Below, piece by piece: positions 1-36,876 of a stretch of DNA of 36,876 nt. A model generated the notes under the pieces. That model was not told where the DNA came from. It made no database searches and saw only the letters and a list, made by a program, of their open reading frames with translations. A program made the position numbers and the translations under genes. Each line of letters starts with the position of its first letter. Position 1 is the stretch's first letter. Origin of the DNA: Eremomyces bilateralis CBS 781.70 (lineage: Eukaryota); the NCBI GenBank assembly GCA_010015585.1, contig ML975172.1; one strand, given 5' to 3'.

Positions 1-3000
1 TCTCAAGTAGCCATGACACAACATCGAACGACGTGATTTCTCCTTTCAATGCCGCTCCGCGATGATCTCGAATGCTCTGATTCACCTCCGGTGGCAAAAA
101 GAACGTGACGCTTTGGGTAGTGCCAAGAAGGCGAAGTCGCATGGCAGCTGCTTGTTGTTAGCCGATTCGCGAGATCTGTAAGGAATTTGAGGTTACTTAG
201 TGTTGACAAACCTTGGACAAGTTGATCTTTTGTTTGAGACAACCCTAGTGTTAGAGCGCCCCGTGCATTGACTGGGAGCTTCAAGTCTGTTCCACGGGCA
301 TGGGACTGATCAATATAAACAAGACATCCAGCAAGATTATCCGCGAAAGACGAAGCCAGGAGTGGGACGAGTGTCCCCCCCTTAGAGTAGATCATAGGCT
401 TGCTATTTTTGTCGAAAAACAGGGCAGCAGTAGCACTGTGACCTTCGGAACCGTGTAACTTACTGTCCACACCTAGCCATTCCTTGACTAGTGTCAGATT
501 GTCCATCTCAAGGACTTGAGCACCAGCATCGATAAGGATCATTATCCCTTTCTCGCAGAGCATCCGCAGTAAACCGTTCTCACCAATGTGCTTTCCCTGG
601 AGGTCCACAGCTAGGACACAGTCCCTATTTCTCGGCTTCAGAAGATATATGAGAACTTCGGCATTGACACTAGACAGCTTTGGTAGGTCTTGCTGCTTTA
701 TGTTGAACGGAAGTAAGAACCGATTGTCGTTAGTACCGCTGAACCCTGTGGTGAGGGCCAGAGCTCCTCTAGCCTGACCTTTACCACCCGTAGTCTGCAT
801 AGGAGGGGCTGCCGAGGAAGACTGTGCTAAAGGAATATCCCATGATGAACTCTGCAGCTTATGTGGGAAAACCTTGGCATGCTTTGGAAAGGCCAAGTTA
901 TTAAGAAAATAGTCAATGACAGGCACCTCAAGCCGCAGGCAACTCCATAATTCCTTGAGCTGAATCTCGTCATCGAGATTGATGGCCATCCAATCCTTCA
1001 GCGAGTCGGGTACAGCCCCCTGGGCATGTATCCATCTCTCGTAGTGGCTGGCAGGATCATCGGTCTGCATCAGGTGCTGAAGGGCCCCACGGAGCTGCTG
1101 AGGGGTAAGTCCACCGTAATAGAAGGATAGCGATGTCAGCAAGAGCGATACATCTGGCTGACCGAATTCGGCTTGTTCACTAGGGACACCTTTTGCATGA
1201 AACGGCACGCTTATGGGCTCTCGATCCGGATGTAGTCCGTATTGTACGTTCCATCTCTTTTTTAGCGTAAGGATCAGAATCCGGTGCACAAATAACCCCC
1301 GCAGAAGGTAGATCACGTCTCGGATGGTCGGTATTTCACAAAACCCGTTACGAATCGCTTCAACATCAACAGGAGTGACCTTCTCCTCTGAAATGAATCT
1401 CCGAATCTGCTCTCCATGTTCTTGAAGGACCTCTCCTTGAGGGAGAATGCTACTTCTGCCGGAGCAAATGTCATCAACCAGTCTGTTGACCAACGCAATC
1501 TCTGCATCCCGCCTCATGAAGTATACCATTGGGAAACCGCCGTTGGGTCGTTCAACGACCTCGATGGAGGTTGGAAACTGCTGGTGGATGCTCCAAAAGT
1601 GCACCTTCGCTAGGCTCAACACTTTCTCCACAGTTCCCCAGCGATGAGAATGACCAGGAAGCACCTTCTGAGAACCGGAGGGGTAAATCAACTGCGTTTG
1701 GACGGCTAGAATACTGTCGCTTTCGTCTAGAATATCGCGACACCGTCTCTCGAGCCAATTTTGAACGTTCTATCGAGCGTTAGTCATCAAACAGCTGGCG
1801 ATTCAATCCAATGGGGTACCGTACTATCATTGGAGTAGCCTGCTCTACCTTCCCGTCAAGAAGCATCTGGAGACCGCTCAACTTGAAGGAGAGACCATGT
1901 TCCGGGTTTTGGATCAAAATGCCACCCGAGCGCCTCACAGCCTGATGTAGATCGTGATATGCCCTAATGTTCTGCACGGTGGCACGTGTCCTTCGAGAAA
2001 AGGGGATATGTGAGACTTCCCTTCCAATTAGCCCTCCAAGGCGGGATTGCAAAACTTGCGCTGACTGCAAAAGCAGACTTCTCGGTACAATCAACCGGAC
2101 CAGGCGCCTTGTATCAGCAAGCACGCAGGCCACCATCGGGAAGACAACGCTACTCTTACCTTGCCCCATATTCATCTGTAGAAGAGAGTTCATCCCACCA
2201 GAGGGGCTTATTGTCGCCATCGCGACGTCCACCTGCTCAGGACGAATCGAAATATTGGACTCGATTTCCAGCAGAAGCCAGTCTGGGAACCGTTTCGGAT
2301 CCCAGTTCCGAGTGCCCATATTCGCAACTTCGGCGTGGAGAATTTGATCATTGCTTCTGGACGCAGCTGCCCATAGACGAAGGAGTCGCTGCAGTCGAGT
2401 GATAGCATCTGCGAAGTGGAAGACGAAATCTTTGGCTGGGCCCACAAGTCGGGCTCCGGCCGAAGTGCGAATTGTCTCTAACAACGAGACAACGCTCACT
2501 GCCGGCCAGAGCCCGCCGCTCTGCATCCAGAAGGCTTGCGGTGATGCTGAAGAAGGTCCATTTTGCGCGGCACAAAGGAGTTGGAATATGTCAGATCGAG
2601 CTTGCTCGATATATGACTGTAGCGTCTGACTATTGAGCTCGCCTAATCCCATGCGATCCATAGTTTTGGTGGACTTGAATGCATCCAGACTCTTGCGTAA
2701 ATCCGCACCGTACAGATTCCGAATTGAAGAACCACTTTGGACGAGGGGCGTCAGGATTTTTTCTAGCTCAATCACCTCTGCGGAGGCATTTAGTGGTTGG
2801 CGGGTGTTTGGATGGGATTCTCCAGGGCCATTTTCGATCCGATGCTGGGAGAAAAGCTCCTCCAAGGGGAACATCCGGCCCATGGATCTGAACGACACCC
2901 CATCAATCTGGAAGCTTAAGGGAAGCAGCGAAGCCAGGATTTCTGTCGTTGTCCTCTTGTCAATCTCTGCCCGGCAATTATCGAGATGAAACCTTTTCTG

Positions 3001-6000
3001 GGAAAATGACTTAGGGAAAGTATCGTTTTGCGATACGTAAAGCTTGTGCAAGGCGTGCTGCACTGCCTCAATGTACGGTGAGAGACGGAAGTTCGCGTAG
3101 AGACGGCACCATTCTGCCTTTAAGCTGTCTAAAGCATCGTCGAGCCTGATATAGCCGAATGCAATGTCGGACAACCCTTTCACATTGTGCCAAGCGCACG
3201 GGAATTGTATTGTCAGTAGATCGCCCAGCCGATCACAATCGCGCTTGACATGGCGCTCATAGTCCTTGCGGATGTCGGTCTGCTCGGTTCGTGAAAATTG
3301 TCGAATCTCAGGGGGAGGAGGCTCGGCAAACTCAGGGACTCTTTCATGAATGAATGATTTTCGAAACTTTTGATATGCCTTGAAGCCAACAAAACATTCG
3401 AACTCAGGCGGCGGTATGACTTTGAGTTCTTCGACAAATACGTAGACCAGGAGCGTACGTATTGCATCCATGTCAACTTCATCTCGGAAACAGATCTTCG
3501 CAAACAGGAACATCATCATGCTTTCGTCTTCCAGGTTCAAGCATCTGCAAAGTGACACCAGGCTGCCCCAGTGCTCCGATATATTGAGGGACAATATCTC
3601 GGAGAGAACGCCACCGGAAAAAGGTGTATCGAACCCCCCGATAAGCGGCCAACTCTCAAGTTTGCCCATAAGATCTTCACAGGTTTGGAGAGAGCTTGGA
3701 TTTGCATTTCTGACATCTTTCACAACCCGGATGACATTCAACCGCGCTGCAGACCCACTGTCGTCGCCTCTGGCTTGGTAGAGTAGATCTACAACCCCGG
3801 TGAGCGGTTCCTCTATGCTCGCGAGTCTTTGATACAGGAGCCGTCGGTACCGGCTTCGATCAGAGAGATGGGCATCGCCTTGAGACTCATCCATCTGGTA
3901 TGGCGTACCATTCGTGTCATAGAATCGCCCAAGCTCATTTGATTTAGCCAAGATACGCTGCACCGCGCTTAGATACGGTTCTTGCTGAATGTGTGTGGTG
4001 AGGTGTGAATCCCATGTGATACTTTGCATCCTCTTCATCTCAGGAGGATAGTAGACTCTGATAGGAGTTAGGTGTGCGATCTGTGTCAGAATTGTTTTGT
4101 GCAAGGTGGGATTGAGCGGTTGCCAAGGAATGCTAGACGCTGAACGTAAGCAATGCAATGCCTCCTCGGATCCAGTACGCCGGGTCAGTGGATCTGGTAG
4201 AATCCATGACGTGTACGCATGAAGAAGGGCCTTTTCGTAAAGAAATCGCGGCTCTGGAGCACAGTCGATTCGTCCCAAAGTATCGTTTACAAAGTACCTG
4301 CAAACTGTTAGCAAGCGCTCAAAAATCTGATTCCTTCGTCAAAATATTGTCCGAACGGGTGTATACAAGGCTCCAAAGGGGCACCATCAAGCTTAGAAGG
4401 ACATACCTATAGTATCCATCGCCCTCCATCTTAACGGCGACCCTTACATGCGCGCCGGACCTGGTGAATTGAAGCGGTCCAAATGGTACCAGAACGAAAC
4501 GTTCCCCAGGGTTATTGACATCCTTAAAAACTATTTTAGAATAAAGGCCATAGAACGTCCCACAGTCCTGATTCAAGTCAAACTCGGCTCGAAGTTGCCA
4601 GCTCTCCAACCGTTGTTGGCTGTTCACAAAAAAGCTGAGATCGAGTCGTTTGAGCTCTGCGAAGAGACGCTTCTTTCCCTGGAAGACTGTAATGAACCCT
4701 GGAAGCTCAAAGAACCGGAAATGGTCTACCATTAACCGGTAAATGTAAGAGTTGGGATCTACCAAAACAGACCCCCGTCGATGAGCAGTGCGCTTGTAGT
4801 AGTTGATCGCCCAATTGGAATACTTCAAATTCCAGATGTCGGGCTTCCGGCGGATATCGATGGTGCCTGTGCCAAGATCAAGCCAGTGATAGCAGCTATC
4901 GACCAGATCTGCAGGGAGATCATAGCTTCGTTCGTCAGGATAGAAGAGTTTCCGTGGTAGCAACTCCAGAAGTCTGCGTTGGAACACTGCACGGATAACA
5001 AGCTTGCCGTTACGGAGACCGAAATGGACCTCATGTCCATTCATGTGAGTGGCTAGGCAGTAATCCATTCCTTCGATGTTACTCGGCCACGTAAAAAGAG
5101 TCTCGAAGCCAAACAACTCTTTCAGAAGCTCCAGTTCGCGATGAGTAGGGGGGAGCTGGCCAAGGGGCTCATTGTTGATGAGCAGATGCCCCTCGATGTA
5201 GTTCAACTGCACAGATCGCTTGTCGAGAAGTTGTCCTTCAGCACCACCAGCATTAGGGATGTCCACAGTGATCTCGATCCAATTCTGGTATGGTGCATGT
5301 AAGAATGTGCATTCGGAGTAGATCATCGCCTTTCCCGCATCCTTTTGAGAAAAGACATGGTCAAGAGCACTGGTGATTCCTTTAGGTCGTGCCTCTATCG
5401 ATGAGCGCACCAAATTCTCAATCGCCGCACGCAATCCAATGTCTCTGACTAGGGCATTCTTCAGAGGAATAGGCAACGTATGTGGGTCGCAGTTCAAGTT
5501 GTCCTTCAAGACGATAGAGGAAAATATAAACTGCTCCAGCTCCGATGAAGTGAGCCTCGAATTTGTCTCTGCTCTTCCTGACAAGGTGATTCGGCACAAG
5601 AGAGAGCCCCAGAGGGAGTATGTCGTGACTTTATTCGAGACGTCTGCGTCAGAAGTTCCCTTCAGCATGATTGTTCGCAAGTCCTGGATCCATCCGAAAG
5701 TGATCTCTCGCGCAGTCTTCAGCAATTTCAACGTCCTGGTTTTTGAAACATCGCGATGGGCAAGCGATTGGATCCGTAACGCAAGAGTGATGATCATTTC
5801 CATGACAGCGTATTCGCGGAAGTTGCCCCATAAAACATCAACACGCTGTTCCAGTTGTGCAACTAGCTTCTCGCAAAAGTAGTTGTCTTCGAAGACAGCG
5901 TGAGCTGTACGCCGGACTCCATCCCTGTGTCCCGGACCAGCTTGTAACGCTAGGCGCGAAAATAGGAGTACTGTTGCTTCTGCGCTGAAGTTCAGATTTA

Positions 6001-8570
6001 GGGATCCGAGTTCAACGAGCATCGTTTGCCATCTAGAAGCCATCGTTCCTGGAAGTGAGAGAAAGGACAGATATTCATGCACATTCGTGCCGTTCGCACA
6101 ATGGAACTGCGCTGCAAGAACCTCGGATGTAGAGGGGCCTGTGATACCAGTGGAGATTTCCCTAAGGAGTGGAAAAGCGGATTGGGTTGATCCAGCGGGG
6201 ACCTGAAGCATGCAGTGCCTCGAGAATGATGGGCGGGCAGTATCCTTCAACCAGACACCGGATTCAATGTCGTAGTACTCCCAGTTCAGATTATTCTCGC
6301 AGAGGATATCCTCGAGATCCACTGGAAATGCGCTCTCCTTGTAATGGGTTTCTAGAAGCGATTTCGACTGCGACGCAAGCACAACACCCGTCGCTTGGGT
6401 ATGACAGGAGCGGCGGGCAAGCTGAGAATATGTGTGGACAAAATCTTTTGGCTCCTTTCCAGCTCCCACTTCTAGCCCAAGTGTCCTGAGGACCTTGAAT
6501 GTCGAATCTCTATATTTCAGGTAGGAGTCAGGCGCTAAGAGTTCAAAACACACCACCCGCGCCTTGACCTCATCTGAGGGCAACGGATTCTCGAGGATGC
6601 GAATTCTCATTCTTTTTGTGACCCTCCCGAGATAGCATCGCCCACATCCGTCAGAATCGTGGATCTGGCCATAGGGCCACTCACCGTTCTCTGTGTACAA
6701 ACAAGTGAGAGATGCCCGCTTTTTCATGTAGTCTGTGTACTCCGACGTGAGAGATTCCCATTCATCCTTCTTATCAGTCCGACGCACTTGGTGTACTGCG
6801 TGCAGATGCTTAAATAGCGACTGGAGTGCCGCAGAGCTATGCCCTTCCTTAAAGTATCGATGGGCAAAGCAACTGGGTCCCGGACTCTCGAAAATCGTGA
6901 CAGCACCCATTCGAGCATTAGAGTGCCTACGATCTAGGTACAGCTGGACTTTTGCCAACCGGTGCATATCGGCGAGTTTTGGAATTTCCAAACCGTGTAG
7001 CAGGCTCGATGAAAACGGTGGCACGTACTCTCTGAGTAACGGATAGTGTTTAATGGCGCCTCGGTCCATGGCCACCCAGAGATCCATCACAAGGAGGATC
7101 ATCAAACTGCATTGAACAGAGTCGCCAGCATATGCCTCCAACGCAGCAGCGAGGCATGTGTCGATCCAGCTTGTAATCTCGGCCAAGGAAAGCGGGTGTT
7201 CGGTATCAACAAGCGCAGCGCGTATCTCCAACTCCTTCGCAGCGAGGGACGTATATCGCTTTGTGAATTCTGACGCTGGATCGGACACATGTGTGCTGGG
7301 CGGCTGGTGATTCCGGGTCTTGTACCCCGAAATCTTGGCTTCATCAAGGAGCTTTTGGATATACTGGCCGCTGTGGGGGAGGGATAATGTGCAATCCTTT
7401 GGTGAAGCTCTAAGCGGAATTCGGTAGACTGGTCTCTTGGTCTTGGTCTTGAAATTTTCCCAAACGTCCGCCAAATATGTATTGGTCCGATTCAGCGCGT
7501 TCTTGAAATAAGGCTGTCCCCACGCAAGGAGCACCTCGTACGTTTGTTTCGCAGAAGGTGAGGCAACTTCGCGATCAGACTCCATTTTCGTGAGTTTTCG
7601 AGCGAGCTTTGCTTTCAGTAATTCCAACTCTTCACATTCGAGCTTGCCGATGCAATCTTGGAGAAAGTTGCATAGCAACATACACATGACCATCTTGTAA
7701 AGTGCCCGTCCTGAGCGCTTAGACTGCAGCATGAGGGTCCTTTGCACCGCCACCCGAAGGGTTAGCCAGACGGCAGATCTCCTCCACGGCTTGTCAGAGT
7801 CATGCCAAACCACGTCATCGCGAACACGCTTTCTGAGCAACGGTACGTTGGCTCGGTAACCACATGCCTCAACAAGAGACAATAGGCATCCCGTAATGAG
7901 GGAGGGGTCCGCTGTTTCACGAGTCTCGATGATCTGGGCGCCAGCTTTCTTCGTTCGGGCAGCGAACCGATCAATAGACTCCGTAGCAGCTTGTTCCAGA
8001 AATTCTGCGAGCTGCTCTTGAAACAAAGGCTTCTCGAAGTCTGTGTGCAACATTGCAGAACTGGTGGTAGGAAAATCCCAACGCAACGCACTAGTCGCTG
8101 CGAGGACTTGGTCGCAAAGAGGCGAGGCCTCGAACGCCTCAAAGAACACCTGAGCGTGGTCACCACCCCTACAGGAAGTTAGACGAGTGCAAGATAGTCA
8201 ATCATATATTCACTTACTGGCTGTCATATCGGATAACAAGACCACAATTTTGTTCCTTGATGTAGAGTACAAGTGACATGCCAGGTCCAAGTTCGGCCAA
8301 TGCTGCCAGGAGCTTCGCTTTGTCCATGGCATTTTCGAAATTCACAGTCCTGAAAGACTGAAGCATAATACGAATGCTGTTGAACTGGGGCGCCCACTCC
8401 AGTGGACCCTCGCCTGCTGCCACTTTGCAAGCTGCGATCATTCGATTCGTCAACTCAAGGTCGACAGCATCGATGAACGGCTCGGCTTTGCCAGGAAGAT
8501 TTGGGGGTAGTGCAATATGGTTGAACACGGCCTTCGGCAAAGCGGCCATGTTCCTCACTTCGGTTGCCAT
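1..8570 (-). CDS. Giant fungal DUF6606/DUF3638/DUF3645-type protein with an SF2/SecA-like P-loop NTPase core; 3' end lies outside the window. Exons 8570-8218, 8168-4407, 4297-1825, 1769-212, 147-<1 (>2,760 aa)
   Basis: Four GT-AG introns (8169-8217, 4298-4406, 1770-1824, 148-211), each with a CTAAC branch site, join the ORF-track pieces in frame. Motifs typical of this family: N-terminal FNHIALPP...QNCGL...FEAFEASP; KRVRDDVVW...PWRRS; PDWLLLEIE; QMNMGQGKSSV (Walker A); RDILDESD (Walker B, revealed by splicing); KRWNVQYGLHP.R...VPFHAKGVPS; TGFSGTND; IDAGAQ; RGTDLKLP; QAAMRLR. Confidence 0.88.
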
Positions 8571-8701
8571 TTTCAGAGTGGTAGCGAGAGTAAAGTGAAC
8601 GAACGAAGGTTAGAATTTTGAAATAAAAAATATGCGAGAGAAATGATACAGAGAAACGGCTTGCAAACCCGGGTGATAAAGGCAACCGGGGATGAATGGA
8701 T

Positions 8702-8734
8702 TGCTTTGGTGGAGTGCTTTGGTGGAGTGCTTTG
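8702..8734. repeat. 13-bp tandem repeat TGCTTTGGTGGAG x2.5
   Basis: Directly visible: tgctttggtggag-tgctttggtggag-tgctttg, about 130 bp upstream of the DUF3638 gene start. Confidence 0.8.
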
Positions 8735-9347
8735 ATGCGAGGACAACACGCAGATTGAGTTCGGTTGAAATGCCCGACGGATTGCAGATGATCCACGTGT
8801 CTCAGTGCCTCAACGACTGCGATGTCTCCAATATGTGAGCAGATATCTTTACTAAATGACAGGTAAAGAATCCGGTGGTTCTGATGGAGACGTGATTGCA
8901 ATGAAACAGGACAGGAACAAGCTGTTTGATCGCTCCTGATCGATGTAGCATGCGATGGAGCTATGAATGGTTAGATCTGAAAAATAGAGAGAAGTGAGTG
9001 CGTGACGAATGGAAGATGAAAGGGAGTGGGTGGAGGAAAGATGAAAGTGAGTGGGAGGAAGAAAGCGAGTGATCCAGGTTAAGGGGATAAGTCTTTAGAA
9101 GTCGCCTGGTATGTAGATCACTCACTTCTTGTCGCTTCATGTGAAGGAAGCCTTGTGTATTATGTATGCCCTTCGGCAGCCTCCAGGACACTGAACGACA
9201 TCTGCTTGGCTTCGAAATAGCGTGTTTTTTGTAGCGAAATCAGCTGTGCGGGTGAAAACTCACTCGACAAAGCCACATGACAGAGCCATATTCAATTCAA
9301 CCCTAAACAAACTTGCGGCTGAGGCGGTGAAACCAGTCAATCCTGAT

Positions 9348-9704
9348 ATGCATGTCTCATATCCAGACGCGTCTCTTCGCGTCCCTGCTAAGGATTCTGG
9401 ACAGGACATTAGCACATTGACAGACACGGCCATGGGCGGTTCTGATCTTCCATCAGAGACTTTCGCATGGTGGATAGGTATACTAACACAAAAAGGTTTT
9501 CTAGACCAAATCTACAAGAGTTTTGCAAATTTCAACGCGTTTGATCAAGACGTGAGGTTGGATTGCCAAGAAACGCCCATAGCCGCTAAACCTTATTTGA
9601 AGTTCATAGGATCCATCAAAAACGGATCGGTCAGAGATGGAATTGAACAATGGCGAGCTGGGAGCACCCGTTTGTCGGATGGCTGGGCATTTCTTCCGAG
9701 TTAG
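9348..9704 (+). CDS. Possible small orphan hypothetical protein (118 aa from the first ATG; frame open from 9222)
   Basis: A 483-nt stop-free frame in intergenic DNA with no recognisable motif. It may be non-coding. Confidence 0.2.
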   Translation: MHVSYPDASLRVPAKDSGQDISTLTDTAMGGSDLPSETFAWWIGILTQKGFLDQIYKSFANFNAFDQDVRLDCQETPIAAKPYLKFIGSIKNGSVRDGIEQWRAGSTRLSDGWAFLPS

Positions 9705-9891
9705 AGGATGGACGTACTCTGGCTGAAACCGTCATGCATTTTGCTACCATTCCTATGCTAAACTGAAAATGCTATGTACGGGTGCTGGAAACGAAGAGCA
9801 AATGTGCCACCACCACTCCGCCCTAGTGTCGGACATGAGTGCATGAAAAGAAGGCACGCTCCATGGTTGAGTAGACGGGGATTCGGGAAAT

Positions 9892-9938
9892 CTGTAATCT
9901 CGCGCGTTAGGTCGCAAAGAAGAAGTATGAGCCCTTAC
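9892..9938 (-). other. Putative spliceosomal intron in the 3' UTR of the RBM39-like gene (47 nt)
   Basis: Minus strand reads GTAAGG-GCTCATACTTCTTCTTTGCGAC-CTAAC-GCGCGAGATTA-CAG. Donor, branch and acceptor are canonical, and the length is close to the gene's three coding introns (49-51 nt). It starts 184 nt downstream of the stop codon. Confidence 0.6.
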
Positions 9939-10122
9939 TCGTGGAAAAGGCATTGTCGGAACCCAACCCGTCGTCCGCATTGGATCGCCCGGACTTCTCG
10001 AGTGGGCGGAACGAATTCCCGACCGCGGCACGGCCCATGACGTTTGCCGCCCAAGAAAATCGTCTGCGTGCTGTCAGCGTCGCCCTGCAGGTGTTGGGTG
10101 GCCACGGTAGGTAGCTCCGGCT

Positions 10123-12042
10123 CTAGAGAGCCTTGGTCCGCGAGAAGAGGGAGCTGTAGACGGCGTCAACGACCGGTTGGGCGCTGATGATGCGGCCGCC
10201 GAAGAATCGGCCGTTGAGACCTTTCATGGCGTTCTCTCCTCCCTGGATGGTCGAAAACTTGACGTAGACGTCGCCCTGCGAGCTGGGGTCAACGGAAATG
10301 TGGACGACGTGCCCATACTTCGCTTCACACTCCGCGGAGATGTCCTCTTCGAGTTCTTTGAACCAGGTGTCACCCTCTTCCTCACTACGAATGGATTAGC
10401 ATATGGTCGTGCACTCTGGGAAGGGTTTAACTCACTTTGGGTCGAACATGTTTTTAAGCACGATGGAACGGCTGGCTTGGGGGGCACTCATAGACGTTTG
10501 AGCAGTAGGTTTGGCGGTGGGTCGCTTCTGGTGGGAGGGAGCCTCCGCCGGTTCATCGGTACGCGCGAGTTTTCGCATTAGGGAGTCTCTGCTGTAATTG
10601 TTGAAGTTTACACCTGCAACATCGGTGTCATCAAGGGCGCTGGCACCTCCGGCGCCACGGTCGTTGTCACGGCCTCCAGCACGATCAAACCCTGCTCCGC
10701 CAGCTTGGACGCCACGGCCTCCGCTTCCGGAGAAGGCCGAGCCTTGGTAATTCGATGGCTGGTTCATGCCGCCGAAACGTTGCAGGAGGTTGGCGGTGGA
10801 TTCGTTGGTGAACTTGTCGTTGCCGAGGCCAACGCGGATGGCACGTCCTGCTAAGTCAAATCCATTCATTTTCTCAAGAGCATCGCGAGCAGCTTGGGGG
10901 TCACGGAACCTTTGGATTTGTTAGTATTGGAAGGTTATACAGAAACAGAATGGACTTACTGAACAAACCCGTAGCCTTTGCTGCGGCCGTGTTCTTCCTT
11001 CTGCAATTGGACGAATTCCAATTCACCGAAAGCCTCGAAGACTTGCTGTAGATCACTCTCAGTGATGCTGAAGTGGATGTTGCCAACATACAGCCTGTGG
11101 AATGGAACACCAGTAGACCCTGCATTCCCTTCGGCGGTTCGGGCTTGTCGATTCTTCTCGGCTTCGGTGAGCTGGGCAATGATGGGGATACCTAGTAGCT
11201 TTTGGCCCGTAAGTTGAATCGCCAATTGAACAGACTCTTCGTTCTTGAACTCGACATAGCCCACACTGGCATACGTTAGCTATCATCCTAGGATATGGAA
11301 CGTGAAGACATTACCCCTTCGAGCGGTTGCTCACTCGATCCTTGACAATCTGGGCTTCCTTCACCGGACCAACCTTCTCGAAGAACGTAATCAACTCCTT
11401 GGTTCGAAGACGGGCAGCCAACTGCTGGACAAAGATAGTGCGACGATCTCTCTCGTCTTCAGTGAGCTGAGGCGACTTAGACTTGCCACGTTTCGCGGAC
11501 GGCGATGGACGACGACCATCCCTCCCTCTCCCCCGCACACCTTCCCGGTCACCTCGGTCTCGGTCTCGATCGTCTCGGCGTTCGCGACCCCCGGGTCGAT
11601 AGTGTCTGTCACCGTCATTTGAACGAGATCTGGATCTGGCTTTCCCATTTCCACGATAATAGTCCCCTCCCGACGCACGATACGGATCTTCTACATCGGC
11701 CGATTCGCGCCGCGGTTCACGTCGAGAGCGGTGCCGTTCCTCAGGGCTTCGGCTGCGACGTCGGCTCTTCAGACTGCCGGCAGCACTTCCGGCACGCTCG
11801 CTGCGCGCTCGCTCACTCCGGTCGTCACGCGGTTCATCGCCGTCGATATCTCGGGATTTCCGGTCTCGACTACGGTCCTTTCGTTTGCGATCGTGATCTC
11901 GGTCGCGGCTGGAGTCTCGGGCGCGGTCTTTCTCGCGTCGTTCATGACGGCTGCTCTTGTGCCGGTCTTCGCGCTCCGCCGAGGCACGTTCCTTGGCGTT
12001 GGCGGTGGAGTCGAGAAGAGCTTCAACGTCGAGACCTGACAT
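10123..12042 (-). CDS. rsd1: RBM39/CAPER-like (CC1 family; Rsd1/PAD-1) RS-RRM-RRM-UHM splicing factor, 589 aa. Exons 12042-11315, 11265-10960, 10909-10436, 10384-10123
   Basis: N-terminal RS/RD-rich region. RRM1 (RTIFVQQL...RSKGVGYVEF) and RRM2 (RLYVGNIHF...SKGYGFVQF). RBM39 linker ([11 protein letters not shown]). UHM (IVLKNMFDP...YGHVVHI...LNGRFFGGR). Introns 11266-11314, 10910-10959 (AAG acceptor) and 10385-10435 keep the frame; TAG at 10123-10125. Confidence 0.95.
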
Positions 12043-12683
12043 GTTGGTGTTGGATACAGTTCGTTAAGTGGTCAGATTTCGATTGTGTGGTGATCACTTT
12101 GATGAATCAGAGTGAGTTGTGCGTGTAAAGGTTGAAGGCGAACCCTTTTGTGCTATGAAACAAGGGTTTTGCAACGGCTGCGGGGAATTTTCCTGTACAA
12201 TGTTCCCTTGCTGTACCCTTTGGTATTGCAAACGGCTTAATATCGTGCGTCTTGATGCAGTAGAGTTCAGGTACAAGCCAGGTGAGTTTGATGGTGGAAA
12301 CTGGAGGAGAGGAAAGTCACAGGCATTGCAGATCGACATGGAGGCGGCAATCGCCGTAATTCCAAGATTTGACACATTTTCATTGTCCACGTGACCGCCA
12401 TTCAATCGGTCGTACGAAGATGGGGGATCTTTTGAAGCAGACAGTTTTTAAGGTCTATGACCATAACATAATGAGTGCTGATCACATTCAGGTATGAATC
12501 AGGATATAAGACGTAGGTAAACATCAATATTGGCTAAGTGGAGGTATTATTCGAGACTGTTTATACAGTTCTCAGGCCGTGGCAAATTATAGGGATTAGG
12601 ATCTCAATATGAACCCGTCGAAGTTCGTTTCCATAACCATTACAACTCCAAGCAACAAAGTCCATTGATCAGAAATAAAGTCT

Positions 12684-13986
12684 TCATGATGACTTGATGA
12701 TCTTTGGTTCTGGCATCTTCAGCTCCGTTCCAAACACCCGGTCCCAAAATGGACTGGTTACACCGAATCCATTCTCATAGTCTGCGAAGTGGTGTTGAAG
12801 ATGGTATTTCTTTAATCCTTGGTAATAGGACGGAAGCCTATGGATAGTTAGTAAGAAAATTTTCAACAAGGAGGGAGGTGATCATGAACTCACTTCTTGT
12901 GGTGAAGGAAATAGTGCGTCAAGTCATATGCGATGTAGCCGGTGATACCTCCGCAATAGGCAGCCGTTGCAGCATACCAGTTGTAGGAGAGGACAGCGTG
13001 GGCGAGCGACCAGAACGGTGCTGCGAGTACCGCAAACAGGGCAGGCGGCATGACGAGTCGGAGGCGATCCATGGGAAGGTAATGGTGGACGCCATGTAGG
13101 AGGAAATGGAGAGTCAGGAAAATCCCGTGATCAGGCAGATAACTAGAAAATCGTCAGAATCATGCCCGCAATCAACATTGGACCGGGAGGCATACTTATC
13201 GACATGGAAGAGGAATCTATGCAGGATGTACTCCAGCAACGTCCAGAAACACAGTCCAAAGAACCAATATCCGAACAATTGAGAGTCTGGGAGCCCCTGG
13301 CTTGCCACCCACACTCCGTATGAAACGCAGGGGACCCAGACCAGTGGCACAACCCACCACGGGGTCTTACTCAGCGGCTCGAGGAAGTTCCCGAATATCG
13401 GCGCCGACGCTCCCCCTTTGTAATGGCGTGGTCTGTGAATCTGCTGGAGGTAGAACTCTTTGCTGAACCCTCCCTTCCAGACTTGCATCAACATTGGTTT
13501 GTTCAAGTCGATGAACTTGTGTGTCTTGTAGTCGTCGGCAAGATTGGTTTCTTTCGTCAAGTCTGCTTCGGAGGACATGCCGGTGGCTTCGAAGACGTAT
13601 CCAGTGGGCAGCCCGTTTTCAATGCCGGTAGATGCACCATTGGCCTTGAACCCGTTGGCACCTGCCTTCCATGAGCGAGGAGGGACGATTGATTCAGGCT
13701 GGCTGCTCTTCGTCGCCGCATTGATGGTCGTCGGTACGAACCCGATCAGAAGGTCTTCCAACATCTCATATGCGGAATCGGTATGGAGATGCGATACCTC
13801 GTCCTTCAAGACCTCCTCCACATCCTGGCCTGCGTGTTCCAGCAGCAACTCCGGGCCGCCAGGGTGACCGTCCATGAACTCGGTGACATCGTAGACGTTC
13901 GTTCCGATGGTCACATAGCAGGATTCGGCGGAATTGTGCGACTCGACTTCGGCCCGGGTGATCGTGGGCAAGGTTCGTCCAGGCAT
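12684..13986 (-). CDS. SCS7: Ceramide/inositolphosphorylceramide fatty-acid 2-hydroxylase (cytochrome b5 fused to fatty acid hydroxylase), 397 aa. Exons 13986-13196, 13142-12894, 12837-12684
   Basis: Cytochrome b5 HPGG heme motif; HRPRHY...FGNFLEPLSKTPWWVVP; histidine boxes HRFLFH, HGVHH, HYFLHH, HLQHH; C-terminal GFGVTS.FWDRVFGT. Introns 13143-13195 and 12838-12893 keep the frame. Confidence 0.96.
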
Positions 13987-14057
13987 CGTGGAAGGAGGCG
14001 GATTGGAGATGGCTGAGGCAAACGGAGGATCGTAGGCGGGGTGGGACGACTTGTCTC

Positions 14058-14390
14058 CACGTGAAAACGGGACGAAATCAAAGTCCCCGAAACCGACGTT
14101 AAGGAAAGACCATACGAGTTGGAGAGAAAAATGAGGAGGGGTTGTAGAAATATTGACGGCAAAGTTACAATCCCTTTGTGGTTCAAGACTTCAAGTGAGC
14201 CCTGTGAGCCCTGAGATTGTGCATTGGGATTTCAGGATTGCCCCATAATAGGGAACCTGAGCAGGTTCTCCTAAACGCTAAAATTGCCGCAGGCACCCGG
14301 TACCGCCAAGCCCGTACCGCCTTGCGCCTGCCCTTTTCCCCTGTCGAAGATCATAGATCACCGGATTGTCAGGCAACCTCACGTGATTGG
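14058..14390 (-). promoter_or_regulatory. Candidate SCS7 promoter elements: E-box CACGTG (14058-14063), 9-bp direct repeat GTGAGCCCT x2 (14195-14212), and overlapping CCAAT/ATCACGTGA (14379-14390)
   Basis: Motifs are visible 70-400 bp upstream of the SCS7 ATG. Their function is inferred only. Confidence 0.3.
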
Positions 14391-15549
14391 CTACTTCGTT
14401 TTTGCATCGGGAACTTCATTTCTTGGATTTTACAGAATCCGTCAAGTGCAAGTCGAGTACGAATTGCATGCATCCGGATACTTCCCTTTCCGGGACTGTC
14501 TCGAATACCGGTATTTCTCAAGAACACTCCATTCCCTACCAGAGAGACCAGGAGCAGGGCTCATATGAATGGTACAGCCAGTCGACTGTGACTAGGTACG
14601 ATGCTAGTTTGTCAACGCAATTCGTCAACACCGCGAGCGAGTCACCGCACCATTAATTTCCGTCCGGTATTACTGTACTATCTCCGTCAATTTTGGTTTG
14701 AACACACCGATTACCAAGTGACGCCTCCCAGCTCCATTGATCTTTCAAATGTCAGCCTGACTATGCGGACGCTACCGTCGAGACACTATCAGTCGTATCA
14801 ATTCAGCTATCGCCGTTCAGTCCCCCTCTCTTATATTCCGCGATTTGCAATCGGTTGAGGAATGAGCCGCAAGTCACTCTGCTGCAGTATATATCTTTGA
14901 TTGTTTCTTTCCATTCAACCCGGTAGCCCGATTACGTTGCGGTATAATTTCCCACTCGTCGATGTCTAGTGTTAGCTTCCAAGGACAAGGTATCGTGGAT
15001 ACAAGTTTCCAGAGAGGGCGATAGATTCGTTGTTCAAGTACATTTGATAGAACCTATTCGAGTAGTGGTTTGTCTGGATACTTTGGTTTGAATACAAGTG
15101 TTTTAAGTCTTCGTCTATCTACACCCTGGGTGGAAGAATTGAACATTCTTTACCATTAACCTCTCTCCAGCCTCCGAGAAAGGATAATCGTATCGCCTAC
15201 TAAACTAAAGGAAGCATGTAGGGGAATTCTATAATTTTTGGAAAGTAACGTTCGAGTGTCTTTGTCCCTTGGGGATATGCTACAAGGTCATCATTGTCTT
15301 TTGCTTCTTCTACTCCGGATACTAACATCTTTCGAGATGTATGTTGGACACTTCGAGCAGGCTTCCAGCTTCATAACAGAAAGTTCATTGTCCTCCGACG
15401 GACGTCCGAGTCCATAACACAGGCTACTGGTGTTCTAGGTAAAACACAGTAGTCCATTATCACAGCTGCCCCTTCTTCAACCTGTTCTTCATGTCTTCTT
15501 CCTTCATTCTATTCTACTCTCCATATCTCAGCCTATCTTGGTCTCGAAA

Positions 15550-16074
15550 ATGGCACCTCGAATCATTTTTTCTATCGGTGTGCGTCGCCGTCGAACTCGC
15601 GACCCTAAAGGCGACCCTGAGGCCGAGCCTCTGTTGAAGCGCCGTAGGATCGCCAAACCTTCACCGCAGCCTTTACCGAAACCCACCAGGCGGCGACTTA
15701 CACGACGACGATGGTCGAGCATCCCGGAGCCTAAGGGGTCACAGACGCCAGTAGCAACAACCAATTCTCCCGTTCGTACCACGTCACGACTTTGCTCCGA
15801 TTGCCAGCCTAAAGAGCGATATATCCTCGGCCGAAATTCCGATCCACCGATCCGGACTCGTTTGTCTATCCACCAATGCGAGCCGAACAGTGTCCCGCGT
15901 CAACACAGGGGACTAGAAAGCATCCTCAAACGCGTCACCAGCGCATTCAGACCACCAACGAAGATCCCGGTAGAGCGCGTTTGGTTCGCGAAATCAGATG
16001 ACATCGTTCTCCCCGATGATCCTTACGATTCCGACGGTACCGGTGACTCCGTTCCTGCGAGGGGTAGAATGTAA
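15550..16074 (+). CDS. Orphan basic Arg/Pro/Ser-rich hypothetical protein (174 aa) with NLS-like clusters (RRRR, KRRR)
   Basis: 525-nt ORF; ATG in a good context (gaaaATGg) preceded by a CT-rich tract (about 15465-15530) typical of fungal core promoters and 5' UTRs. No known domain recognised. Confidence 0.45.
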   Translation: MAPRIIFSIGVRRRRTRDPKGDPEAEPLLKRRRIAKPSPQPLPKPTRRRLTRRRWSSIPEPKGSQTPVATTNSPVRTTSRLCSDCQPKERYILGRNSDPPIRTRLSIHQCEPNSVPRQHRGLESILKRVTSAFRPPTKIPVERVWFAKSDDIVLPDDPYDSDGTGDSVPARGRM

Positions 16075-18380
16075 CGCTGGACATTATTCGGAAAGAGGGA
16101 TGGCTTCAGTGGAAACACGGTGCGTGATGTCGAGGGGGTAGTAGCGCGATTATGTTCCCATGGAAATCCAGGGAGCCGAGTGATGAAGGACTGTCTTCTA
16201 AATTGAGATATCGACCGAGTTGAGAAAGGTAAATCGTTCAGTGACGTGGGGACTCGCGCAGCAATCCAGTCCGCTCGTCAAGGCTACAGCGGGACGATTA
16301 GTTTACACTCAACGCTTAATTACCTGAAGAACAATCATTATTGCAGAGATCAACAGCATTTAAATGTACCTGTACGGATATGAAGAAGGCTTCGTCCAAG
16401 TTCTCCCAGACCTTGCCGTCCAAGTCAACTCTAATGACAGTGACCTTTGCCAGACTGGTTCAATCAAGTCACTATGCACTATCCCTAGTTAAGAGTGCCG
16501 GGTCGCGTGGCGGTGCCATTGGAAATCATCAGCAGGTTCGATTACGTGAAATCCTCCAAGGTGCAAAAAGTCGTCGCCTGTACTCGGACTCGAACTAGTG
16601 ACCTTCCAATTCCTAAAACCAGTGCAAGAATATTAGTCATCCTCATACCTGTCCAGATATACCTCCCCTTCTCCTCCCACTCCCCTCCACACTGATCCTA
16701 CGAAACTGAAAACATCAAAAATGAACAGAATAACAAAAAGGGCCCTAATTTGGATTGCCAGTAGAAGGAGGTTTCATTTTTGTGCCGTTTCTGGTATATT
16801 CGGCTTAACCCCCCCAGAATATCATGTAACGGGATGAATTAGATTACCCCAGTGACCGATGCCAAAGGGGGGCGCTACTTATGTTGCGAGACCTTGATCA
16901 ACTTACTGAAAATTGAGTTGTTTGAATCTGTATAGTTAATTCATGTCTAGGTCTGGTCAGTGAGCTCACCACTGCATTGATTCACCCACCACTTCACTGT
17001 GCTTCATTTCTACTTCTAGCTGGAGTTGTTGATGCATCCCTTGCCTATTGTTGTTTGTCTATGACGTTTTACTGAAGCAATGTAACAGAAAACCCCAAGC
17101 TAGTTAGCCCTATGATTGCTAGCAAACATTCAGTCATTTATATCCAAAGTTGTGATTTTTTTTTCTCTACATAGTTCTCATCCAACTTCTTCTCCTCTCC
17201 ACTGCTTTCACTGATACCATTTCTAGAACAAAGCTGTCGTCTCTTGTATTATTTGTCGTCCATCTTTGTTCCAAGTCAATGCCACCTCTTATGCTCTAGT
17301 GAAACAGTTTGAGTGAAAGGGGTAGGATATGATATCAACTACCGGTTGTCAATGGATAGATCAATGAAATGTACAAATGAGAAGTTTGTTATCTACTCTA
17401 TATAAGCCCTTCACTCCTCCCAAGTGCCGTATATTCATATTCCTCATGTCTTATGGCTACAATGCCTTCAATTGCCCAATCATTGCTGGGACATTTGGAT
17501 AATCTGTCAGACAATCGAGCAGCTCTCATAGTTCACTGGCAAAAGTGGAACAGACCTTCCCTCGTATTCATAACGCGCTTGTAGAGCATTTTGTAGTACA
17601 CTGTCTCAATCAAATTATTGCTGTCCCCATCCATTGTATGATAAGGATGGTATCCTAGAAGATTGGCTAGAATCACCATGCATGTCCGACGACTAATTCG
17701 AAATTGGCAAATTGCATGATCGCACTATACAACAATCGATTCACAAGCATAGAGAATCTCTACTAGTCCCAAAGCTTATATATATCAACCGGCCTCTAGA
17801 ATACCGATGGTGTAACTGGTTAATAGCGATAACCGAGAGCTTATCCTTCACGAAAATGCCGAGCATAGTACATAATTTAGGGAAGTTAGATCTGTAACAA
17901 ACATCTATTTGGTTATGGCTCTACTTTCCTTATGGGAAAGAATTGCCAGCACTATACTGGTTGATAGGAGTTTATAGTCTCTAGAATCAATGAGATTCGA
18001 TAAAGGATAATTACAGCTTGGTGCTGATCCTTCATACGACAAGTCTTATAACCTGTTGCCATCGGCTTGAGTTCGACAGAACGGAAAGCGGCCTTCAAAT
18101 CCGATAAAAAGCAGCTGAATTGAGCTCAAAACTTGAGGCCTAGGGCCTCTGGGTTGCGGATGGGGGACATGTTAGCCTCTGGTCCAATCGAGATTTGGAA
18201 CAAAGGAGTCAGTGTGCGACAGTGAGTGGCCCTGAATCTGATTTAATGCATAGTCTAACTTACACAGGGCGCCATATGGCGTTCGATAGCAGGATATCTA
18301 ATCTAGGGCGGTCTTCCTGTATGCTCCGCACGCTGCCTTTATCGTATAAATTATACAGGAAGTCCAATATCTGACGCATT

Positions 18381-19480
18381 ATGTAGCCCGAGAGTTTCCA
18401 ATCCTAGCTCCGCAACCCGAAGAAACGGGTGCGAACGAAGCGCCACCACCACGCATAAGCCGTCAACAAGGACAATGCTCGAGTTAAGAAGCTGCCTAAA
18501 TCAACGAGGTGGAATCATTTCCTTTTCCACAGCTGTTTTGAAGAGGAAAATTTAATCCAGAACGTGTACGGATCTGTGACAGCAAACGACGTCGAGTGGC
18601 GAGAGGCATAACTCTATCGCTGGCTATGCTAGATATCTCAGAGCGGGAGTTCGTGCTCGGCCTGATATGTGTGTGTGGTGGTTTCCCGTGTATAATCGCT
18701 TAGAAGCATTATGTTCGAGGCTCAGTTCGACATTCAGGATTTGAACCTATGCAAGGGGCGCGAGACGATGGAATTTCGCAAGATGAATGCGCACAGGAGG
18801 CAGAATCAATGTGATGGAGCTCATATGAGCTGTGGTATGAAGAGAGCGCTAGAAGATGCGGACAGGGAGATGGTCATGAAACACCTCAGACTGACGGAGG
18901 ACATGCTGAAGCACGTTTTCTATAGCGAGGCCGTCACCGATGGTGGGCAACCCACCGCGACCATCCAACCTCCCACCGACGCTGATCCACCGAGCAGGAC
19001 AGCCTAACTCGTCAACGCTGGTCAACTAATCATTGTAGATCTCCCAGGTGGTGGCAGCGAGGAACTTGACATGGACAACAAAGTGCGGAGCACAATCTCA
19101 CCCGAGAGGGGGAGACTGATGGATCGGGAAGGCACAACCAGAATTTACAGATGGCATCATGTTAATTATGATAACGAGTCCGTCGCGAAATACAAGAGTA
19201 CGTTAGACTAGGGTAAGGGTCGCTGATTGTAAGGCAAATCCTATGCCCAGAATACTAACCCCCGACAAAGCACTGGTTGGAAAAGCACAAATCTGGAGGA
19301 GACAAAGGGGGGAGATGATGAAGCAGGAGAGGATTCTTAACCTCTCGTAAGCAGACATTCTGCTCTCGGCCCAACGTCTGAGACCAAAAAGAGCCAAGGG
19401 GCGGTCCCTTCCGCCCATGTGACAGACCGAAGCGAGAAATGATTCCTCAAAAAAGGATGGATGGAGAGCTACTACTGAGC
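18381..19480 (+). pseudogene. Probable decayed gene: one protein-like reading frame interrupted by stop codons (includes the 18711-19007 ORF)
   Basis: From ATG 18381 (TATAAA at 18345) a single frame reads M*PESFQS*LRNPKKRVRTKRHHHA*AVNKDNARVKKLPKSTRWNHFLFHSCFEEENLIQNVYG...WREA*LYRWLC*... Of the 9 stops between 18381 and 19211, 8 are TAA/TAG, consistent with CAA/CAG C-to-T changes. No homolog recognised and the right boundary is approximate. Confidence 0.35.
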
Positions 19481-19993
19481 GAGGAGGAAGCCTGCTCTGA
19501 ACTCACCAAGAACGAAGACAAAGGATACTGTATTTAACTTGAAGCCAATTCTGCACAAACAAATCCAGTGATAATACTTCGTGACCAGATATTTGGACAC
19601 GAACTTCGATTTCAGTGCAATCAGTGATCAGACTTCAGGGCACTAATCACCTCGAGGTTCAAAGGGATTAGACGGAATTATGGCCATGAGAAACCCTCCA
19701 TGGCCTCGCAATCTCTCCATTTTGACATTGTTTTACCGGTCCAGAAGCATGAATGCTAGCTAGGTAGGGGTGGTGTATCTCGCCCGAGAATGAAGCTAAA
19801 ATAGCCGTTAAGGCGGAACTATCATCAATGTCATCCACTCCTAAGCCGGGCAATCGTGTGAGTCGGTAGTGATTTTTAGTTGGCAAAATACTTATCAGAC
19901 GTAATCACGTCATTCATAGCAGTGCTATCGTCACAATAAACAAGATCCGTCTTCCAATGCATCAATATATTTGGTATACGCCTCTAACCCAAT

Positions 19994-22375
19994 CTATCCG
20001 GCATTCCCCCTATTCCCCCCCCTCTTCTGCCTCGCAGCATGCCCCGCCAAACTCTTCCTCATATCCACCAAACTCCGTCGATTCTTCGCCTTCGCCTTCC
20101 CCAACGTCATCATGAAATTCTTCTGCCGCGACTTCTCCTTATTCGTGCTGCTCTTCCCCGCCGCCTCCTTCTTCTGCTTGCGCAGCGCCGTTGTGCTCAT
20201 GTGCTTCTCCTGGCGGTCTCCTTTGGCGGCGGCGATCTTCTCCTCTTTCGTCTTCTTGGAGGAGAGCGAGCCAACCGCTTCGATCGCCTCCGCGGTCAGC
20301 GGGTCGTCGATATGCGCTTGGATTTGCTTCGCGCGCAGGGCGGCGGCGCGGTCGAGGTGGTGTTTGCGGTGGGTGGGGTCCATCTCGCCGAGGACGGAGG
20401 ATTGGGTGCGGAGTTCTTGGAGTTTGGCGAGGTCGGCGGGGGTGAGGATGCGGGAGGTGGCGTATTTGGAGAACTGGGCTTTGGCGGCCTGCTCGGGGTC
20501 GAGCGTTTCGGAGGGACTCTTCTCTTTGGCCGCGTCGGTCGGCGGCTCAGTGGCTTTTGCGGCTGTAGCGGTGGATTTCGCAGCTTCTTCGGCCGTCTTC
20601 CTTCTTTTGGAGGCTCGTTCGTCTTCGCTATCACTGAAATTGATATCCTCGCCGTCACTCTGGACGTCGATCCAGCCGCCAGAGTCGTCACTGTCGTCAG
20701 CTTCGACATCCCAATTCTGCCACCCAGCTTCCTCATCTTCCTCAATACGTTTCTCATCAGCAGCTTCTTCATCCCCCTCAGCCAATCCCGACTCTTCCTT
20801 CTTCCGCAGCGCTTCTTCTTCTTTATACTTCTCCAGTAGCTCCAATCCTTCAATCACACCCGGCTCAAACTCGCCGAACTTCTTCGTAGTCAACTCGCCG
20901 CTCCTAAGCCCCAGCGCCGCCTCTTTTCCACGATCGCGTTTCTTAAGCATGCTCGGCCCAACTTCTCGGTACAGACTCAGCAAACCCCGAGCGGCCATCA
21001 TCACGCCCTTGTCTTTGCTCTTCCGGTACATGATCAGATCCTGAAGCAGCGGCTCCTCCATCGCGAGCGGCTGCCGCACGCAAATCTCTCGGATCGCGTT
21101 CAACCCCGCACACGCGACCTCCGACGCCGCCGCTTCCGACACAAACTCGTTCGCGATCTTCTGCACCAGCGGCGTGATCGACTCCGGCGGCACCAATTGA
21201 TGCGTGGCCTGCGCGAGCGACGCGAGGAACGTCGTCACCGACGGTTGCCGCGGCGTAAGGTATTTCAAGAAATAGGAATATAGACTGGTGATCTGCAATT
21301 GATGCAGGCCGATCAATCGTGTTACAAGCTGCAACACATACAACTTCTGCTCCAGGTTCAGCTTCGATTTGGCCTGCTGCAGATGTTTGGAGAACAGCGA
21401 GTCGGCGAACCCCTGTGGATCGTGCAGCAGATGCAGCGCGGAGAAATTCAACATATGCGGTTGATTCTTCTTCTTTTTCTCCTTCTTCTTCACCGTCACC
21501 ACGGCCCGTTTGAGGTCGCGGCCCTTTTTCTTCGATTTCTTGTTAATCTGCATCTGGTGGCGCAATTGGTTGATGTCGATGTCCTCGTCATCGCTCGACT
21601 CGTCCGCTGCATCTTCGCGCTCCTTGTCGCCGCCGAGGAAGAATCGAACGCCGCCAGAGATGACTTTCGGGTTGTCGGAGAGGGAGGCCTCTTTCATGAT
21701 CTCGACGGCTTTGGCTTCTGTCCAGATTTGACGTTTCCAGAGCTCGCGCGTGATCTTAACGGCCCATAAGCCCTTCGTGGACTCTCGGTCGGACGCAACG
21801 AGATTGAAGAGGTATGTCTGCGTGGAGCGGTTGAGTTTATGGTTGGTCGTCTTTGCATTCGACGAACGGAGGTCGGACAGAATCTTTTGCAGAAGTAGAG
21901 ACCGGAAGACTTTGCTAGGTGTTTCCACTAAGATCGGGAAAAGGGTGTCGAGAAGGCTACTTCGATCAGCGGAGTCCATATATATCAAAGGCGGGAAATC
22001 TTACGTATTGGACGTTATGACATGCTTGTTCTTCAACAGCACCAAACTCCCCACTATCTTTTCCCTCAAATCCACCTGCAACTCCGCATGATGCTTCGAC
22101 AACAACAACATCAAATCTTCGGGAAACTTCTTCGTGAGCTCGGGATAGCAGTCCGCCACATGCGCAATCATATCGATCAGCTCATGCAGCGACACCAGCC
22201 CATTGTCGTCCGTGTTCGCGGGCGACTCTTGGATCACCGAGAACAGCGAATCATACTGGTTGTATTGGTTCTGGAAGTCGTTCCTGTAGGAGATCGGGTC
22301 CCGACGAATCTTGTTCTGCAGGTTGACGAGGTCGGCCTCGACCTTTTCGAGGGCGCCGACTTTGCGTTTGCCCAT
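19994..22375 (-). CDS. SDA1: Ribosome biogenesis (60S) protein SDA1, 777 aa. Exons 22375-22005, 21956-19994
   Basis: LQNKIRRDP.SY; LREKIVGSLVLLKNK; ELWKRQIW; NFSALHLLHDPQGFA; KIANEFVSE...GLNAIREIC.RQPLAM; LYREV.P.ML.K.DRGK; RILTPAD; SSTNKEK.R.KNFMM. Intron 21957-22004 keeps the frame. Confidence 0.96.
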
Positions 22376-22874
22376 TTTGAGGGCTTTTCAGGTCGATTCG
22401 GCGTAAAATATGTGTGAAGAGAGGACTACAATTCGTGGAGTTGGAGGTGAAAAGTGCGGCGAGGCGGGAGAACTGAAATTTTCAGCCACATTTGATATTT
22501 CCCACATGCACCGCCACATATCGACCCTGGCGGGCCTGGTTTCACTCCTGTCGGATTGACAGAGGTGGGGGAGAGCCGGCAAGAAACATGAACAGAAAAT
22601 CGAACAGCAAGACCAATATAGACTTATTCGAGAGGACGATTATTGGAATTGCTAATTAGAAGTGTACAACTGCCGGTATCATCCATGCCGGTTTTGCAAT
22701 AATGAGGGATGTCCGGACTTTATGTGCACATCTTGCCAGTTCAATTATTTCTACAACCATGCTTGGATGCCCTCATCCAACAAACACATCGCAAGCCCGA
22801 AAACGCCATTCTGACCCTTTTTCAACCGTATATGCAACCACCACAAGTATTAATTAACCCCGCAGCTTTTTCCC

Positions 22875-24656
22875 CTACTGCCTCCTCGCTCTCGGATCCT
22901 GCGCCTCCATCTTCCTCCAATCCCTCAACTCCTGCGTCCCCAAACTCCCCAACCCCCCTTCACTCCTCCTCTCCCAACCTCCCAATCTCACCACCAACGC
23001 CGTCGCATTATCCGCACTCGCGCTCACCTCCACGGCAAACGACACCAGATCCTTCGCGCCCTGTTCAGGCGTCTTCGCCTCCTTCACCACGTCCACGATC
23101 TCCTCATCCGACATCACACCGGACACGCCGTCGCTTACGAGCACGAGGAACGAGTACTCCGCGGGTGAGAGCTCGACGCGGCGAATCTCCGGCTCGGCCG
23201 ACACGCCGATGCGCTTTGCCTTCATGTCGCCGAAGGAGCGGGTGTTGGCGAGGCCGATCATGCGCTCCTCGCCGAAGGAGTCGGTGACGAAGGTGGCGGC
23301 GTAGCGACGGAGGCGGGTGGCTTCGACGGGGTCGGAGGGGTGGTGGTTGGAGGTGAGGGGGACGGGGAGGCCCGTGGCGGTGGCGCAGAGGAGGATGCGG
23401 GTGTCGCCGACGTGGGAGGTGATGAGGGTGGAGGGGGAGGACGGGTGCCAGAAGGGGGTGGGGCTGGGGGTGGAGATGAGGGCGATGCTGCTGGTGGAGC
23501 CGCCTTGGAAGGTTTTAGGGCCGCCGATGGGTTCGGAGGTGCGGGAGGGTTTGTCGATGATGTCGTGTTCGTTGAGGGCGCGGTCAGAGAGGACGGAGTC
23601 GGCGTCTTCTTTGTTGGCTTGCGCAGAGATGAAGTCGTAGTCGGCTTTTAAGAAGGCGTATTCGAGGACCGTTTCGATTCCGATGCCCTCGCCTGCGGTG
23701 GCCGGTCGGGAATTTCCCATGGGCTGTCGAGCGGTCTCGCCCTCGAGGACATAGCCTTTGCCGCCGGCGTTGATGGAGAAGTATTCGGGTTTGAAGCGGC
23801 GGTAGTAACCGCCAACGAGCTGTTTGTAGGAACTAACGAGTTCTTTCTCAAGCTCTTCGGCTTTGCCTAAGGCGTCGGACTGCTCCACGGCAGCCGTCTC
23901 ATCTCCTGCCTTTACATCTCTCGACTCCTGTATTTCCTCCACTTTCACCGACCCGTATCCCGCTCCTTTCCCGGAATCCCCGCCGATGCCCGTAATCGCC
24001 GGCCCCTTCTTCAAACTACTCTCCAACCCAAACTCCCTCCCCGCCTCCTCCACATACAAGTGCAACCGCTCCTGCAAAAACTTACTACACTCCGCCCCGC
24101 CATGCCCATCAAACACCCCAAAATAAAACACCTGCGGATCCCCACTCGCACTATCCGCACTCGTCCCCTGGCCCGCAATCTCCGCCCTCGCGCTCCGCGT
24201 CAGGGAAATCGGCCGCCGCTTCGCGAACGCGGGGATCTCGATCGTGCCCTCTTGATGGGCGTCTTCGTTGTATGGTCGGGAGCCGCGCGACACGGCGGCG
24301 CCGAAGTGGTGCTTCGCGCTCTTCAGGGGGATGCGCACGACAGTCATTTCGCGGGAGGCGCCGATGTTGGAGGGGGCGGCGGCGGGGGGGTGGCGGTCAT
24401 CGTGCTTGTCGTGGGGGGTCGATTTGTCACGGGGGAGTTTGTGGTGGGGGATGCGGCCGTCCGGGTGCATGGAGGAAGAGGGGAGGTTGGTGACGAAGTA
24501 GTCGTGGTAGCATCGTGAGTGGCGGAGGGCGGAGGTGGTGGTCGGGAGTATGGGGGGGGTTATTGCTGGGGATATGGAATAACATCGCGGGAGGGATGAG
24601 GATCGGAATGCGGGGAGTTGGGAGGGAATGCGTGGGTGAAGAGTGGGAGGACGCAT
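22875..24656 (-). CDS. PTC6: PP2C/PPM-family Ser/Thr phosphatase, Ptc6/Aup1-like (S. pombe Ptc4-like), probably mitochondrial; intronless, 593 aa
   Basis: PP2C motifs RPYNED, FGVFDGHGG, GGST, HVGDTR, LANTRSFGD, LVSDGV, ADNAT. Subfamily signature RRYA..F.TDSFGEER. The N-terminus is Arg/Ser/Pro-rich and lacks acidic residues, like a mitochondrial presequence. First ATG at 24654-24656; the ORF track starts at an upstream TTG. Confidence 0.88.
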   Translation of the reverse strand: MRPPTLHPRIPSQLPAFRSSSLPRCYSISPAITPPILPTTTSALRHSRCYHDYFVTNLPSSSMHPDGRIPHHKLPRDKSTPHDKHDDRHPPAAAPSNIGASREMTVVRIPLKSAKHHFGAAVSRGSRPYNEDAHQEGTIEIPAFAKRRPISLTRSARAEIAGQGTSADSASGDPQVFYFGVFDGHGGAECSKFLQERLHLYVEEAGREFGLESSLKKGPAITGIGGDSGKGAGYGSVKVEEIQESRDVKAGDETAAVEQSDALGKAEELEKELVSSYKQLVGGYYRRFKPEYFSINAGGKGYVLEGETARQPMGNSRPATAGEGIGIETVLEYAFLKADYDFISAQANKEDADSVLSDRALNEHDIIDKPSRTSEPIGGPKTFQGGSTSSIALISTPSPTPFWHPSSPSTLITSHVGDTRILLCATATGLPVPLTSNHHPSDPVEATRLRRYAATFVTDSFGEERMIGLANTRSFGDMKAKRIGVSAEPEIRRVELSPAEYSFLVLVSDGVSGVMSDEEIVDVVKEAKTPEQGAKDLVSFAVEVSASADNATALVVRLGGWERRSEGGLGSLGTQELRDWRKMEAQDPRARRQ

Positions 24657-25651
24657 AATCGAGGTTTGATGGACCGCAACATTGTGGGACAAATGTGGTC
24701 ACATCATTGTCGGTGAGGATGTTGGTATACACCTCGCAATTCGCAAACCATTCATCCACAGCAACACAAAGGGAGTTGGATATCCAAGATTGGTGAATGA
24801 CGAGGAAGAATTATTGAGACGTTGAGTTGCAGAAGCTTCGGGAATAGCGGACTGGCTCCGCCGCATCGGCAATAATTACGGACAGAGGGGGGAAGACAAG
24901 CTCCGCAAGTCCGCATGATTTAATTTAATGCAATTTAATTTATTTGCAGAGCCTCAATGTGCCTCGTGCATAATGACATCTACGATCTGCATCTCAAGGA
25001 ATCGGTTTGGCAATGGACTACATGTCACAAGTATTGTTGAGAGGATGACAGGGCAATATTATCCCCCATTCGCTCTCTTCCAACTCCTCAAGGCCTCAAC
25101 TCACTTCTTCATGCGCAGCTTCGGCGATAGTACGGACATTTCTCTGGAGGATTCGAGGTCGGATCGACTTGCCTAATGCAGCGAGACAACATCCACTTCT
25201 CCTGTCTGTGTGAACAATGATGTGATGAGATGGCTTATCATGCAGCATCAGCGCATCACGGCTATCAAAGGCTGGAGTCGCCTCTAAACAAAACCAAGAC
25301 TTGTTGAACCCTTCGAATTGTTCCACTTGATTGGATTATGTGATCGATATGGGGTTCAAGTTGGGGACACCAATGCCTTATTGCCGAACCCCGCCTCCAC
25401 TCCGTCGTGATATCCATTTCTTTTTAGTTCGATGTCTTTAGCCTGCCATTCCCTCTTCTCCAGCTTTTCTCTCCGCATACCGGTGCACTTCTGTCGAAGA
25501 GAAGAGATCGACTCAACTTTGTGTTTCATTCATCGAACCCAAGTCTTTCATATCCCCTAAGGCGTTTCCTCCAGCTCTACCATCTTTCATCTGTCCTCAA
25601 GGTGCTGTACCTGTACGCTGTAAGGAAAACATACCGGCCGATATCGCCACC

Positions 25652-27485
25652 ATGACCGGGACAAATGGAACAAACGGGACGAATGGGACGAACGGAACCC
25701 GCCAGTTGCCCTTCGAAGTGCGTTATCCCATCTCAATAATGCAGGTATTGCCAGGCTTCAGATATAGCTGACAGCATGGAATCAACAGCTCAAGAGCCAA
25801 GCATTGTTCAAAGACCAGGCATATGTCAACGGAGAATGGGTCGAAGCAAAGTCCGGGGCTCGATTTGAAATCGTCGGTACGCTCCATCCCCCTCCATCCC
25901 GATGGCCTCCCTACCTCTTTTCCGGCCAGCTTCTCACCATCTCACAGACCCGGGCACCGGCAAGGTCTGGGCCACCGCCCCCAACATGGCCGCCGAAGAC
26001 GTCGACGCCACCGTCCAATCCGCCCACCAAGCCTTCCTCACCTACCGCAAAGTTAACCCCCGCGAACGCGCCCAGAAGCTCATGAAATGGGACACCCTGA
26101 TCCGCGAAGCAAGGGACGACCTCGCGCGCATCCTCGTCCACGAGACTGGGAAGCCGCTCGCTGAGGCTTACGGCGAGATCGACTATGCAGTTGGATTTAC
26201 CTGGTGGTTTGCGGGGGAGGCGGAGCGCGTGCGCGGGACGGTCGCGACGCCGGCGGCGCCGGGGAGGAGGGTGTTTACGGTTAAGCAGCCGATTGGCGTG
26301 GCGGCGGCGTTGGTGCCGTGGAATTTCCCATTCGCGTGAGTGAGGTTCGAGTCGGGTCGAGATGACTTGCTAACAGGCTCAGCATGATTCTTCGGAAGTG
26401 CGGAGCGGCTTTGGCCGCCGGATGTCCGATGATCATCAAGCCGTCTCCGGAGACGCCACTCAGCGTGCTGACGCTCGTCCACCTTGCCGAGAAGGCTGGC
26501 TTCGAGAAGGGCCTCCTGAGTGTGTTGACGACCGATCTTGAAAACACCCCGGCCCTCAGCGAGGCGCTCTGCAAGCACCCCCTCGTCAAGAAAGTCACCT
26601 TCACCGGCTCCACGCGCATCGGCAAGCTCATCGCTGCGCACTGCGCCGAGGGCCTCAAGAAGGTCACCCTCGAGCTCGGCGGCAACTGCCCCGTCCTGAT
26701 CTTCGACGACGCCGACCTCTCCGCCGCATGCGCGCAAATCGCCGCCCTCAAGTTCCGCCATGCCGGGCAAGCCTGCATCACCGCGAACCGCGTCTACGTG
26801 CAGCGCGGCGTGTATGATAAGTTCACCACGATGGTGGCGGACTACAGCCGCGGGCTGAAGGTCGGGCATGGGATGACGGAGGGGACGACGATGGGGCCGT
26901 TGACGACACCCAGGGGGGTGGATAAGGCGGAGGCGCAGGTGGAGGACGCGAGGAAGCTGGGTGCGCGCATCGTGACGGGTGGGAAGCGGGTTAAGATCGA
27001 TGGGGGGTATTTCTTCGAGCCGACGGTCATCTTGGACGCGACGCAGGAGATGCAGATTGCGCAGGAGGAGAGCTTCGCGCCGTTGTGTGCGATATTCCCG
27101 TTCGACACCGAGGAGGAGGCGGTGGAGCTGGCGAACGCGACGAGCGTACGTACCTTCCATCTTTCCCCTTTTACTGCTTCCGCCAGTGATCCGCGTTGTT
27201 TCACCAGCGTGGGAACATGGACTGGGATAGTCGACTGACATGCATGCAATCTAGATGGGCCTCGCGTCGTACTTCTTCACAAAGAACATCGACCGCACGT
27301 GGCGGCTGCTAGAAAACCTTGAGGCAGGGATGATCGGGATGAACACCGGAAACAGCTCGGCTGCCGAGAGTCCGTTTGGCGGGATTAAGGAGTCGGGATA
27401 CGGGAAGGAGTCGGGCATGGGGGTTGCGGTGGACGAGTACATGATCACCAAAACGGGCACGTTGACGCTTGACGGACATTATTGA
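25652..27485 (+). CDS. NAD(P)+-dependent succinate-semialdehyde dehydrogenase (ALDH5/GabD/UGA2 family), 511 aa. Exons 25652-25717, 25789-25876, 25948-26335, 26383-27145, 27255-27485
   Basis: ETGKP..EA.GEI.Y; KQPIGV...PWNFP.AMI.RK; KPSPETPLS; FTGST; catalytic Glu in LELGGN; catalytic Cys in KFRHAGQACI; EESFAP; PFGGIKESGYGKE. All four introns are GT-AG and preserve the frame. Orthology to UGA2 versus a paralog is not resolved. Confidence 0.92.
25661..25696 (+). repeat. Coding 9-bp imperfect tandem repeat encoding (TNG)4 at the SSADH N-terminus
   Basis: acaaatgga-acaaacggg-acgaatggg-acgaacgga. Confidence 0.85.
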
Positions 27486-28799
27486 GTGTACCGGTAGATG
27501 GATTGTCGTCGAACGTGGTTATTTACTCTAGATTTAGAAATTGAGTTGCGCAATGCGACCGGAGTACTGGTAAACGGGATATAGATATCAGACCTCTTCA
27601 ACATCTACGTCGATGAAACAGCATCCATTCGTGGAGCGTTGGGGTGTGACTGCTGATCCATACTCGCCATGACATCTTAGCACTTGGCAACTGTTCCTGA
27701 ATTCGATCTCGCGATCCATATCCACGGCCTCGTATCCGAGTAGTATAAATGAACCTCCTCCCCACTGGACGGTCCACAAGGACTGGGTGGTCTCCCCTCG
27801 TGCGAGCGTCCTACAATCTCGGTGACCGCTAAAGATAGCTCCTCTTTCTTCGGAAACCGGAATGGTACCGTTGACCGTTCATCTCCCCTGGTTCCCGAGT
27901 GAATGATTGGTAGCCCAACTCCGCCCATGGACGGAATGCCGTGCATGAATCTGACGATCGCAAAGTCGTAGCGCGGGGAGATCCTTGATGCTAACTACGG
28001 AATTGAAGGCGGAGTTGGAGATGTGGCTGGAATGTGGCTCAACACGCCCAACTGACCAATGAGATTCTCGGGAGTTGCATTCTCCCCGACGGAGCAGAAT
28101 CCCTCCGACTCCTCACGTCGAATTCCTCCGGCTGGCACAGACGTAGAGTAACCATACAAGCTTTCGTGAACGCCGGATTGTTCAACCGTCCGCAGGCGGA
28201 ATGTCTGCCCTACAACCTCCTCCCATGTCATTCTCCGATGACTGACGCCCCACTAAAAAGTATTGTAGATTCAACGTGCATTGCCGACGCGGACTATCTG
28301 GCATTATATTGGAAAATGAAGCTGAGAAAATGATGCCGACTGAGCCATGATGTGTGCGACTCCGCATTTGAAACGGTCGGAAGGAGCCATGATCGTCATG
28401 CGGAAGTTGGTTTTCGGCGGCACAGTAAGGAGCGACGCGACAACTGTGCCGCCGCTGTGCACCGGTATGAAGGGACATGGGCGATTGAGATTGGCATATA
28501 AGATGCGTGATGGACGCCGATGGATGAAGTTCCTGGATTCAGATTCACTCATAAACTCCTTAATTCACTCTAGCATTTCATCCAACACCTGGACTGGAAG
28601 TCAAACGGACATCACGGAACCAACACATCCTCTCTTCAACTTCAAGTCTTTTATATTTCGCTCCGGTTTGGTTCTCCAGTTACGTCTCGTCACCAACATC
28701 AGCACCTACACCGCATTCCTCGCCGCTCTCGACTTCGCCATCTTCTGAAGTTCATCGCCAACACGACCACTTAATCATCAACCCTCCACAGCCATCATA

Positions 28800-29646
28800 A
28801 TGTCTACTCCTCGTTTGGCCATCTTCGGCGCCACTGGCGGCTGTGCCAACGGCACTCTCGCCCTCGCTCTCAAGGAAGGCTACATCTGTACCGCACGTAT
28901 GTCCATCCCAACCCTCCTCCCCAAACTCTCACTAACCTCTTCCAGTCGTCCGCAACCCCACCAAGCTTAACACGATCCTCTTCGAAAATCACCAAATCGA
29001 CGCCGCCACCTACATCGCTAGCGGCGCCCTCACCGTCGTCGAAGGCAGCATCTCCAAGCAAGAGGACATCCTCTCCACCATCCGCAACGGCAACTCCCCG
29101 CCCGCCGACCACATCGTCTTCGGCCTCGGCGGTGCCCCCTCCCTGCAATGGTCCATCATCACCCCCGTGACCATGCACCACCCGACCATCTGCGAGGACG
29201 CCACCAAGGCCATCCTCGCCGCCATCGCCACCGTCCGCGGCACCACCCCGTCCTACCGCCCCGTGCTGTCCTGGATCTCGACCACCGGCACCAGCTCCCG
29301 CCGCGACGTGCCGATGCTGATCTACCACCTGTACCACTGGATGCTACAGGTGCCGCACGCCGACAAGCGGAAGATGGAGGCGCTGATCTTCGACAACCAG
29401 CCCACCGAGGGGAAGGGGCACGCATATGAGTTTGTGATCATCCGCCCGACGCTGCTGACGGATGGGAATTATAAGGGGTTGGACAAAGTGAATGTCGGGT
29501 GGGAGAATCCCGATCAGACCGGCGACGGGCCAGCAATGGGGTATTCGATTAGCAGGAAGGATGTGGGGCAGTGGATCTTTGAGACGATCGTGAAGGATGG
29601 GAAGAAAGGGCAGTATAACAACAAGTGTGTCACGCTCACTTATTGA
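28800..29646 (+). CDS. Atypical SDR / NAD(P)-binding oxidoreductase (flavin-reductase/BVR-B-like, NAD_binding_10 type), 265 aa. Exons 28800-28896, 28946-29646
   Basis: Rossmann IFGATGG followed by ALVRNPTKL across intron 28897-28945 (GTATGT...CTAAC...CAG). Also ISTTG, PHADK..ME, IIRPTLLTDG and GYSISRKDVGQWIF. Confidence 0.88.
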
Positions 29647-30535
29647 GCGGTCAATTTGGGTTTGGGAGTTCACATTGATGAAAGGCGTCACGCGAGTGTG
29701 GGCTATGGATGAGACTCATGGCTACGGATTGGGAATACACTTTTTCCCACTGAGATTTCCTTTGTTATCATGGGCAATAGATTACGCTGGCATCTCGAGC
29801 GGAGGGCATCAACGAGCGCTCGGAGTTGATTCGAAGGGATTAATCATTCAGCCGGACAGTTTTTTCTCTAAATTTTCCAAATTACACATTCACCGTTTTA
29901 AATTTACCCCTTTGCAATTCTCACGAGATCGGATAATGTGGCCTCGGTAACGCGTATCGATTGAAGACCATCCTACTATCTTTGTGCTCGTGGAGAACGG
30001 CTGCTTAACGAACGCCGTGCGACATTTATCTGTACTATGTACGGCATTGTGGAAGCTGAGACAGCAGCATGCTCATGCATGTTTCCGGTTTGTATTCAGT
30101 TATTTAAATACAGACCCATCTAGCCCTTCATGACCCGAAGACATCTGTAGTGTACCTTGCGGCATCAGTACGTGATGTGGTGCACCATATCCCATGCTGG
30201 TTTCCTACAAGCAACAGCCATGGCATCCTCGGGTCCAACTATATCGATTCCCCGTACTCCATAAATCATCGTTCACGTGCAGATAGAGGTAAGCAGATTA
30301 ATCGTAGATTCGAAGTATTAAGTAGCCAATATGTCGAAGAGATTCACAAGAAGAGAATCCAGTCTAGGTACAGAAGATACAGGTATCTACCCCCGAAGCC
30401 TCCGGACTCCACTATGCTGTACCTTGACGTTCAGATGACAAGTATCCAAACGAGCCTGTAAATGCGAGCAGATGTGCGTTAGCCGACCCGTTTCCTCTCC
30501 AATGCATATGTTCCGGAAATCAAGAGATCCAAGGA

Positions 30536-31869
30536 CTATAAGAACGTATATAGTATGGCCAACAGACCAAGCAGGGCGCCCAAACCTCCAGTTCGCACCG
30601 CAGCGGCGCCCGACTCCTCACCCGCTTCCCCCGACGGGTTCTCGGTGCCGACCGTCTGGCTCCCGCCATCGCGTTTCGTGAGGTTCATGTTATACCCGTT
30701 GACGGCGAAGGTCACTTTGCCCGTGGAATAGAAGGCCTCCTGGCCGAATTCGACGAGGCCGAGGTTCAGGGAGGGGTCGATGAGATCGTTGTCGATGAGG
30801 AATTGGAGGAGGGGGTAGAAGTCCGTGTCGAAGGATGTGGTGTTAATAGGAGGGAACCAGGTGAAGGAGGTGGTGCCGCGTTGGTTGGTGCCGCGGTAGA
30901 GAGTGCTGGTGAAGGTTAGTTCTAGACTTGTAGATGCCGTTGCGGGCTCCAGCAGAATTGAGGAACCGATGTAGTGTAAAGAAAATGTAGCAGGGTAGGC
31001 GTAGATGAAGAAGTTAAGGAAGGCACGGTGAGGGAACATACTATTTCGCATCCTCCAATTGAAAGTTCCACGTCGGCTCGTTCCATCCCAGCGGATACGG
31101 CTGCCCAATAGTACCCAGCCAAATCAAGATCTCATATTTGGCCAGGGTCTCGTTCTGGGACTTGGCCGGATCCGCGTCCACGAACATATCGATCGCGACG
31201 TTGGCGGTGACGCTGTTGGCTACCAAGCCGGCGGCATCGAAGGAGGAGTCCAGGGCGGCGACATCCCCGGCCACGAAGCTCCAGTTACCCGACAGCTTCA
31301 GCCCCGAGATATTCGCCAGCGGGGTCGGTAGCGCGTCCGAGTTGAATTTGACATGCGGGAAGGAATGCACCGTGCCACGATCGGTCTCCCATTGCCAGTT
31401 CACTTCGAAGGCGGACCCTTCGTTGGTAACCTATGATCGCGAGATAGGTGTTAATGGAGATCCACAGCAGGCGGGAAGGGGGACGGAGCTTGTAGTTCCC
31501 TTCTTCTGTAGATCGGTAAATCTGCGAAAATAGGTGATAGACTCGGTCGGAGGTGGTACCGTACCTTCATGCATTGCTCGCCGTGCTCCGTAGGATTCCA
31601 AACATTGGTTACAACTATTACAAGGATAACATTCAGCACATGTCCTTATTCAAGTTCTGGGCGGACGAAAAGGTCGAGCGGCAGGGAGAAGAGCGCGTTT
31701 CCGTACTTGTGTAGCCATTGCCAGGGCTGCTGTAGAAGTCATTCAGCCCACAAGAGAGTTGATCAACTTTGACCTGAGCAGCGTGCGCCGGAGTCGACAC
31801 CAGAGCAATCGACGCCGTCGTCCATATTAGGTCCGATAGACGTGGTGTTCTCAATCGAAATATAACCAT
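30536..31869 (-). CDS. Secreted, predicted GPI-anchored glycoside hydrolase family 12 (endo-beta-glucanase/xyloglucanase-like), 323 aa. Exons 31869-31707, 31614-31565, 31430-31042, 30905-30536
   Basis: GH12 motifs: N.WN...G.QC, W.W....VHSFP, ANVAIDMF, nucleophile YEILIWL...PLG, acid/base FGQEAF. Signal-peptide-like N-terminus. The C-terminus has a small-residue site (SGAA) followed by the hydrophobic tail LGALLGLLAILYTFL. Introns 31615-31706, 31431-31564 and 30906-31041 keep the frame. Confidence 0.88.
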
Positions 31870-34127
31870 GACTACGGAGTCTCGGTCTATGTCGCTAGAG
31901 CAACTTCTCTCGTTGGAACACGACGCTGCTATGTAGGTGTCGAGCACTTTCTCCACAAAAGGGGAAAGTGGTGCAAACTTCTAGGCCCAGTCGATGGTTT
32001 CAACTGATTCGGAGGAGCGGACGTACACTGTCTCGGGCGAACTAGGGAATGACGAAAGACTGTCCTACAGAACGACACGTACGTGGCTTTGGGGTGGTAC
32101 GAAGAAGAACAGAAGCATGGAGAAGTTCAGTTGGGGTCGCGGGGAGCGCGCGAAGCGGTGGAGTGGTTGAGCCCCTACCACTGATGCCACGACCTGACGA
32201 CCAAATTGATGGTGATGGCGCTCCTTGGACCGCCGTTCCATACTCTGCCGTTTCATTTCCGGATTGGTCGATTCCCATGTGGGTTGCGTTCTTCATTTTA
32301 CGATTGGCCCAGCCCGAAACTGCGCGCCAATCATAGCCGAAGACAGGCAATGCGCAAACCTTATTGATTTTCGGCACAGCTCCGGCTGTGTACCCAGCAA
32401 CGAGTCTCCGATAGATAGTAAGCTCACGGTAGGGCTTAATAAGATTCTCAGGAAGGAAAAAATCATCGTTCTCCGCGTACAAAGGACGTCTGTTGTCTTG
32501 CCCATCCTCGAGCTATCGAGTATCGATCTGGTAGGTTTGTTAGCGATCCTGTGTACTCATCGTGGATCAGCATATCAGATAACGGAACGCCACACGCAGC
32601 CACCGATGGACTCGGACCGCGTCGCTGTCGTGTGAGAGCGTTGATGTGGCCCATGAGGAATTCATTTTTCATGCAAGGAGCCAATGGGGTAAGAACAGAT
32701 TGGAGGAACACACGAGAAATGGCTCCATGGTAATTCGTTTCGCCCTCCTCACGTTGCAGTCGATGGAATATCCATAACTAACAATAAGCTCTGTTCCTAA
32801 GATTAGAATCCTCGATCGCCGCGTCCTTTACTTACCGTCTACGGACTAGGTAGTGGATAGGTGCTGACTCCCTGTGGCGGTTTGACCGGGGTTCCATGGT
32901 TGGGCTGGTGGGGTGGCCATTCGATTAATTCGAGGTACTCCGTCCAGAGTCCAGAGCCCAGACTCCAGTCCAGACGGACGAGAGAAACTATCGAATCCTG
33001 CACACCGTTAGCGAACCAGCTGCAACTCTCCGTCCGATGTGAAATCCCGATGCCGCGTAATGGGCTTAAAACGATAAGGACTCAAAGAAACAGGAACAGC
33101 GAACAACTTTGGTGGTTGGGATGCGGCGCGCGCGGGGGGTTGCAGTGATGGGCATCTGTGGTTGTATTTGGTGTCTTGGCAGACCAGGATACGTTTCTTG
33201 TTTGAGCTTACACACCCATGCTTTTCATATGTCGTGTGACAATCTCTTGGTAAAGACAGTCCTGTAACTTTGATGAGAAGTGACGAAGCATTTTAGTGCT
33301 GAAAGTTCCGTCGCTTCCATAGGGCACTGCGTCATACTGCCGAGAATAGCGGCTCCACCCCCTTTCGAGGATCCTCGAGGAACATGTCGGAGATAGCGTT
33401 ATTTTGTCCTTCAGAGATATTGTATCTTTGGAGGCAAGGTAAACAGAATCGGTAGGTTTGGAACCGGGGACGAAACTGTCCTTGGGAAGTCCACGTAGTG
33501 TACCGTGATTGAAAGTAGAATTCTTTTGCAGCCACTGTGGTTGGAAGCTCTCCAAAGCTTGTTCCGTACCCCTGTTTCTAGTCCACGATAAGACTTGCTT
33601 GAAAATGTGGTCGTTGGCGAAGACTCCTTCCGCGTCCACTACACCGTAATGTTCCACTTCCTCGTGTCATTAAGAGTTACCAATTATTTGCATTAAAGCA
33701 CCTCCGTATCCGTAAGCAAAGCGATAATCGTGTATCCGGATAGCCCCATATGTAATGCAGCTATATTCTGAAGCCGGTACCAAGTGCAGGCGGACTGTTC
33801 CTGGTGGCTGGAAAGCGGGTGGGATACGACGGGGGGACATCTGCAAACTGCATGGCTTGCCGATGCACTGGAGTCTCCGCAAGCGGCAAATCGTTCATCT
33901 TTAATCCTAGGGTGTCGTCCCGTCTTCTGTGCTCGAATTCCTATTTACTATTTTTTGAATTTTCAGCCTTCTCTCGTTACCGACCACCTCTTGTTGTACC
34001 TGCTGGCTGGGAGTAGGAGAAGAGGAATTGCCGATTCCCTTCGTGCCATTCGTTTTGGAAGGATTTGAGTTGAAGATTCATGTGCTGAATTCGATAATTG
34101 TCCCTTCGCTTTCCCCAGAATAACCCA

Positions 34128-36379
34128 ATGGGTCTCCTCAAGAAGAAAAGAGGATCCAATGGGCAACCCCATCCCCAAGCTGAGGTTCGGTCGAGCGATT
34201 CAGCTTCAGAGTCGCAGCCAGTGATGACGCAAGAGGCTCTGGATTTAAACATCAGTCAAGCGGAGTTTGCAACTGGCGGTCCATTCCAAAATTACGACTG
34301 GGAATTCCGTGATAGTTCTCGAGATTCGATCGGTACAGGATCCGCAGCAGGGTGGTCAAGAAGTGTAAGAACAGATCAACTCGACGCAAGGGATGTAGAT
34401 TAACGCTGGACAGACCACGAGACCACACTCGTACGGTCAAGATATTGACGTGATAGTAAGTAACGCATATCCATCGTCAAGTTGTCATCGCTCACCTTGA
34501 CGTAGACACCGGTGCAGCCTGCTGCAAATCCAACGGGACTTCGACATGCGTCCACTCTGGTCAGCGAATTGCCAAGTGCTGCCATGAGCGGCGCTACACT
34601 TGCTGGTGATCCTGAGAAGGGCGATGCTATTGTCACAAGGGGTATCGTTCCATCCAGCTCGGGCTCGTCAACAGACGAGAAGAAGGAGGCGAAGACCGAT
34701 GTGAAATCAGAGCATAATAACCTTGACAACATCCCACCGAAGAAACCTGGAATTTTCCGCCGAATCTACCTTACCTTCCGGAGAACATACTGCCCCCTCG
34801 AAGATCCACCGTTAGTCCTCCCATCCGGACCGACAGACGAGGAGAAATACTTCTATATCCATACGAATCGAATCCCGCTATACATACTCGGGGTCCTTGC
34901 GTTTTTGAGTCTGTCTGCCGGAATGTGGCTGTTCGCGCTTTGCTCCGTCATTTTCAGTTGGTTTGGGTTTTTCGTCGGCCTCTTGCAGATATACCTCCTT
35001 ATCTCGTACTTTGTCGGCGTCATTGGAAAGGACTTCGATCTCGCCTCACACGACAGCTTGTTGGAAGAGTTTCCAGTAAATGAGAAGACCGCGCCGACGG
35101 TGGATATTTACTTGCCGTGCTGCAAGGAGCCTTTGGAGATCTTGGAGAACACATACAACCATATTTCCAAGCTCGAGTATCCGAAAGGGAAGCTTCAGGT
35201 ACATGTGATGGATGATGGAAATATGGAGGAGGTGCGGCTGCTTGCAGAAAGGTATGGATTCCATTACTCGGTTCGCGACGATCGACCGCGCTTGAAGAAG
35301 GCTGGAAACCTCCGATGGACCTTTGCGAGAACAAGCGCCGATTTTTTTGCTATTTTCGATGCCGATTTCTGTCCCCGATCCGATTTTCTATTGGAGTTGA
35401 TGCCGGAGCATTTAGCGGATAACAAGACGGCAATTGTGCAGACTCCTCAATTCTTCCGAGTCCGAGAGGATCAGACTTGGGTGGAGCAAGGAGCGGGGGC
35501 GACGCAGGAACTCTTCTACCGAGTTGTGCAGGTGAACAGGAACAAATGGGGTGCCTCGATCTGTGTTGGCAGCAACGCGATGTATAGACGGGAGGCCCTG
35601 GAACCGGTTGGTGGAACGGCAGAGATCGGTTTCTCTGAGGATGTGCATACCGGGTTCGGCGCAGTTGACCGGGGTTGGAAGGTCAAATACATACCCATTT
35701 GCCTGGCGACCGGCGTTTGTCCAGACAATCCCCGAGCATTCTTCTCGCAGCAGATGCGTTGGGCTCGTGGTTCGACAACGCTGTTGACGAACCCACATTT
35801 CTGGACGTCGAACCTGTCACTCATGCAGAAAGTCTGCTACCTGTGTGGTAAGTCAGATCCTTATTGCCTCATCACCATTCGCACGTGCTTACCCGAAAGA
35901 CAGGTCTAATGTACTACTCCGCCATATCTCTCTCCATCTTCATCTCTCCAATTCCCGGTATCCTCCTCCTCTGGCTCCGTCCCGAGTACTTCAAATACTA
36001 CAACCTCGCCTTCGCCATCCCCTCGATTGTCTACGGCCTCCTTCTATTCCGCTTCTGGGCCAAAGCCAAATATGGCATGAATGTCCAACATATCATGGTC
36101 ATCCAGTCGTACGCGTATTTAACCGCCATCAAAGATCGACTTCTGGGGATCAACCTGCACTGGGTGCCGTCCGGAGATGCGAAGGCCCATAAGAACCACA
36201 AATACCGCAACATGCGGATACTCTGCTGGACATGGACCTTCTTTACTCTTGGTGGTATGATTTCGGCGGTCGTATGGCGGCTGACGCATGATCTTCCATG
36301 GTATCATACCCTACCATTGATCATTCTCAGTGTGTACAACACGTATCTTGCACATTACTTTCTCTTATATTGTGGTTGA
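34128..36379 (+). CDS. Processive GT2 cellulose-synthase-like (BcsA/CelA-type) beta-glycan synthase, about 698 aa. Exons 34128-34364, 34414-34455, 34506-35847, 35904-36379
   Basis: Two N-terminal TM helices; VDIYLPCCKEP; DDG; KKAGNL; FDADF (DxD); VQTPQFF; VGSNAMYRR; SEDVHTG (TED-like); QQMRW (QxxRW); C-terminal TM helices. Introns 34365-34413, 34456-34505 and 35848-35903 keep the frame. The first two exons are less certain; there is an alternative ATG at 34585. Confidence 0.92.
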
Positions 36380-36794
36380 CCGGGGGAAATTGGAAATGAC
36401 TTGGGGACTTAGACAAGTAATGAAGCGATTTAATATTGCATGACTATGGAAACAAGGAAAGGGAAATAGACTGAGATGATAATAGACTAATAGGTCGAAT
36501 CTTGGTTCCAGCTAGGTACATGGAATAAGAAGGGATTGAAGATTTGACTGTTACATCACTTCGCAGGTGATGTTGAAGTCGGCTCCAGCAGGCAGGTTGC
36601 TTGAAAACGGCCAACCGGTACAATGTTCAGCGCAGTCAGAAAAAGTGAAACTTGCCTTACGTTTTCTCTTGTCGACATCGCGTTCTTTGCGGAATATTCG
36701 CAGTTCTTCACGAGGAATTGGTGAGGTTCCGGTGGTTGATAACTGCAGCGTACGACTGTAGAAACACGTGGTTTGGCGATTCCCGCAGGCCAAA

Positions 36795-36816
36795 GACGCG
36801 TCCCCGACGCGTCCCC
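36795..36816. promoter_or_regulatory. 11-bp direct repeat GACGCGTCCCC x2, each copy containing an MCB-like element (ACGCGT); E-box CACGTG nearby (36765-36770)
   Basis: Directly visible; ACGCGT at 36796-36801 and 36807-36812. Likely part of the promoter of a gene beyond the right edge (inference). Confidence 0.4.
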
Positions 36817-36876
36817 AGCAGGCGGACCACCCACGACCCAACACCCGCAACGGAGTGGGAGAACAAAATGGACGGA

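What the first reader, a model, noticed from the sequence alone, without database searches (positions are those of the whole stretch)
30536..36379. Head-to-head cellulose-synthase-like GT2 and GPI-anchored GH12: candidate fungal beta-glucan synthesis/processing module
Seen: a BcsA-type processive GT2 with an intact D,D,D,QxxRW set, and a GH12 with both catalytic glutamates, a signal peptide and a GPI-type tail. They are transcribed divergently across a shared ~2.26-kb region (31870-34127). Established: bacterial cellulose-type systems co-encode a glucanase with the synthase (BcsA-BcsZ; Streptomyces CslA-CslZ). True fungi are not generally regarded as cellulose producers, but Aspergillus GT2s (CelA, Tft1) are linked to wall glucans, including mixed-linkage beta-1,3;1,4-glucan. 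Typical fungal GH12s are free plant-wall-degrading enzymes, not surface-tethered. Inference: this GH12 trims, releases or transglycosylates the polymer made by the neighbouring synthase, forming a two-gene wall or matrix polysaccharide (cellulose-like or lichenan-like) system. The GT2 may be of bacterial origin.
Basis: partly seen in the sequence, partly recalled or inferred. Interest (0 to 1): 0.8.

Follow-up and report, generated by a model that had tools for sequence, protein, structure and literature searches.

The report
Fungal polymer synthase with anchored glucanase
A membrane sugar-polymer synthase and a surface-tethered cutting enzyme sit side by side in this mould and in many other moulds, where a third gene making activated glucuronic acid usually joins them, so they probably build a still unidentified, possibly acidic, cell-surface polysaccharide.

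Summary
Both genes are real, intact and spliced as modelled (six introns seen in one RNA-type run): a 698-aa BcsA-like GT2 and a 323-aa GH12 with both catalytic glutamates and a GPI-type tail. The linkage is conserved: a tailed GH12 of the same subfamily lies next to the GT2 in 7 of 12 informative fungal metagenome locus groups, and two accessions away in Pseudovirgaria and Zymoseptoria. In Neurospora the probable GT2 and UGD orthologues are tightly co-expressed, the gene between them only loosely. Two family-invariant arginines replace neutral BcsA residues in the interface helix. Best reading (0.5): a glucuronic-acid-containing beta-linked surface polymer, trimmed or released by the tethered GH12; neutral beta-glucan is the main rival (0.3). 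No product or activity is shown. The scan noted this gene trio twice before on other DNA; my literature searches found no description.

The parts
30536..31869 (-). Tailed GH12 gene, 4 exons (31869-31707, 31614-31565, 31430-31042, 30905-30536), 323 aa
   Evidence: model; three joints; family and fold
31777..31869 (-). Probable signal peptide (about residues 1-31), weak hydrophobic core
   Evidence: hydropathy only; no SignalP
31131..31133 (-). E171, predicted catalytic nucleophile (YEILIW)
   Evidence: invariant in 26 of 26 rows of alignment A2
30737..30739 (-). E257, predicted acid/base (FGQE)
   Evidence: invariant in 26 of 26 rows of A2
30536..30613 (-). GPI-type signal: omega candidate S299, spacer and hydrophobic end
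   Evidence: a similar tail ends 9 of 9 GT2-linked GH12s
31870..34127 (.). 2258-bp region between the start codons; largely covered by transcript-type contigs; no ATG-initiated ORF over 95 aa, no Rfam match
32730..32801 (+). Spliced GT..AG intron in a non-coding + strand transcript (long GT2 leader or separate RNA)
   Evidence: joint 32728-32801; sequence
34128..36379 (+). Processive GT2 gene, 4 exons (34128-34364, 34414-34455, 34506-35847, 35904-36379), 698 aa, about 6-7 membrane helices, no PilZ found
   Evidence: model; three joints
35211..35219 (+). DDG329 motif
35358..35366 (+). DAD378 (DxD) motif
35520..35540 (+). R432 and R438 (R290, R296 in P0001): family-invariant arginines in the interface helix where E. 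coli BcsA has G and N
   Evidence: 22 of 22 rows; 16 of 16 rows shown, fungal, viral, actinobacterial; BcsA alignment
35637..35645 (+). EDV471, finger-helix catalytic base D472
35748..35762 (+). QQMRW508 (QxxRW)

Best explanation
The two genes are the conserved core of a fungal synthase-dependent polysaccharide system. The GT2 polymerises UDP-sugars at the plasma membrane and threads the chain out (inferred from fold and motifs). One substrate is UDP-glucuronic acid, made by a eukaryote-type UDP-glucose dehydrogenase that is cluster-encoded in most relatives and sits on another contig here (inferred from linkage and co-expression). The product is a beta-linked, uronic-acid-containing surface polymer, either a glucose/glucuronic-acid copolymer or a glucuronan (inferred; linkage unknown). 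The GPI-tethered GH12 cuts the chain at the surface to release, size or graft it (inferred). Shown: genes, splicing, motifs, folds, conserved linkage. Not shown: any activity, product, location or binding.
For: Linkage: of 80 loci kept from 469 confirmed metagenome matches, 27 groups are fungal; of the 12 with at least 4.3 kb upstream, 7 have a tailed GH12 and 7 a UGD; 6 have both; short-flank groups add 2 GH12 and 1 UGD. GT2 and GH12 accessions are two apart in Pseudovirgaria (KAF2752905/KAF2752903) and three Zymoseptoria tritici strains (e.g. SMQ49965/SMQ49967). UGD stays linked in different positions (upstream divergent, downstream tandem). The fungal UGD matches eukaryote-type UGDH structures best (E 5e-121 against 9e-56 for the next set), while bacterial and phage members of the GT2 family carry their own dehydrogenases (8 of 65 genome loci, 2 of 23 viral loci), so the pairing appears to have arisen more than once. 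The hydrolase slot is refilled: Pezizales-like loci carry a GH26 with a GPI-type tail instead; 43 of 65 bacterial loci carry GH26, GH16, GH6 or GH10. Neurospora NCU08226 (gt2-4) and NCU08228 (UGD) share one NUC-3 peak with NCU08227, at spacings that fit UGD<- ->GH12->GT2, rise 2.57 and 2.61 log2 in the nuc-3 mutant and correlate over 18 samples (log Pearson 0.93) (PMC12506109 supplements). Two invariant arginines replace neutral BcsA residues. The window genome keeps one UGD with intact active-site motifs and no UDP-xylose-synthase-like hit among 8 PF16363 matches.
Against: In this genome the only UGD found is mid-contig on C6, at least 96 kb from a contig end, so it is not linked. 5 of 12 informative fungal groups lack the GH12 and 5 of 12 lack UGD; basidiomycete-like and L046-type loci have neither. 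Only 8 of 65 bacterial loci have a UGD, and UGD genes are common near bacterial glycosyltransferases anyway; the recurring bacterial partners GH16, GH26, GH6 and the fungal GH12 are, by general knowledge, beta-glucanase or lichenase families, which fits a neutral glucan as well. NCU08227 tracks NCU08226 only loosely (Spearman 0.28, p 0.26; log2 +0.68, padj 0.099). That NCU08226/NCU08227 belong to these two families was recalled and fits the geometry but was not tested by sequence. The place of the two arginines relative to the substrate was not measured on the model. An NCU08226 deletion showed no cellulase change, only more biomass (PMC3364853 passages).
Confidence: 0.5

Rival explanations
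1. One reading: the GT2 makes a neutral beta-glucan (mixed-linkage or cellulose-like) that the tethered GH12 trims or grafts; UGD serves a separate decoration step or is a co-regulated passenger.
For: Closest solved relative is BcsA by sequence and fold; partner hydrolases across the family are GH12, GH26, GH16, GH6, all of which include beta-1,4 or mixed-linkage glucanases (general knowledge); UGD is unlinked in this genome and absent near 57 of 65 bacterial members; NCU08226 is listed among candidate lichenin synthases (PMC6796803 passage).
Against: UGD is kept beside the GT2 in 7 of 12 informative fungal groups in varied positions and is co-expressed with it in Neurospora; no second glycosyltransferase recurs in the fungal loci to use UDP-GlcA; the Tft1 switch motif has no match; AfTFT1 already accounts for mixed-linkage glucan in A. 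fumigatus (bioRxiv 10.64898/2026.09.17.752320).
Confidence: 0.3
2. UDP-GlcA is converted to UDP-xylose and the product is a xylan or glucoxylan, or the GT2 makes only a short or lipid-linked glycan that the GH12 transfers onto the wall.
For: GH26 and GH10 partners belong to families with xylanases (general knowledge); phage loci pair the dehydrogenase with an epimerase-family gene.
Against: No UDP-xylose-synthase-like gene among the 8 PF16363 matches in this genome (counts are lower bounds); the phage epimerase tested scores best as a TviC-type C4 epimerase; none recurs in the fungal loci; the GT2 has a full channel-forming helix set.
Confidence: 0.1
3. The genes are neighbours by shared history or shared regulation; the GH12 acts on another substrate (wall lichenin or plant glucans).
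For: Loose co-expression of NCU08227 with NCU08226; some Colletotrichum genomes hold more than one tailed GH12; 5 of 12 groups lack the GH12.
Against: Linkage survives inversion and spans loci that group with Dothideomycetes, Leotiomycetes and Sordariomycetes proteins while other neighbours turn over; a different tailed hydrolase (GH26) takes the slot in Pezizales-like loci.
Confidence: 0.1

Closest known systems
Bacterial cellulose synthase BcsA with endoglucanase BcsZ; Streptomyces CslA-CslZ (system layouts recalled)
   Same: Processive GT2 fold and D,D,D,QxxRW set; best sequence and fold matches; a hydrolase is co-encoded.
   Different: Far below the NCBIfam CelA cut-off (191.5 against 699.1 bits); no PilZ found, no BcsB-like neighbour; two arginines where BcsA has G and N; partner is a GPI-type GH12; UGD usually linked.
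Aspergillus fumigatus Tft1 / A. nidulans CelA, fungal mixed-linkage glucan synthase (bioRxiv 10.64898/2026.09.17.752320, parts 1-4 of 5 read; PMC4344333 and PMC5519750, passages)
   Same: Fungal cellulose-synthase-like GT2 of similar size, in filamentous ascomycetes.
   Different: No match to the published Tft1 switch motif; Tft1 makes its polymer when expressed alone in K. phaffii, and the preprint names no hydrolase or neighbour; the celA neighbour named in print is a DUF3431 gene. Direct identity to Tft1 could not be computed because no tool returned its sequence.
hasA-hasB (hyaluronan) and pneumococcal type 3 cps3S-cps3D operons (hasA/hasB logic from bioRxiv 10.64898/2026.02.21.705424 passages; cps3 recalled)
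   Same: Processive GT2 paired with UDP-glucose dehydrogenase, the usual sign of a glucuronic-acid polymer.
   Different: The GT2 is BcsA-like, not HAS-like (HAS structures rank lower at 12-15% identity); it carries a tethered glucanase.
Aspergillus galactosaminogalactan cluster (Gtb3, Uge3, Ega3, Sph3, Agd3; recalled, not checked in any call)
   Same: Fungal cluster of a polymer synthase, a nucleotide-sugar enzyme and membrane-anchored hydrolases.
   Different: Other enzyme families, alpha-linked amino-sugar product, deacetylase present.
Chlorovirus 'CESA CelA-like' GT2s of the A473L type (PMC5408694, PMC9614988, passages)
   Same: Large viral contigs hold 45-49% identical GT2s; one contig holds three copies, as the review lists for some chloroviruses; assignment to this family is my inference.
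   Different: Function unknown in print; no GH12 beside any of 23 viral loci.

Membership tests
Processive GT2 (cellulose-synthase superfamily) | D, DxD, xED and QxxRW motifs in a GT-A domain | tested here: met
Processive GT2 (cellulose-synthase superfamily) | Membrane helices on both sides of the catalytic domain forming a channel | tested here: met
   hydropathy, AlphaFold helices, fold match to BcsA
BcsA cellulose synthase | Score over the CelA/BcsA model cut-off | tested here: not met
   191.5 against 699.1 and 165.9 against 992 bits
BcsA cellulose synthase | PilZ domain and BcsB partner | tested here: not met
   no Pfam match on the last exon; no such neighbour recurs in fungal loci
BcsA cellulose synthase | Makes beta-1,4-glucan | not testable with these tools
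   needs biochemistry
Tft1/CelA mixed-linkage glucan synthase lineage | 70-96% identity to AfTFT1 | not testable with these tools
   AfTFT1 sequence not returned by any search; preprint supplements closed
Tft1/CelA mixed-linkage glucan synthase lineage | Switch motif at Tft1 548-558 near the C-terminal pore helices | tested here: not met
   best ungapped scores 11-22 in five family members, mostly in the catalytic domain; a weak single-motif test
GH12 | Beta-jelly-roll fold with nucleophile and acid/base glutamates | tested here: met
Classical secreted fungal GH12 (Cel12A type) | Catalytic domain without anchor, grouping with Cel12A-type enzymes | tested here: not met
   22-24% identity to solved ones; separate tailed clade, support 0.92, apart from the genome's own classical GH12
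GPI-anchored protein | Signal peptide, omega site, spacer, hydrophobic C-terminus | tested here: inconclusive
   tail clear and conserved (25 of 44 near-complete relatives; 9 of 9 linked ones); signal peptide weak here; no predictor or localisation
GT2-UGD uronic-acid polymer systems (has, cps3) | UGD gene linked to the synthase | tested here: inconclusive
   met in 7 of 12 informative fungal groups, not met in this genome
GT2-UGD uronic-acid polymer systems (has, cps3) | Uses UDP-glucuronic acid as donor | not testable with these tools
   needs assay

The most novel reading that the evidence does not exclude
This GT2 lineage, shared with large algal viruses, phages and actinobacteria, is the missing synthase of a glucuronic-acid polymer (glucuronoglucan or glucuronan) in ascomycete walls, and fungi built a bacterial-style secretion module around it by recruiting their own UDP-glucose dehydrogenase and an interchangeable GPI-tethered hydrolase (GH12 or GH26).
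Probability: 0.42. Interest if true: 0.82.

Novelty: new variant of a known kind. Interest (0 to 1): 0.6.

Why it matters
Walls of Neurospora, Fusarium, Alternaria, Aspergillus and others are reported to contain glucuronic acid in a polymer of unknown nature (bioRxiv 10.64898/2026.02.21.705424, introduction passage). This module names a candidate synthase, precursor enzyme and processing enzyme, and makes the question testable in Neurospora, where an NCU08226 deletion strain exists (PMC3364853), and in K. phaffii, where Tft1 was just characterised. It would also give a function to an unexplained group of surface-tethered GH12s that are routinely counted as plant-wall-degrading enzymes, and to uncharacterised viral and actinobacterial GT2s. 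If the product is a neutral glucan it would still be a second, independent fungal beta-glucan synthase with its own trimming enzyme.

Tried and rejected
Looking beyond the window: the contig ends about 0.5 kb after the GT2, so the downstream neighbour is unknown; upstream neighbours (NAD(P)-binding protein, aldehyde dehydrogenase, PP2C) do not recur in related loci. The word-indexed protein searches for the GH12 were insensitive (1 hit, 31); the full HMMER search (150 of 388 listed) was used. Mapping SMAC_07994 to NCU08227 failed: the supplements searched (12 of 19 files of PMC6293562) hold no orthologue column. Literature: ten searches found no paper describing the pair or trio; one search gave 0 papers, two unrelated ones, one search was swamped by an unrelated gene name, and no main text among the hits names NCU08227. 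The library lacks most subscription papers, and bioRxiv supplements (the Tft1 preprint's Table S3 and Fig. S1) were closed and may include members of this clade. Rfam and the bacterial promoter scan (not suited to fungi) gave nothing. No run on record as RNA was listed; depth in run X1 cannot rank genes and was not used for co-expression. A FastTree grouping of fungi with the large-virus group (0.745) did not hold in IQ-TREE, so no donor or direction is claimed; no AU test was run. The GH5 beside L012 lacks a tail and may be chance. No complex prediction was sent because binding is not claimed. Sequence look-ups of earlier findings returned nothing.


Full report
OBSERVATION. The window is the end of contig C24 of G000; a database names the encoded proteins as from Eremomyces bilateralis CBS 781.70. 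The GT2 has four exons and 698 aa with DDG, DxD, EDV and QQMRW; the GH12 has four exons and 323 aa with E171 and E257, a weak signal peptide and a clear GPI-type tail. The start codons are 2258 bp apart. Contigs of one RNA-type run join across all six predicted introns. The database gene models are shorter (556 aa and a partial 271 aa); the joints favour the longer models. The same contigs cover most of the region between the genes and show a + strand intron at 32730-32801 with no long ORF, so a simple shared promoter is not shown.

THE GH12. It has the GH12 fold but only 22-24% identity to solved members. Of 150 listed relatives (388 at E up to 0.001), 44 were near-complete with both glutamate motifs: 25 have a long hydrophobic-ended tail, 17 do not (many of these begin with a membrane segment), 2 were unclear. 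The tailed ones, with one exception and two tail-less members, form one clade (support 0.92) that holds the window protein and all nine GT2-linked GH12s; the genome's only other GH12 is of the classical type. Named members come from Neurospora, Sordaria, Fusarium, Colletotrichum, Zymoseptoria, Coleophoma, Exophiala and others.

LINKAGE. A metagenome scan with the GT2 alignment kept 80 of 469 confirmed loci. By tree and 90% DNA clustering, 27 groups are fungal. Fifteen have under 4.3 kb upstream and were set aside for the rate; among the other 12, 7 carry a GH12 and 7 a UDP-glucose dehydrogenase, 6 both. Short-flank groups add two GH12 and one UGD. Eight of nine GH12-GT2 pairs are tandem; one (L020) is divergent like the window. 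The commonest order is UGD divergent from GH12 then GT2. GT2 and GH12 accessions are two apart in Pseudovirgaria and in three Zymoseptoria strains; the gene between was not identified. Misses: L012 (UGD, plus an untailed GH5), Pezizales-like L013/L025 (a GH26 with a GPI-type tail instead), L027, basidiomycete-like L032 group and L046 (nothing recurring). Apart from these genes, only a zinc-finger gene in three basidiomycete-like groups and the shadows of the same genes recur in three or more groups. In the window's genome the single UGD found has intact active-site motifs and lies on C6, 96 kb from the contig end. So Eremomyces keeps the synthase-hydrolase core, inverted, and lacks the physical link to UGD.

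NEUROSPORA. I recalled NCU08226-8 as a candidate; papers name NCU08226 gt2-4 and NCU08228 UDP-glucose dehydrogenase gld-2, both repressed by NUC-3 (bioRxiv 10.1101/2025.04.07.647663, one passage). In the supplements of the journal version (PMC12506109, rows seen) one peak lies 518, 1308 and 2671 bp from the ATGs of NCU08227, NCU08228 and NCU08226, which fits the common order. Over 18 samples GT2 and UGD correlate (Spearman 0.79, log Pearson 0.93), NCU08227 much less (0.28 and 0.09 by Spearman). A review says ncu08226 is among GT2 genes raised in perithecia (PMC6796803 passage); its deletion gave more biomass and no cellulase change (PMC3364853 passages). Family identity of these genes was not tested by sequence.

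ORIGIN. Outside fungi the closest matches are on viral contigs (23 loci; up to 49% identity) and, further off, mostly in actinobacteria (80 kept of 279, mostly 33-43%). In a 41-sequence IQ-TREE tree on query-anchored segments, fungi and virus- or phage-borne sequences form one clade (bootstrap 100) apart from actinobacteria (94); the sister of fungi is unresolved. 'Bacterial origin' is thus plausible in depth but not direct, and no direction is shown. In 65 bacterial loci with near-full flanks, 43 carry a GH26, GH16, GH6 or GH10, 47 an acyltransferase and 8 a UGD; none of 119 loci from the lower-ranked metagenome and genome sets, nearly all non-fungal, has a GH12. The fungal UGD matches eukaryote-type enzymes best and the GH12 clusters are eukaryotic, so the fungal cluster looks assembled from native parts around this GT2 (inference).

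MECHANISM. Shown: intact processive GT2 and catalytically complete tailed GH12, both spliced, with conserved linkage. Inferred: the GT2 extrudes a beta-linked polymer; UDP-GlcA is a donor, because non-orthologous dehydrogenases sit beside this family in fungi, bacteria and phages, no second transferase recurs in fungi, no UDP-xylose synthase was found here, and two arginines invariant across the family stand where E. coli BcsA has G and N; the tethered hydrolase releases, sizes or grafts the chain, because a tailed GH26 can replace it. I give this 0.5, a neutral glucan 0.3, a xylose-containing or short glycan 0.1, no substrate link 0.1. Against it: UGD is unlinked here and in most bacteria, and the partner hydrolase families are glucanase families by general knowledge.

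COMPARISON AND NOVELTY. It works like BcsA-BcsZ (synthase plus hydrolase) and hasA-hasB (synthase plus UGD) but fails BcsA membership and shows no sign of the Tft1 lineage (direct identity untested). AfTFT1 makes mixed-linkage glucan when expressed alone and its preprint mentions no GH12 or neighbour (parts 1-4 of 5 read, supplements closed). Other papers seen as passages only: PMC4344333, PMC5519750, PMC5872309, PMC10282164, PMC5408694, PMC9614988, PMC7997180, bioRxiv 10.64898/2026.02.21.705424; PMC6293562 as supplement rows. Ten searches found no description of the module (listed under Tried and rejected). The scan itself noted the trio on two other genomes (e1-7136713, e1-7560406); I had recorded the same reading before seeing them, and they are not independent support. 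New here: the inverted two-gene form with unlinked UGD, the tailed GH26 replacement, the viral relatives, the arginine pair and the Neurospora co-regulation. Verdict: real, conserved, uncharacterised; new variant of a known kind; interest 0.6.

Noticed in passing
window 31870-33214, intron 32730-32801 (+): A spliced non-coding + strand transcript lies between the two genes and is assembled into one contig with the GH12 5' part; it may be a very long GT2 leader with short upstream ORFs or an RNA overlapping the GH12 leader.
   Followed up: partly
P0163, P0168, P0171, P0177, P0182, P0188, P0280, P0281: A second fungal GH12 subfamily has an N-terminal membrane segment and no tail (type II anchor); its neighbours were not examined.
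   Followed up: partly
L002 610-2427 (G000 C18 about 397-398 kb): A second cellulose-synthase-like GT2 in this genome, 28% identical over 215 aa, with QSKKW in place of QxxRW and DDA in place of TED; possibly the CelA/Tft1-side paralogue or a degenerate enzyme.
   Followed up: partly
L013 7088-about 8680; L025 13556-14810: Pezizales-like loci carry a GH26 with a GPI-type tail downstream of the GT2, similar to the GH26s beside or fused to actinobacterial members (L096 fusion).
   Followed up: partly
L054, L065, L191 (phage-like contigs): Phages carry this GT2 with a short NDP-sugar dehydrogenase (with an intein in L191) and an epimerase-family gene: a phage-borne polysaccharide cassette.
   Followed up: partly
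L099, L102, L132, L145, L157 and other actinobacterial loci: A recurring GT2 + AT3-SGNH acyltransferase + GH26/GH16/GH6 cassette (47 of 65 loci with the acyltransferase); two Streptomyces loci also have a PL8 lyase nearby.
   Followed up: partly
L174 2253-2858 (G000 C6): A triose-phosphate/nucleotide-sugar transporter family gene lies about 7 kb upstream of the genome's single UGD; may be chance.
   Followed up: no
window 6-8197 (-): Three consecutive long frames with DUF6606, DUF3638 and DUF3645 domains, probably one very large gene with short introns or frame breaks.
   Followed up: no
Fusarium and Colletotrichum entries: Several tailed GH12 proteins are named 'glycosyl transferase' in databases, which may trace to a merged GH12-GT2 gene model somewhere; no real fusion was tested.
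   Followed up: no
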